A DNA stretch of 64,000 nucleotides from an uncultured Acidobacteriota bacterium (GCA_963770895.1 CAVYRF010000002.1:3744001-3808000); one strand, 5' to 3'. Counted from the first letter of the stretch, positions 1 through 64,000 are shown. Notes: generated by a model not told the origin, from the letters alone. A program made the numbers and translations.

Positions 1-443
1 CCACGCGCCCCGGCATGGCCGTCGACTACGTGGCGCCGCGGGTGGGCCTGGAAGCGCGCCTGGCGGAGATCTGGCAAGAACTGCTGGGCATCGACGGCAT
101 CGGCCGCCACGACGACTTCTTCGAGCTGGGCGGCGACTCGGTGATCGGCCTGCGCGTCGCCGCGGTGGCGCGCGAGCAGGGCGTGCCGCTGGCGCCCGAA
201 GACCTGTTCGCGTGGCCGACCGTGGCCGGCCTGGCGGAGCAGGTCGCTGCCATGCCTCTACGCATACCAACCGATCCGAGCGCTCCCGGTGCTGCGCTCG
301 CACCGACCACCGCGGCCGCTCCGGCGCATCCGGCCGTTGCCGGCGCTGGCGGAGCCGGCGCCTCGCCGGACGACTTCCCGGACGCCGAGGTCAGCGAGCG
401 CGACCTGGCGACGCTGCTGGCGCGCCTGGGCGCCGGCGGCTGA
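1..443 (+). CDS. C-terminal end of NRPS/PKS protein: phosphopantetheine carrier (PCP/ACP) domain plus docking-like tail (5' truncated by window)
   Basis: YVAP...LAEIWQELLGI..IGRHDDFFELGGDS carrier motif, LFAWPTVAGLA; frame open to window edge; ends DDFPDAEVSERDLATLLARLG. Confidence 0.9.
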   Translation, partial: TRPGMAVDYVAPRVGLEARLAEIWQELLGIDGIGRHDDFFELGGDSVIGLRVAAVAREQGVPLAPEDLFAWPTVAGLAEQVAAMPLRIPTDPSAPGAALAPTTAAAPAHPAVAGAGGAGASPDDFPDAEVSERDLATLLARLGAGG

Positions 444-460
444 ACCGCCGGCGACCTGCG

Positions 461-2983
461 ATGCCGGAAACCGCAACCACCGCACCTGCCGCCACGGCTG
501 CCGCACCGGCGGCGGCCGCCGCCGGCGGCGCCGGGGCGGTCCTGGCCGACGTGCTGCGCGACCTGCGCTACGCCGTCCGCCAGCTGGTGGCAAAGCCGGC
601 GTTCACCCTGACCGCCGGCCTGTCGATCGCGCTCGGCATCGGCGCCAACGTGACGCTGTTCACCTACGTCAACGCCGTCTTCCTGCAACCGCTGCCGGTG
701 ACGCGTCCGGCGGAGCTGGTGGCGCTCTACACCTCCGACGCCGACTTTCCAGGCTACATCGAGTCGTCGTATCTCAACCTGCGCGATCTGCGTGCGGCGC
801 GCTCGGTCTTCGCCGGCCTGGCGATGGAGCTGCCGGTGCGCCTGACCCTGCGCGGCGGCGGCGGCGAGCCCGAGCGTCTGGTGGGCGAGGTGGTTTCGTC
901 GGACTACTTCCAGGTCCTGGGCGTGCGGCCGGCGCTGGGCCGCGCCTTCGTGCCGCACGACGACGACCAGCTGGGCGCCCACCCCGAGGTGGTGCTCTCC
1001 TACGGGCTTTGGCAGCGCCGGTTTGGCGGCGACCGGCGGGCTCTCGGCAGCGAGATCCAGCTCGACGGCCTGCGCTTCACCGTCGTCGGCATCGCCGCCA
1101 GGGGCTTCCACGGCACCAACGCCCTGGCCGACCGCGAGCTGTGGATCCCGCTCGCCATGCGCCAGGGCACCGTCGAAGCGCCCAGGATCGACTGGTTCAA
1201 GCAGCGCGGCGCCCTGATGCTGGGCGCCGTCGCGCGGCTGGCGCCGGGAGTCGGCGACCGCCAGGCCGCGGCGGCGCTGCATGGGCTGGCCGCCAATCTG
1301 CGCCAGGCCTACCCGGACGACAACAAGGGACGCGACGCGGTGCTGCTGCCGCTCGCCCAGGCCAGCCTGGACCCCAACACCCGCGGCAGCTACGTGCTGG
1401 GCGGCTGGTTCCTGATGATCATGGTCGGGCTGGTGCTGCTGCTCGCCTGCGCCAACGTCGCCAATCTGCTGCTGTCCCGCGCCCTGGCGCGCCAGCGCGA
1501 GATCGCCGTGCGCATCGCCCTGGGCGTCAGCCGCGGCCGCCTGGTGCGCCAGCTGTTCAGCGAAAACCTGCTGCTGGCGCTGCTGGGCGGCGGCGCCGGC
1601 CTGCTGCTCGCGCCGTGGGGCCGCCGCCTGCTGTGGAGGTTCCGGCCGGCGACCCTGCCCGAGGGACTGGACCTGTCGTTTCAGCCGCGGGTGATCGTCT
1701 TCGCCATCCTGGCCACGCTCGCGACCGGCGTCCTCTTTGGCCTCATGCCGGCGTTCCAGACCGCGCGCACCGAGGTGGTCGGCGCGCTCAAGAACCTGAC
1801 GCCGCCGCCGCGCCGCATGCGTTCGCGCAGCGCCCTGGTGGTCGGGCAGATCGCGCTGTCGCTGCTGCTGCTCATCGGCACCGGCCTGTTCCTGCGCAGC
1901 CTGCGCCAGGCCGAGCACATCGATCCGGGCATCGCCGCCGGCCACCTGCTGGTGCTGTCGTTCAATCCGGGCGCCGAGGGGTACGACGAGCGGCGCGGCT
2001 TGGACTACTGCCGCCGCGCCGTCGAGGTTGCCACGGCGCTGCCCGGCGTGCGCGCCGCCGCCCTGGGCGCCAACCGGCCGCTGGAACCCGGCCTGGGCGG
2101 GCGCTTCTTCATCGACGGCCGGCCCTCGCCCTCGCCGCGCGACGGCGCCGGCGTGCGCTCCACCAGCGTCGATCCCGGCTACTTTGCCGCCGTCGGCATG
2201 CCCATCCTGCGCGGCCGCGCCTTCACCGCTGCCGACCGCGACGGCGCGGCGCTCGCCGTGATCATCAACGACACCCTGGCGAAGCGCTTCTGGCGCGGCG
2301 AAAACCCGGTCGGCAGCCACCTCGGCTTCGCCGGCACCGACGAACATTTCACCGTCGTCGGCGTCGTCGCCGACGGCAAGTACGGCGCCCTGGGCGAGCC
2401 GCCCCAGGGCTATCTCTACTTCTCCCTGCTGCAGACTTGGAACGGCGCCGCCACCCTCTACGTCCGCACCACCGGCGACCCCGCCGCCGCCCTGGCGAGC
2501 GTCCGCGACGCCGTGCACCGGCTCGATCCCAACCTGCCGTTCGCCGGCGTCACCACCGTCTCCGAGCTGCTCTCCCGGTCGCTGTGGGCGCCGCGCGCCG
2601 CCGCCGCCATCCTGGCCTTCTTCGGTCTTCTCGGCCTCACCCTGGCCGCCCTGGGCACCTACGGCGTCATGTCCTACGCCGTCGCCCGCCGCCGCCGCGA
2701 GATCGGCATCCGCATCGCCGTGGGCGCGCCGCCCGCCGCCATCCTGGGCCGCATCCTGGGCGAAGGCCTCAAGCTCGCCGGCGCCGGCATCCTGCTGGGC
2801 CTGGCCGCCGGATTTGCCACCACGCGGCTGATCGCCACCTTCCTCTACGGCGTCAGCCCCCTGGATGCCGCCACCTTTCTGGGCACCTCCCTGGTCCTTG
2901 CCCTGGTAGCCCTGGTCGCCACCCTGCTGCCCGCCCGCCGCGCCGCCGCCGTCGACCCCCTGAGCGCCCTGCGCGCCGAATAG
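461..2983 (+). CDS. ABC transporter permease, MacB/FtsX duplicated (ADOP-type)
   Basis: DLRYAVRQL..KPAFT, LGIGAN, LLLACANVANLLL, REIAVRIALG, PARRAAAVDP signature segments. Confidence 0.93.
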   Translation: MPETATTAPAATAAAPAAAAAGGAGAVLADVLRDLRYAVRQLVAKPAFTLTAGLSIALGIGANVTLFTYVNAVFLQPLPVTRPAELVALYTSDADFPGYIESSYLNLRDLRAARSVFAGLAMELPVRLTLRGGGGEPERLVGEVVSSDYFQVLGVRPALGRAFVPHDDDQLGAHPEVVLSYGLWQRRFGGDRRALGSEIQLDGLRFTVVGIAARGFHGTNALADRELWIPLAMRQGTVEAPRIDWFKQRGALMLGAVARLAPGVGDRQAAAALHGLAANLRQAYPDDNKGRDAVLLPLAQASLDPNTRGSYVLGGWFLMIMVGLVLLLACANVANLLLSRALARQREIAVRIALGVSRGRLVRQLFSENLLLALLGGGAGLLLAPWGRRLLWRFRPATLPEGLDLSFQPRVIVFAILATLATGVLFGLMPAFQTARTEVVGALKNLTPPPRRMRSRSALVVGQIALSLLLLIGTGLFLRSLRQAEHIDPGIAAGHLLVLSFNPGAEGYDERRGLDYCRRAVEVATALPGVRAAALGANRPLEPGLGGRFFIDGRPSPSPRDGAGVRSTSVDPGYFAAVGMPILRGRAFTAADRDGAALAVIINDTLAKRFWRGENPVGSHLGFAGTDEHFTVVGVVADGKYGALGEPPQGYLYFSLLQTWNGAATLYVRTTGDPAAALASVRDAVHRLDPNLPFAGVTTVSELLSRSLWAPRAAAAILAFFGLLGLTLAALGTYGVMSYAVARRRREIGIRIAVGAPPAAILGRILGEGLKLAGAGILLGLAAGFATTRLIATFLYGVSPLDAATFLGTSLVLALVALVATLLPARRAAAVDPLSALRAE

Positions 2984-3002
2984 CGGCGGGGGCGGCCGGC
3001 CG

Positions 3003-4994
3003 TCAGGTCTGCGGGTCGCGGTGGATGCGCCAGTAGACGGCGTAGCGCTCGTCGTACAGCTGGGCCAGGGGTTCCAGGGTGACGTCGCGATCCTGGCCGC
3101 GGGTGCGGAAGCGGAGGGGCTGATCGGGGACGGCGGCGATCCAGGTCGCGGGGTCGGCCGACCGGGTGCGGAAGGCTGGGGCGGCGACGGGGTCGGATTT
3201 GTATTCGGGGACGGTGCGCGGGGCGGTGGGTTCGGCGCGCAGGACGGCCGGCGTCAGTCCGGCGGTGCCCAGGCGGCCGGCCAGGACCAGGGGGCCGTAC
3301 AGGATCGCTTGCAGGGATTCGTCGTCGGGCATGGGCTGCGCGCGCAGCTGCATGGGCAGCGTCAGCTGCACCTGGTCGCCATCGTGCCAGGTGCGATCCA
3401 GGACCAGGTAGGCGCCGGGGGAGGCGAAGCTGTCCAGGCGCCTGCCGTTGAGGCGGACGGCGCCGCCGCGCGCGGTCCACGCCGGCACGCGCAGCCGGGC
3501 GGCGAACGACACCGGCTGGGCGACGCGAAAGGTGAGCGTCACGGTGTCTTCGGCGGGGAAGCGGGTGTCCTGGATCAGGCGCACGCCCCGCTCGCTCCAA
3601 TCCAGGTCGGACGCGATGTACTGGTTGACGAAGAGGCCGTCGGCGTCCTGGAAGTAGAGGTGCTCGGCGGCGCGCGCGAAGGATTCGCAGCCCGAGCCGG
3701 TGCAGCACCAGAAATCCTGCAACGGCGTGCCGAACAGCTTCCAATAGCCGGCGGCGAGCGGCACGTAGTACAGCTTCGATCCGTCGCGCGGATGCTGGGT
3801 GCCCAGGACGCCGTTCCAGAGCGCCCGTTCGGCGTAGTCGGCGCAGGCGGCGTCCGCGGTCCAGGCAAAGACGTGGCGGGTGAGCTTGAGCAGGTTGTAG
3901 GTGACGCAGCACTCCTGCGTGTAGCCGCTCAGCTCGCTGGCCAGGACGCCGGGGTCGGCGCCCCAGCTCTCGCCGTTGCTGGTGCCGCCGGTGCAGTAGG
4001 CGCGGCGGCTGGTGACCTGGCGCCAGAAGTACTCGGCGATCTGGCGGTAGCGCGGCTCACCGGTCAGTTCGTAGCGCCGCGCGGCGCCCAGGATCTTGGG
4101 GATGGTGGTGTTGACGTGCAGCCCCTTGAGCTCGTCGCGGCCGGCGGCCAGGGGCGCGAAGATGCGTTCGTGATCGAAGGCGTGGGCCAGCTCGCGCAGG
4201 TCGGCGTCGTCGTCGAGCGCCGACAGGTCGTAGAGCACCTCGTTCATGCCGCCGTACTCGCGTTCCAGGATCCGCGCCATGCCGGCCTCGCCCAGGGGGC
4301 GCACCCAGCGGCCGGTCCAGGCCGCCATGTCGCGCAGCATGGCGAGCGCCTGGCGGTTGCCGGCGTACAGGTACATGTCGAGCAGGCCGGCCATGATCTT
4401 GTGCAGCGTGTACCAGGGCGCCCAGACCTGCCTGCCGGCGCGCAGGCGGTCCAGGAACTCTTCGGGGAAAGCGCTCAAATAGCCGCTGCCCAGCGCCTGC
4501 TGGCACTTCGCCAGCTGGGCGACCATGGCGTCGCCGCGCGCCGTCACGTCTGCCGCGGCCGGACCGCCGCCCGCCCCGATGCGGGCGCACGCGGACAGGT
4601 AGTGGCCGGTGAAGTGGCCGCGCAGCTCGTTGACCGGGGCCTCCCAGCCGCCCAGCGGCACGGCGGTGGAGGGGAGGCCGGCAGTGACCCGGAACATGTG
4701 CAGAAGCCGGTCCGGGTCCAACCCCATGACGAACCGCTGATTCACCTGGGCGGCATCCAGGAACGGCCCCGGTCGCAGCCGCACCCGCGCCAGGTCGAAC
4801 GGCATCGCTACCAGCCGCGACGGCGGCTTGTCGGGGCCGATCGCGCCGCCGGTGGTGGCGCTGGTGGTGGTGTTGGCGGTCGCGAACCTCGGCATCGCCA
4901 CCGTGGCCGCCGCGGCGGCGGTGGCTGTGGCGGCCGCGGCGCCCAGGAACTGGCGGCGGGTGGGGCCAGGGCCGTTGCCGGGAGCGGCGGGCAT
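3003..4994 (-). CDS. Glycoside hydrolase family 127/146 (beta-L-arabinofuranosidase-like), Tat-exported
   Basis: TRRQFL Tat motif; GGWE..ELRGHFTGHYLSA, WAPWYTLHKIMAGL, EYGGMNE, ECCVTYN, FWCCTGSG. Confidence 0.9.
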   Translation of the reverse strand: MPAAPGNGPGPTRRQFLGAAAATATAAAAATVAMPRFATANTTTSATTGGAIGPDKPPSRLVAMPFDLARVRLRPGPFLDAAQVNQRFVMGLDPDRLLHMFRVTAGLPSTAVPLGGWEAPVNELRGHFTGHYLSACARIGAGGGPAAADVTARGDAMVAQLAKCQQALGSGYLSAFPEEFLDRLRAGRQVWAPWYTLHKIMAGLLDMYLYAGNRQALAMLRDMAAWTGRWVRPLGEAGMARILEREYGGMNEVLYDLSALDDDADLRELAHAFDHERIFAPLAAGRDELKGLHVNTTIPKILGAARRYELTGEPRYRQIAEYFWRQVTSRRAYCTGGTSNGESWGADPGVLASELSGYTQECCVTYNLLKLTRHVFAWTADAACADYAERALWNGVLGTQHPRDGSKLYYVPLAAGYWKLFGTPLQDFWCCTGSGCESFARAAEHLYFQDADGLFVNQYIASDLDWSERGVRLIQDTRFPAEDTVTLTFRVAQPVSFAARLRVPAWTARGGAVRLNGRRLDSFASPGAYLVLDRTWHDGDQVQLTLPMQLRAQPMPDDESLQAILYGPLVLAGRLGTAGLTPAVLRAEPTAPRTVPEYKSDPVAAPAFRTRSADPATWIAAVPDQPLRFRTRGQDRDVTLEPLAQLYDERYAVYWRIHRDPQT

Positions 4995-4998
4995 GGCC

Positions 4999-5973
4999 TT
5001 ACGGGATCAGCAAGACCTTGCCGGTGGTCCGACGCCCTTCCAGCGCCTGCTGTGCTGCGCCGGCGTCGCGCAGGGCGAATTCGGCGCCGATGCGCACGTC
5101 GAGCTTGCCGGCGGCGATCCAGCCGAACAGGTCGTCAGCGCGGCCCAGCAGCTCGTCGCGGCTGGCGATGTAGTTGAACAGCGTCGGGCGGGTCAGGAAC
5201 AGCGAGCCGCCGGTGGCCAGCCGGCCGGGATCGAAGGGCGGCACGCCGCCGCTCGACTGGCCGAAGATCACCATCATGCCGCGCGGCGACAGGCAGGTCA
5301 GCCCGCGATCGAAGGTCGACTTGCCCACCCCGTCGTAGATCACGGCGACGCCGCGGTCGCCGGTGGCGCGCTTGACCTCGGCGGCGAAATCCTGTTTTTC
5401 ATAGAAGATGACCTGGTCGGCGCCGGCCTTGCGCGCCAGCTCCGCCTTTTCGTCGGTCGACACGGTGGCAAAGACGTGCGCGCCGCGCATCTTGGCGATC
5501 TGGCAGAGCAGCAGGCCGACGCCGCCGGCCGCGGCGTGGACCAGGCACGCGTCACCCTCCTTGAGTGGGAAGGTGGTGGTCGCCAGGTAGTGGGCGGTCA
5601 TGCCCTGCAGCATCACCGCCGCGCCCTGACGGCTGCTCACCGCCGGCGGCAGCTTGACCAGGCGTGCCGCGGGCACCGCGGCCATCTCGGCGTAGGCGCC
5701 CTGCACGGCGCACCAGGCAACGCGATCGCCTTTGGCGACTTCGGTGACTCCGTCGCCGACCGCCGTGACGACACCTGCCCCCTCCTGGCCCAGGGTGAAC
5801 GGCGGCGGCGTCTGTAGCTTGTAAAAGCCGGTGCGGTGGTAGACGTCGATGAAGTTGAGGCCCGCCGCCTCGACCTTGACCACCGCCTGTCCCGGCCCCG
5901 GCTGCGGGTCGGCGACCTCTTCGTAGCGGAGGGCTTCGGGCCCTCCCACCTGGTGCACGCGCACTGCCTTCAT
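4999..5973 (-). CDS. qor: NADPH:quinone oxidoreductase (zeta-crystallin/MDR family)
   Basis: [45 protein letters not shown]. Confidence 0.92.
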
Positions 5974-6067
5974 CGGCAGACCTCCCACGACGGCAGAGGC
6001 GCTCCGCGCGCCGCCGCTGACGGCATTATCCTACGCGGCGGCCGCGGAGGTGCTGTTCAGGACGATG

Positions 6068-6334
6068 CTAGCCGCCGTTCGGGTCGAGGGCCGGGCCCGC
6101 GTCGCTCGGGGTGATCCTGCCGGTGGCGGGGCCGGCGGTGGACTGCAGGCCGTTCCATACCTGGTGGGCAAAATGCAGCAGCCCTTCCAGGGACCACAGG
6201 GTGGGGGAGTGCGCCGCCACGGCGGCCGTCGCGGGGGCCGTCGGGCGGGGTGCCGGAGCGGCATGCAGCGTCGCCGGGAGGACCAGCGCGGCGCACAGCA
6301 GTGCCAAGGCGAAAGTGCGTGCGGGAAGGGACAT
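6068..6334 (-). CDS. Small secreted protein/pro-peptide (88 aa) with C-terminal DPNGG
   Basis: AAGGAG RBS 7 nt before ATG; signal peptide ending ...TLHA; amphipathic Trp helix; ends DAGPALDPNGG. Confidence 0.75.
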   Translation of the reverse strand: MSLPARTFALALLCAALVLPATLHAAPAPRPTAPATAAVAAHSPTLWSLEGLLHFAHQVWNGLQSTAGPATGRITPSDAGPALDPNGG

Positions 6335-6527
6335 GGTGCGACTCCTTCACGGCGGCTGGGCTGAGACGGCCTCAATTGGCCGCGAGCCAGCCGCAGGGGA
6401 TGAGACGTGTCAAGGGTCCAGCGCCCGATGTCTGCCGGGAGCCGGGCGCCGGGGGCCGATACCGCCGGAGGCCGGCACCGCCGGGGGGCCGGAGGCCGGG
6501 TGCAGCGGGCTGCCGCCGTCCCGCACC

Positions 6528-7832
6528 TCAGGCCAGCCCGAGCCGCCATGGCTCCGGGCCGCGGGGACGCTCCCGTTCCAGCACCGCGGCCAGCCGGCGA
6601 GCCAGCTCGACGGTCAGCCGCTCCTCTTCGCAGGCGTGCTGGAACAGCAGCAGCGCCGCCATCGCTTCGCGGTGTACGTCGCGGGAGGAGAAGACCGGCA
6701 GGATGTCCAGCGACAGGCGCTTGAGCTCCTGCAGGTTGCTCTCCTGCGCGTAGAGGATTCCCAGGTCGAGCGACACCAGCGCCGCGTCGTAGCCGATGTC
6801 GCGGCGCAGGAATTCAAGCTGCACTTCGCGGAACGCCTGCTCGGCCGGGTCGCGCTGCCCCAGACCGAAGGCGATCCGTCCTTCCACCCAGCGCAGCCGC
6901 ACCAGGTCCACCTGGTTGCCCAGGCGGCCCGCCAGCTCCTTGACTTCGGGCAGCAACGCCGCGGCTTCCTGGTGGCGGCCGGCAGCCGGCAGGTACAGCA
7001 GGAGGTTGTGCTTCAGGCAGAGGATCAGCCGGGGGTCCCGTTCCTGGTCGATCCACGGCGCCGCCTGACGCAGCGCCAGGATCGCGCCCTCGACGTCGCC
7101 GCTCTCCTCCAGCGTGACGGCGCGATTGACCAGCGATCGGCCAGCCAGGTGCAGGTCGCGCAGCTCGGGATCGTCGCTGGTGTAGGTGGCGATGACGCGG
7201 TCCAGCAGCACCAGCGCGTCGGCGAAGCGGCGCTCGTCGCGGCGCAGCGACGCTTCCAGGTCCAGCACCTCGGCCTCGATGCGGGGGTTGCCGGTGCCGC
7301 CGCGCCGCAAGTGCCCATGGGCATCCAGGAAGGCGTCGCCGGCGCTTTGCGTCTCGCTGATCACGCGCCGCGCGTTGCCCAGGTGGGCGCAGGCCAGCGC
7401 GCGCAGGTCCGCCACCCAGTCGCGGTCGTAGGCTTCGCCCAGGTGGTCGGCGATCTTGACCGCCAGGACCGCCAGCCGCACCGCGACGGCGGGGCGCTGG
7501 ATGGTGGCGTCCAGGCTCTTGCGCAGCAGCAGGCGGCACAGCCCCCAGGTCTGCAGCGCCCCGTCGTCCTCCACCTGGCGCAGCTGCTGGTCGTACGGCA
7601 ACGGTTCCAACCGCCGCCACAGCTCGGGCGCGTCCAGGCCTTCGAGCACCACCACCATGTCGTCCCAATGGCCGACTTCGATCCGCAACCGCCGCATCTC
7701 GTCATGGATCTCGCGGCAGCCGGCGCAGACGCCGATCAGGTGAGGGATCACGACCTGCTGCAGCTCCTCCACCTCGATCCGACCGGACGCCAGCCGCGCC
7801 AGCGTTGCCAGCGACAGATGTCGATCCTCCAT
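6528..7832 (-). CDS. TPR-like helical repeat protein with N-terminal His/Cys zinc-finger-like motif
   Basis: AAGGAG RBS before ATG 7832; H-x25-HLIGVCAGC; TPR-like helices (ALACAHLGNARR, LRWVEGRIAFGLG, AALVSLDLGILY). Confidence 0.8.
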   Translation of the reverse strand: MEDRHLSLATLARLASGRIEVEELQQVVIPHLIGVCAGCREIHDEMRRLRIEVGHWDDMVVVLEGLDAPELWRRLEPLPYDQQLRQVEDDGALQTWGLCRLLLRKSLDATIQRPAVAVRLAVLAVKIADHLGEAYDRDWVADLRALACAHLGNARRVISETQSAGDAFLDAHGHLRRGGTGNPRIEAEVLDLEASLRRDERRFADALVLLDRVIATYTSDDPELRDLHLAGRSLVNRAVTLEESGDVEGAILALRQAAPWIDQERDPRLILCLKHNLLLYLPAAGRHQEAAALLPEVKELAGRLGNQVDLVRLRWVEGRIAFGLGQRDPAEQAFREVQLEFLRRDIGYDAALVSLDLGILYAQESNLQELKRLSLDILPVFSSRDVHREAMAALLLFQHACEEERLTVELARRLAAVLERERPRGPEPWRLGLA

Positions 7833-8329
7833 CCATGCTCCTTTGTTCCCGCAACTCCGCCAGGGGGCAGCGGGCAATCCTTGCCCCTCATCCATGTCGC
7901 GGCACCAATTGACGCTACTTTGTGCCTGATTCGGCAACAAATTTTTGGACGTGACGCGGCGATAGCGAAAAAGAACCTCAGTCGACACCATCGCGTCGCC
8001 TTTCGGCGCAACATAGATTAAGCCAGAAAGTTAGAAATTTCAAATAATCGTGTATCTGGTTGGGGTCGGCGTTGGTTCTGGAGCGCTCCAACGCGGAGGA
8101 TCGGCGGGCGCCCGACCTACGAGCGGCCCAACGCGAGTACCTCGGCCGCGAGCCCGGGCGCCCTACACTAGCTTGGGGACAAGCCGGCACAGCCTCGGCG
8201 CCCGCCACCACCGCTGGGACCAAGCCCCCCGCCGAGGTCCCCGCGACCAAGCAACTCCGCTTCCTGGAGGCGTGGGGCTAGAATACCCGCCGCCCGGCTC
8301 GCCCTTGGAGGGTGCCGCCGGTTGTCCGA

Positions 8330-9454
8330 ATGAAACGGCGCCTGCTGCCCCCGCTGCTGATCCTGGCGATCACCTTGGGACTGCTCGCCCTGGCCGAGGG
8401 CGGCACGCGGCTGGTGCTGCGTCTGCGCGATGGGGTCTGGCCCGAAACCTCGGTCAGCGCGGTGCGGCGCCAGCAGAACGAGGTGCTGCGCCTCTACCGG
8501 CGGCACCCCTTCCTGAACACCGCGCCGCACGCCGCCACGCGGGTGCATGCCTTTGGCAAGGAAGCGTCCTTCAACTCCCTGGGCTACCGCTCGCCCGAGC
8601 GCCCCCTGGCGCGGCCGCCCGGCACGCTGCGCATCCTGTGCGAGGGGGGCTCGACCACCTTCGACCTGCTGGCGGCGCGCGACGAGCAGACCTGGCCCTG
8701 GCGGCTCGAGCAGAAGCTGCGGGCGGGCCGGCCGCAGCTGGAGGTCTGGAATGCCGGTTTTCCCGGCTGGACGTCGCTCGAAAACGTCATCTCCCTGGCT
8801 GAGCGTGACGCCGACCTGGATGCGCGGCTGGTGGTTCTCTTTCAGGGCGACAACGACCTGCAACCGGGAGGCTGTCAACCCTTCGACCGCCAATACGAGC
8901 ACTGCCACGCCGGCCTGGTCGTGCGCGCGCTGGGTTTCGATCCGCCGCCGCTGCCGTGGCGCTCGCGCAGCGTCCTGCTGGAGCGGCTGCGCACCGCTCT
9001 AGGGCGCCCGGTGGATCCCTGGGCGACGCTCGAACCGAACGAGGCCCGGCACCCCGGCCTGGAGCCCGCGGCAGTCGCCACCTTTGCCCGCAACGTCCGC
9101 TCCCTGATCGGCATCGCCCGCGCCCACGGCGCCCGCGTCGCGCTGGTCACCCAGACCGTGCGCATCCGCCAGGCCCACCGCGCCGAAGACCTGAAGTACC
9201 TTGCGCAATGGCTGCCCGGCCTGCAGCCCGAAGCCGCGCCCGCCCAGCTGGAACGCCTGAACGCCGTCCTGCGCTCCCTGCCCGCCACCGCCGCCGCCGC
9301 ATCCGGCGACGTCTACCTGCTCGACGCCGCCGTAAGCGTCCCCTGGCAGGACGAAGACTTCGCCGACCCCCTGCACTTCTCCGACCAGGGCAGCGAGAGG
9401 CTTGCCGCCTACCTGGCCGGCGCCCTGCCGCTACCCGCGCCGCAAGCGCCCTGA
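8330..9454 (+). CDS. SGNH/GDSL hydrolase family protein, N-terminally membrane-anchored
   Basis: N-terminal TM; NSLGYRS, ILCEGGSTT (block I), NAGFPG, QGDND, DPLH (block V). Confidence 0.85.
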   Translation: MKRRLLPPLLILAITLGLLALAEGGTRLVLRLRDGVWPETSVSAVRRQQNEVLRLYRRHPFLNTAPHAATRVHAFGKEASFNSLGYRSPERPLARPPGTLRILCEGGSTTFDLLAARDEQTWPWRLEQKLRAGRPQLEVWNAGFPGWTSLENVISLAERDADLDARLVVLFQGDNDLQPGGCQPFDRQYEHCHAGLVVRALGFDPPPLPWRSRSVLLERLRTALGRPVDPWATLEPNEARHPGLEPAAVATFARNVRSLIGIARAHGARVALVTQTVRIRQAHRAEDLKYLAQWLPGLQPEAAPAQLERLNAVLRSLPATAAAASGDVYLLDAAVSVPWQDEDFADPLHFSDQGSERLAAYLAGALPLPAPQAP

Positions 9455-9485
9455 TCGGGCAAGACGGTTCCCCTCGTCCCCCCGG

Positions 9486-9523
9486 CCCGATCGCGGACGC
9501 GCCGCAGGCGCGCCGCGGTCGGG
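9486..9523. terminator. GC-rich hairpin between convergent SGNH and precursor genes
   Basis: cccgatcgcgg...ccgcggtcggg arms with inner cgcgcc/ggcgcg stem; no U-tract. Confidence 0.4.
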
Positions 9524-9560
9524 GCAACCGAGCGCTACCGATTGCGGCCGCTTCCGGCGA

Positions 9561-9743
9561 TCAGCCCGGAGGCGAGCACTGCACGCACGCGCTGAGCGCG
9601 CACAGCGACACCGTGGGCGCGCACGTGTACGTGTACTCATGGCCGCCAGCCGCCGCGGCAAGCTCGTCGGGGTTCATCTGCAACAACGTTTCGCGACTGA
9701 GGATCATCTTGCGAGTGCTACGGGTCGTCCCGTTCCGCTTCAT
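9561..9743 (-). CDS. RiPP (lanthipeptide-like) precursor peptide, 60 aa
   Basis: AAAGGGAG RBS; leader MKRNGTTRSTRKMILSRETLLQMNPDELAAAAGG (LxRETL, double-Gly); core HEYTYTCAPTVSLCALSACVQCSPPG (4 Cys, 3 Thr, 3 Ser). Confidence 0.8.
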   Translation of the reverse strand: MKRNGTTRSTRKMILSRETLLQMNPDELAAAAGGHEYTYTCAPTVSLCALSACVQCSPPG

Positions 9744-9981
9744 CAGGCGTCTCCCTTTCAGAGCGACACCGGCGCCCACGCATCGTCGCCCGCCCAGCCA
9801 CACGGCCGCGGCAGATCGCGATCGTCCAGCGCCGTCGTCGCCGTCCATCTCTCACAGTGCGCCCCCCGCTCGCAAATGCGCCGCCGGGAACACGCTCTTG
9901 CCATCGGCGCGCAACCTCCGACGCCGTTCATCTCGACTCCCAATCCGTTCCGCGAACCGGCGATCACCTTGGTCTTGTGAA

Positions 9982-10659
9982 TTGTCCAACCTGCTCGACC
10001 GGATCGTCGCGCTCGCCCCTACCTACCGCTATCGGTTCGTCGGCGCTCGGCTGGTACTCTACCCGGTCGACACCCTTTGGGATCTGCGGATCGATGACTT
10101 ACGGCTCGGTCCGGGTCAGCGACGCTGGGTTGGCGATGCGCTCGTTGTGGAACTCCGGCGCCGTGTTCCTGCCCTCGCAGCGCTGAACCCGCCGTGGACC
10201 TTCGGTGATCCGGGGAGCTTCGTCTACCAGGATCAAGTGTCAGTCATCGGACCTGCATCCATCGTAGAGCTCCTCGTGCAGCTTCTTGGTCAGAGGGCTT
10301 CCGCGAGTTTTGTCGTTTCTAAGCTCGGAGGCGAAGTGAAGACCTTGTGGCTGAGCTCTGAAAAACTGATCGCTTCGCTCAAGCTGATAGCCCCAACGAC
10401 CGTCCTGCGGCGACCGGGTGACACAGTACGTCTGACCTTAGTCGCTAACCTTTACGATGGAACGCGCCAGGTCCTCACCCCTCCCGCCTGTGCTACTGAA
10501 TACGTCACCGGCAACCCCGGCATTTTGAAGGTTGACTCTGACGGCCTGGTCACCGCAGTCCGCCCCGGGGAGAGCTACGTCAACGCCATCAGCGAGGACG
10601 AATTCGACTCCATCCCAATCCGGGTGGAAGGCGCAGGGTCGGGGGGTCATAGCCGTTGA
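9982..10659 (+). CDS. Hypothetical protein with C-terminal Ig-like (Big_2) domain, start uncertain/possibly 5'-truncated
   Basis: GDTVRLTLVANLYDG...GNPGILKVDSDGLVTAVRPG Big_2-like pattern; lower GC; no signal peptide or clear RBS. Confidence 0.55.
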   Translation: MSNLLDRIVALAPTYRYRFVGARLVLYPVDTLWDLRIDDLRLGPGQRRWVGDALVVELRRRVPALAALNPPWTFGDPGSFVYQDQVSVIGPASIVELLVQLLGQRASASFVVSKLGGEVKTLWLSSEKLIASLKLIAPTTVLRRPGDTVRLTLVANLYDGTRQVLTPPACATEYVTGNPGILKVDSDGLVTAVRPGESYVNAISEDEFDSIPIRVEGAGSGGHSR

Positions 10660-11027
10660 GCCCCTTTGACCTTGCTCAGCTCCCGGTCGAAGGTGCCGAG
10701 GGGAAGGTGTCCGGCTTTACGGGCCACCTCCAGAATGAGGCAATCTGAAAAACCCAAGGCGGGGCGGCTCTTGAAGTGGCTCAGCGCCGCTGCGACGACC
10801 TCGGCGTCCTGCACCGTCAGCTCTCGGTGGTTGAGGAACATCTCCACGGCGGCGGCGATCTTTGCCGGCCCGAGGTTGTAAGCCGAGGCCAAAACCCACA
10901 TGGCCTCCACCAGAACAAGCTGAGGCACCCAGGCGCCGCCAGACACGAACGCTTCAGCGGCCAATGTCTGGGCTGGCTCGTCTCGCGTCGCCAGCCTGAC
11001 CAGGACGTTGGTGTCAACGGCGCGCAT
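10647..11027 (-). CDS. vapC: VapC-family PIN-domain toxin
   Basis: MRAVDTNVLVR, LVEAMWVL, GFSDCLI, TFD PIN acidic motifs. Confidence 0.9.
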   Translation of the reverse strand: MRAVDTNVLVRLATRDEPAQTLAAEAFVSGGAWVPQLVLVEAMWVLASAYNLGPAKIAAAVEMFLNHRELTVQDAEVVAAALSHFKSRPALGFSDCLILEVARKAGHLPLGTFDRELSKVKGAQRL

Positions 11028-11274
11028 ACCTGCCGCGAGCGTGCTCGCGCAGCCCGTCCTTCAGCTGCTCCAGACTGCGCGGTGCGGGTGGTTCGGCGAA
11101 CAACGCCCGATGAATATCTTCTGAGCTGTAGCACCCCGCGCGCCGCACTACCATGGTTTCGCCGTGTTGCTCCCATTCGAGAACGGAGCCGGGACCGACG
11201 CCCAGCCGGCGTCGAACCTCGGCGGGCACCGAGATCTGGCCCTGGGACGTCAATTTGGAGGAGGCTATTTTCAT
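11014..11274 (-). CDS. vapB: AbrB/MazE/SpoVT-type antitoxin
   Basis: SKLTSQGQISVPAEVRRRLG..PG AbrB fold; overlaps vapC start. Confidence 0.88.
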   Translation of the reverse strand: MKIASSKLTSQGQISVPAEVRRRLGVGPGSVLEWEQHGETMVVRRAGCYSSEDIHRALFAEPPAPRSLEQLKDGLREHARGRYARR

Positions 11275-11492
11275 GAATGTAAATTACCACGGTAAGGAAG
11301 CGGTCGCAAGGAGCGAGCCGGTCTCGACAAAACCGCGGTGGCCGCCGTTGCCGCTGCTGTCGTTTGCTGCGGGGTTGATCAGCGTCCTGCTGGATCATCT
11401 TGCACGGTGGCATCGGAAGGAAAATCATTGGGTGTTTTTCCACGACTAAATGTCGGTTACACAAGGGGAAGAGCGCAGGATAGCGTCCGCGC

Positions 11493-12581
11493 ATGGACGA
11501 GAAGGTGGCGCGCGGGGCGGGGGTGGGGCATGTCGGGATGCAGGTGATGGCGCGGGTGCTGAGCGGGCGGGCCGAGGGGGAGGAGCTGTGCCAGCAGCTG
11601 CTGCCGCACATCGTCGGGCAGTGTCCGGAGTGCGGGCGGCTGCTGGCGCAGCTGGATCGGATGCGCCGCGAGGCGGCGGCGCCGGACGCGTTGATCGCGG
11701 CGGCGGAGTGGCCGGCGGCGCCGCTGTTGTGGGACCGGCTGGAGCCGCTTTCGTTTGCCGACCAGCTGCGGGCGGTCGCCGGCGAGGAGGTGTTTCATAC
11801 CTGGGGCCTGTGCCGGCTCTTACAACTAAAAAGCGGCGGCGTGGCCGGCGATCATCCGGCGCAGGCGGGGCGCCTGGCGCAGCTTGCGGTGGCGGTTTCG
11901 GATCGCTTGCCGGCGGCCTACGATCCGGATTGGGTTTGCGACCTGCGGGCTCTGGCGCTGGCCTACCTGGGCAACGCGCGCCGGCTGCTGGGGGAACCTT
12001 GGGGCGCGGCGGATGCGCTGGCGGCGGCGCGGGTCGAGCGCCAGGCGGGCACCGACGATCCGGCGATCGAAGCGGAGATCCTGGTGTTGGAGGCGCTGGC
12101 GCGGCGCGACCAGGGCCGCGTGTCCGAGGCGGCAGCCCTGTTGCAGACGGCTCACCAGCGCTTCGCCGAAGCGTTTCATGGCGATGCCGGGCTGGGGAGC
12201 GGCCAGCTGAGTGTGCGGGCCGCCGGCGCCATTCACTTTGCGTGCTGCCTGTATCGCGACGGACAGCCGGCCCTGGCAATTCTGCGCGAGGCGGCGGGGC
12301 TGGCTTTCGAGGAGCAGCTGGCGGACGGCGCCGGCGCCGATCCCGACGCTGCCGGCGGCGGTTTGCGCCGCGAGGGCGAGATCTGGTGGCAGTTCCGGCT
12401 GGCGCACATGGCGGAAGCCGCGGTATCGCTGCGGCAGGCCGCCGAAGCTGCCGATCGCCTGGGCGACGCGGCGATGGGCGCGACGCTGCGCAGCGTCCTT
12501 GCCGGCATAGGTGCCGGTCATCCCCAGAAGGGCGTGACCGGCGCCGGCCGGGACGCTGCCAACGCTGCGCCTGAAGGGTAG
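11493..12581 (+). CDS. TPR-like protein, paralogue of 6528-7832 (N-terminal half conserved)
   Basis: HIVGQCPEC; LWDRLEPLSFADQLR, TWGLCRLL, YDPDWVCDLRALALAYLGNARR closely match the paralogue. Confidence 0.78.
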   Translation: MDEKVARGAGVGHVGMQVMARVLSGRAEGEELCQQLLPHIVGQCPECGRLLAQLDRMRREAAAPDALIAAAEWPAAPLLWDRLEPLSFADQLRAVAGEEVFHTWGLCRLLQLKSGGVAGDHPAQAGRLAQLAVAVSDRLPAAYDPDWVCDLRALALAYLGNARRLLGEPWGAADALAAARVERQAGTDDPAIEAEILVLEALARRDQGRVSEAAALLQTAHQRFAEAFHGDAGLGSGQLSVRAAGAIHFACCLYRDGQPALAILREAAGLAFEEQLADGAGADPDAAGGGLRREGEIWWQFRLAHMAEAAVSLRQAAEAADRLGDAAMGATLRSVLAGIGAGHPQKGVTGAGRDAANAAPEG

Positions 12582-12623
12582 TCGCTGCCGTACCTTCCCC
12601 TCCCCCTTGCGAGGACATTGCCG

Positions 12624-13919
12624 ATGGCTCAGGACCGCAGTGACGAACGCAGCGAACGCCCTGCCCCAGGCGAAACGCCCTATCGGTGGTTCTTCGCCGC
12701 GGATCGCAGGTCGGGAGGAGAGGCGCCGGTGGCGAGCCTGGCCACGGCGCGCGAGGATGCCGCTCTGGCGGCGCAGCTGTTGGGCATGCCGCGCGCCGAG
12801 CGTTTGCAGCTGGCGCGCCGCGAAGCGCGCTGCCATCGCCTGACTCTGGTGGCGCTCCTCAACGTCCGCGCCGAAATCGCCCTGCTGCGGAGGGAGGGCG
12901 GCAACGCCGGCGAACGCGACGCCGAGCTGGCGACGGTCGTGGCCGCCGCCCTGCAGCGCGATCGCGGCGGCCGCGTCTGGAAGGCCGGGGCGCTGGCGTA
13001 CTGGCTGTTCGGCAAGGCACGCCTGGATGGCGGCGACGTGGAAGGTGCGCGCATCGCGTTTTCGGAGATGTTCGGTTTCATCGTCGACAACAATCCCACC
13101 GAAGAGATGGCGTTGGCGGCCGCCGGCTGGGCGCAGGTGGATCAGCAGGCGGGTTGCCGCGAGGAGGCGGTGGCTCACTTTCAGCGCGCCGCCTACCTGT
13201 TCGCGCAGATCGATGGCCGCGCCCCCGCCGGCGCATGCCTGGCGGAGGTCGGCTTTCTCCTGCTGGATACCGGCGACTGGATGCTGGCGCGCCGCAACTT
13301 GCAGCGCGCCTGGCACCTGCTCGCCCCGGCGCTCGCCCCCTCGATGGCCGCCCGTGTCGCGCTGGCCTGCGCCGAATGCGAAATCCTGCTCGAAGAGGGC
13401 TCCGGCGCCGGCTGGCTGGAGCGGGCTCGCGGCCTCTACGCCCTGCCGGCATCGCCCTTCGAGGAGCTGAGCCGCGCCTGGACGGAAGGCCGCATCGCCG
13501 CCCTGGCGGGCCGCCACGCTGAAGCCGAGCTGCTGCTGGACGGCGTGCGCCAGCGCCTGCTGGCGCAGGGCAGCCTGCGGGAGGCGGTGACGATCTCGTG
13601 CGACCAGCTCCTCGCCCGGCTGGAGACCCGCCAGCGGCGCGCGGCCGCCACCCTGATCCAAGGTTTGCGAACGGCCTTCCCGCTGGCCGGCGGCGAGCCC
13701 TGGGCCGCGGCGCTGCAAACCGTCAGCGACCTGGCCGCCCAGCAGGGCATCCCGACCGCCTGCCGTGCCGCCAGCGACCTTGTGGACCGCCTGCGCACCG
13801 CCCCCGCCGTCGCGCCAGGCCGCCCCGCCCTGCTGCCCTCCCTGCGCGCCCTGACCGATCGCCTGCTGCGTCACTGCGGCGAGCTGGAAGAGCCCCTGGG
13901 AGGCGCCCGCGGCCTCTGA
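12624..13919 (+). CDS. TPR-like protein, divergent member of same family (C-terminal similarity)
   Basis: GAGGA RBS; AWTEGRIAALAG..AE.LL..V matches LRWVEGRIAFGLG..AEQAF of 6528-7832; Ala/Leu helical repeats. Confidence 0.7.
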   Translation: MAQDRSDERSERPAPGETPYRWFFAADRRSGGEAPVASLATAREDAALAAQLLGMPRAERLQLARREARCHRLTLVALLNVRAEIALLRREGGNAGERDAELATVVAAALQRDRGGRVWKAGALAYWLFGKARLDGGDVEGARIAFSEMFGFIVDNNPTEEMALAAAGWAQVDQQAGCREEAVAHFQRAAYLFAQIDGRAPAGACLAEVGFLLLDTGDWMLARRNLQRAWHLLAPALAPSMAARVALACAECEILLEEGSGAGWLERARGLYALPASPFEELSRAWTEGRIAALAGRHAEAELLLDGVRQRLLAQGSLREAVTISCDQLLARLETRQRRAAATLIQGLRTAFPLAGGEPWAAALQTVSDLAAQQGIPTACRAASDLVDRLRTAPAVAPGRPALLPSLRALTDRLLRHCGELEEPLGGARGL

Positions 13920-13951
13920 TCCCGGCCGCGGCGGGCACCCGGTGGCGGCGG

Positions 13952-14374
13952 TCAGGCCGGCGGCGGAGGCGGGGGTGCTTCCCCGTTGGCGACGATGGCG
14001 TCGGCTTCGATCTCTACTCGCATGTCGGGGGAGATGAGGCGCTTGACTTCGACCATGGTGCAGGCGGGGCGGATGTCGCGGAAGACTTCACCGTGGGCGC
14101 GGCCGATGGCTTCCCAGTCGTGCTCGATGTCGGTGACGAAGATGCGGGTGCGCACGACGTCGGACAGGCGGGCGCCGGCGCGTTCCAGGGCCGAGGCGAC
14201 GATGCCCAGGATGGCGACGGTTTGCGCGTAGGCGTTGCCTGGGCCTACGACGCGGCCGGTGGCGTCCACGGCGGTGGTGCCCGAGACGTGGATGTAAGGG
14301 CCGACCCGCACCGCACGTGAATAGCCGACGATCGGCTCCCAGGGCGCTCCGCTCGAAACCAGGGATCTTTCCAT
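13952..14374 (-). CDS. RidA/YjgF family protein
   Basis: [42 protein letters not shown]. Confidence 0.93.
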
Positions 14375-14565
14375 GCGGCCTCCTCGCGCGGGCGCGCGCG
14401 TCTGGAGCTTGCGGGTTGCGTGTGCTGATCAAGGCTAGCATGGACAGATGGCGCCACGGGGCGGCGGAGGCCACAGCGGAGGCGCTGCCGCCGTGGTAAC
14501 ATCTCGCTTCGAGGCGAAGAGCTGATTCAGCCCCTTCCGGTACCTTCCCAGCAAGGATTTGAGGT

Positions 14566-15096
14566 ATGAAGCGCCACTCTGGCAACCCTCCGCCGACGGG
14601 GCCGCCGGCGCCAGGCCCCGGCCAGGAATCGGTGTGGGACTATCCGCGCCCGCCGCGGCTTGAATCGTCGCCGCGCTGGATCCAGGTGAGGTTCGGCGGC
14701 ATCCTGCTGGCCGACAGCCGGCGCACGCTGCGCGTGCTGGAAACGAGCCATCCGCCGGTCTACTACCTGCCGCCCGCCGACGTCCGCATGGAGTACCTGG
14801 TGCCTTCGCCGCGCCGCAGCTGGTGCGAATGGAAAGGCCTGGCCAGCTACTACGACGTGGTGGTGCCTGACGCGGCTGCGGCTCGTCGCGCCGACAACGC
14901 AGCCTGGTTTTTTGCCGAACCGACGCTGCCGTACAAGGAGCTTCGCGGCTGGGTGGCCTTCTACCCTGCGGCCATGGATGCGTGCCTGGTGGACGGTGAA
15001 CCGGTGCAGGCGCAGCCGGGGGATTTTTACGGCGGCTGGATCACCCGCGACGTCCTGGGGCCGTTCAAGGGCGACCCCGGCACGGCGGATTGGTGA
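14566..15096 (+). CDS. DUF427 domain protein
   Basis: ESVWDYPRPP, VLETSHPPVYYLP, SWCEWKGLASY, FYGGWIT. Confidence 0.9.
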   Translation: MKRHSGNPPPTGPPAPGPGQESVWDYPRPPRLESSPRWIQVRFGGILLADSRRTLRVLETSHPPVYYLPPADVRMEYLVPSPRRSWCEWKGLASYYDVVVPDAAAARRADNAAWFFAEPTLPYKELRGWVAFYPAAMDACLVDGEPVQAQPGDFYGGWITRDVLGPFKGDPGTADW

Positions 15097-15144
15097 GCGC
15101 TGGCCGCCACGCCCTGCAGCGGACGCGGGGATGGCGGCCGGGGC

Positions 15145-16668
15145 TCAGCCGGCTGGCGCCGGTGACGCCAGGCTGCGGGCCAGGCGGATGCCGGTGAACT
15201 GGAAGCGGGTGTCGGCGGGCCAGAAGTTGCGGTAGCTGGCGCGGATGTGGTTGGCCGGCGTGGCGCAGGAGCCGCCGCGCAGGACTCGCTGGTTGTCCAT
15301 GAACTTGCCGTTGTATTCCATGAGCGCGCCGGCGAAGGGCTGATAGCCGGGGTAGGGCTCGTAGTGGTTGGTCGTCCACTCCCACACGTCGCCGCCCATC
15401 TGCAGCAGCTCGCCGCCGGGGCCGCTGGCGGCACGCGGGTGCAGGGCACCGCTGTCCAGGAAGTTGGCGGGCTTGCCGGGGAAGCCGGACAGCCGGGCGG
15501 CGTGCTCCCATTCGCGCTCGGTTGGCAGGCGGGCGCCCTCCCAGGCGCCGCCGGACTGGGCCTTCCAGCGCGCATAGGCATCGGCTTCGTAGAAGCTGAC
15601 GTGGCACACCGGTTCGTCGGGGTCCAGCTCGCGCAGGCCGGCCAGGGTCCAGATCCGCCAGCTGTCGTCGTGGCGCTCCCAATAGAGCGGCGCGGTCCAG
15701 CCGGCGGCACGCGCCATGGCCCAGCCGTTGGCCAGCCACAGCAGCGGGTCGGCGTAGCCGCCGCCCTGGACAAACTCCAGGAACTGGCCGTTGGTGACCA
15801 GCCGGTCGGCCAGGGCGAACTCTTCCAGCCAGGCCGTATGGACCGGCATTTCGTTGTCCCAGCACCATCCGCCTTCAAGGTTGCCGAAGCGGTGCGGGCC
15901 GCCCCCGAACGGCACCCAGGCGACGCCGCCTCGCCTTGCTTCGCCCCGGCCGGCCCGCGGCAGCCGCCCTGCTGCTGCGGCGGCGGTGGCGGCGCCGGTT
16001 GCGAGGTGCACGCCCGTCGCGGCGCCCCCGCCGGCGCCGGCGGCAGCCGGTCCGGCGACGTACGGCTCGCGCAGCTCGGCGATGTTGGAGCCCAGGATGT
16101 GCTTGATCTCGGTGACCAGCAGCTCCTGGTGCTGCTGCTCGTGCTGCATGCCGGTGGCGGTGAGGAAGCGCAGGCGCTCGAAATCGGCCCGCGGCGCGTT
16201 GGCGATCAGCTCCTGCATGCGGCCGTCGACCGAGGCGCGGAAGGCGTAGATTTCCTCTGTGGTCGGGCGGGTCACCAGGCCGCGGCGATCGCGGGCCAGG
16301 CGCGGCCCCAGCGACTCGTAGTAGGAGTTGAGGGCGTAGTCCAGGCGGTTGTCGCTGGCGTGGCGGCGGCCGAACGGTTCCAGGATGTTCTTGGCGAAGA
16401 ACCAGGAGGTGTGGCCGAGATTCCACCAGGGGGGGCTGACGTCGGGCATCGACTGGATGCGGAAGTCCTCCGCCTTGAGCGGCCGGCAGAGATCGACGCT
16501 GCGCTGCCGCACGGCGAGGTAGGCGCCCCACAGCTGCTGGCGGGCGTCGTTTTCCACCTGTTGCTGCTCCGGCCCGGTGCCGGTGCGCGGCGTGCTCAGT
16601 ACGGCAGATTCAGGGGTGGCGTCCATGTCGGTCGTGCCCTCCGCGTGCGGCGATTGTACGCTTACCAT
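15145..16668 (-). CDS. egtB: Ergothioneine biosynthesis sulfoxide synthase (DinB + FGE-sulfatase domains)
   Basis: QSMPDVSPPWWNLGHTSWFF, QHEQQHQE iron motif, HVSFYEADAYARW, RLPTEREWE, EYNGKFM, YRNFW; alternative start at 16626. Confidence 0.88.
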   Translation of the reverse strand: MVSVQSPHAEGTTDMDATPESAVLSTPRTGTGPEQQQVENDARQQLWGAYLAVRQRSVDLCRPLKAEDFRIQSMPDVSPPWWNLGHTSWFFAKNILEPFGRRHASDNRLDYALNSYYESLGPRLARDRRGLVTRPTTEEIYAFRASVDGRMQELIANAPRADFERLRFLTATGMQHEQQHQELLVTEIKHILGSNIAELREPYVAGPAAAGAGGGAATGVHLATGAATAAAAAGRLPRAGRGEARRGGVAWVPFGGGPHRFGNLEGGWCWDNEMPVHTAWLEEFALADRLVTNGQFLEFVQGGGYADPLLWLANGWAMARAAGWTAPLYWERHDDSWRIWTLAGLRELDPDEPVCHVSFYEADAYARWKAQSGGAWEGARLPTEREWEHAARLSGFPGKPANFLDSGALHPRAASGPGGELLQMGGDVWEWTTNHYEPYPGYQPFAGALMEYNGKFMDNQRVLRGGSCATPANHIRASYRNFWPADTRFQFTGIRLARSLASPAPAG

Positions 16669-16769
16669 GTTGATGAAACGCGCCCGGACACTACAATCAT
16701 CCCGTGGCGGTCTGGTGCGATGCCGCGCTCGCGTTGGGCGCGGCCAGGCACTGCCGCAAGGAGGATGCC

Positions 16770-17054
16770 ATGGCGCGTGCCGTCTGGAACGGTGCCGTGC
16801 TTGCCGAAGCCGACGACTTCGAGGTCGTCGAGGGGAACGTGTACTTCCCGCCCGCCGCGGTCCATCGCGAGTACTTCCGCGACAGCCCGACCACCACGGT
16901 TTGCGGCTGGAAGGGCACGGCCAACTATTACAGCGTGGTGGTGGACGGCCAGGAGAACGCCGACGCCGCCTGGTACTACGCCGAGCCGAAAGCGGCGGCC
17001 TCCCGCATCAAGGATCACGTCGCCTTCTGGCACGGCGTGACCGTCGAGCGGTAG
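16770..17054 (+). CDS. DUF427 domain protein (short form)
   Basis: AGGAGG RBS; VWNGAVLAE, VEGNVYFP, CGWKGTANYY, AAWYY. Confidence 0.9.
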   Translation: MARAVWNGAVLAEADDFEVVEGNVYFPPAAVHREYFRDSPTTTVCGWKGTANYYSVVVDGQENADAAWYYAEPKAAASRIKDHVAFWHGVTVER

Positions 17055-17194
17055 GTCCCGGCGCACCCTTCCGACCCCGGCGGCGCACGGCGCAGCCCGG
17101 CGCACGGCGGGGCAAAATGGGGTAGGCTTCGCGTCATTGAATCTTTTCGGCATCCCGACTGCCGAGGCCTGCCATCAGTCGGAAGGAGGAAGGA

Positions 17195-18100
17195 ATGACC
17201 GTACCAAGAGGGTATGCAAGGATGGGGCGTCTGGGGCTTGCCCTGGCCGTTGCCGTCGCGATGTTCCTGCTGGCAGGTGCCGTCGCTCCGGCACACGCCG
17301 CCGCCGCTCCGGCCGCCACCGCGGCCGCGCCCATCGATCTGAACACGGCGAGCCAGAAGGACCTGGAATCGCTGCCGGGGGTCGGTTCGGCGACCGCAAA
17401 GAAGATCATCGCCGGGCGGCCTTATGCCGCGGTCGCCGATCTGTCGCGCGCCGGGGTGTCGGCCAAGACGATCGACAAGATCAAGGGCCTGGTAACGGTG
17501 AGCGGCGCCCCGGCGGCGCCTGCCGCACCGCCGATCCAGGGTGCCGCCGGCCCCAACACCGGCCGCAACGCCACCCACACGCCGCCGCAGACGTTGGCCG
17601 GCGCGGCGCCGGCTGCCAAGGTGGACCTCAACAGCGCCAGCGAGAAGGACCTTGAGACCCTGCCGGGCGTCGGCAAGGCGACGGCAAAGAAGATCATCGC
17701 CTCGCGGCCGTACAGCACCGTCGAGGACCTGTCGCGCGCCGGCATTTCGGCGTCGACGATCGCCAAGCTGGCGCCGCTCGCGACCGCCGGTCCGTCGACG
17801 ATCCCGCCGGCACCCACCGGCCCGGCGACCGCTCCTGCCGCGGCACCGGCAGCACCCATGGCCCCGGCCGCGGCGCCCGCCAAGGGCTCGGCAGCGGCGG
17901 CCTCGACTGCCGCGGTGCAGCCGCCGGCGCCGGGGATGGTGTGGGTCAACCTTGAAACCAAGGTCTATCACTACGCCGGCGACCGCTGGTACGGCAAGAC
18001 CAAGAAGGGGCAGTACATGACCGAGGCCGACGCGATCAAGGCGGGATATCGCGCCGCAAAGAACGGCCCCAAGGGCGCGACGACGGCGCCGCCACAGTAG
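17195..18100 (+). CDS. Secreted ComEA-like protein with two helix-hairpin-helix domains
   Basis: signal peptide; two copies of DLN(T/S)AS.KDLE.LPGVG.ATAKKII..RPY; C-terminal VWVN..TKVYH...WYGKTK.G.YM domain. Confidence 0.85.
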
Positions 18101-18240
18101 GGTAGATAGCTCGCCGGTGGCGCCGCAGGCGGCGCCAATGGGGACCGGCCTCCCGCTCGGGAAGGCCGGTCCGCGGAACAGTTGAAGCGGCGCGCATGGC
18201 GCGGGGCTGACGCCGCAGACGACGGGAAAGGTGGTACGGA

Positions 18241-18687
18241 ATGGGCTTTCTAGACGAAATCCTGAGCGCTGCGAAGGCTGCTCCGGCGCTGAGCGGCGCA
18301 CTTGAAGGCGGCGGCGCCGCGGCCGCTCCTGGCACACATGCGACGTTGGTGCAGGAAGCGATGGGGCTGCTCAACCAGGACAACAACGGCGGCCTGCCCG
18401 GCCTCATGCAGCAGTTCGAGAGTCAGGGCCTGGGTCACCTGGTGCAGTCCTGGGTGGGGCCGGGGCAAAACCTGCCGGTCACCGGGGCGCAGCTGCAGAG
18501 CGTATTGGGCAACGACCGGTTGCAGCAGCTGGCGGCGCGCGTGGGCCTGCCGCCCGATGCGGCGGCTTCGGCGCTGGCCGCGGTGCTTCCCTCGCTGATC
18601 GACCGGGTGACGCCGGGCGGCAGCGTCGAGCATCAGCTGCTGCAAGAGGGGCTGACCTGGCTTGAGGGGCAGCAGCGGCCAGCGTGA
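18241..18687 (+). CDS. YidB (DUF937) family protein
   Basis: GGLPGLMQQFESQGLGHLVQSWVGPGQNLP, LPSLIDRVTPGG. Confidence 0.88.
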   Translation: MGFLDEILSAAKAAPALSGALEGGGAAAAPGTHATLVQEAMGLLNQDNNGGLPGLMQQFESQGLGHLVQSWVGPGQNLPVTGAQLQSVLGNDRLQQLAARVGLPPDAAASALAAVLPSLIDRVTPGGSVEHQLLQEGLTWLEGQQRPA

Positions 18688-18789
18688 CGCTTCCCGGACC
18701 CGCCTGACCCCGCGAATCCGCGAACCGTGGAACGCGGCGGCGCGCTGCTGCGGTGGCGGCGCGTATGACATGCAAGGAAGGGAGACAAG

Positions 18790-19119
18790 ATGATCAACCG
18801 ATTGGCAGCGACGTTCGTGATGGTGGCGCTGGCGGCCGCCCTGCTGGTGGCTCCGGCAAGCGCCGCGGCGCCCAAGACCTACCAGGTGACGGGGCCGGTC
18901 GTCGAGCTGAACGCGGACACCATCGTGGTGATGAAGGGCAAGGACCGTTGGGAGATCGCCCGCGATGCCACGACCAAGGTGACCGGCGACCTGAAGGTCG
19001 GCTCCAAGGTGACCATCACCTATCGGATGAGCGCCACCGCCATCGACGTCAAGCCCGACACCGCCTCGAAGGCCAAGAAGGGCGCGGCAGGCAGCGGCTC
19101 CGGTACCGGCACCAACTGA
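18790..19119 (+). CDS. Small secreted OB-fold-like hypothetical protein
   Basis: GGAG RBS; signal peptide; YQVTGPV...TKVTGDLKVGSKVTITY. Confidence 0.75.
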   Translation: MINRLAATFVMVALAAALLVAPASAAAPKTYQVTGPVVELNADTIVVMKGKDRWEIARDATTKVTGDLKVGSKVTITYRMSATAIDVKPDTASKAKKGAAGSGSGTGTN

Positions 19120-19251
19120 CCTCCCGCCGGTCTGCGACCTGTGGTGATCCCGCCGGCCGCCGGCGGCCCGCATCGTGTCGGGTCCGCCGGCCGGTCCGGG
19201 CTTTGCATTAGCGCGTGGTGCATGAGCACGGGCACTGGTACTCTATAGATC

Positions 19252-20238
19252 ATGGAAGCGCTCGACACCCACGCCCCCGCGGCTGGGCATGACCACAACC
19301 ATGCCCACGGCCATGGGCATGGGCACGACCATGACCACGGGCATGCTCACGGCCTGGGCCACCACCACCATCATGGCGGCGCCGGGGCGGGGCACGAAAA
19401 GCGCCTGCTGTGGACGCTGGGCCTGGCGGCCGCCTACATGGTGGCGGAGGGCGTGGGCGGTTACCTCACCGGGTCGCTCGCCCTGCTCGCTGACGCCAGC
19501 CACATGCTGTCCGACGTGGCGGCGCTGGGCCTGTCGGTGTTCGCCATCCGCATCGCGCGGCGGCCGCCGACGCCGACCCGCACCTACGGTCATTACCGCA
19601 CCGAGATCCTGGCGGCGCTGGTCAACGGCGCCATGCTGGTGGCGCTGGCAATCTACGTCGTGGTCGAGGCGAGCCGCCGGCTGTCCGCGCCGCCCTCGGT
19701 CGACGCGCCGGTGATGATGGGGATTGCCGCCGGCGGGCTGCTGTTCAACATCGTCGGCATGCAGCTGCTCTCCGCCGGGCGGGAGGAGAGCATGAACGTG
19801 CGCGGCGCCTGGCTGCACGTGGCGACCGACGCGCTGGGCAGCTTGCAGACCATCATCGCCGGCGGCCTCATCTGGGCGTTCGGCTGGCGCTGGGCCGACC
19901 CCGCGGCGTCGATCGTGATCGCCCTGCTGGTGATCTACTCGTCGTGGTCGCTGCTGCGCGATGCGGTGGGCGTGCTGATGGAGGGGGTGCCCCGCCATCT
20001 CGACGTGGTGGCGGTGCGCGACGCGCTTGCCGGCGTCTCCGGCGTGGTCAGCGTGCACGACCTGCACGTCTGGACGATCACCAGCGGCCGCGACGCCCTG
20101 TCCGCCCACCTGGTGGTGGGCGAGGCGACGACGCGCAGCTTGACCCTGCAGGAGGTGCGCGGCACCCTCGCCGACCGCTTCGGCATCAAGCACGTGACGG
20201 TACAGATCGAGCAGGACGAATGCGGCGACGGCTGTTAG
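19252..20238 (+). CDS. Cation diffusion facilitator (CzcD/ZitB-like Zn/Co/Cd efflux)
   Basis: His-rich N-terminus; SLALLADASHMLSD, NVRGAWLHVATD, VHDLHVWTI, HVTVQIE. Confidence 0.93.
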   Translation: MEALDTHAPAAGHDHNHAHGHGHGHDHDHGHAHGLGHHHHHGGAGAGHEKRLLWTLGLAAAYMVAEGVGGYLTGSLALLADASHMLSDVAALGLSVFAIRIARRPPTPTRTYGHYRTEILAALVNGAMLVALAIYVVVEASRRLSAPPSVDAPVMMGIAAGGLLFNIVGMQLLSAGREESMNVRGAWLHVATDALGSLQTIIAGGLIWAFGWRWADPAASIVIALLVIYSSWSLLRDAVGVLMEGVPRHLDVVAVRDALAGVSGVVSVHDLHVWTITSGRDALSAHLVVGEATTRSLTLQEVRGTLADRFGIKHVTVQIEQDECGDGC

Positions 20239-20302
20239 TCCACTCGAGCCTGCCGGCCCGCGCGACGCACTGGATGATCAACTGGACGGAGGACGGACGC
20301 GC

Positions 20303-21406
20303 GTGAAGGCGGCAGCGGTGGGCAAGGAAACGGCGGTTGGGCGGTACTTCCGCATCGAGCGCGCGCAGGACGTGCCGGCGCCGGACCCGCGGGCGGTGGA
20401 CGTGGCGGTGCTCGACATGAATCACGGCTGGCCCAACCTGGGCCACGACTCGCTGGTGCATGCAATTCTGGAAGGCGATCCCGAGCGCCTCGCCGGCGAA
20501 CGCGCCGGCGGCGTTCACACCCGCGTGCTGTCGTTCGACGTGCGGCGCTGCGGCATGGTGCCCGATCCTCCCGGCGCGGGCAGGCGGTTTGCCATCTACC
20601 TGGGCACCGGCGGCCCCGGCCATCTCGATCCGCGCCGCAACGACGGCGTGGCGCCCGAAAGCCAGGGCCTGGACGAAGACGCCAGCTGGGAGGCGCCGCT
20701 GTTCCGGCTGTTCGACGCGATTGCCGCTGATCCCGGCGCCGTGCTGCTGGCGGTGTGCCACACCTTCGGCGTGATGTGCCGCTGGACGGGCGTGGCGGCG
20801 CCGGTGCTGCGCGGCGCGGACAAGGGCGGCAAGAGCTCGGGAGTGCTGGAAAATCTCTGGACCGCCGAGGCGGCGTCCCACCCCTGGTTCGGCCGCTTCG
20901 TCAACATCGACGGCGACCGGCTGCGCATCGTCGACAACCGCCTGTTCGACCTGATCGAGGAGCCCAGGCCGCTGCCCGCCGGGTCGCTGCGCATCGGCCA
21001 CGACACCCTGGGCGTCGGCGGTCCTGCCGGCGGCGCCCTGACGATGATGGAGTTCGCGCGCGACCAGGCGGGGGTGATGCCGCGCATCTTCGGCGTCAAC
21101 CATCACCCCGAGGTGGTCGATCGCAACAACCAGCTGGTGGTGCTCGAAGAGATGATCCAGCGCGGCGACGTCAGCCCGGCGTGGGTGGCCGAGCGGCGCG
21201 AAATCCTCACCCACCGGCGCCCCGACGAGGACAGCGACAGCCGGTTGCGGCGCACCTCCGAATGCACCCTGCTCGGGCCGTTGCGCTTCCACCTGTACCG
21301 CCAGCTGCGGCTGCGCGCCGAAGCGCTGCACCTGCGCCCGGCGCTGCACGAGGACCAGGCGCTGCACGACGCCGCCGCGCCGGTCGCCTCCCAGACGCTC
21401 GCCTGA
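20303..21406 (+). CDS. Class I glutamine amidotransferase-like protein
   Basis: GTGGPG oxyanion strand, LAVCHTFG nucleophile elbow, NHHPE (Cys-His-Glu triad). Confidence 0.75.
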   Translation: MKAAAVGKETAVGRYFRIERAQDVPAPDPRAVDVAVLDMNHGWPNLGHDSLVHAILEGDPERLAGERAGGVHTRVLSFDVRRCGMVPDPPGAGRRFAIYLGTGGPGHLDPRRNDGVAPESQGLDEDASWEAPLFRLFDAIAADPGAVLLAVCHTFGVMCRWTGVAAPVLRGADKGGKSSGVLENLWTAEAASHPWFGRFVNIDGDRLRIVDNRLFDLIEEPRPLPAGSLRIGHDTLGVGGPAGGALTMMEFARDQAGVMPRIFGVNHHPEVVDRNNQLVVLEEMIQRGDVSPAWVAERREILTHRRPDEDSDSRLRRTSECTLLGPLRFHLYRQLRLRAEALHLRPALHEDQALHDAAAPVASQTLA

Positions 21407-21413
21407 CGTTTCC

Positions 21414-22973
21414 ATGCTACCGAAACCGCCCTTTGCCTGGGAGCTGACGCCCGAGCGCGAGATCGCCTCGTTCGAAGCGCTCAAGCCGCGCCTGCGCGAC
21501 GTCTGGGAAGCGCTCACCATGCGCGACGAGGAGCCCCACACGTCGGTCGTGGTGCCGTCGCTGACGCTCGACCGCGGCAGCCTGGAAAAGCTGACCGGCG
21601 CCAGCTTCTACGAGGAGCGGCTGCTGTTCCTGCTCATCCGGCTGCGCAATCCGCGGGCGCGCATGGTCTACGTGACCTCGCAGCCGGTGCACCCGTTGAT
21701 CCTGGAGTACTACTTCCAGCTGCTCGCCGGCATCCCGGCGAGCCACGCGCGGGCGCGGCTCACCCTGCTGTGCGCCTACGACGCGACGGCGCGCCCGCTG
21801 ACCGAAAAGGTGTTGGAGCGGCCGCGCCTCATCCAGCGCATCCGCGACGGCATCCAGGACCCTTCCCGCGCCTACCTGACGGTGTTCAATTCGACCGAGC
21901 AGGAGCGCCGGCTGGCGGTCCTGCTGGGCATCCCGCTCAACGGCGCCGACCCGCAGCTGGCGCACCTGGGCACCAAGTCGGGCAGCCGCAAGATCTTTCG
22001 CCAGGCGGAGGTGCCGCTGCCCGAGGGGATGGAAGACCTGCGCGACCAGAGCGACGTCCAGGAAGCCTTGGTGGAGCTGCGGCGGCGCCGGCCGGGGCTG
22101 CGCAAGGCGGTGATCAAGCTGGAGGACAGCTTTTCCGGCGAGGGCAACGCCATCTTCCGCTACCCGCGCGCTGCGGGTTCGGGGCGCGGCCGCGGCGGCT
22201 GCAGCCCGGCGGCGGTGCGCGACGCGCTCGCCGGCATCGAGCTGTCCGTGCCCGAGGAGACGCCGGCCAGCTATTTTGCCAAGTTCGCGGCGATGGGCGG
22301 CGTGGTCGAGGAGTTCATCGAGGGCAAGGAAAAGACCTCTCCCAGCACCCAGCTGCGCATCAGCCCCTATGGTGAGGTGCTGACCATCTCGACCCACGAC
22401 CAGATCCTGGGCGGCCCCAGCGCACAGGTGTTCCTGGGGTGTCGCTTTCCGGCGCACGCCGACTACCGCATGCCGATGCAGCGCCAGGCCGTGCGCATCG
22501 GCGAGGTGCTCGCCTCGCACGGCGTGGTCAGCCGCTTTGCCGTCGACTTTCTCTGCTGGCGCGACGACCCACAGGATGCCTGGCAGATGGCGGCGCTGGA
22601 GATCAACCTGCGCATGGGCGGCACCACCCACCCGTACCTGGCGCTGCAGTTCCTGACCGGCGGCTCCCTCAACCCCGGCACCGGGCAGTTCTGGTCGCCC
22701 AGCGGGCGCTCCAAGTGCTACATCGCGACCGACAACCTGCGCTCCGAAAACTACCGCGGCCTGCTGCCTGAAGATCTGATCGAGATCCTGACCGAGAACC
22801 GCCTGCACTACAGCCATGGCACCGAGTCCGGGGTACTGTTCCACCTGATCGGCGCCGTGTCCGAGTTCGGCAAGCTCGGGGTCACCGCCATCGCCGACAG
22901 CATCGACGAGGCGGACTCCATCTACAGCCATACCCTGGCGGTGCTCGACCGGGAGACCACCTATCGCAATTGA
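21414..22973 (+). CDS. PGM1-related ATP-grasp peptide ligase
   Basis: VVVPSL, YEERLLFLLIRL, GTKSGSRKIF, FSGEGNA, VEEFIEG, STHDQILGG, EINLRMGGTTHP. Confidence 0.85.
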   Translation: MLPKPPFAWELTPEREIASFEALKPRLRDVWEALTMRDEEPHTSVVVPSLTLDRGSLEKLTGASFYEERLLFLLIRLRNPRARMVYVTSQPVHPLILEYYFQLLAGIPASHARARLTLLCAYDATARPLTEKVLERPRLIQRIRDGIQDPSRAYLTVFNSTEQERRLAVLLGIPLNGADPQLAHLGTKSGSRKIFRQAEVPLPEGMEDLRDQSDVQEALVELRRRRPGLRKAVIKLEDSFSGEGNAIFRYPRAAGSGRGRGGCSPAAVRDALAGIELSVPEETPASYFAKFAAMGGVVEEFIEGKEKTSPSTQLRISPYGEVLTISTHDQILGGPSAQVFLGCRFPAHADYRMPMQRQAVRIGEVLASHGVVSRFAVDFLCWRDDPQDAWQMAALEINLRMGGTTHPYLALQFLTGGSLNPGTGQFWSPSGRSKCYIATDNLRSENYRGLLPEDLIEILTENRLHYSHGTESGVLFHLIGAVSEFGKLGVTAIADSIDEADSIYSHTLAVLDRETTYRN

Positions 22974-23137
22974 GCGCCGGCGCTGCTGAACCGGGGGGCC
23001 GGTCCCCCCGGCAGCGATGCAGGCTGCCAGCCGATGCCAGATGCGGGTATCGTCTTGCGGAGACGATATACTGCCCGCCGGGCAGCGCCAAAGCAGGTTC
23101 CGGAATCCTACGCATCCGCTCGCTTACGGAGACGACC

Positions 23138-25000
23138 ATGAAACGCTCTCCTCGCATGACGATTCAGCAGGCGACCAAGGACTACGAGGCGTGGCTTGCC
23201 GGGCAGCTCGAGATCGTGCCCGCCGACCTGGCGCTCAAGCACGAGCGCATGCGCGCCGCCGTGTTCCCGTTCCTGCGCGCCACCTACTATCGCTGGGCGC
23301 AGCTCTACCCCGAGCACTGCCACGACCTGTGCAGCGCGCCGCAGGTGCTGGCCGTGGGGGATCTCCACGTCGAGAACTTTGGCACCTGGCGCGATGCCGA
23401 AGGGCGCCTGGTGTGGGGCATCAACGACTTCGACGAGACCTGCACGCTCCCCTATACCCACGACCTGGTGCGGCTGGCGACCAGCGCCCACCTGGCGGTC
23501 CAGGACGGCCACCTGGAGGTGTCGCGCAAAGAGGCGTGCGACTCCCTGCTGGCCGGCTACCGCGAAGGGCTGGAGGCGGGCGGCAGGCCGTTCGTGCTGG
23601 CCGAGCATTCGCACGCGTTGCGGGACATGGCGCTGGCGCGGCTGCGCGAGCCGGCGCAGTACTGGGAGAAGCTGGAATCCCTGTCGACCTACAGGGAGGT
23701 CGTCCCCTCGCGGGTGGTCAAGGCGCTGTCGGCGCTGCTGCCGCGGCCCGATCTGCCGCGCCGCGTGGTCCACCGCGTGGCCGGGCTGGGCAGCCTCGGC
23801 CGCCAGCGCTTCGTCGCCCTGGCGGACTGGCACGGAGGCAAGATTGCGCGCGAAGCCAAGGCGCTGGCGCAGTCGGCGGCGATCTGGGCCCACGGCGGCC
23901 AGGGCTCGAGCAAGGTGCTGTACCAGACCATTCTCGACCAGTCCGTGCGCAGCATCGATCCGTGGGTGCGGGTGAAGCGCCGCTGGATCGTGCGACGCCT
24001 GGCGCCCGACTGCTCGCGCATCGAGCTGGCAGACCTGCCGCTGCAGCGCGAAGAGACCCGGCTGCTGCGCGCCATGGGCTGGGAGACCGCCAACGTCCAC
24101 CTGGGCAGCCGCACGGCGCACGCCCTGCTGGTGGACCTGGCGGCGCGCGAAACCGGTTGGCTGCACCAGGCCGCGTCGGTGATGCTGGCCGCGGTACAGA
24201 CCGATTGGGAAGCCTGGAGCAAGGACCCCGTGCCGCACGACAAGAGCGAAGCCGCCGTACGCCCGCGGCGGGTGGAAGCGGGTGCCGCGGCGGCGGCGGC
24301 GGCCGACGGCGACAGCGATGACCCGTTGCTGGCCGATCAAGCCCCGACCAGCGCCAAAAGCGCCGGCCAGAGGGAAAAGGGCGCCAAGGTAAAGAGCGAC
24401 AAGACCGCCAAGACCGACAAGGTCAAGACCGGCAGGGGCAACAAGGGCGCAGTCAACGCGAAGGGCGCGAAGCCCGGCAAGTCGGCCAAGGTCGCCAAGG
24501 ACGGGAAGGCGGAGAAGACCGGCAAGGCAGGCAAGGGCGACAAAACGGCAAAGGCCGTAGCGGACAAGAAGCCGGCCAAGGCTTCCAAGAGCACCAAGGC
24601 GTCCAAGCGATCCAAAGTCGCCAAGGCATCCAATCCGGCAAAGGCGCCCAAGGTTGCAAAGGCAGCAAAGAGCGGCAAGGCGGTCAATGTTGCCAAACCG
24701 TCCAAAGCCGCCAAGTCGCCCAACGGCAAGCCTGGCAAAGCAGCCAAGGGCGTCGCCAAGCCCGGCAAGGCGGCCAAGGTCGTCACCGACGGCGGCAGCA
24801 CGTCGTCGCAGGTCGCCTCCGGCAAAGCGGCAGCCGGAACCAAGGCCGGCAAGAGCCGGCAAGCTGCCAAGAGCAAAGGGCTGGCCAGTGCAGCCAAGGA
24901 AGGCCGACGCCTCAAGCCGGCCGGCAAGGCCCCGGCGGAGGAGCCGGCCGCGCAGGTTGCCGCGAACAACCAACCTGGCGATGACCCGCAGGCCAGCTAA
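23138..25000 (+). CDS. DUF2252 family (kinase-like) protein with Lys/Ala-rich C-terminal tail
   Basis: FPFLRATY, GDLHVENFG, INDFDE, RVAGLGSLG; AK-rich low-complexity tail. Confidence 0.85.
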   Translation: MKRSPRMTIQQATKDYEAWLAGQLEIVPADLALKHERMRAAVFPFLRATYYRWAQLYPEHCHDLCSAPQVLAVGDLHVENFGTWRDAEGRLVWGINDFDETCTLPYTHDLVRLATSAHLAVQDGHLEVSRKEACDSLLAGYREGLEAGGRPFVLAEHSHALRDMALARLREPAQYWEKLESLSTYREVVPSRVVKALSALLPRPDLPRRVVHRVAGLGSLGRQRFVALADWHGGKIAREAKALAQSAAIWAHGGQGSSKVLYQTILDQSVRSIDPWVRVKRRWIVRRLAPDCSRIELADLPLQREETRLLRAMGWETANVHLGSRTAHALLVDLAARETGWLHQAASVMLAAVQTDWEAWSKDPVPHDKSEAAVRPRRVEAGAAAAAAADGDSDDPLLADQAPTSAKSAGQREKGAKVKSDKTAKTDKVKTGRGNKGAVNAKGAKPGKSAKVAKDGKAEKTGKAGKGDKTAKAVADKKPAKASKSTKASKRSKVAKASNPAKAPKVAKAAKSGKAVNVAKPSKAAKSPNGKPGKAAKGVAKPGKAAKVVTDGGSTSSQVASGKAAAGTKAGKSRQAAKSKGLASAAKEGRRLKPAGKAPAEEPAAQVAANNQPGDDPQAS

Positions 25001-25095
25001 AAGCGGCCGGATTCCATAGGAAAGGGCGGTTGCTGGCGCGATGGCCGTGGGTCAGGTAGCCCGCCGGGGGGCGCCTGAAGGCGGTGCGAATCCTG

Positions 25096-26076
25096 CTAGG
25101 AGGGGCCGCCGCGATGGCCGATGAGGGAGCTGTAGGTGCGCAGGTGGCGGAAGGCGGCCGGCTTGTCGCCCAGCTGTTCGTAGAGGCCGCTGAGGTTGAA
25201 GTGGGCGTCGGCCAGGCGCGGGTCCAGCTGGATTGCTTGTAGATAGGCGGCGACCGCCTGCTCCAGGTGGCGCTGGTCTTCCAGGGCGACACCCAGGTTG
25301 TAAGCGGCGAGCGGGTCGGTTGGCCGGGCCGCCAGGGCCAGGCGGTAGTGGATCTCGGCGGCGGTCGGGTCGCCGGCTTCGTGCAGGAGGCGGCCGAGGT
25401 TCAGATGGGCGTCGGCCAGGTCGCGGTCCAGGTCGAGCGCGCGCCGGTAGGACGCCGTGGCCGCGGCGGGATCGTCGTCTTCCAGCTGGACTCCCAGCTC
25501 GTACCATTCGGCGGCGGTCTGGGGGGCCGGCCAGGGGGTGGCCGGGCCGGCACCTGCCGCGGAGGCGGCGCTCTCCCCGTCGCCGGTGACGGCCGACGCG
25601 ACGCCCAGCGAACGGGCGCGGGAGGCCGCGGGCGAGGAGCGGGTGGTGTTGGGAATGAACGCGCCCGAGGTTCCTTCGCGCAGGCCCGCCCCATCGCGTT
25701 CCAGCTCGACCGCTTCGAAGTCCAGCAGGGTCTGTCCCGATTCGGGTTGCCAGGCATCGCCGCCGTCGCGCGCCACCACGGTGCCGCCCTGGGCCGAGAT
25801 GCGCACGCCGGTGAGCGGCCGCCCCTGCGGCAGCTGCACGTGCAGGCGCTGCAGCACGGCGCCAATCCGTCGCCGCGGGATGTGGGCCGCGAGCAGCGAC
25901 TTGGCGGTGCGCAGCAGCACCAGGTCCTGAAACGAAAACACCATCTCGCCGTGCGGCCCGGTCTGGGGAGTCACAAACCCGGCCCGCACACACGCGCGCA
26001 CCTGCACTGGCGACAGACCGAGCAGCGATGCTACCTCGCGAGTCGAATAGCCAGCGCGACGCAAAAGAGGATCCAT
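25096..26076 (-). CDS. MerR-like HTH plus TPR protein
   Basis: YSTREVASLLGLS..QVR, FSFQDLVLLR; TPRs ADAHLNLGRLL, AAYNLGVALED, ADAHFNL. Confidence 0.82.
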   Translation of the reverse strand: MDPLLRRAGYSTREVASLLGLSPVQVRACVRAGFVTPQTGPHGEMVFSFQDLVLLRTAKSLLAAHIPRRRIGAVLQRLHVQLPQGRPLTGVRISAQGGTVVARDGGDAWQPESGQTLLDFEAVELERDGAGLREGTSGAFIPNTTRSSPAASRARSLGVASAVTGDGESAASAAGAGPATPWPAPQTAAEWYELGVQLEDDDPAAATASYRRALDLDRDLADAHLNLGRLLHEAGDPTAAEIHYRLALAARPTDPLAAYNLGVALEDQRHLEQAVAAYLQAIQLDPRLADAHFNLSGLYEQLGDKPAAFRHLRTYSSLIGHRGGPS

Positions 26077-26233
26077 CAACCACGATTCTACTCTTCCGCC
26101 ACAAAGAAGGCTCCCGCGGGATCTGTGTCCTCCTGAAGAAAGCAGCCGGACAACCTCGAACATAGAGCCCAAACGCCACGCCGCCTGCGCCTCCGAGGGC
26201 GAGTCAGGCGGTGTCGAGCGATCCCACGTGGGG

Positions 26234-27316
26234 CTAGGTTTTGGAGTCTTTGCGGCGGGGTTGCATGGGGGCGACCATGCGCTCGTCGCGGAGGGAGGTG
26301 CGGGGGGAGGGCTTGGGGGGCTTGCGGCTGCTCAGGGCGGGGGCTGCCGGTTCGCTGCGCTTGGGGCGTGCGGGGGCGGCGGCGGCACGGGTGGCCTTGA
26401 CCGGCGCTTCCGCGGCGGGCTCTTGCGAGCGCGCGGCGCGGGGGGTGCGTACGGTGCCGCGCGGGCCGGCGGCGATCGGCTCGGGGGTGGCTGGCTCCTG
26501 GGCGGCTGCCGGGCGGCTGGCGGCGGTAGGCGCGGCGCCTGACGCGGCGGAAGCGAGGCTGGCCTTGAGGGCTGCCATCAGGTCGATGATCTGCGCCTTG
26601 GGGGCTTCGATCGGAGCGGCGGTGATGTCCTGTCCCGCGACCTTCTTTTCGATCAGGTCGAGCGTCTGCTGGCGGACCTCATCTTCGTAGGCATCGGGCT
26701 TGAAGCGATCGGTGGCGATCTGATCGATGATCTGTTTGGCTAGTTTGAGCTCGGGTTCGCGCACTTCGGCATCGCCCAGGGGCACTTCGGAGAAGGGCTT
26801 CAGCTCGTCGTGATAGCGCAGCTGCTGCATGATCAAGCCTTCTTCGAAGGGGCGCAGCAGCACCAGGTAATCCTTGCCGCGCGCGGCGTAGCGCGCCAGG
26901 GCGGCACGCGATGTCTGCTTCATCGCTTCGGCGAGCAGCCGGTAGGGGCGCTCTCCCCCCTTGTCGGGACCCAGGTAGTACGACTTTTCGAAATAGATCG
27001 GGTCGACCTGTTCGAGCGGCACGAATTCGGCGATGTTGATCGCGTTGGTCGCTTCGCGGGTGAGCGCTTTTAGTTCGTCCTCGGAGAAGAGCACGTATTG
27101 GCCCTTGGTGTATTCGTAACCCTTCACCATTTCGTCTCTGCCCACGACCTCATCGTCGACGGGGCACACGTACTGTTGCTTGAGACGCGAACCGCACTTG
27201 CGGTGCAGCATGTTCAGCTGCAAGCCGGTGGTTGCATCGCCAGTCGAATAGAGCTTTACTGGGATGGTGACCAAGCCGAAAGAAACCATTCCGGAGGCGA
27301 AGGGTCGAATGCTCAT
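26234..27316 (-). CDS. ku: Non-homologous end-joining protein Ku
   Basis: GMVSFGLVTIPVKLY, VKGYEY, FVPLEQVDPIYFEKSYYLGP, IIDLMAALKASL; basic tail. Confidence 0.95.
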   Translation of the reverse strand: MSIRPFASGMVSFGLVTIPVKLYSTGDATTGLQLNMLHRKCGSRLKQQYVCPVDDEVVGRDEMVKGYEYTKGQYVLFSEDELKALTREATNAINIAEFVPLEQVDPIYFEKSYYLGPDKGGERPYRLLAEAMKQTSRAALARYAARGKDYLVLLRPFEEGLIMQQLRYHDELKPFSEVPLGDAEVREPELKLAKQIIDQIATDRFKPDAYEDEVRQQTLDLIEKKVAGQDITAAPIEAPKAQIIDLMAALKASLASAASGAAPTAASRPAAAQEPATPEPIAAGPRGTVRTPRAARSQEPAAEAPVKATRAAAAPARPKRSEPAAPALSSRKPPKPSPRTSLRDERMVAPMQPRRKDSKT

Positions 27317-27367
27317 TGTGGCATTGTAGCATCGCTCCTACACACGACACAACAGTTGGGAACGACG

Positions 27368-28639
27368 TTGGATACGGGCGAAAAACAGCGCCAGGCCTTG
27401 CGTCGCAAGCTGGCTCGGATGGGCGCGTCGCGCGCCGCGGCGCCGATCACAAGCATCTCGCCGATGTTGGCGGAGACGCGCGCGCGGCCGTTTTCCGCCG
27501 CGGGCTGGATTTTCGAGCTGAAATATGACGGCTATCGCCTGCTGGCGGAGCGCGCCGCGGACGGCGCCGCCCGCCTGCGCTATCGCAGCGGCCGCGACGC
27601 GAGCGGCGACTTTGCCGTCCTGGCGCGGGCCGTGGCCGCCCTGCCGTTTACCTCCCTGGTGCTCGACGGCGAGGTGGTGGCGCTGGATCCCCAGGGGCGG
27701 CCCAGCTTCGGCCTGTTGCAGCAGCGCGCGGCGCCCTGGCCGCCGGCGCGGCGGCGGCGCGTTCCGGCCGGTGAGCCGGGGCACCCGCGCACCGCCGGGG
27801 CAAGCGATCCCAGCTTGCCGGTTGCCGCGACGGTGGCGCCAATCGTCTTTTTCGCCTTTGACCTGCTGGCCTGCGAGGGCTACGACCTGCGCCCGCTGCC
27901 GCTCGCGGCACGCCGGGAGGCGCTCCTGGAGGTGATGGCCGCCGCCGCGGCCGGCGCGGTGCTGCGCTGCGGCGAAGCGGTGGAGCAGCGCGGCGAAGAT
28001 CTGTGGGCGGCCGTCGCTGCGTTAGGGCTGGAGGGTATTGTCGCCAAGCGCGCCGCATCGCCATACCGCGCCGGCCGATCGGCCGATTGGCTGAAGGTGC
28101 GCGCCGATCGCGTCGGCGACTTCGCCATCGTCGGCTACGGGCTGGCTTCGCCGGGCACCCTGGCCAGCGCCGCATCGGCACCGGCCAGGGCCGTCTCGGC
28201 CGCGGCAGGTACAGGCGCCTCGCCGGCGACGGCCAGGACCGCCGCGGGTGCAGCGGGAAGCGGTGCCTGGCGCCTGGCGGCTGACTTGCGCCGGCTTCAC
28301 CTGGCGGTTTGGAGTGATGGCGGCTATCGCTATGTCGGCAGCGTCGGCAGCGGCCTTGCCGAGCAGAGCCGCGACCAGTTGGGCGCCCACCTGGCCGCCG
28401 CCAAACCGCCGCCGGCGTCGCGGCCCGGCAGACCGTGGCTGCAGGGGGCGCCGCGCCCCGACGCCCGGTCCGTCTGGGTCGCTCCCGAGTTGGTGTGCGA
28501 AGTCCGCTACAAGGAGTGGACGTCCGCCGGCAACCTGCGCCAGCCGGTCTACCTGCGGCTGCGCGGCGACAAGCGCCCGCGGGAGTGCGCCGCGCCCGTC
28601 CCCGCCGGCGACCTGGACGGCTCCGGCGGACCCGGCTGA
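27368..28639 (+). CDS. ATP-dependent DNA ligase, LigD-type ligase domain only (start uncertain)
   Basis: PMLA, WIFELKYDGYR (adenylation Lys), LDGEVV, FDLL, EGIVAKR, WLKV, LRQPVYLRLR.DK. Confidence 0.88.
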   Translation: MDTGEKQRQALRRKLARMGASRAAAPITSISPMLAETRARPFSAAGWIFELKYDGYRLLAERAADGAARLRYRSGRDASGDFAVLARAVAALPFTSLVLDGEVVALDPQGRPSFGLLQQRAAPWPPARRRRVPAGEPGHPRTAGASDPSLPVAATVAPIVFFAFDLLACEGYDLRPLPLAARREALLEVMAAAAAGAVLRCGEAVEQRGEDLWAAVAALGLEGIVAKRAASPYRAGRSADWLKVRADRVGDFAIVGYGLASPGTLASAASAPARAVSAAAGTGASPATARTAAGAAGSGAWRLAADLRRLHLAVWSDGGYRYVGSVGSGLAEQSRDQLGAHLAAAKPPPASRPGRPWLQGAPRPDARSVWVAPELVCEVRYKEWTSAGNLRQPVYLRLRGDKRPRECAAPVPAGDLDGSGGPG

Positions 28640-28751
28640 CGCCGACAGCCTTGGCCGGGGTCGACGCCGATCCCCCTTCGGCCAGGGCGGGCCAGATCGG
28701 GATGACCGGCTGGCTTGCGGCGCGGGCGATGAGGTTGCCGCCGGCGCGGCG

Positions 28752-30413
28752 TCAGCTCTTGTTGTCGGGCCAGATGACCAGATACCAGGGTTTGAGGACC
28801 TGGGTGGCGCTGTAAGGGGTGCGCTCCAGCCCTTCCGCCAGCTGTCGTAGATGCAGCAGGCGGTTGGCGTTGGCGAGGTCGGCATCGTCGTCGGTGGACC
28901 AGGTGGAGGCCCAGGCTGGCAGGCGCAGGCTGGCCGGATCGAGACGCGCTTCGACGCGCAGCAGGGTGAGCGGCAGGTAGTTGCCCACCCGGCTCCAGCG
29001 GACGCTGAGATGGCCGGCGGCGGCCGCGGCCGTTGCCGTGGCGGCGGTTGCGGTGGTGGCGGGCGGGTCAGGGTCCGCCCGTCGCGGCGACGCGGCGACG
29101 GCGGCATAGACCAGCGGTTCGCTCACGGTGTCGGCGACAGTGCCGTCGAACTGGAGGCGCTTGAGCTGGAATCCCGGCGGCGGCCAGGCGAGCGTCTGCG
29201 GCGGCGCATACCACGACGGCGGCCGTGCGATCTCGTGGATGGAGAGGCGCTGCAGGACCTGGGTGGAGTTGCTGCCGGTGCTGCCGAACATGGCGGCTCC
29301 GGCGGGGGTGAGCTCGACGCTGGCGGTGAGCCGTACGGCGCCCGGCAGCGGCGGGTCGACGTCCTGACGGCCGTAACGCAGGATCTGGACGTCCTCGCGC
29401 AGCGGCTGGCCGTTGAAGTCGAGCTGCCGCGCGTCGCCGCTTGCCAGGGTCAGGGGATTGGCCTGGGGCGCCGCCCCGCCACCGGCGGCGTGGATCGAAT
29501 AGCCGGCGGTATCGAGCCCGAGCTTGACGTCCTTGATCAGCGGCAGGGTCAACGGCAGCTCGTGGATCAACAGCGGATCGATGCCGGTCGCCTCCATGGC
29601 TTCGCGCACCTTGTTCACCAGGCCCTCCATCTGGCCGCGGTCCTCGGTGAAGACGAACAGCAGGAACGGCCGCAAGCGGTCTGGTGCGGCGGGGTCGACC
29701 GCGCGGTAGAAGCCGACCGCGCCGCCGTCGCGCACCGAGTAGACCGGTCCGGCAAAGCGGCTGCGGATGGCGAAGACGTGAGCGCCCCAGCCGCGGTCGA
29801 TCAGGCTGCCGATGGCGGACTGGACGCAGCGCGCGCCGGCGGCTCCGGCGCAGTGCGCATCGTTTGCCGAGCGCGGCAGGCCGTGCATGCCGTCGGTGAC
29901 GAAAAGGTCGACATGGCGGCCGCCGTTGGGCGCCGCGGCGGCGGCGAACGAGCGGATGGTGGCGGCGACGTCGCTGCGCGGCGCCCGGTCGTAAAAAGCC
30001 GCCGAGCTGGATGCCGCGAGCAGCGCCTGGGCCGCGGGTAGCTCCTCGATCGCGGTATCGACACGGCGCACGGTCAGCGGCTGCGCGGCGTCCAGCTGGT
30101 CGGCCACGCCCTCCAGCGCGCGCAGGGCGCGCGAGTACTCGAAGGCGCCCGCCGCATCGGCGAACCCCCGCATGCTTGCGCTCGCATCCAGGTAGAGCAC
30201 GGGCGCGCCATCGGCGGAACGGGCCGGGGAAGAGTAGAAGGACGGTGGGACGACCTCCGACTCCTGGATCCATTCCATCAACGTATGGTGGGTAAAGGTG
30301 GCATCCGCGGGGGGGCGGCCGCAGTACCCGCAACTCGCCGCCATCAACGCGAGCGCGATCGATCCCTTGCGGATGCGCGCTGATCCCGACCGATGCGCCT
30401 CTTTGTGCTCCAT
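28752..30413 (-). CDS. Exported hypothetical protein with vWA-like MIDAS motifs
   Basis: hydrophobic N-terminus followed by Cys; LYLDASASM (DxSxS) and FVTDG. Confidence 0.6.
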   Translation of the reverse strand: MEHKEAHRSGSARIRKGSIALALMAASCGYCGRPPADATFTHHTLMEWIQESEVVPPSFYSSPARSADGAPVLYLDASASMRGFADAAGAFEYSRALRALEGVADQLDAAQPLTVRRVDTAIEELPAAQALLAASSSAAFYDRAPRSDVAATIRSFAAAAAPNGGRHVDLFVTDGMHGLPRSANDAHCAGAAGARCVQSAIGSLIDRGWGAHVFAIRSRFAGPVYSVRDGGAVGFYRAVDPAAPDRLRPFLLFVFTEDRGQMEGLVNKVREAMEATGIDPLLIHELPLTLPLIKDVKLGLDTAGYSIHAAGGGAAPQANPLTLASGDARQLDFNGQPLREDVQILRYGRQDVDPPLPGAVRLTASVELTPAGAAMFGSTGSNSTQVLQRLSIHEIARPPSWYAPPQTLAWPPPGFQLKRLQFDGTVADTVSEPLVYAAVAASPRRADPDPPATTATAATATAAAAAGHLSVRWSRVGNYLPLTLLRVEARLDPASLRLPAWASTWSTDDDADLANANRLLHLRQLAEGLERTPYSATQVLKPWYLVIWPDNKS

Positions 30414-30597
30414 GGTTTTCTCTTTGCGGAATCAAAGCTCCAGCCTGTCGAACCGCCACCGGCCCCGCCGGGCGGCGATCTGCGGAGCCGCTCACTCACT
30501 AAAAGACGCGAGGCAGGGGCGGCGAAAGGCTCAGGCCCCGGGCGGCGGCATGATCGATGCGCCGGACGCCGGCGCTGGGAGTAGAATTAAATGCGGA

Positions 30598-31164
30598 ATG
30601 TCTCTGCCACCAAGTGAGGTGACGCGGCTCCTCAAGGAATGGAGCGAAGGCGACCCCTCCGCCTTGGACGCACTGGTGCCCCTGGTCCTTGACGACCTGC
30701 GCAGCCTGGCGCGCAAGCAGTTTCGCTGGGAGCGCGCCGACCACACACTGCAGCCGACGGCGCTGATCAACGAGGTGTACATGCGCCTGGGCGGCCAGCG
30801 CCACGTGCAGTGGGACGGGCGCGGCCAGTTCTTCGCCTTCGCCGCGACCCTGATGCGCCGCATCCTGGTCGATCATGCCAAGGCCAAACGCACGGTCAAG
30901 CGCGGTCTGGGGATGCCCGCGCTGTCGCTGGACGAAGCGATCGCGGTGCCTGGTGAAGACAAAGTGGACCTCAGCGCTCTGGACCAGGCCTTGAGCCGCC
31001 TGGCGCGGTTCGACCCCCGGCTGAGCCAGCTGGTCGAGCTGCGGTTTTTCGTCGGTCTGACCAACGAGGAGATCGCCGACGTGCTCGAAATCTCGGTCTC
31101 TACGGTCAAACGCGAATGGCAGATCGCCAAGACCTGGCTTTACAACGAAATGAACCGCACCTGA
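30598..31164 (+). CDS. ECF RNA polymerase sigma factor (kinase-associated TIGR02999-like group)
   Basis: VTRLL.EWSEGD, HTLQPTALINEVY, MRRILVDHA, VELRFFVGL..EEIA, TVKREW. Confidence 0.93.
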   Translation: MSLPPSEVTRLLKEWSEGDPSALDALVPLVLDDLRSLARKQFRWERADHTLQPTALINEVYMRLGGQRHVQWDGRGQFFAFAATLMRRILVDHAKAKRTVKRGLGMPALSLDEAIAVPGEDKVDLSALDQALSRLARFDPRLSQLVELRFFVGLTNEEIADVLEISVSTVKREWQIAKTWLYNEMNRT

Positions 31165-31301
31165 CGATCGCGGCGCCGGGGCGCCGCCTTGGGGCCGAGC
31201 CCGGAGCGCCCGGTTCCTCGCGTCGGATGGAGAGGGGTAGTGGCCTGTAGTCATACCTCCCACTGCCGCGACGGCAGTTCTTGCCAGGATGTGAGGATAC
31301 G

Positions 31302-33800
31302 GTGACGCCGGAGCGCTGGCAGCGCGTCAAGGTTCTGTTTGCCGCGGCGCAGGAGCTGGAACTGGGGGAGCGGGAGACCTTCGTCGTCAACGCCAGCGAC
31401 GGCGATCTCTCGGTCAGCCGCGAGGTGCTGGACCTGCTGGCCGCCGCCACCGCGGTCGAGGCGCGCGACTTCATCGAGGAGCCCCCTCTTGGCCTGCTCG
31501 CGGCGGGCGGCGGCGCGCTGGCGCACGGTTACCGCCTGGGTTCCTATCGCATCGATCGCGAGCTCGGCAGGGGTGGGATGGGTGCGGTCTACCTGGCCCT
31601 GCGCGCCGACGACGAGTACGACAAGCAGGTTGCGATAAAAATACTGCGCTGGGGTATCAGCAGCGAAGATCTCGTGCAGCGCTTTCGCCAAGAGCGGCAG
31701 ATCCTTGCCAGTCTGGAACACCCCAACATTGCGGCGCTGCTCGACGGCGGCACCGCCAGCGGCGGGCTGTCCTATTTCGTCATGGAGTACATCGACGGCG
31801 TGCCCATCGACGAGTACTGCAGCGCGCACCACCTGCCGCAGCGCACCCGCCTGGAGCTGGTCCGCGTGGTGTGCGCGGCGGTGCACGTGGCACATCGCAG
31901 CCTGATCGTGCATCGCGATCTGAAACCGGCAAACATCCTGGTGACCGCTGATGGCGTGCCGAAGCTGCTCGACTTCGGGATCGCCAAGCTGCTGCAGGTT
32001 CCCGATACCGCGACCCAGATGCTGATGACGCCGGCCTATGCCAGTCCCGAGCAGTTGAGCGGCGGACCGATCACCACCTCGACCGACGTGTACGGGCTGG
32101 GATTGCTGCTGCACCTGCTGCTGATCGGCCGCCTGCCGCTGCGCCCGTGGCAAGTGGAAGGCGCCGGCGCCCAGGGTGACACCACGGCACCGGCAGATGC
32201 GGCGCCGCCGCGGCGGGAGGCCGGCGGCAAGGAGCCGCCGCGATTGCGCGGCGACCTGGCCAGGATCGTCGCCATGGCGCTGCAGCACGATCCGGCCAAG
32301 CGCTATCCCTCGGCGCAGGCGTTGGCCAACGACATCGGGCGCTATCTGTCCGGCCAGCCGGTGGCGGCGCGCGAAGACAGCTGGGGCTATCGCACCGCCA
32401 GGTTCGTGCAGCGCCATCGGGCGGCAGTCGCCGCGGCGGCGCTGATGCTGGCGCTGATCATCGGGGCTGGCATTACCACCGCCCTGTCGCTGCGCAAGTC
32501 GATTCTCCAACAGCGCCGCGCCGAGGCGATCTCCTCGTTCCTGGAGCAGCTGTTCGCCATCCCGGACCCCAGCCGGTCCCGCGGCGGAACCGTCACCGCG
32601 CGGGAGGTGCTCGATCGCGGGTCGCGGGACATCCAAAACAAGTTGCAGGATCAACCCGAGATCCGTGCCGCGCTGATGGAGACGATGGTCAAGGTGTACG
32701 AAAACCTCGGTCTCTACAGGCCGGCGCTCGACCTCGCTCAGAAAACGGTGGCGCTGCGCCGACAGACCCTGGGCCATGACGACCCCGATCTGGCGGACAG
32801 CCTGCACAGCCTGGCCAGCGCGCTGCGTGAGTTGGGTGACAACGGAGCTGCCGAGCCCTACTTGCGTGAGGCATTGACGATCCAGCACCGCCACGCCCAC
32901 GGCGACGATCCCGAGCTTGCGCGAGGCATGAACAACTTCGCCTCGCTGCTGCAAGACAACGGACATTTCGCCGAAGCAGAGCATGTGTATCGCGACGCTC
33001 TGGACATGAAGCGGCGCCTTAACAAGGGCGACAACGAGGACGTGGCGATGGGTCTGCACAACCTCGCCGAGTTTCTGGCATGGGATCGGAAGAACTATGC
33101 CGCCGCCGAGCCTCTGTATTGGGAATCCATTGCCATGCGCCAGCGGCTGGTGGGACCGGCACCCGACCCCCGCGTCGCCAAGACCTTGAACGACCTGGGG
33201 AACCTGTACCAGGACAAAAAAGACCTGATCGGCGCCGAGCGGCTCTACCGGCAGGCGCTCGCCATGCGTCTGGCGCTCAATAAGAACAGCCCCGAAGTGG
33301 CTCGCACCCTTAACAACCTGGCATCGCTGCGCCTGCAGCGCGGCGATGCGCGCGATGCGCAGACGCTGTTCCAGCGGGCGCTGGACGTCTACGACCAGGG
33401 TCACCTGGATCAACATTCTCTCGATCACGCCGTCATCTTGCGCAATCTTGCCGACCTGTTGTGCCGCCAGGAACCGGCGCAAGGCGAGCCGCTGGCGCGC
33501 CAGGCGCTGTCGGCCTGGCAGCACGCCAAACCCGGTAATTGGCGCATCGCCGACGCCGAAAGCGTGTTGGGTAGCTGTCTGGCCGGCCTGCACCGCGAGG
33601 CGGAGGCCGAGCCGCTGGTGAGCGCCGGCTACAAGCACCTGGCGGCGCAGCGCGGCGCCGACGATATGTACACGCAACAGGCGCTGGTCCGCGCGCAGGC
33701 GTTTTATGCGACGCGGCCCGCCGACGAACGGGCGCGCGCCACGCGCTCCCTGATGCAGGCTGCTGCCGCGGCGCCGGCAGCGTCTCCTTCCTCTCGCTGA
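31302..33800 (+). CDS. Membrane Ser/Thr protein kinase with C-terminal TPR repeats
   Basis: TPERWQRV, LGRGGMGAVY, VAIK, HRDLKPANIL, DFGIAK, YASPEQ; TM helix; LNNLA-type TPRs. Confidence 0.93.
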   Translation: MTPERWQRVKVLFAAAQELELGERETFVVNASDGDLSVSREVLDLLAAATAVEARDFIEEPPLGLLAAGGGALAHGYRLGSYRIDRELGRGGMGAVYLALRADDEYDKQVAIKILRWGISSEDLVQRFRQERQILASLEHPNIAALLDGGTASGGLSYFVMEYIDGVPIDEYCSAHHLPQRTRLELVRVVCAAVHVAHRSLIVHRDLKPANILVTADGVPKLLDFGIAKLLQVPDTATQMLMTPAYASPEQLSGGPITTSTDVYGLGLLLHLLLIGRLPLRPWQVEGAGAQGDTTAPADAAPPRREAGGKEPPRLRGDLARIVAMALQHDPAKRYPSAQALANDIGRYLSGQPVAAREDSWGYRTARFVQRHRAAVAAAALMLALIIGAGITTALSLRKSILQQRRAEAISSFLEQLFAIPDPSRSRGGTVTAREVLDRGSRDIQNKLQDQPEIRAALMETMVKVYENLGLYRPALDLAQKTVALRRQTLGHDDPDLADSLHSLASALRELGDNGAAEPYLREALTIQHRHAHGDDPELARGMNNFASLLQDNGHFAEAEHVYRDALDMKRRLNKGDNEDVAMGLHNLAEFLAWDRKNYAAAEPLYWESIAMRQRLVGPAPDPRVAKTLNDLGNLYQDKKDLIGAERLYRQALAMRLALNKNSPEVARTLNNLASLRLQRGDARDAQTLFQRALDVYDQGHLDQHSLDHAVILRNLADLLCRQEPAQGEPLARQALSAWQHAKPGNWRIADAESVLGSCLAGLHREAEAEPLVSAGYKHLAAQRGADDMYTQQALVRAQAFYATRPADERARATRSLMQAAAAAPAASPSSR

Positions 33801-33900
33801 TCTTTCGGCGCCGCGCCGTCGGCGCGCCTGGCCCGCGCCGCCGAATGGCGGCGCCAACCACTACCGATTCCTCGGATACAGGGCACTAGCCGGCGGCGGC

Positions 33901-33940
33901 CGCGACGTCGCCGCCCATGCCGCGACGTCGCCGCCCATGC
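33901..33940. repeat. 20-bp perfect tandem duplication
   Basis: cgcgacgtcgccgcccatgc x2 in intergenic region. Confidence 0.85.
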
Positions 33941-34094
33941 CGCGGCGCCGCGCGCGTTGCGGCCTTTCCGCCATAAGCCAGAAGCTGCCGTTACAACCCC
34001 ATTGGAGGGCGATGCGGAACGCCTTTCCGATCGGGGATCCCCAGACCCGCAAGACGTCGTGCCACAAGACCCTGAGTGGTCTGAGGGAGAAAGT

Positions 34095-34793
34095 ATGCGC
34101 CTGCGCCTCGTGCATCATCAAAAGGTTTCTTTTGCGATCGCCGCCGCCGTCCTGGCGGCCAGCCTGACCACTGCCGCCACCGCCGCGACCCGGCGGCCGG
34201 TGGCCCCCGCCGATACCCAGGAGTGGGGCAACGACATCATTCGCGTCAGCTCGGCCGATCCCGGCACGGCGGCGGTCGGGCCGTCGGGGGCATCGATCGC
34301 CAGCACCTCGGGAGGCGGTGACGACATGTCCGCCGTGCACCGCCGCACGCCGGGCGCCAGGACGGCGGACACCACTCCCACCGCCGACTACTGTCTGGAG
34401 CTGGACCTGTCCGACGATTCGTCGGGTCCCTATGTCGTGCAGCTGTATCTCGACACTTCGGACGACGAATCCACGGCCGCGGTACGGCGGCGGGCGCGCA
34501 GCGCCAAGCGCCTGGCCACCCTGCACCACACCTCGCCGCAGGACGATACGCTGAGCCTGACCTTCAACCTTGACACCACCGCCGCCGGCACGGTGCTGAC
34601 CACCGGCGACATCGGTCTGATCGGGGCGATCTACGATGGCGACGACACTCTGGTGGCATCCGACGACGATTCTGGCGACCGCATCTCGGCGAGCCTTGCC
34701 AGCGGTTCGTACACTCTGGTGATCCAGGGAGGTGACCAGCTTGCCGGCGACTACGTGGTGACCGCCTCGCAGGGAACCTGCAGCGACGACTAG
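34095..34793 (+). CDS. Secreted acidic protein with PPC-like domain
   Basis: GGGAG RBS; signal peptide; TTGDIGL.G.IYD....VASDDDSG..ISASLASGSYTLVI. Confidence 0.65.
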   Translation: MRLRLVHHQKVSFAIAAAVLAASLTTAATAATRRPVAPADTQEWGNDIIRVSSADPGTAAVGPSGASIASTSGGGDDMSAVHRRTPGARTADTTPTADYCLELDLSDDSSGPYVVQLYLDTSDDESTAAVRRRARSAKRLATLHHTSPQDDTLSLTFNLDTTAAGTVLTTGDIGLIGAIYDGDDTLVASDDDSGDRISASLASGSYTLVIQGGDQLAGDYVVTASQGTCSDD

Positions 34794-34834
34794 CAGATCG
34801 CTCCAACCATCATCACCTGTAGTTGTCGGTTGGG

Positions 34835-34870
34835 ACCGGCCGCGCCGAGGGTGCGGCCGGTTTCTTTTTT
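34835..34870 (+). terminator. Rho-independent terminator
   Basis: accggccgcgcc-gag-ggtgcggccggt hairpin followed by ttctttttt. Confidence 0.8.
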
Positions 34871-34978
34871 GGGCCGGCCGGGGCAGCGCGCCGAGCGCTT
34901 GCTTGATCGTTGTTGCGTGCATGCGGCAAGGCATGCGTGTTGACTTGCGACGCTGCGACAAGTGCTAAGATTATTGAA

Positions 34979-36130
34979 ATGGTTACGCCACGGGCGCGAC
35001 TGTTCACCGAGTTCGTCCGCGCCCTGGCTGCCGGCGTGCCGATGGATGGCGGCCGGCTGCACGAGCTGCGCAGTGCGCTCCAGGCAGCGCTGCGCAGCGA
35101 GATGCGGCGCCGGGGGCTGTGGGACAGCCCGCCCGGCTACCTGGGAATCTACGGCTGGCGGACCTGGAGCGAGAGCTCGGCGAGCGGCGGCAGCCCGCTC
35201 GAAGAGCTGCTCGACGAATGCTACACCTACATCTTCGTCGACCGCTTGCGCAGCCTCACGGCTCAGCTTGCGGTCAAGGCGAACGTCGACGGGCTGGTAT
35301 TCCTCGATATCAAGCACTTCTTGCACGAACGTCAAAAAGAGCACGATCCGCTGGGCTTCCGGGTCTTCGAGATGGTCTGGGCCGCGGTGCAGCACTGCCT
35401 TGCCGAAGGCCTGCTGCTGCTGATCGAAGGCGACCAAAGAGTCCGCAACGACACGGTCCTGGGCTTTGACGCCGGCGCGCCGCCGCCGCAACAGCCGGTC
35501 GGGCTGCGCGCGTGGGCGGCACGGATCGATGACGAGTTGCTCCCCGATCTGATCACTGCGCGCGGCGAGCGCCGAGATGAGGTAATATTAGAACTGGCGC
35601 GAAATCTGAGCGTTTTGCACCGAGAGGGGGTGACCGTCTTCCGCTTCAAAGACCTGATCGATCCATTCAAGGACGATGTGCGCGATCGCTGGGCGGCGAT
35701 CCTGCGCGCCGAGGGCGGCCGTGAGGTCGAGGACGGCGACGACGCCCTGTCGGCGGCATGGGTCGAGCGCCCGGGAGTGCAGTACGAGGCGCGCGAAAGC
35801 TTCCGCGCCCTGGTCACGTGCGTGCTGCAAGGGCTTGAGCGGCTGGACGTGCCGGCAATGACTCGCACGTACCTATCCACGCTGTGGCAGTACCTGCGCC
35901 TTTACAGCGTCGAAGGCGGCGGCGACCCGGCTGCAGGCGCCGCCGCGGCGCAGCCGGCGGATTCTCAGGTGCGCCGGCGGCGCCGCTCGGGGCGCCCTTC
36001 GGACCGCACTCTCGCCGATCTGCTGCACATCCCGCGCGATCAATTGCCGCAGCTGTTCGCCACGCTCGGCCGCCTGGTTCAGGGATGCAGGTCGAGCGAC
36101 GGCGCGCGCGTTCGGGAACTGACGGCATGA
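34979..36130 (+). CDS. Hypothetical protein, possibly a divergent ECF-sigma-like regulator
   Basis: region-2-like LEELLDECYTYIF...GLVFLDIKHFLHERQK; C-terminal HTH-like SDRTLADLLHIPRDQLPQL. Confidence 0.6.
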   Translation: MVTPRARLFTEFVRALAAGVPMDGGRLHELRSALQAALRSEMRRRGLWDSPPGYLGIYGWRTWSESSASGGSPLEELLDECYTYIFVDRLRSLTAQLAVKANVDGLVFLDIKHFLHERQKEHDPLGFRVFEMVWAAVQHCLAEGLLLLIEGDQRVRNDTVLGFDAGAPPPQQPVGLRAWAARIDDELLPDLITARGERRDEVILELARNLSVLHREGVTVFRFKDLIDPFKDDVRDRWAAILRAEGGREVEDGDDALSAAWVERPGVQYEARESFRALVTCVLQGLERLDVPAMTRTYLSTLWQYLRLYSVEGGGDPAAGAAAAQPADSQVRRRRRSGRPSDRTLADLLHIPRDQLPQLFATLGRLVQGCRSSDGARVRELTA

Positions 36131-37119
36131 GGGTCGCCGCTCGCGGCACCACTCCGCGCGAGCCCCGCGCCGATCCTGCCGGCGTGCCGGGTGCGCCCGG
36201 CGATCTCTTCGTCTTGCGGCAGACGGCGCACTGCCCGTTGGAATGGGCGGTGGTGGGCAGCGACGGCGGCTCTCCCGCCCGGCTGCAGGTGGTTCCCGCC
36301 GACACCCATCCGGCGGCGGGCAGCGCCGACGTCAGGGTTCCGGCGCGCGCTGCCTCCGGCCCGCTCAGCCTGCGCTGCGGCTTCGCGCTTTGGGTGCCCG
36401 CGGCCTTTCTGAGCCAGGGCGTGCGGAGCGGCCGCCTGGACGATGCGGCACTCGCCCAGGCGCAACGCCGCATCGCGGACCTGCAGCAGGGGAACCCGAC
36501 CGGTACGCCGCTGGACCGCGAGGCGGAGGGCGACCCTGAATACCTGGATTGGATGAACGACAGCGTCGAACCGGCGGCGGCGGCGATGCGCGCCGCCAGA
36601 GCGGATTGGGAAGCCGCACGCGGCGCCGGGCGGAACCAGGTCGCCATGCCGCACCGCCTGCCGCTGCAAGCCAGCTCGTGGGCCGCCGCCGCCCTCCTCC
36701 TGGTTGCGCTTGGGCTGTCGTGGACGACCTTTTCGCTGCAGCGCAAGATCGACGGGCTGTCGCAGCCGCTCTTCGATCTGCCGAACGGCGAAATCACGTT
36801 CGGCTCTCCCACCCGCGGCCCCGACGCCGGTTCCCTGGTCCTGACGGTGCCGCCGCAGACCGGTCACGTCCTGCTCACCCTCGTGATCGGCCCCAAGGTG
36901 CCAACCGGCGGCGCCGGCCGCTTGGAGATCCAAACCCTCCAGGGCGCCGCAATCTGGCACAGCCCGCCGTTCCAGCTCAAGGCCAGCGCCGAGATCAACA
37001 TGGTGGTGTCGCGCGCTCTGCTGCCCGACACGTCCTATCGCCTCGCCCTGTTCGGCCAGGGCGGGGACCGCACCGATCCGCTGGAGATTTACAACCTGGA
37101 GTTTGCGCCCCCGCACTAG
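36127..37119 (+). CDS. Single-pass membrane hypothetical protein (anti-sigma-like topology)
   Basis: ATGA overlap with upstream gene; central TM WAAAALLLVALGLSW; beta-rich C-terminal domain. Confidence 0.65.
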   Translation: MRVAARGTTPREPRADPAGVPGAPGDLFVLRQTAHCPLEWAVVGSDGGSPARLQVVPADTHPAAGSADVRVPARAASGPLSLRCGFALWVPAAFLSQGVRSGRLDDAALAQAQRRIADLQQGNPTGTPLDREAEGDPEYLDWMNDSVEPAAAAMRAARADWEAARGAGRNQVAMPHRLPLQASSWAAAALLLVALGLSWTTFSLQRKIDGLSQPLFDLPNGEITFGSPTRGPDAGSLVLTVPPQTGHVLLTLVIGPKVPTGGAGRLEIQTLQGAAIWHSPPFQLKASAEINMVVSRALLPDTSYRLALFGQGGDRTDPLEIYNLEFAPPH

Positions 37120-37421
37120 TTCTAGCTGCCCGCGCGTCGCAGCCCTGCGCGGGGCCGCCGACGACCTCGATCTGTAACCGGGACGGGCGGAAAAGGAAGC
37201 GGTCCAGGCGGCGATCCCTGCAAATATCCCTACCCGCCCGGACCTGCTTCCGAAAGGCGCGCCATCCAAGCAACGCGACAACCAGCGCCACAACGGCTCA
37301 TCTCCGCAAGGCCGCCGCCGTTGCCGGTGGGGCGCCGCGCACCCGTCGAGTGGCCGCCGGGCGATCGGAGCGATACCCATCCGGCTTTTGCTGGCTCGGA
37401 ATTCCACATAGACTGCGGTGC

Positions 37422-37979
37422 ATGAACCATATCTTCCCCTGGGTCTCGGCTGGTTCGCCCGCGGCGATCGTGGTGGGCCTGGTGCTGCTGCTGTTGGGGC
37501 GGCGGCTGTTCTGGCTGTTCGTCGGTGTGGTCGGGTTCATGGCGGGCTGGTACTTCGTGATGGGGTCCTGGAACCACGCGCCGGGCGGGACGCAGCTGCT
37601 GCTGGCCCTGGGTGCCGGGGTGCTGGGAATCATCCTGGCGCTGGTGGCGCAAAAGATCGCCGTGGCGCTGGCAGGGTTCGCCGTGGGATGGTCGGCGGCG
37701 GCCTGGCTGCTCGGGTGGCAGGCGATGATGCTGCGCCCCGGCCAGCTGGCCGTGCTGGTGGCGGCCGGCGTGATCGCCGCGGTGCTGGCCGTGGTGGTGT
37801 TCGATTTCGCCCTGATCTTCTACTCGGCGCTTGCCGGGGCCAGCCTGATCGTGGAACATGTCCGAGCGCACCATCCCTTCAGCGGCGACGTGCGAATGGT
37901 GGCGCTGGTCGTGCTGGTGGTGATCGGCATCGCGGTCCAGATGCGCTTGCTGGAGCGAGGCCGCGCCCGCGAAGCCTGA
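37422..37979 (+). CDS. Integral membrane protein (DUF4203/TM7S3-like)
   Basis: GLVLLLLGRRLFWLFVGVVGF; multiple TM helices; SALAGASLI. Confidence 0.75.
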   Translation: MNHIFPWVSAGSPAAIVVGLVLLLLGRRLFWLFVGVVGFMAGWYFVMGSWNHAPGGTQLLLALGAGVLGIILALVAQKIAVALAGFAVGWSAAAWLLGWQAMMLRPGQLAVLVAAGVIAAVLAVVVFDFALIFYSALAGASLIVEHVRAHHPFSGDVRMVALVVLVVIGIAVQMRLLERGRAREA

Positions 37980-38057
37980 TCTGCCCTCGCCGTCTCGCGC
38001 AATGGGGGGCAAGGTCTGTCGCGACAGCGCGTGCCGTCCGCGCAGTGCGCGTCGTTG

Positions 38058-38089
38058 CCTTGACAGTCTAGGCACAGTTGATCTATGCT
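38058..38089 (+). promoter_or_regulatory. Sigma70-type promoter overlapped by near-palindromic operator upstream of padR
   Basis: TTGACA(38060)-N18-TATGCT(38084); CCTTGACAGTCTAGG imperfect inverted repeat over the -35. Confidence 0.6.
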
Positions 38090-38123
38090 TGCCGTACATA
38101 CCAAGGAGGCTCGACCGAACCAC

Positions 38124-38459
38124 ATGTCCCAGCAGCAGCCGCTTCCTCTTCTCCAGGGCACCCTGGATGCGCTCATCCTGAAGACCCTGAGCCGCGGGCC
38201 ACGCCACGGCTACGCGATCGCGCGCTGGCTCGAAGAGGCCACCGACGACGCGCTGCAAATCGAAGAAGGCTCGCTGTACCCGGCCCTCTATCGCATGGAG
38301 CGCCGGGGCTGGATCGAAGCCGAATGGGGCATCTCCGAGCTCAACCGCAAGGCCAAGTTCTATCGCCTCACGGCAGCCGGCCGTTCCCAGCTGGAAACCG
38401 AAACCGAACAGTGGCAAAGCTTCACCGCCGCGGTGTCCAAGGTGTTGCTGCCGGCCTGA
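38124..38459 (+). CDS. PadR family transcriptional regulator (acidobacterial type)
   Basis: LLQGTLDALILKTL..GPRHGYAIA, EEGSLYPALYRME, WGISELNRKAKFY. Confidence 0.93.
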   Translation: MSQQQPLPLLQGTLDALILKTLSRGPRHGYAIARWLEEATDDALQIEEGSLYPALYRMERRGWIEAEWGISELNRKAKFYRLTAAGRSQLETETEQWQSFTAAVSKVLLPA

Positions 38460-38472
38460 CTCGTTCGACCTG

Positions 38473-41202
38473 ATGATTCCGACCGCGGGGCGCCATGGCC
38501 GCCGGCTCCGGTCGCTGCTCTGGCGTCCGGGAGTCGAAGATGAGATCGCCGACGAGCTGGCGTTCCATCTTGAGATGCGGGCGCGCGACTATGCCGCGGC
38601 GGGGCATGCACCGGCCGCGGCGGCGGTGCTCGCGCGGCGCCGCTTTGGCGACCTGGAGGGGGTGCGGGCGCTCTGCCGCGCCATCGCCAGCGGCCGCGAG
38701 CGGGCGCGGCGGCGTGACCGCTGGCTGGCCGAAGCGGCGCTGGACCTGCGGCTCGCCGCCCGGCGCCTGAGCGGCTCGCCGGTGCCGACCCTGGCCGCCG
38801 TGCTGGCGCTGGCGGTGGGGCTGGCCGGCGCCGCCGTCGCCTGGCAGGTGGCGGCAGCGGTGTTTCGCCCGCTGCCCTTTGCGGCGCCGGCCGCCCTGGT
38901 GCGGGTGCGCGAGGTGAGCGGCCAGGGGGCCGACTTCGCGGTCTCCGCTGCCGACTTCGCCGTCTGGCAGCGGCGCCATCCGGGGATGCTGGGGGTTGGC
39001 GCCTATGAGGCTGGGATCGCCAACCTCGACGGCGACGCGCCGGCAGGCGTGGCGCCGCTGGCCGTGGCAACCGCCCACGCCAGCGCGTCGCTGCTGCCGC
39101 TGCTGGGCGTGCGGCCGCAGCTGGGGCGCGGCATCGCGGTGACCGAGGCGGCGCCGCACGGCAACCACCGGGTGGCGATCCTGTCGCACTCCCTGTGGGT
39201 CGGCCGCTTCGCCGCCGATCCCAACGTGGTCGGCAGGCTGGTCGGCGTGGACGGCGAGCCGGTCCGCGTGATCGGCGTCCTGCCGGCGGAGGTGCCGGCA
39301 CCGGCCGGCGCGCAGCTGTGGATGCCGCTGCTGCCGCGCCAGCTGCAGGGAGCGCGGGCGCGCCAGCGTTTCAGCCTGGAGCTGCTGGGCCGCCTGGCGC
39401 CCGGCGTGACGGCTCGGCAGGCGGCCCAGGGCCTGGTGACTGCCGCGGCGGTCGCGGCGGTGGCCGGCGGGCCGGCGGCGGGCCGGGGAAGCGGCGTCGC
39501 GGTGCGCGTCGAACCGCTTGCCGGCGCCTGGACCGGATCGCGATGGACGCGCCGGGTGCGGCTGCTGCTGGCTGCCGCCGGGCTGCTGTGGCTGCTGGGC
39601 AGCGCCGGCGCCGCCAACCTGCTGTGGGCGCGGGCGTCGGTGCGCCAACGCGAGATCGACCTGTGCGCCGCGCTCGGCGGCGGGCGCCGCCGCATGGTGC
39701 GGCAGCTGCTTGCCGAAGGCCTGCTGGTGGCGCTGCTCGGCGCCGGCGCCGGCCTGCTGCTGGCGGGCGCAGCCGTACCGGCATTGCGCGCCGCCGGCGG
39801 CGGCTTGGCGGCGGCCGGCGACGCCGGGGGAGACATCGCGCCGCTGCCGCTGCCACAGGGGCTGGGCGCGAGCGGCGTTGCGGCCGTCCTGGCGCTGGCG
39901 CTCCTGAGCGGGCTGATGTGCAGCCTGGGGCCGCTGTCGCAGGCTGTGCGGCCTGGCATTCCGGAGACGGTGCGGCAGAGCGCGCGGCTCACCACGCGCC
40001 GCGAACGGCGGGTGCGGGATGCGGTGGTGGTGATCGAGATGGCGTTGGCGACCACGCTGCTGGCGGCCGCCGGCTTGCTGTGCTTGAGCTACCTGCGGCT
40101 GGACCGCGCCGATCCGGGTTTTGACGTCGACCACCTGCTGACGCTGCGCCTGGCGCTCAACGGCGCCGGCTATCCGCCGCCGCGCCGGCGGCAGCAGCTG
40201 CTGCGGCTCGAAGCGCGCGTGCAGGCCCTGCCCCAGGTGGCGGCAGCCGGCTTCATCAGCACCGCGCCGCTCGCCGCCCAACGCCCCAACGAGCCCTTCA
40301 CCCTCGAGCCGGGCGCCGCCGGGCCGGGTGGCGGTGCCGCGGTGCTGGCGGCGGAGTGGCGCGTGGTGACGGCGGGGCTGCTGCCGGCGCTCGGCCTGCA
40401 CCTGCAGACTGGCCGATGGCTGGGAGCGGCCGACGACGACCGCAAGCCGATGGCGGCGGTTGTGGATGCGACGGTCGCCGAACGGTGGTGGCCCGGCCTG
40501 CAGCCGCTGGGCCAGCGGTTGCGGTGGGGTGCGGCGCGCCGCGACCTGCAGGTCGTCGGGGTGGTCGGCGGGGTGCGCGACCTGGACCTGGAAGCCGCGC
40601 CGCGGCCGGTGGTCTTCCTGCCCTATGGCGCCGTCCCCTGGCGCTCCATGTCGCTGGTGGTGCGGCCGCGGTCCGGCACGTCGGCGGCCGGGCTCGCGTC
40701 GCTGGACGCCGCGGTACGGCGTGAGGTCGCGGCGCTCGACCCGGCGCTGCCGGCATCTGGCGACCAGCTGCTGGAGGCTGCCCGCCGCCAGGCGGTCAGC
40801 GGTCCGCGCCTGGGGCTCTGGCTTGTGGCGTTGTACGCCGGGGCCGCGCTGGCCCTGGCAGCCGGCGGCCTGTACGCGGCGGCGGCGGCGGCGGTGGTGC
40901 GGCGCACTGCCGAGCTGGCGGTGCGGCAGGCGTTGGGCGCCGCGCGCGGCGACGTGCTGCGGCTGGTTCTGGGGCACGGCCTGCGGCTGGCCGGCGCCGG
41001 CCTGGCGCTTGGCATCGCCGGTGCGCTGCTGTTCAATCGCCTGCTGGGCGGCCTGCTGTTCGAGCCGCTGGCGGCTGGCGCCCACCTGGCGATCTACGCC
41101 GGCACGGCGGCGCTCCTGGCCGCTGTGGCAAGCCTGGCCGCCCTGCTGCCCGCGCGCCGCGCCGCAGCCGTCGCGCCGGTTCTCGCCCTGCGCCGCGAGT
41201 AG
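38473..41202 (+). CDS. ABC transporter permease, MacB/FtsX duplicated (ADOP-type), divergent
   Basis: EIADELAFHLEMR..RRRFG N-terminus, DPGFDVDHLLT, ELAVRQALGA, PARRAAAVAP. Confidence 0.85.
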   Translation: MIPTAGRHGRRLRSLLWRPGVEDEIADELAFHLEMRARDYAAAGHAPAAAAVLARRRFGDLEGVRALCRAIASGRERARRRDRWLAEAALDLRLAARRLSGSPVPTLAAVLALAVGLAGAAVAWQVAAAVFRPLPFAAPAALVRVREVSGQGADFAVSAADFAVWQRRHPGMLGVGAYEAGIANLDGDAPAGVAPLAVATAHASASLLPLLGVRPQLGRGIAVTEAAPHGNHRVAILSHSLWVGRFAADPNVVGRLVGVDGEPVRVIGVLPAEVPAPAGAQLWMPLLPRQLQGARARQRFSLELLGRLAPGVTARQAAQGLVTAAAVAAVAGGPAAGRGSGVAVRVEPLAGAWTGSRWTRRVRLLLAAAGLLWLLGSAGAANLLWARASVRQREIDLCAALGGGRRRMVRQLLAEGLLVALLGAGAGLLLAGAAVPALRAAGGGLAAAGDAGGDIAPLPLPQGLGASGVAAVLALALLSGLMCSLGPLSQAVRPGIPETVRQSARLTTRRERRVRDAVVVIEMALATTLLAAAGLLCLSYLRLDRADPGFDVDHLLTLRLALNGAGYPPPRRRQQLLRLEARVQALPQVAAAGFISTAPLAAQRPNEPFTLEPGAAGPGGGAAVLAAEWRVVTAGLLPALGLHLQTGRWLGAADDDRKPMAAVVDATVAERWWPGLQPLGQRLRWGAARRDLQVVGVVGGVRDLDLEAAPRPVVFLPYGAVPWRSMSLVVRPRSGTSAAGLASLDAAVRREVAALDPALPASGDQLLEAARRQAVSGPRLGLWLVALYAGAALALAAGGLYAAAAAAVVRRTAELAVRQALGAARGDVLRLVLGHGLRLAGAGLALGIAGALLFNRLLGGLLFEPLAAGAHLAIYAGTAALLAAVASLAALLPARRAAAVAPVLALRRE

Positions 41203-41240
41203 CGGCCATTACCTGGCGGCGCCGTTTGCCGCGGTCACCG

Positions 41241-42014
41241 TCAGTGCCGCGGCGCGTCCGCGGGAGCGTCGGCGGCCACCAGGAGGCCGAGGTGCTCGAT
41301 CAGCTCGGTCAGGAGCGCAAGGTATTCGGCCAGGTGCTCACGCACGGTGGCGTCGTCGGGGCGGCGCGCGAGCCCCCGCAGCAGGGCCATCTTTTCGAGC
41401 GCGTCGGGTTGGATGTGCAGGGCCTCGGCGGCCGTGCGCAGCAGCTCGGGGCGCGGGCAGGCCGGCGAGGCGCCGCCGGCGTGGGCCACCATTTCGACGA
41501 TCGCCAGGAGCCGTGGCAGGCCCTGGACGATGCCCGCCCACAGTTGATCGGGGGTGGCGCCACGGTCGAGGATACGATGGCGCAGGCGCAGCTCGACGCC
41601 GCGTAGCTCCTGGAGAGCGGCAAAGCGCAGGCCGGGCGGCGCGATCTGCAGCCGTTCCAGGTGCACGTCGCCGTAGAGCACGCGATGGGTGAGGCGGACC
41701 TCCAGCAGGCGGGCGGGAAACAGCTCGGCGTCGCTGCGCAGCTCGGCGGGGGTGGCGACGAACGACGCCACCTGCGACTGGCGCTGGGCGGAGGTGAGGA
41801 TCGGCGCGATCGGCAGCAGCGCCGTCAGCACCGCGTCCGCCAACACCACCAGGACGTTGGTTTCCGCCGCTCCCGAGGCGGCGCGGTTCTTGGCGGGTGT
41901 GCCGTAGACCGCCACCCCCAGCAGGTTTTCGCCGGCGGCTTCGCGCAGGCGTTCGACGAGACGGTCCAACATGCGCGCGGTGGCTTCTTCCGGCGATAAG
42001 CCCGTTTTGGGCAA
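41241..42014 (-). CDS. Nucleotidyltransferase-fold hypothetical protein (degenerate catalytic motif)
   Basis: AGGAGG RBS before TTG; GENLLGVAVYGT...ETNVLVVL, FPARLLEV....VLYG. Confidence 0.65.
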   Translation of the reverse strand: MPKTGLSPEEATARMLDRLVERLREAAGENLLGVAVYGTPAKNRAASGAAETNVLVVLADAVLTALLPIAPILTSAQRQSQVASFVATPAELRSDAELFPARLLEVRLTHRVLYGDVHLERLQIAPPGLRFAALQELRGVELRLRHRILDRGATPDQLWAGIVQGLPRLLAIVEMVAHAGGASPACPRPELLRTAAEALHIQPDALEKMALLRGLARRPDDATVREHLAEYLALLTELIEHLGLLVAADAPADAPRH

Positions 42015-42164
42015 GCTTGTGTCCTCCTGGTTTTCTAACGATGTTAGCAGTTGAGCCCGGTCGCTCTCACTTTCGGGGCCGATTCCGCGATGCCCGGTTG
42101 TCGCTCCCCATAGATAGGGTGCGCCGAGGCGGGCGATGTTCCCAGTCTGGGGTAGAGTTTGGGC

Positions 42165-42926
42165 ATGTCTGCCGCGATGGAGCCTGCTCCGACGCCGTCG
42201 TTGCTTGCCGACGGCCCCCAGGATGGTCCGGCGCTGGTGCTGGCGCACGGCGCCGGCGCGCCGATGGATTCGCCGTTCATGGCCGAGGTCGCGGCGGGGA
42301 TCGCGGCGTGCGGGGTGCGCGTCGTGCGCTTCGAGTTTCCCTACATGGCGGCGCGCCGCGATGGCGTGCGCCGCCCGCCGGATCGCGAAGCGACGCTGCT
42401 GCGCACCTGGGGCGCGGTGATCGCCGCCTTGGGCGGCGGGCCGCGTCTGTGCATCGGCGGCAAGTCGCTCGGCGGCCGCATCGCCAGCATGGTTGCCGAC
42501 CAGGCCCAGGTGCGCGGCCTGGTCTGTCTTGGCTATCCTTTTCGCCCGCCCGGCGCCGATCCGGTGGCGGGCGCGCCGCAGCTGGCGCACCGCATCGCCC
42601 ACCTGCGCGAGCTGCGCACGCCGGCGCTCTTCGTCCAGGGCACCCGCGATCCGTTCGGCGGCCGCGCCGAGGTAGCGGGCTACCCCTTGTCGAGCGCCAT
42701 CCGCATCCATTGGATGGAAGACGGCGATCACTCCTGGAAGCCGCGCCGCGCTTCGGGGCGCAGCGAAGCGGACAACCTGCAGGAAGGAATCGCCGTGGTG
42801 GCGGCGTTCGTGCTGGGCGGCGACGGTCAGGACGCGGCGCCGCGGGGAGTCGGCGGGGATGGCAGGGGTGGCGAGGACGGCAGCGGCGGCGGGAACGGCA
42901 GGGGTGGCAGCGCCGCGCGGCGGTAG
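42165..42926 (+). CDS. Alpha/beta hydrolase (Tex30/KANL3-like)
   Basis: LAHGAGAPMDS, RFEFPYM, GGKSLGGR, LGYPF, QGTRDPFG, GDHS. Confidence 0.9.
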   Translation: MSAAMEPAPTPSLLADGPQDGPALVLAHGAGAPMDSPFMAEVAAGIAACGVRVVRFEFPYMAARRDGVRRPPDREATLLRTWGAVIAALGGGPRLCIGGKSLGGRIASMVADQAQVRGLVCLGYPFRPPGADPVAGAPQLAHRIAHLRELRTPALFVQGTRDPFGGRAEVAGYPLSSAIRIHWMEDGDHSWKPRRASGRSEADNLQEGIAVVAAFVLGGDGQDAAPRGVGGDGRGGEDGSGGGNGRGGSAARR

Positions 42927-43873
42927 TCGTGCAGCCGGCCCACGTCGATGCGGACCATGCCGGCAGGGGTGGCCGGTTTGAACATGGTCGCGAAGGAGGC
43001 GCCCCAAACGACTTCGAACGCCTTGTAGGACGAGCGGGTATGGACGGTCTGCGAGAAGGTCTCGTCGAAGCCGGTGAGGATGATGAGGAACTCGGCCTCA
43101 CTTGCCGTCAGCTCTTCTTCCGAAAGCCCGTACAGAGGGCTTTCGGCGTCGATCGGGTGGACGATCGTCCACGACAGGGGAAAGAAGGTGACGCGCGGCC
43201 GTTCGAGCGCCAGCGGCAGGAACGGGCGCACGCCGCGGCCGGGCGGCGAATAGGTGAACAGCACCCGGCACTCGACGTCGATCAGCTGATTGCTGCGCGA
43301 GTTGACGATGCGGAACTCGAAGGCGGCGCCGCCTTGATAGGGTGCGATCAGCGCCTGGCGGCTGAACACGATCTTTGCCGTCGGGCGGGAGAACCGCGCG
43401 AACAGCAGGCCGGTCGCCAAGGCGAAGCCCAGCAATCCGACCAACGATTCCACCGTCACCACCACGTTGGCGGCCAGGCCGTTGGGGCTGATCTGGCCGT
43501 AGCCGATGGTGGCAAAGGTCTGGACGCTGAAGAAGAACGCGCGCAGAAATTCGGTGCCGCCCGCCTCCGCCGGCGAAGCGCCGGCCAGCGCGCCGGGGCC
43601 GCAGGCCAGGTAGGCCCCCGCGAAGCTGGCGTTGAGCACCAGGTAGGCGGTGATCACCAGCCCCAGGAATCGCGGCCACGAGGTGGTCAGCAGGTAGTGG
43701 TACAGGCTGAGCGAGCCGAGCGGCCCCAGCCCCTCGCGGCGCACGTTGAAAGTGCCGTCGCGATTGAGGAACCGCTGGCGGCTTTCGCGCGCCACGACCG
43801 ACCCGAAGCCCAGATCGCGGTCGCGATCGACCTCCCCTCCGGCGGGTTCCACCCGCGTCTCAAGGGTCGCCAT
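42827..43873 (-). CDS. Inward-rectifier potassium channel (KirBac-like)
   Basis: FFFSVQTFATIGYG filter, GLLFARFSRP, FRIVNSR, LSWTIVHPID..SPLY, HTRSSY. Confidence 0.93.
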   Translation of the reverse strand: MATLETRVEPAGGEVDRDRDLGFGSVVARESRQRFLNRDGTFNVRREGLGPLGSLSLYHYLLTTSWPRFLGLVITAYLVLNASFAGAYLACGPGALAGASPAEAGGTEFLRAFFFSVQTFATIGYGQISPNGLAANVVVTVESLVGLLGFALATGLLFARFSRPTAKIVFSRQALIAPYQGGAAFEFRIVNSRSNQLIDVECRVLFTYSPPGRGVRPFLPLALERPRVTFFPLSWTIVHPIDAESPLYGLSEEELTASEAEFLIILTGFDETFSQTVHTRSSYKAFEVVWGASFATMFKPATPAGMVRIDVGRLHDYRRAALPPLPFPPPLPSSPPLPSPPTPRGAAS

Positions 43874-43937
43874 GGCCGGCGAGTCTAACGCGTTTCGCGC
43901 CGGTGCTCCGCAGGCTCCCGGCGGCGCCGGCGCCGGC

Positions 43938-45410
43938 GTGCCCGAGGTGCTGGCGCGGCCGTTGCGCGCCAGTCCCCTGTACCAGCTGGTGCTGCACGAT
44001 CGCCTGCCGGCCGCCGCGCGCGCATGGCTGGCCGGGGCGGCGCGCGATCCCGATCACTACGGCGTGCTGCGGCCGCGCGGCGTGGCGGCGAGCGGCGCCG
44101 GTGGCGGCGGCGGCGCCGATGCCGATGCCGATGCCGGGGCTGGCAGTGGCATGAAGCTGGTGGATCGCGACACCGCCCTGCTCTTTCTCACGCTGGAGAG
44201 GCCGGGGCCGCTGCCTGGCTATGTCCGGTCGCGCCTGGGTGACGGCGGCGCCGCGGCGGTGGCGGCGCGGCTGGTGGCGGATGGCGTGATCGAGATCGAG
44301 CGCGAGGCCGGGGTTTTTGTGTCAGGCGCCGCGGCGATGGCGCTGCTGCGCACGGCGGGCGGCGCCGGTGGCGCCGGGCCGGTAGAGGAGGGGCGCATCG
44401 CCGCCGCTGCTGGCATGGCCGCCATCGCCGAGCTGTCGCGCACCGCGCTGCGCCGCGGCCAGCAGCTGGTGAGCGCCGACGGCGCCGTGGGCGCGGGGCG
44501 GCTGGCGCATTTCCTGTACACCTATCATCGCCTGCCGCTCACGCCGGGATGGCAGCGCCGGCTCGCGACCGCCGATGCGGTGCGGCAGTTCCTGGGGATC
44601 GGTCCTGGGGGAGTGCGGCGCGGCCTGCTCGACCGGCACTGGCAGGAGGTGCCGGCCAGCCCGGCCGGAGCGGCGGATGCGGCCGCGGCTCCGGGATCGC
44701 CAGGACCGCCATGGCTGCGATGGTACCCGCGCCGGGCGGCGGCGGCGGCGGCCGTCGACGCGACGCCGCATGCGTACAAGCTCTATGTCAGCGTTGCGCC
44801 CGACGCCATGCCCGATGTGTTCGGCGCGATCCTGGCCGGCCTGGCGGCGGCGGGTGCGCCCGGTTTCAAGGTGGGCGCCAGCGCCTCCGGGCTATTGCGG
44901 CCGGACAAGGCCGTCGCCTATTTCCCGCGTTTCGACGACCTGGCCGCGGCGGCGCACATCCTGGCCGGGCACCTGGACGGCGCCGCCGTGCACGGGGTCC
45001 CCTTCACCGCCGAGATCGCCGGCGGCGGCGTGCTGTCGTGGGGCGTCGATCCGCCCCCATGGGCCGGCGGCACGGCGCAGTGGGCGGGCCGCGGCAGCTG
45101 GCGTCAGTGGCTCACCCAGCGGCTGGCCGAAGCCATGCTCGCCGCGCTGGGTTGTAACGCCGGCGTCGTTGCCGAGCCGCCTCCGCCGCCGGCGCGGCCG
45201 GACTCGGTGCTCGCGCGGACACCGGTTGTCGAGGTGGCCGCGACGTCGCAGGCCGCGCAGCTGTCGCAGCTGTCGGAGCCGTCGCGGCCGGTTGCGATGG
45301 AAGGCTGGGAATTTGCGGTCGAGCGGCTGCGGCTGGAGGGCATCGACCCCGCCACGTGGGCGCCGGGAGCGCTGCTGTGGCGCCGGCCGGAGGAGGCGCG
45401 GGGCCGGTGA
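43938..45410 (+). CDS. Putative stand-alone phosphoSer/Thr lyase (HopA1-like) of a lanthipeptide pathway; start uncertain (43872 ATG or 43938 GTG)
   Basis: YKLYVSV...GFKVG...LLRPDKAVAYF...GVPFTA...LSWGVDP...SWRQWL; stop overlaps start of kinase-LanC gene. Confidence 0.65.
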   Translation: MPEVLARPLRASPLYQLVLHDRLPAAARAWLAGAARDPDHYGVLRPRGVAASGAGGGGGADADADAGAGSGMKLVDRDTALLFLTLERPGPLPGYVRSRLGDGGAAAVAARLVADGVIEIEREAGVFVSGAAAMALLRTAGGAGGAGPVEEGRIAAAAGMAAIAELSRTALRRGQQLVSADGAVGAGRLAHFLYTYHRLPLTPGWQRRLATADAVRQFLGIGPGGVRRGLLDRHWQEVPASPAGAADAAAAPGSPGPPWLRWYPRRAAAAAAVDATPHAYKLYVSVAPDAMPDVFGAILAGLAAAGAPGFKVGASASGLLRPDKAVAYFPRFDDLAAAAHILAGHLDGAAVHGVPFTAEIAGGGVLSWGVDPPPWAGGTAQWAGRGSWRQWLTQRLAEAMLAALGCNAGVVAEPPPPPARPDSVLARTPVVEVAATSQAAQLSQLSEPSRPVAMEGWEFAVERLRLEGIDPATWAPGALLWRRPEEARGR

Positions 45411-48247
45411 GCGGGATGACGGAGCCGTTGGTGCTGGGCGCCGGCGTCACTCTGGAACCGGTGGCAGAGCTGCCGGAGGCGGTGCGGCGGCAGCTGGACT
45501 GGACGCCGGGCGACCATGCCCTGTCGCGGCCGGGCCTGCGCACCGGCTCGCGGGTCGTGGACGCCGCCGCCGCCGATCTGCTGCGCCAGTTCGCCACTCC
45601 TTCCACCCTTGTCGAAGCCGTGATGCGCCACAGCCAGGCGTGCGGCGGCGACGCCGAGGCCCTGCTGGACGCCGCCTACCCGTTGCTCGCCAGGCTTCTG
45701 CGCGAAGGCTTTCTGGTGCCGGCGGCGGACGGCGGCAGGGGACGCATCGACGCCTCGTGGGCGGCGGCGGAGCGCATCGCCGGATGCACCGTCCAGCGTT
45801 GCGTGCAGGTGCTGGTGGATACCGAGGTCTATCAGGTCCGCACCGACGCCGCGCACGCTTCCGCGTCCGACCCTTGGCAGATCGCGCGGCGCGAGGCGGC
45901 GCTCAAGATCGTGCGCGCGCCAGCCGTGGGCGGCGCCGGCGCCAGCGATGGCTCGTCGCCGCGGGGCTCCGCGGCCAGGTTGCTGCGCGAGGCGATCATC
46001 CTCGATCACCTGGGGCGCGGCGGCGCCGGCGCACCGGTGGCGCCGCTGCTGCTTGCCACCGGTGTCTGGCAGGGCAGGCGGTTTTTGGCGCTGGAGTGGT
46101 GCATGGGGCTGGACGCGCACCTGGTCGCCGCCGAGCTGCGCGAGCGCGGCGCCGGCGGCTTGGCGGAGCTGCTGGCGCTCTGCCGCCGGGTCGCGGCTGC
46201 CTACGCCGCGCTGCACCGGCGGGGGGTGCTGCACGGCGACGTGCACGCGCGCAACGTCCTGGTGGATGCCGGCGGCGAGGTGCGGATCATCGACTTCGGA
46301 TTTTCGACCTGGCAGGGCGTGCCGGCGAGCCTGGCGCAGGCTGGCCGTGGCGGGGTCGCGTTCTATTTCGAGCCCGAGTACGCCGCGGCGACGCTTGCCG
46401 GCCGCGCCGCGCCGCCGGTCACCGCGGCCGGCGAGCAGTACGCGGTTGCAGTGCTGCTGTATTACCTTGCCTCCGGCGCCTTTCCGCAGGATTTCTCGCT
46501 GGAACGCCAGACGCTGCTGCGCCAGATCGCGGGCGATCCACCCCTGCCTTTCACCCTGCGCGGCGCCGCCGCCTGGCCGGCGCTGGAAGCCGTCCTGGGG
46601 CGGGCGCTCGCCCAATCGCCGGCGGATCGCTACCCGTCTCTAGACGCCCTGACCGCTGCGCTGCACGACATCGAATCCGGCGTGGTCGTAAGCGACGAGG
46701 CCGGGCGTGGCGACGGGAGTGGACGTGGCGAGGCTGCCGGTCCCGCGCCGCTGCTCGCGTTGAGCAGCGCCTTGCGTCGCGATCCGGCGGCCGCCCTGCT
46801 GGAGCAGATGGTCGCGGCGACGCAAACCGGCGGCGAGCTGTGGCAGATGGGCAGTGGTGGCAGTGGTGAGGGTGGTGGCAGCGGTGCGGGGGCGCTCGCC
46901 GGGGTGCAGGACGGTGCCGCGGGGATCGCGTACGCGCTCTACCGCATCGCGACGGTGCGTGCCGACCCGGACCTTTTGGCGCAGGCGCATCTTTGGAGCG
47001 TGCGGGCGGCTGGCGCGGCGCGGTCCGGTGCGGCGACGTTTTACGATGCCGACCGCAACCTGACACCGCGCACGATCGGCAGCGCCTCGCTGCTGCACGG
47101 ACCGCCCGGCGTGCACTGCACCGCCGCCCTGATCGCCAACGCGCGCGGCGACCGTGCCGCGGCAAGCCAGGCGCTGGCCGCCTTTGCTGCCGCCGCAAGC
47201 GTTCCCTGCCCCTTTGTCGATCTCGCGCTGGGGCGTGCCGGTCTGTTGTCGGCCTTTGCCCTGCTGCTGGATGCGCTGGAAGCTGGCGGCACGGTGCCCC
47301 AGGACGATGTGGGCGGGCTGGCGGGAGAGGCGGCGGCGGGCGCCAGCTTCCAGCAGCTGCGGGCGATGGGAGACGGCCTGCTGGCCGGGATCTGGCGGGA
47401 CATCGTGCCGCTGCGGCCGATTGAGCAGTGCCGGGAGTGGTCCAACCTCGGCATCGCCCACGGCTGGGCGGGTGCGCTGTACGCGATGCTGCGCTGGTGC
47501 CGCTCGGCCGGCCGCCCCCTTCCCGCCGGGTTGCCCGGCCGCCTTGACCAGCTGGCCGGCTGCGCCGAAAGCTGCGGCAGGGGTATCCGCTGGCGCTGGT
47601 ACAACCTGCCGGCCGGGGAGCCGTGGGCGCCGGGCGCTGCCGCGGCGCTACGCCTGACGCCATCGGTCGATGCCGCCGCACCGGTTTCCGGTCACACGGC
47701 GCCGCCGCTGGCAGTGCCGCACGATGGCGGTGCGGCAGCGGTGGCGCCGGTCACGCCGATGGCGCCGATTGGAGCCATGGCACCCATGACGCACGGCGCT
47801 CAGGCCGCACCGGAGCCTGTCTGGATGGCGGGGTGGTGCAACGGCAGCGCCGGCATGGTGCACCTGTGGACGGCGGCGGCGCGGATGCTGCCCGGAGGCG
47901 GCTACGAACGGCTTGCCGTCGACGCCGCCTGGCATGTCTGGGAAGCTCCCGAACGCTCGTTCAGCCTGTGTTGCGGCCTGGCGGGGCGGGCCTATGCGCT
48001 GCTCGACTTGTACCAGCACGGCTGCGGGGCGGAATGGCTGGAGCGGGCACGCACGCTTGCCGGGCGGGCGGCGGCGGCGGTGGCGGAGGAAGAGGTGGCC
48101 GGGGCCGATTCGTCGTTCGCCTCCAGCGCCGCCAGCCTGTATCGCGGGCCGCTGGGGGTGGCGGTGCTGGCGGCGGACTTGGCGCGGCCGCGGGACGCTG
48201 CGATGCCGCTCTTCGGCGACGAGGGTTGGGCGCAGGCGCTGTGTTAG
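45407..48247 (+). CDS. Ser/Thr kinase-LanC cyclase fusion (lanthipeptide synthetase lacking lyase domain), N-terminal RRE-like domain
   Basis: GGAGGAGG RBS and GTGA overlap; AALKIV, LHGDVHARNVLV, IIDFG, PEY; LanC motifs LLHGPPG, GIAHGWAG, GWCNGSAG, LCCGLAG, SLYRG. Confidence 0.85.
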   Translation: MSGMTEPLVLGAGVTLEPVAELPEAVRRQLDWTPGDHALSRPGLRTGSRVVDAAAADLLRQFATPSTLVEAVMRHSQACGGDAEALLDAAYPLLARLLREGFLVPAADGGRGRIDASWAAAERIAGCTVQRCVQVLVDTEVYQVRTDAAHASASDPWQIARREAALKIVRAPAVGGAGASDGSSPRGSAARLLREAIILDHLGRGGAGAPVAPLLLATGVWQGRRFLALEWCMGLDAHLVAAELRERGAGGLAELLALCRRVAAAYAALHRRGVLHGDVHARNVLVDAGGEVRIIDFGFSTWQGVPASLAQAGRGGVAFYFEPEYAAATLAGRAAPPVTAAGEQYAVAVLLYYLASGAFPQDFSLERQTLLRQIAGDPPLPFTLRGAAAWPALEAVLGRALAQSPADRYPSLDALTAALHDIESGVVVSDEAGRGDGSGRGEAAGPAPLLALSSALRRDPAAALLEQMVAATQTGGELWQMGSGGSGEGGGSGAGALAGVQDGAAGIAYALYRIATVRADPDLLAQAHLWSVRAAGAARSGAATFYDADRNLTPRTIGSASLLHGPPGVHCTAALIANARGDRAAASQALAAFAAAASVPCPFVDLALGRAGLLSAFALLLDALEAGGTVPQDDVGGLAGEAAAGASFQQLRAMGDGLLAGIWRDIVPLRPIEQCREWSNLGIAHGWAGALYAMLRWCRSAGRPLPAGLPGRLDQLAGCAESCGRGIRWRWYNLPAGEPWAPGAAAALRLTPSVDAAAPVSGHTAPPLAVPHDGGAAAVAPVTPMAPIGAMAPMTHGAQAAPEPVWMAGWCNGSAGMVHLWTAAARMLPGGGYERLAVDAAWHVWEAPERSFSLCCGLAGRAYALLDLYQHGCGAEWLERARTLAGRAAAAVAEEEVAGADSSFASSAASLYRGPLGVAVLAADLARPRDAAMPLFGDEGWAQALC

Positions 48248-48335
48248 CATCGCAGCGTGGTCGAGGGGACGTCCGGGGCTCGCACTCAGCCCGCTGAACC
48301 CTGCCCGCGTTGAATTCTCGTCGAGCTCGTTGACC

Positions 48336-49091
48336 GTGCACCTGCACACCGCGGAAGCCCTGTTGCTGGACGTGCGCGACCTGCACGACCGCGATCGAAT
48401 CGTCACCTTCCTGACCCGCGAGCGGGGCAAGAAAAGCGGCGTGGCCCGCGGCGCCAGGGCGCCGCACAGCCGCTTTGCCGGCCAGCTGCAGCAGCTGGCC
48501 AAGGTGCGCATCACCTGGTTCGAAAAGGACGGGCGCGACCTGGTGCGGATCTCGGCCGTGGAAATGGTGCGGCCGGCGCACCGCCTGCAGGCCGACCTCG
48601 AAGGCATCCTGCTCGGCAGCTACCTCGCCGACCACATGCTGGAGTTCGCACAGGAAGACGAAGGCTCCGATCTGCTGTTCCGGCTGCTCGATGCGACGCT
48701 GGAAGCGCTGATCGCCGGAGCGGACCGCGACGTGGCGGCCCGCTACTTTGAATCGTGGGTGCTGCGCCTGAGCGGGATCTTCCCTCCGCCTGACGCCTGT
48801 CCGCAGTGCGGCAGGAGCTTTGCCGGGTGGGCCGTGCTGCCGCCGCAGGCCGATGCGCTGGTGTGCCGCGACTGCGTGGACCAGGCCCAAACCGGCATGG
48901 TGGTTGGCGCCGCGACGCTCGACTTCCTGTGCCGGATCGAGCGCTCGACGCCGGCCAACGCCGGCAGGCTGGCGCCGGCGGCGGCGACGCTGCGGCAGGT
49001 TGAGGAGCTCTGCGCCCGCGTGCGCCGCGGTTTCCTGCGGCGCGAGCTGCGCAGCTACGAAGTCATCCAGCGCACCCGCGCGGCGCTCTAG
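48336..49091 (+). CDS. recO: DNA repair protein RecO
   Basis: EALLL...[25 protein letters not shown]; CPQC..CRDC zinc motif; upstream of glyQS. Confidence 0.9.
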
Positions 49092-49180
49092 CCGGGCACA
49101 GGCCGGGCGCACAAGCCGGGTACCTGGGGTATCCGTCGTTCCAAAGGAGGCAGGGCCGCGCGCCGGCCCGAAAGGCGAGC

Positions 49181-50123
<943 letters not shown>

Positions 50124-50137
<14 letters not shown>

Positions 50138-52400
50138 GTTCCTGCTGGAGGTGCGCAGCGAAGAGATCCCGGCGCGCATGCTGGAGCCGGGGGTGCGCGA
50201 GCTGGCCACCCGCGTCTTCGAAGAGCTGATGGCCCGCGGCATCGGGCCGCGGGAGGTGGAAACCGGCTTCACGCCGCGCCGCCTGGTGCTGCGTCTGGGC
50301 GGCGTGCCGGAGCGCGAGCCGGACCGCGACGAGCGCGTCATGGGGCCGCCGGTGCGCGCCGCCTACGCCGGTGACGGTTCGCCGACGCCGGCCCTGATCG
50401 GTTTCGCGCGCCGTTGCGGCGTCGAACCCGACCAGCTGGAGCGGGTGTCGACCGAAAAGGGCGACTACCTGGCGGCCTCCCGCAGCATCGCCGGCCGGCC
50501 GGCGAGCGAGGTGTTGGCGGAGCTGGTGCCGCGGATTCTGACCAACCTGGCGTGGCCCAAGACGATGCGCTGGGGCAGCGGGGTGGGGCCGTGGGTGCGG
50601 CCGGTGCACGGCATCGTGGCGTTGCTCGACGGCCAGGTGGTGCCGTTCGAGCTGTTCGGCGTGCGCACCGGCGACACCACCCAGGGGCATCCGGTGCTGT
50701 CGCCGCGGCCGCTCAAGGTGCGCGGCGCCGGCGACTACCGGCGCAAGCTCGCGGTGCGCCACCTGGAGGTCGACCCCAAGCGCCGGCGCGCCGCGCTGCT
50801 CGCCGCCATGCACGAGCGCGCCGCCGCGGTCGGCGGGCGGTTGGTGGAAGACGGGCCGCTGCTCGACAAGCTGGCGGCGCTGTGCGAGATCCCGGGCGTG
50901 CTCCAGGGGAGCTTCGACGCCAGCTTTCTGGAGCTGCCCGCGGAGGTGCTTTCGACCAGCCTGCGCGACCATCAAAGCGCGCTGACGGTGGCGGCGCTCG
51001 ACGACGGCGGCGCCGATGGCGGCGCCGGCCGCCTGCTGCCCTGCTTCCTGACCGTGATGGACCGGCCGGACGATCCCGCCGGGCGCACCCGTTCCGGCAA
51101 TGAGTGGGTGGTCGCGGCGCGCCTTGCCGACGCGCGCTTCTTCTTCGGCGAAGACCGCCGGCGAGGTCTGGCGAACCACGCCGAACAGCTGGCACGCCTG
51201 GGCTTTCACGAGCGCCTGGGTAGCTACGCCGAAAAGACCCAACGGGTGGCGGCGCTGGCGGCGGCCGCCTGCAGCGAGATGGGCTGGACCGCCGAAGCCG
51301 GCGACGTGGCGGCGGCGGCGCGCCTGCTCAAGGCCGACCTGGCCAGCGAGATGGTCAAGGAATTCACCTCGCTCCAGGGGGTGATGGGGGGCTTGTACGC
51401 GCGCCTGGACGGTCAGCCCGAGGCGGTGTGGCAGGCGGTCTACGACCAGTATCTGCCGGCCTCCACCGACGACGCGATCCCGCGCGGCCGCGTCGGCCGC
51501 GTGTTGGGCCTGGCCGATCGGCTGGACACGCTGGTGGGGATGTTCGGCGTCGGCCTGACGCCGACCGGCAGCAAGGACCCGTTCGGCCTCCGCCGCGCCG
51601 CCCAGGGGGCGGTGCGCATCGCCTGCGAAGGCGGCATCACCATCCACCTGGGCCGGCTGATCGCGCGCGCGGTGGAGCTGTACGGCGACCGCCTGGCAAC
51701 GGGCGCCCGGCCGGGCGGCGGCGCCGCTGGCGCCGGCGGCGACGTGGCGGCCAGGCTGGCCGCGCTGCGGCCGTTCCTGGACGACCGCATCCGCTACGTG
51801 TTCGGCCTGTACGGCTACGCCTACGACGAGATCGAAGCGGGGATGGGCGCCGGCGCGGCGGACCTGGCGGACCTGCGCGCGCGGGTGGACGCGCTGCACC
51901 GCCTGCGCCACGAAGCTGCCTTCCTGTCGCTGGTCCTGGCCGCCAAGCGCATCGCCAACATCGTCAAGAGCGACGCGGCGGAGTCGGCGGAGGGCCAAGG
52001 CGCCGCGCCGCCTCCGGCCGGCCCGGCAGCCGGTCCGGCGGCCCCCGAGCCCGCCGCATCCCCCGCAGCCGCCGAACCGGCTGAGCCCGCCGAGCCCGCC
52101 GAGCGCGAGCTTGCGGCGGCGTTCGCCGGACTGCGCGCCGATGTCGAGGAGGCAGCGGCCGCCCGCGACTACGAGCGCTGCCTGCGCCGCGTCGCGGAGC
52201 TGGCGCCGGTGCTCGACCGCTTCTTCGTCGAAGTGCTGGTGATGGACCCCGACGCGGCGGTGCGGCGCAATCGCATCGCCCTGCTCCAGGCCATCGGCCG
52301 CACGCTCAACCGCGTCGTCCAGCTTGCCGAGGTGGTGGTCGATCGCGCCGAGCACCGCGCGCGCGCCGGCGCCGCGGCGGGCGCCCCCGCCACGGCCTGA
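50124..52400 (+). CDS. glyS: Glycine--tRNA ligase beta subunit
   Basis: [26 protein letters not shown]...[32 protein letters not shown]. Confidence 0.96.
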
Positions 52401-52513
52401 GCGCCGCTCGCCGCGCCGGTTGGCCGTCGCCGCCGGGCGGGCGGCTGGCGGCGCCGGCGACGACGCTTGTCGCGGCGATCGGGTAAACTCGGTCGCCTGA
52501 CAGGAGGGTGCGC

Positions 52514-56377
<3,864 letters not shown>

Positions 56378-56386
56378 GTTGGCGGC

Positions 56387-56600
56387 TGAGCCTGGATGGA
56401 AGTCGCCGTCTGGAGGCGTTCTGGGACGGCGGGCGGGGCTAGTGCGCGCGGTCGGTGGCTGGCAACCGCGAGCGGCGGCGGACGGCCGCCGGCAACGGCG
56501 GTAGACTGGCGGGGTGAGCCTGGACGAGAAGCGCCGTCTGGATGCGTTTTGGGATGGCAGCCGCGAGTATTACGCGCAGGCGGCGGCTGCCAACCGCGAG
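56387..56600 (+). repeat. Degenerate direct duplication (128-bp spacing) of the 5' end of the methyltransferase gene
   Basis: 56387-56472 aligns without gaps to 56515-56600, about 19 mismatches in 86 nt. Confidence 0.8.
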
Positions 56601-57341
56601 GCGTCGCCGGAGCGGCGGCGGCTGCTCGCCCATCTGCGGGGTGGCGAGCGGCTGCTGGATCTGGGCTGCGGCTCGTGTGAGAACGCGCTGTGGCTGCCCG
56701 CCGGCTGCCGGTACGTCGGCATCGACGTGTCGACCACGGCGCTGGTGATGGCGGCGCAGCTGGGCCGGCCCGGGCGGCGGGTGCGGGGCGACGGCGACAA
56801 TCTGCCGTTCCGCGACGGCAGCTTTGACGCCGTGCTGTCCACCTACGCCCTGGAACACTTCCACGATCCCGGCCGCACGCTGCTGGAGGCGGCGCGCGTG
56901 CTGAGGCCCGGCGGCATGCTGCTGCTCGTCGGCTCGGCGTGGGACCTGCCGTACGAGATGCCGCCCAGCCTGGAGCCGCATCGCCGCCTGGAGGTGTCGC
57001 TGCGCCGCCTGGGCCGCCAGGTGCTGTCGTCGCTCGATGGCCGCCACCGCTTCGACCGCGTGCGCAACCCGCGCGTGCTGACCGCCGGCTACGTCCCCGA
57101 CGCCGACGCCGTGCACGTCGCGCAGTCCCACCTGCTGGTCCGCTTCCTGCGCGCCGCCGGTCTGGAAGTGGTGGAGCACCTCACCCTGCCGCACCGCCCC
57201 GATCCCAGCGGCCCCCGCGCCATCCTGCGCCGCCTGCTGCGCACCGTCCCCCTCTGGCGCCGCGCCTGGGGCAACACCCTGATCGTCGCCCGCCGCGGCG
57301 CCCAGCTGCACTATCCCGCCTACAAGCTCCTCCCCCTCTGA
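56514..57341 (+). CDS. Class I SAM-dependent methyltransferase
   Basis: LLDLGCGS, GIDVS, LPFRDGSFDAV, LEH, RVLRPGG. Confidence 0.9.
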   Translation: MSLDEKRRLDAFWDGSREYYAQAAAANREASPERRRLLAHLRGGERLLDLGCGSCENALWLPAGCRYVGIDVSTTALVMAAQLGRPGRRVRGDGDNLPFRDGSFDAVLSTYALEHFHDPGRTLLEAARVLRPGGMLLLVGSAWDLPYEMPPSLEPHRRLEVSLRRLGRQVLSSLDGRHRFDRVRNPRVLTAGYVPDADAVHVAQSHLLVRFLRAAGLEVVEHLTLPHRPDPSGPRAILRRLLRTVPLWRRAWGNTLIVARRGAQLHYPAYKLLPL

Positions 57342-57515
57342 CCCCGGCCCGCCGGTGCCGCACGCTCCATCCGGCCCGACTTGCCCACGGAGCCGCGCCG
57401 CGGGAACTGGCCGTTCCATATCGTCCAGCCCTGCGATAATCTCCCTCAGCTGCCGCGGCCGGCCTGGGGCGGGGCACAGTCTCGCCCGAATCCAGGGAGA
57501 GAGATAGGACGGATC

Positions 57516-57824
57516 ATGCTGAACCTGCTCGCCGAGAAGCTTCCGGAGCTTGAGCGGCTCTGCAAGCTCCATGGCGTGAGGCGACTCGAGGTGGTGGGCT
57601 CCGCAGCCCGCGAGGTCGACTTCGATCCGGCGCGATCGGACATCGACTTGCTCGTAGAGTTCGTACCGGGGCGCTTGCCAAGGCTCAGTGCGTTTTTCAG
57701 GCTGCGCGAAGCGATCGAGAATGCGATCGGGCGACCGGTTGACCTCTTGATGCTCGAGGCGGTGCGCAACCCGTACCTCAAAGCCAGTCTGGAACGTAAC
57801 CGCCGCCTGCTCTATGCAGCGTGA
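57516..57824 (+). CDS. MntA-like minimal nucleotidyltransferase antitoxin
   Basis: VGSAAR..FDPARSDIDLLVEF, GRPVDL, NPYL. Confidence 0.9.
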   Translation: MLNLLAEKLPELERLCKLHGVRRLEVVGSAAREVDFDPARSDIDLLVEFVPGRLPRLSAFFRLREAIENAIGRPVDLLMLEAVRNPYLKASLERNRRLLYAA

Positions 57825-58167
57825 GCCGCATGCGCTCCTATGGGACATCTGCCACGCCGCCGACGCGGTGGCAGCGTTCACTCGCGACAAGGGGCTCGCA
57901 GAGTACAAGGAGGATTCGTTCCTCCGCTCAGCGGTCGAGCGCCAGCTGATCATCCTGGGCGAGGCAGTGGCCCAACTGTCGAAACTGGCCCCCGAGCTCG
58001 CCGACCGGATACCGGAGCGCGGCTCGATCATCGCGTTCCGCAATCTCCTCATCCACGGATACGCCACCGTGGTTGACGAGATAGTTTGGGAAGTGGTCGA
58101 GGATGACCTCCCTGCACTCCGCGCCAGCGCCGCACGATGGATCGAGGAGCTGACGCCCGGAACCTGA
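57814..58167 (+). CDS. HepT-like HEPN (DUF86) ribonuclease toxin
   Basis: AVERQLIILGEA, FRNLLIHGY (RxxxxH), IVW; overlaps MNT gene. Confidence 0.9.
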   Translation: MQREPHALLWDICHAADAVAAFTRDKGLAEYKEDSFLRSAVERQLIILGEAVAQLSKLAPELADRIPERGSIIAFRNLLIHGYATVVDEIVWEVVEDDLPALRASAARWIEELTPGT

Positions 58168-58245
58168 CGAGTAAGCAAGCGGCCGATGGTGGGCCTGGGT
58201 GGCCTCGGCGACCTGCGAATGAGCCCTCCCCGTTAGAATGGCGGG

Positions 58246-60372
58246 ATGGCGAAAATTCATCTGTTGCCCGACCCGCTGGTGAGCCAGATCGCGGCCGGCG
58301 AGGTGGTGGAGCGTCCGGCGTCGGTGGTCAAGGAGCTGGTTGAAAACGCTCTGGATGCGGGCGCGGAGCAGGTGGAGGTGCTGCTGGAGGCGGGGGGCAA
58401 GGGGCGGGTGGCGGTGGTGGACGACGGCTGTGGCATGGCTGGCGACGATACGCTGCTGGCGTTCGACCGCCATGCGACCAGCAAGATCGGCAGCTTTTCC
58501 GACCTGGAATGCGTGGGCACGCTGGGCTTCCGGGGCGAGGCCCTGGCCGCCATCTCGTCGGTGGCGCGGGTCGAGCTGACCACGGCCGAGCGGGCGGGCG
58601 ACGGCCATCGGGTGCTGATCGAAGGCGGGCGGGTGCGGGTGGCGGAGCCGTTCGCGCGGCCGCGCGGCACGACTTTGGACGTGCGGTCGCTGTTTTTCAA
58701 CGTGCCGGCGCGGCGCAAGTTCCTGAAGACTCCCGAAAGCGAGCTGCGGCGGTGCCTGGAGGTGGTGCAGGGCTACGCCCTGGCGCGCCCCGACGTGCGC
58801 TGGCGCGTGCTGCATGACGACCGCACGCTGCTGGACCTGCTGCCGGTGGGGGCCGCCGGCCCGCGCCAGCGCATCGCCCAGCTGTTCGGCGCGGAGCTGG
58901 CATCCCGCCTGGTGGCGCTGCCCGAAACGGCACCCGCGGGCGGTGCTGCCACCGGCACCGGCGGCGGCATCGACGACGCCGGCGCCAGTCAGGAGAGCGC
59001 CCTTGCAGCCCTGCCGCAAAGCGGTTCGGCCGCTAGCCTGGATAGCGGTTCGGCCGCTAGCCTGAATGGCGGCTTCGGCGCTAGCCTGAACAGCGCCTTC
59101 GGCGCCGGCAGCGGGGAGCGGATCTGGGGTTGGGTGGGGACGCCGCAGACGGTGCGGGGGCGCCGCCAGTTCGTGTTCGTCAACCGCCGCCTGGTGCGCG
59201 ACCGGGCTGTGCTGGCGGTGTTCTACCGCGCGGTGCGCGACGAATGGCGCAGCGACGAGTATCCGGCTCTCTTCCTGATGCTGGACGTGCCGCCCGAGGA
59301 GGTGGACGTCAACGTCCATCCGCAGAAGGCGGAGGTGCGGTTCCGCGATCCGCGCCTGCTGGAGCGGGTGACCGGCGCTCTGCATGCCGGCCTGGCCCTG
59401 GCGCGCGGCGAGGAGGCGGCGCCGCTGCGCCGGCCCGCCGCGGCGCCGGACGTGCCCTTCGCCTGGCAGGGTCTGGGCGGTCCGCCGCCGCTGGGCCCCG
59501 GCCCCGGCTACGCCCGCCGTTACGGACCCAACGCGCGGTTCGGCCAGGAGCACTGGCCGCCCGCCGGCGCCGCCGCCGGCACCGTGGCGGCACCGACGAC
59601 GCCGTGGGATCCCAGTGGAGCCGGTGCCGTGGGCGGCTCGCTGGGCGCGCCCTCGCTTGCCGGCGAGCCGGCAGCCACGCCGCGTTGGGATGCCGGCGGC
59701 CAGCCTGCTCTCCAGGGCGGCGTCGAGCGGATGGCCGGCGCCAACTACGCACCGCTGCAACGCGCGGCGATTCCGCTGTCCGGGCGGAGCGGCGAGGTGC
59801 GGCCGTTTCGCCTGCTGGGCCAGTACAAGGGGACTCTCATCCTGCTGGAGGGGCCGGATGGCCTCTACCTGATCGACCAGCACGTGGCGCACGAGCGGGT
59901 GCTGTACGAGCGGCTGCGGCGCTCGCTGGCCGCCGCGACGCCGCCGTCGCAGCAGCTGCTCACGCCGCTGCTGCTGGACCTGTCTCCGGCCGAGCGGCTG
60001 GGCTTGGTGGAGCTGGTGCCGCGCCTGGAGGCGTGCGGCTTTGCGCTTGCCGAGCTGTCGGGCCAGACGCTGGCGCTGCAGGCGGTGCCGGCGGTGCTCA
60101 GCGCCGCCGAGGCGGAGGCGCTGCTGGTCGCCCTGGCCGGCGAGGGTGGCGGCGCGACGGCGGACCTGGGGCCGCGCGTCCTGGACGCCCTGGCCGCCAG
60201 CCTGGCGTGCAAGGCGGCCGTCAAGATGCACCACCCGCTGGCGCCGCAGGAGATGGAGGCCCTGGTCGCCGAGCTGTTCGCCGCCGAGCAGCCGTACGCC
60301 TGCCCGCACGGCCGCCCCATCGTGCTGCAGATGACCGACTCCGACCTGGAACGCCGCTTCGGCCGCCGCTGA
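58246..60372 (+). CDS. mutL: DNA mismatch repair protein MutL (with endonuclease motif)
   Basis: IAAGEVVERPASVVKELVENALDAGA, HATSKI, GFRGEAL, DVNVHPQK, DQHVAHERVLYE, ACK, CPHGRP. Confidence 0.97.
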   Translation: MAKIHLLPDPLVSQIAAGEVVERPASVVKELVENALDAGAEQVEVLLEAGGKGRVAVVDDGCGMAGDDTLLAFDRHATSKIGSFSDLECVGTLGFRGEALAAISSVARVELTTAERAGDGHRVLIEGGRVRVAEPFARPRGTTLDVRSLFFNVPARRKFLKTPESELRRCLEVVQGYALARPDVRWRVLHDDRTLLDLLPVGAAGPRQRIAQLFGAELASRLVALPETAPAGGAATGTGGGIDDAGASQESALAALPQSGSAASLDSGSAASLNGGFGASLNSAFGAGSGERIWGWVGTPQTVRGRRQFVFVNRRLVRDRAVLAVFYRAVRDEWRSDEYPALFLMLDVPPEEVDVNVHPQKAEVRFRDPRLLERVTGALHAGLALARGEEAAPLRRPAAAPDVPFAWQGLGGPPPLGPGPGYARRYGPNARFGQEHWPPAGAAAGTVAAPTTPWDPSGAGAVGGSLGAPSLAGEPAATPRWDAGGQPALQGGVERMAGANYAPLQRAAIPLSGRSGEVRPFRLLGQYKGTLILLEGPDGLYLIDQHVAHERVLYERLRRSLAAATPPSQQLLTPLLLDLSPAERLGLVELVPRLEACGFALAELSGQTLALQAVPAVLSAAEAEALLVALAGEGGGATADLGPRVLDALAASLACKAAVKMHHPLAPQEMEALVAELFAAEQPYACPHGRPIVLQMTDSDLERRFGRR
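59020..59106 (+). repeat. In-frame 24-bp tandem repeat inside mutL (about 3.6 units)
   Basis: agcggttcggccgctagcctggat / agcggttcggccgctagcctgaat / ggcggcttcggcgctagcctgaac / agcgccttcggcgcc. Confidence 0.85.
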
Positions 60373-60445
60373 GGAGGGCGGGCTTGCCGATCTGCTAAAC
60401 TCCCGCCCCGATGGCGCGCTCCAGCGGGCGCGCCAACCGTCGACC

Positions 60446-61828
60446 ATGGCCGAATCCGACCTCCGACCCCCTCACTCGCGGGTGGGGATGATCAGCCTTG
60501 GCTGTGCCAAGAACCTGGTGGACAGCGAGATCATGCTCGGCGAGCTGGCGCGCCAGGGCTACCAGGTGTCGGCCGAGCTGGAGCAGGCGGAAACGGTGGT
60601 GATCAACACCTGCGCCTTCATCGAGGAGGCGAAGCAGGAATCGATCGACACCATCCTGGAAGTGGTGGGCCGCAAGGGACAGGGCGGCGTCAAGCGGGTG
60701 CTGGTGGCCGGCTGCATGGTCAACCGCTACGGCGACGAGCTGGCGCGCGAAATCCCCGAGATCGACGGCTTCGTCGGTCTGGACCAGCTGCGCGACGTGG
60801 GCCGGCTGGTCGAGCTGGGCGGCGGGCCGCCGCTGCCGGCGCCGTCGCACCTGGTCTTCGACCATACGGCGCCGCGGCTGCTCACCACGCGCGGCCACGC
60901 GTATCTGAAGGTGGCCGAGGGGTGCAACAACCCCTGTACGTTTTGCGCCATCCCCATCTGGCGCGGCCGCTTCCGCAGCCGCACGGTGGAGAGCCTGGTC
61001 GCCGAGGCGCAGCAGCTCGAAGCGCAGGGCGTCCTTGAGCTCAACCTGATCGCGCAGGACACCACCCGCTACGGCGAAGACCTGGGGATGCGCCGGCATG
61101 GGCTGCTGCGCCTGGTCGAGGCGCTGCTGGCCGGCACCTCGATCCCCTGGATCCGCTTCCTGTACGCCTATCCGACCACCCTGGACGCGGACCTGCTGCG
61201 GCTGATGGGCGGCGAGCCGCGCTTCTGCTCCTACCTGGACATGCCGCTGCAGCACTCGCACGGCGACATGCTGAGCGCCATGCGGCGCGGCGGCGACGCG
61301 GCGCGCTACCTGCGGCTGCTGGACCTGGCGCGCCAGCTGGTGCCAGACATCGCCCTGCGCTCGACCTTCATCGTCGGCTTTCCGGGCGAAACGGAAGAGC
61401 ATTTCCGGGACCTGGTGGCCTTTGTCGAGCGGGCGCGCTTCGACCACCTGGGCGCCTTCGCCTACAGCCCCGAGCCCGGCACTCCCAGCGCCGAGCTGGG
61501 CGACCGCGTTCCCCGCCACGTGGCCCGGCGCCGGCTGCGCCAGCTGCTTGCCGCGCAGCGGCCGATCGCGCTCGCGGCGCGCCGCCGCCTGTTGGGCCGG
61601 CGGCTGCCCGCCCTGGTCGAGGGGCCGAGCGCCGAAAGCGAGCACCTGCTGGCGGCACGGCTGCAAGGGATGGCGCCTGAGATCGACGGCCAGCTGTTGA
61701 TCAACGACGCTGCCGAGGGCGGCCTGACGGGCACCGGGTCCGGTCCGGTGCTGGCAACGGTCGAGATCACCGAGGCATATCCCAACGACCTGGTCGGCCG
61801 GATCGTGGCCGCTGAGCCGGCGAGCTAG
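60446..61828 (+). CDS. rimO: Ribosomal protein S12 methylthiotransferase
   Basis: SLGCAKNLVDSE, NTCAFIEEAKQES, YLKVAEGCNNPCTFCAIP, IAQDTT.YG, YLDMPLQH, APEIDG. Confidence 0.95.
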   Translation: MAESDLRPPHSRVGMISLGCAKNLVDSEIMLGELARQGYQVSAELEQAETVVINTCAFIEEAKQESIDTILEVVGRKGQGGVKRVLVAGCMVNRYGDELAREIPEIDGFVGLDQLRDVGRLVELGGGPPLPAPSHLVFDHTAPRLLTTRGHAYLKVAEGCNNPCTFCAIPIWRGRFRSRTVESLVAEAQQLEAQGVLELNLIAQDTTRYGEDLGMRRHGLLRLVEALLAGTSIPWIRFLYAYPTTLDADLLRLMGGEPRFCSYLDMPLQHSHGDMLSAMRRGGDAARYLRLLDLARQLVPDIALRSTFIVGFPGETEEHFRDLVAFVERARFDHLGAFAYSPEPGTPSAELGDRVPRHVARRRLRQLLAAQRPIALAARRRLLGRRLPALVEGPSAESEHLLAARLQGMAPEIDGQLLINDAAEGGLTGTGSGPVLATVEITEAYPNDLVGRIVAAEPAS

Positions 61829-61849
61829 CGAGCTATCGCGCCACCCGCC

Positions 61850-62815
61850 ATGCTCGTCATTCAAGACGCTTACGAAAGCAGCGACCTGCCGCAGGGCGGC
61901 GTGGTCGCGATCGGCAACTTCGACGGCGTGCACCGCGGGCAGCGCGCCCTGCTCGACCGGGTGGCGGCGCGGGCGCGGGAGCTGCAGGCGCCGGCCCTGG
62001 CGGTGACGTTCGATCCGCACCCCCTGGCGGTGTTGCGCCCTGAAGACACGCCGCTCGCCATCACCACGCCGGCGCAAAAGGAGCGGCTGCTGGCGCAGGC
62101 CGGCATCACCGTGCTGCTGGTGGTGCGCTTCAGCCAGGAGTTTGCGCGCACGCCGGCGCGGCGCTTCGTGCGCGAGTTCCTGGCGGAGCGGCTGGCGGTG
62201 CGCGAAGCCTACGTCGGCGACAGCTTCACCTTCGGCCACGCTCGCGAGGGCGACCTGCGGCTGCTCACCACCCTTGGCGCCGAGCTGGGCTTTGTGGCGG
62301 CCGGCATCGACGAGGTGATGCTGCGCGGCGAGCGGATCTCCAGCACGCGCATCCGCCGCGCCATCGCCCTTGGGCGGGTCGAAGAGGCGGCCGAGATGCT
62401 GGGGCGCGCCTATTGCATAACCGGACAGGTGGTGCGCGGCGACCGCATGGGCCAAAAACTGGGCTGGCCCACCATCAACCTGGCGGCGGACCACAAGCTG
62501 CTGCCGGCCGACGGGGTGTACGCCAGCAGGGTGCTGCTGCCTAGCTTTCCGACCAGCTTCGCCAGCGCCACCAACGTGGGGACGCGCCCCACGGTGTATG
62601 AGAACTATCAGCGCGTGGTGGAAAGTCACATCCTCGACTTCAAGGCCGACGTGTACGGTCAGCACGTCGAGGTGGGCTTTCACAAGCGCTTGCGGGAAGA
62701 GCGGATCTTTCCGACGGTGATGGATCTTGCGGCGCAGATCGGGCGCGACGTCGACGCCGCGCGTGACTATTTCAGCCGCCGGCGGCAGGAACAAGACAAC
62801 CCGCCAGCCGGTTAA
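61850..62815 (+). CDS. ribF: Bifunctional riboflavin kinase/FAD synthetase
   Basis: IGNFDGVHRGQ, TFDPHP, ISSTRIR, LGWPTIN, NVGTRPT, ESHILDF. Confidence 0.96.
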   Translation: MLVIQDAYESSDLPQGGVVAIGNFDGVHRGQRALLDRVAARARELQAPALAVTFDPHPLAVLRPEDTPLAITTPAQKERLLAQAGITVLLVVRFSQEFARTPARRFVREFLAERLAVREAYVGDSFTFGHAREGDLRLLTTLGAELGFVAAGIDEVMLRGERISSTRIRRAIALGRVEEAAEMLGRAYCITGQVVRGDRMGQKLGWPTINLAADHKLLPADGVYASRVLLPSFPTSFASATNVGTRPTVYENYQRVVESHILDFKADVYGQHVEVGFHKRLREERIFPTVMDLAAQIGRDVDAARDYFSRRRQEQDNPPAG

Positions 62816-62838
62816 TCAGGGATGGAGGCTCCAAAACC

Positions 62839-63168
62839 ATGTCCAGCGACAAGATCGTTACGGTGAGCGACGCAACCTTCGAAAAGGAAGTGCTCAACTC
62901 TGAGACGCCGGTGCTGGTGGACTTTTGGGCGACGTGGTGCGGCCCCTGCCGGATGGTGGCGCCGCTGCTCGAAGAGATCGCCGAAGAGATGGACGGCAAG
63001 GTGCGCATCGCCAAGCTGAACGTCGACGAAAACCAGCAGACGGCCTACCAGTTCCAGGTATCCAGCATCCCCACGTTCATCCTGTTCAAGGGCGGCGAGC
63101 TGGCGGACCGCACCCTGGGCGCGATGTCGAAGTCGGCGTTCAGCAGCTTCATCAGCCGCAACCTGTAA
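62839..63168 (+). CDS. trxA: Thioredoxin
   Basis: VLVDFWATWCGPCRM, KLNVDEN, SIPT. Confidence 0.97.
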   Translation: MSSDKIVTVSDATFEKEVLNSETPVLVDFWATWCGPCRMVAPLLEEIAEEMDGKVRIAKLNVDENQQTAYQFQVSSIPTFILFKGGELADRTLGAMSKSAFSSFISRNL

Positions 63169-63236
63169 AGCCGCAGCGGCAACGCACCACTGCCCGCGAC
63201 CTGGCGACCCCGCGATCCCATCGTTCACCCCGGCCC

Positions 63237-64000
63237 ATGCCATCAGCCACGACCGAACCCAGAGCGGTGGAGCTGTCCGCCGCTCTGGGTGAGCTCGACT
63301 GCCAGGCGCTGCTGGTGGTGGCGGAGTCGGCGGGCGACCCCGACCTGGCCGCGTGGCTGGCGGTGCCGGCCCATCTGGGCGCGAGCGTCCTGGTGGCGCC
63401 GCGCGACGGGCCGGCGCGGCTGGCCTACCTGACCGACATGGAACGCGACGAGGCCGCGGCGACGGGCCTGCCGCTGATCACCCCCCAGGAACTGGAGATC
63501 CTGCGCGCCCTGCGCGAGGCGCCGCAGGCGCACGACTATCTGGCGTGGGTCATGGCCCGCGCCCTGGCGGCGGCCGGCGTCGCGCCGGGGCGGGTGGCGC
63601 TGGCCGGGCGGATGCCGGCGGGAGAGATCAGCGCCGCCTGCGCCGCCCTGGCCGCCCAGGGCTGGGTGTGGGTGCCTGGCAACAGCCTCATGCGGCAGGT
63701 GCGCAAGCGCAAGACCGCGACGGAGCTGGCCGCCGTCCGCCTGGCGGCGGCGGCGGCCGTGACCGCCCAGCGCGCCGTCGCCGCGGCGCTGGCGGCGGCC
63801 ACCGGCAAGCCGCCGCAGGGCGGTCTGCCGGCGGCGGGCGGCGAGCTGTGGCTGGGCGGCGAGCGGCTGACGATCGGCCGCCTGCGCGGTGCGGCGTCGG
63901 CGGTGTTCGCAGCCCATGGCATGGAGCAGCCGCGCGGCAATATCGTCGCGGCCGGCGACCAGGGAGGGGTGCCGCATTCGGCCGGCGACGACGCACGCGT
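63237..64000 (+). CDS. M24 (Xaa-Pro) peptidase family protein, 3' truncated by window
   Basis: translated from the sequence (absent from ORF track): MPSATTEPR...VRKRKTATELAAVR...NIVAAGDQGGVPH. Confidence 0.75.
   Translation, partial: MPSATTEPRAVELSAALGELDCQALLVVAESAGDPDLAAWLAVPAHLGASVLVAPRDGPARLAYLTDMERDEAAATGLPLITPQELEILRALREAPQAHDYLAWVMARALAAAGVAPGRVALAGRMPAGEISAACAALAAQGWVWVPGNSLMRQVRKRKTATELAAVRLAAAAAVTAQRAVAAALAAATGKPPQGGLPAAGGELWLGGERLTIGRLRGAASAVFAAHGMEQPRGNIVAAGDQGGVPHSAGDDAR

Follow-up and report, generated by a model that had tools for sequence, protein, structure and literature searches.

Genes and predicted domains at the locus

An uncultured Acidobacteriota bacterium (GCA_963770895.1) carries two overlapping genes, designated here A and B, within the 64,000-nucleotide stretch of DNA that was analysed (CAVYRF010000002.1:3744001-3808000; hereafter the window). 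The genes, their predicted domains and their neighbors are as follows.

42827-43873, minus strand: IRK-type K+ channel gene, abutting gene A
43872-45410, plus strand: gene A, 512 aa; ATG 43872 is taken as the start, and the ORF opens at 43746
43935-44750, plus strand: N-terminal region of A, approximately residues 22-293; conserved helix/strand domain(s)
44754-45161, plus strand: predicted lyase core of A, approximately residues 295-430, with K303-L-Y305, K333, R343-P-D-K346 and Y350
45407-48247, plus strand: gene B, 946 aa from GTG 45407; the ORF opens at 45356
45407-45721, plus strand: RRE-like (PqqD-like) domain of B, residues 1 to about 105, from AF2 and Foldseek
45884-46696, plus strand: protein kinase domain of B, approximately residues 160-430, from Pfam Pkinase
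46889-48244, plus strand: LanC-like cyclase domain of B, approximately residues 495-946, from Pfam LANC_like
48300-49088, plus strand: RecO gene, flanking A-B on the gene B side

The start of gene A was picked from an alignment of homologues. Genes A and B overlap by GTGA; within ...GGTGAGC... at 45406-45412, the GTG of gene B (45407-45409) lies over the TGA of gene A (45408-45410). A Shine-Dalgarno sequence, GGAGGAGG, is located approximately 10 nt 5' of the GTG. Judged by this arrangement, gene B is translationally coupled to gene A, and the two coupled genes described in an earlier note on this DNA are borne out by the ORFs. An ORF survey of the window found no precursor, protease or transporter gene beside A-B. 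Against the PADLOC defence models, gene B had generic kinase matches only and gene A had no match.

No Pfam family matches the protein encoded by gene A above its threshold. The AF2 model of A (pLDDT 77.1, pTM 0.77) matched only phospho-Ser/Thr lyases in Foldseek, with E values from 1.5e-5 to about 0.5. The best match is HopA1 (4rsx; E 1.5e-5), followed by chain B of LxmKY, the lexapeptide dehydratase complex (9dk3_B; E 3.5e-5). Further matches include the class III/IV lyase domains of CuvL, SalKC and ThurKC, as well as OspF and SpvC. A sub-threshold Pfam HopA1 match (E 0.013; 15.8 bits, cut-off 22.7) covers residues 295-390. The motifs KLYVS, FKVG and LLRPDK.VAYF are present, as the earlier note had recorded, and all 25 homologues share K303, L304, Y305, S307, K333, R343, P344, D345, K346 and Y350 without variation. 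Lyase activity of CaoY requires a Lys base, an Arg ten residues further on and a Tyr seven residues after that, according to the available text of PMC9486802. The spacing of K333, R343 and Y350 in A (10 and 7) equals that of K219, R229 and Y236 in CaoY (PMC9486802), a mapping made by spacing only, without superposition.

The N-terminal region of A has conserved blocks in the homologue alignment and confident secondary structure in the AF2 model; no Pfam family matched it at E <= 0.01. A reaches no curated family threshold. Below the cut-offs, HopA1 matched one of 25 A members (among matches at E <= 0.1) and RamC_N matched two. Among PDB sequences, neither the profile nor the core of A found anything beyond chance matches. 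The 150 best A profile matches are all 349-474 aa, and no longer, fused relatives of the lyase part were found among 8,000 candidates, which is weak evidence. Taken together, the model and its fold matches support the lyase-like fold that had been proposed for A, a predicted stand-alone phospho-Ser/Thr lyase.

Gene B encodes an RRE-like domain, a Ser/Thr kinase and a LanC domain, in that order, without a lyase domain. The AF2 model of residues 1-147 has a pLDDT of 90.0. Its best Foldseek match is PqqD (5sxy; E 3e-3, TM 0.70 by target), followed by TigE, MibB, MccB, TbiB1 with leader, ThcOx, TglHI, TruD and the PbtF RRE. None of these matches reaches E <= 0.001, and Pfam PqqD did not match. An RRE has a winged-helix fold whose three-stranded sheet binds the leader. 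The RRE claimed for B is moderately supported by PqqD and RRE proteins as the top fold matches, all of them weak, and its role in leader binding is putative.

The remainder of B is matched by Pfam Pkinase (43.4 bits, cut-off 31.7; residues 224-362), APH (30 bits) and LANC_like (59.1 bits). Kinase residues K167, H276-x-D278-x-H280-x-x-N283 and D296-x-G298 are invariant in all 25 B homologues, as are the LanC motifs H685-G-W, W810-C811-x-G813 and C855-C856-G857. By motif, we take H685, C811, C855 and C856 to be candidate active-site or zinc-ligand residues. The NCBIfam LanL profile NF038150 scored 114.6 bits against a cut-off of 650 and aligned over positions 236-687 of 851; the match therefore opens past the lyase part of LanL. 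NF038151 (LanKC) scored 80.1 bits against a cut-off of 575. The Pfam matches, the coverage of the LanL profile and the invariant residues support the claim of a kinase with a zinc-type LanC and without a lyase. The LanC domain of B also has an Ala/Pro-rich insertion of approximately 65 residues (about 738-802), read from alignment columns 817-880, that none of the 24 other aligned homologues has.

Conservation of the pair and a candidate precursor family

Of 80 related loci, which span several phyla and are all records of MAGs, 79 have B directly 3' of A, as do 19 of the 21 A-bearing genomes of the host's class. The sole exception among the 80 loci is a sequence that ends 55 bp past A. Co-occurrence of the two genes in other genomes had been set beforehand as a test that could overturn the reading of A-B as a unit, and the pair passed it; recurrence on this scale argues that the pairing is not due to chance. 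The family comprises 1,554 representative clusters (50% identity) at E <= 0.001 and 1,042 at E <= 1e-30, and is found in Acidobacteriota, Chloroflexota, Eremiobacterota, Gemmatimonadota, Planctomycetota, Nitrospirota and Armatimonadota.

The gene directly 5' of A encodes a small Cys/Ser/Thr-rich protein in 61 of the 80 loci, as judged by a two-motif test; some of the same 80 loci had supplied the ORFs used to train its HMMs. These proteins match no Pfam family. They share an N-terminal motif (M-[AS]-F-x-x-x-[DE]-L-like) and a C-terminal helix motif (L-x-L-L-[RQ]-x-Q-L-[RQ]-like), and between these conserved ends lies a hypervariable core of Cys, Ser, Thr and Pro with a recurrent Cys-x3-Ser/Thr spacing. 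Some long-form proteins contain tandem core repeats, with about nine cores in some. The remaining 19 loci, without a precursor by the same test, include two with less than 30 bp of upstream sequence, four with the C-terminal motif only and five of a sub-clade with a split layout. A small adjoining gene with conserved recognition parts and a hypervariable core, the features of a RiPP precursor, is found in the 61 relatives and not in the window. The earlier note had placed A-B between a K+ channel gene and recO with no precursor; this holds for the window, but it is not the norm of the family. It is likely, from these sequence features, that the small Cys/Ser/Thr-rich proteins are the natural substrates of A-B. 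A gene for a kinase-PD40 protein precedes the cassette in 36 of the 80 loci. Crude gene calls in 17 loci and the window revealed no conserved protease or transporter near the cassette that would account for export or leader removal.

The host genome encodes one member of the precursor family on another contig, a peptide of 79 aa (G000:C1:1678457-1678693, minus strand), and the substrate would thus be provided in trans. Among all six-frame ORFs of the genome, this ORF had a two-motif score of 19.7, compared to 5.4 for the runner-up. GAGGAGG is located 7 nt 5' of its ATG, and the gene sits behind a Ser/Thr-kinase/PD40-propeller gene. The peptide has two Cys only. The two-motif search alone succeeded in finding it; in the same genome, long-form precursor HMMs (best E 0.64 and 3) and a strict regular expression found nothing. 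Searches by tblastn with long-form precursors gave composition-driven matches only, one of which led to an unrelated azole-type cluster, and were discarded. The four closest-relative genomes examined also lack the gene 5' of A, and each has one strong precursor-profile match elsewhere (E 5e-13 to 3e-7), approximately 200 bp past a kinase-PD40 gene, as in the host genome. In the split layout the peptide keeps company with the kinase-PD40 gene and not with A-B, and its primary partner could therefore be that kinase. The peptide at 9561-9743, which had been suggested as a test substrate, is not favored. Neither family motif is present in it, and it resembles a precursor with a double-glycine leader that belongs to another system. 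The genome has at least 12 additional LanC-like loci.

Proposed function and alternative explanations

A and B probably constitute a split three-activity lanthionine synthetase, with the precursor family as substrate, supplied in trans in this organism. Based on knowledge of the related families, the RRE-like N-terminus of B would dock the small precursor protein, and the B kinase would phosphorylate Ser and Thr residues of the Cys/Ser/Thr-rich core. The free lyase A would then eliminate phosphate to yield dehydroalanine or dehydrobutyrine, to which the zinc-type LanC of B would add neighboring Cys thiols, closing small thioether rings. The cassette is divided in this organism and in its closest relatives, where the precursor-like peptide is encoded apart from A-B. 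We infer all of the chemistry, including the sequence of its steps and the pattern of rings, as well as the binding partners of the domains and motifs. A more extensive proposal is that whole small proteins are cross-linked, with recognition elements at both ends (the N-terminal strand motif and the C-terminal helix) and single or tandem Cys-x3-Ser/Thr cores, by a new synthetase class, composed of a free LanY-like lyase and an RRE-kinase-zinc-LanC protein and functionally tied to a membrane Ser/Thr-kinase/PD40 sensor, such that ring formation would be part of a signalling or envelope process and not of antibiotic production. We regard this as tentative and rather doubtful.

Alternatively, A-B may target folded proteins, eliminating phosphate from kinases or other phosphoproteins, with LanC capping the dehydroamino acid with a thiol. 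A-B would then be a signalling or repair module, and the small protein would regulate or scaffold the kinase-PD40 sensor. OspF/SpvC-type lyases do target protein kinases (PMC9486802, available text), linkage between the kinase-PD40 gene and the small protein is seen in the 36 loci and persists after the cassette is split, and the lack of a conserved protease or transporter fits this explanation. However, RRE-like domains are typical of peptide-modifying RiPP enzymes, and hypervariable Cys/Ser/Thr cores, Cys-x3-Ser/Thr spacing, tandem cores and conserved ends are the signature of precursor peptides. A folded-protein target is therefore unlikely.

It is also quite unlikely that A-B of this organism is an orphan remnant, either devoid of a substrate after loss of the adjacent precursor or moonlighting on other lanthipeptide-type precursors, such as the 9561-9743 peptide. 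Both genes are intact and retain every invariant residue, the four closest relatives examined show this split layout too, again with intact genes, and the genome encodes a peptide of the family type, whereas the 9561-9743 peptide has neither family motif. The bare surroundings of A-B in the window, the further LanC-like loci and the presence of a double-glycine-type Cys/Ser/Thr peptide speak in favor of such a remnant. That A is a HopA1-fold adaptor instead of a lyase, bringing the substrate to B for other chemistry, such as phosphorylation alone, appears very unlikely. The Lys, Arg and Tyr required by CaoY have invariant counterparts in A by spacing (PMC9486802, available text). A lyase function is not established for HopA1 itself, and A falls under every curated threshold, but the fold of A also matches true lyases (LxmKY chain B, CuvL, SalKC, ThurKC, OspF and SpvC).

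Relationship to known lanthionine synthetases

What defines a lanthipeptide class is the way in which its activities for dehydration and cyclisation are arranged. A class V-type free lyase together with a class IV-type kinase-zinc-cyclase and an RRE-like domain would bridge two phosphorylation-elimination routes and bears on how these evolved from each other. The A-B family is large and unstudied. Its precursors would represent an unusual type of substrate, with two conserved ends and about nine tandem cores in some, of interest for multi-core processing and engineering. Mining pipelines that sort by LanC and Pkinase, a rule given in the available text of 10.1101/2020.03.13.990614, would file B as class III/IV and miss the separate lyase and the unusual precursors. 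A literature search, in which subscription papers and supplements were partially covered, found no account of a free lyase that works alongside a kinase-LanC fusion. LanKCt of thioamitide producers was considered as a lyase-less form and set aside; the accessible portion of 10.1101/2020.08.21.260323 describes LanKC homologues encoded outside the cluster and does not mention a truncation.

Class IV LanL (NF038150; e.g., CuvL, PDB 8cav) shares with B a Ser/Thr kinase followed by a LanC with zinc ligands, and the CuvL lyase domain matches the fold of A. However, LanL has its OspF-type lyase at the N-terminus of the one chain, whereas A is a separate 512-aa protein of HopA1/LanY type. The LanL lyase is replaced in B by an RRE-like domain, and the kinase Lys of B is already at residue 167. 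The class V LanK/LanY/LanX systems (lexapeptide LxmKY, PDB 9dk3; cacaoidin CaoK/CaoY) likewise have a free HopA1-like lyase and a separate kinase-bearing protein. A matches LanY by fold, with Pfam HopA1 below its cut-off (15.8 versus 22.7 bits) and matched in one of 25 members, and has K303 where CaoY has Arg187; the Lys is as in OspF, LanKC and LanL. The class V kinase is a stand-alone APH-type protein without a LanC-type cyclase (PMC9486802 and PMC11186320, available text). In B, by contrast, the kinase shares a chain with a canonical zinc LanC and an RRE-like domain.

Class III LanKC (ThurKC, 8sap; SalKC, 9ugq; PneKC, 8w7j) follows the same lyase-kinase-cyclase logic, with lyase domains that match the fold of A. 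LanKC is one chain, however. Its cyclase is without zinc ligands (PMC12328550, available text), whereas B keeps them, with invariant WCNG and LCCG motifs. The class VI synthetases of streptococci, reportedly the subject of He et al. 2023, also arrange their lyase, kinase and cyclase parts in a non-canonical way. Class VI is described as a single protein, in which a kinase is combined with truncated lyase and cyclase domains, that forms four-residue rings on short substrates (PMC10676316, available text). A-B differs from this description in that it consists of two proteins and that neither its LanC nor its lyase is truncated. The OspF/SpvC phosphothreonine lyases and the HopA1 effectors share the fold of the A core, but these are injected effectors that act on host kinases, whereas A is encoded in an operon with a kinase-LanC gene, beside precursor-like genes in relatives, in free-living soil and sediment bacteria. 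The hybrid architecture of the earlier note, a class V-like free lyase with a class IV-like kinase-cyclase, is supported. On our reading, A-B is a lanthionine synthetase variant with a new architecture, outside classes III, IV and V.

The A–B gene pair and its conservation

The window (G000:C2:3744001-3808000) belongs to an 8.16-Mb genome of three contigs and ~72% G+C, and homologues carry names from Thermoanaerobaculia (Acidobacteriota). Genes A and B lie on the same strand and fill 43872-48247. The GTGA overlap described in the earlier note was confirmed by the open reading frames. The local gene order is as follows:

5' of A, opposite strand to A, divergent: inward-rectifier-type K+ channel gene
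43872-45410, plus strand: gene A (512 aa), ATG 43872 preferred by alignment with homologues, ending at TGA 45408-45410
45407-48247, plus strand: gene B (946 aa), start GTG 45407, with GGAGGAGG ~10 nt before the start
3' of B: recO, then a glyQ-like ORF and a glyS-like ORF

A CCATGG palindrome (window 43870-43875) holds the ATG of A on the plus strand and that of the K+ channel gene on the minus strand. Because both starts share this palindrome, there is no intergenic promoter space between the two genes. The start of A or of the channel gene, or the promoter positions, may differ from those assumed.

Of 201 genomes sampled in the class, 22 carry A, the window's own among them. B was found in 20 of the 21 other A-bearing genomes and is directly 3' of A on the same strand in 19; A and B are on separate short contigs in G119, and G097, an assembly of 700 contigs, gave no B match. 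Scanning a single genome per species returned 139 A loci. The best 80 of these, MAGs without exception, span Thermoanaerobaculia, Holophagales, Terriglobales, Bryobacterales, Pyrinomonadaceae, Chloroflexota, Eremiobacterota, Gemmatimonadaceae, Planctomycetota, Nitrospiraceae and Armatimonadota. Of the best 80, 79 have B after A, and the remaining contig stops 55 bp past A; the neighbourhood survey suggested in the earlier note thus bears out the co-occurrence of the pair. An A profile matched 1,554 proteins at E <= 0.001 (1,042 at E <= 1e-30) among 1.84 billion representatives. The top 150 matches are 349-474 aa each, i.e. stand-alone, and no fused proteins of greater length came up in a word-based search, which is weak evidence. 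Crude gene calls on 17 loci plus the window revealed no protease or transporter conserved around the cassette.

Domains of the two proteins

Pfam matches to B are Pkinase (43.4 bits), APH (30 bits) and LANC_like (59.1 bits). Among NCBIfam models, class IV LanL scores highest (114.6 bits, cut-off 650), matched over profile positions 236-687 of 851 only; the LanKC model scored 80.1 bits (cut-off 575). When B is aligned with 24 homologues that represent several phyla, the kinase residues K167, H276/D278/H280/N283 and D296/G298 and LanC motifs H685-G-W, W810-C811-N-G and C855-C856-G are unchanged across all 25 sequences. By the motifs of LanC enzymes rather than by structure, we take C811, C855 and C856 to be candidate metal ligands and H685 the candidate active-site His. 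Residues 1-147 have a confident predicted fold (pLDDT 90.0). The RRE that had been placed on B is moderately supported: in a fold search of the model, residues 1 to ~105 are nearest PqqD (5sxy; E 3e-3, target-normalised TM 0.70), followed by the RRE-bearing RiPP enzymes TigE, MibB, MccB, TbiB1 with leader, ThcOx, TglHI, TruD and PbtF, but this search gave no match at E <= 0.001, and Pfam did not detect PqqD in B. Based on the Pfam and NCBIfam matches, the invariant motifs and the N-terminal fold, B consists of an RRE-like domain, a kinase and a zinc-type LanC, which leave no space for a lyase domain, as originally read. The LanC domain of the window's copy also contains an Ala/Pro-rich insertion of ~65 residues (window 47618-47812, residues ~738-802), absent from the 24 other aligned homologues.

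For A, sequence methods reveal very little. Pfam HopA1 matched at E 0.013, under the cut-off; one of 25 family members matched HopA1 and two matched RamC_N, which represents the lyase portion of a class III enzyme, all sub-threshold. Neither NCBIfam nor a sequence search of the PDB gave a match to A. The fold check proposed in the earlier note came out in favor of a lyase fold. An AlphaFold model built with 25 sequences (pLDDT 77.1, pTM 0.77) retrieved HopA1 first in Foldseek (4rsx, E 1.5e-5), then chain B of the lexapeptide dehydratase complex LxmKY (9dk3_B, E 3.5e-5), and further down the class III/IV synthetases CuvL, SalKC, ThurKC and PneKC, then OspF and SpvC; other, unrelated folds enter the list only at E ~0.5 and above. 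Residues K303, Y305, K333, R343, K346 and Y350 are invariant in the homologue alignment. According to PMC9486802, CaoY requires R187, K219 and R229 and keeps Y236, the counterparts of SpvC K104, K136, R148 and Y158. The spacings of A K333-R343-Y350 (10 and 7) are those of CaoY. Mapped by spacing rather than superposition, the first position is Lys in A, as in OspF, LanKC and LanL, unlike the Arg of CaoY, and A has Tyr where SpvC has His106.

Precursor-like genes and a candidate substrate encoded in trans

In relatives, the gene directly 5' of A encodes a small protein matching no Pfam family. It has a conserved N-terminus (e.g. MPKIKDLGI.VIPE or M[AS]F...[DE]L), a hypervariable Cys/Ser/Thr/Pro-rich core and a conserved C-terminal helix motif (e.g. 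L.LL[RQ].QL[RQ]). The cores extend from forms with two Cys up to tandem arrays, some with CTPSPP or CP.PS repeats, and Cys-x3-Ser/Thr is a recurrent spacing. Long forms (L049, L043, L047, L052, L044 and others) carry 5 to ~9 tandem 17-residue units such as CTDCTTQAFSICGTTPG, flanked by the conserved N-terminus and by a C-terminal motif extended into a coiled-coil-like tail of ~60 residues; the protein at L049 10385-11245 (minus strand) has approximately nine copies of CTDCTTQAFSICGTTPG. Two long-form genes stand in tandem in L044, L102, L112 and L115. Extra short-form ORFs occur 4-5 kb 5' of A, past a kinase-PD40 gene, at L075 1206-1826, L078 1789-2097, L086 289-519 and L088 1727-1966.

With HMMs whose training ORFs came from part of the same loci, the ORF directly 5' of A passed a two-motif test (N-motif plus C-motif scores >= 10 bits; own-genome background maximum 5.4) at 61 of the best 80 of 139 loci. 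Among the other 19, two have < 30 bp upstream, four have the C-terminal motif alone, five (L055-L059) are those most closely related to the window's A, and eight fall in no such group. The earlier statement that no precursor adjoins the pair is therefore true of the window, which holds no precursor-like gene of this family, but not of most relatives. A 60-aa ORF at window 9561-9743 (minus strand), ending ...LLQMNPDELAAAAGG then HEYTYTCAPTVSLCALSACVQCSPPG, resembles a precursor with a double-glycine leader and a Cys/Ser/Thr core; it has neither the N-terminal nor the C-terminal motif of the A–B-linked family.

A two-motif search of all six-frame ORFs of the window's genome gave a single stand-out (19.7 versus 5.4 for the runner-up):

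G000:C1:1678457-1678693, minus strand: 79-aa precursor-like peptide, MAFAARDLVLDLSSPKVPPQPNPKPECELTTGVTGGPVAEDWSPAPHCALDSSMATAGDDELAELRRQLRAALEAKAAA

In its gene, GAGGAGG stands 7 nt ahead of the ATG, and an inverted repeat rich in G+C follows the stop. The peptide retains M1, F3, L8 and L62, invariant in the short-form alignment, and has two Cys, each with Ser/Thr three to five residues on. Just 5' is a gene for a protein of 1,313 aa that combines two Pkinase domains with PD40 propeller repeats; a homologue of this kinase-PD40 gene immediately precedes the precursor-A-B cassette on the same strand in 36 of the best 80 of 139 loci. The four closest-relative genomes searched (those of L055, L056, L057 and L059) also have no precursor beside A, and each has one strong short-form match elsewhere (E 5e-13 to 3e-7), in every case ~200 bp 3' of a kinase-PD40 gene. 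The divergent K+ channel neighbor is present in L059 too. The window thus belongs to a sub-clade with the cassette divided into [kinase-PD40 + peptide] and [A + B]. The 79-aa peptide is likely the trans-encoded substrate of A–B.

Other RiPP-type loci were encountered in passing. A Cys/Thr-rich peptide with CTPC and CTQC repeats (G000:C1:416686-417369, minus strand; L054 8684-9253) adjoins a ThiF-YcaO fusion, S41 peptidase, methyltransferase and GFO/Irp3-like oxidoreductase; these genes form a RiPP cluster of azole type with no relation to A–B. The whole genome has 12 LANC_like places above cut-off besides B, three in open frames of LanM-typical size (1035-1129 aa) and one at C2:3862037-3863011, ~54 kb past the window end.

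Proposed scheme and comparison with known systems

The folds, motifs, gene coupling and conserved neighborhood of A and B are the observed basis for a scheme in which we infer every chemical step, ring topology and end/domain binding pairs by analogy with classes III, IV and V. Most likely, B would dock the small protein and its kinase would phosphorylate Ser/Thr, A would eliminate the phosphate, and the LanC domain of B would add Cys thiols. The linkage of the cassette with a kinase-PD40 protein of membrane type hints that its role is cellular and not antibiotic. The analysis confirms what the earlier note observed, supports its reading, and adds to it a conserved family of precursors, a likely substrate encoded in trans and a kinase-PD40 gene linked to the cassette.

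A search of the literature, incomplete in coverage, gave no account of a stand-alone lyase partnered by an RRE-kinase-LanC protein, nor of such precursors. A 2026 paper on Acidobacteriota RiPPs deals with a class II cluster and with a class III cluster of the ordinary kind (PMC13083261). We regard A–B as a known enzyme system in a new architectural variant, although with incomplete literature coverage an earlier description is possible. The variant is widespread among uncultured soil and sediment phyla and is directly testable by co-expression. Its proposed position outside classes III, IV and V holds on their defining features: the lyase is separate, unlike the fused lyase of class IV; the cyclase is not the metal-free type of class III; and the pair does not have the stand-alone APH kinase and absence of LanC that define class V. 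Class VI, as described in two reviews (PMC10676316, PMC12328550), is a single protein combining a kinase with truncated lyase and cyclase domains, whereas A–B comprises two proteins.
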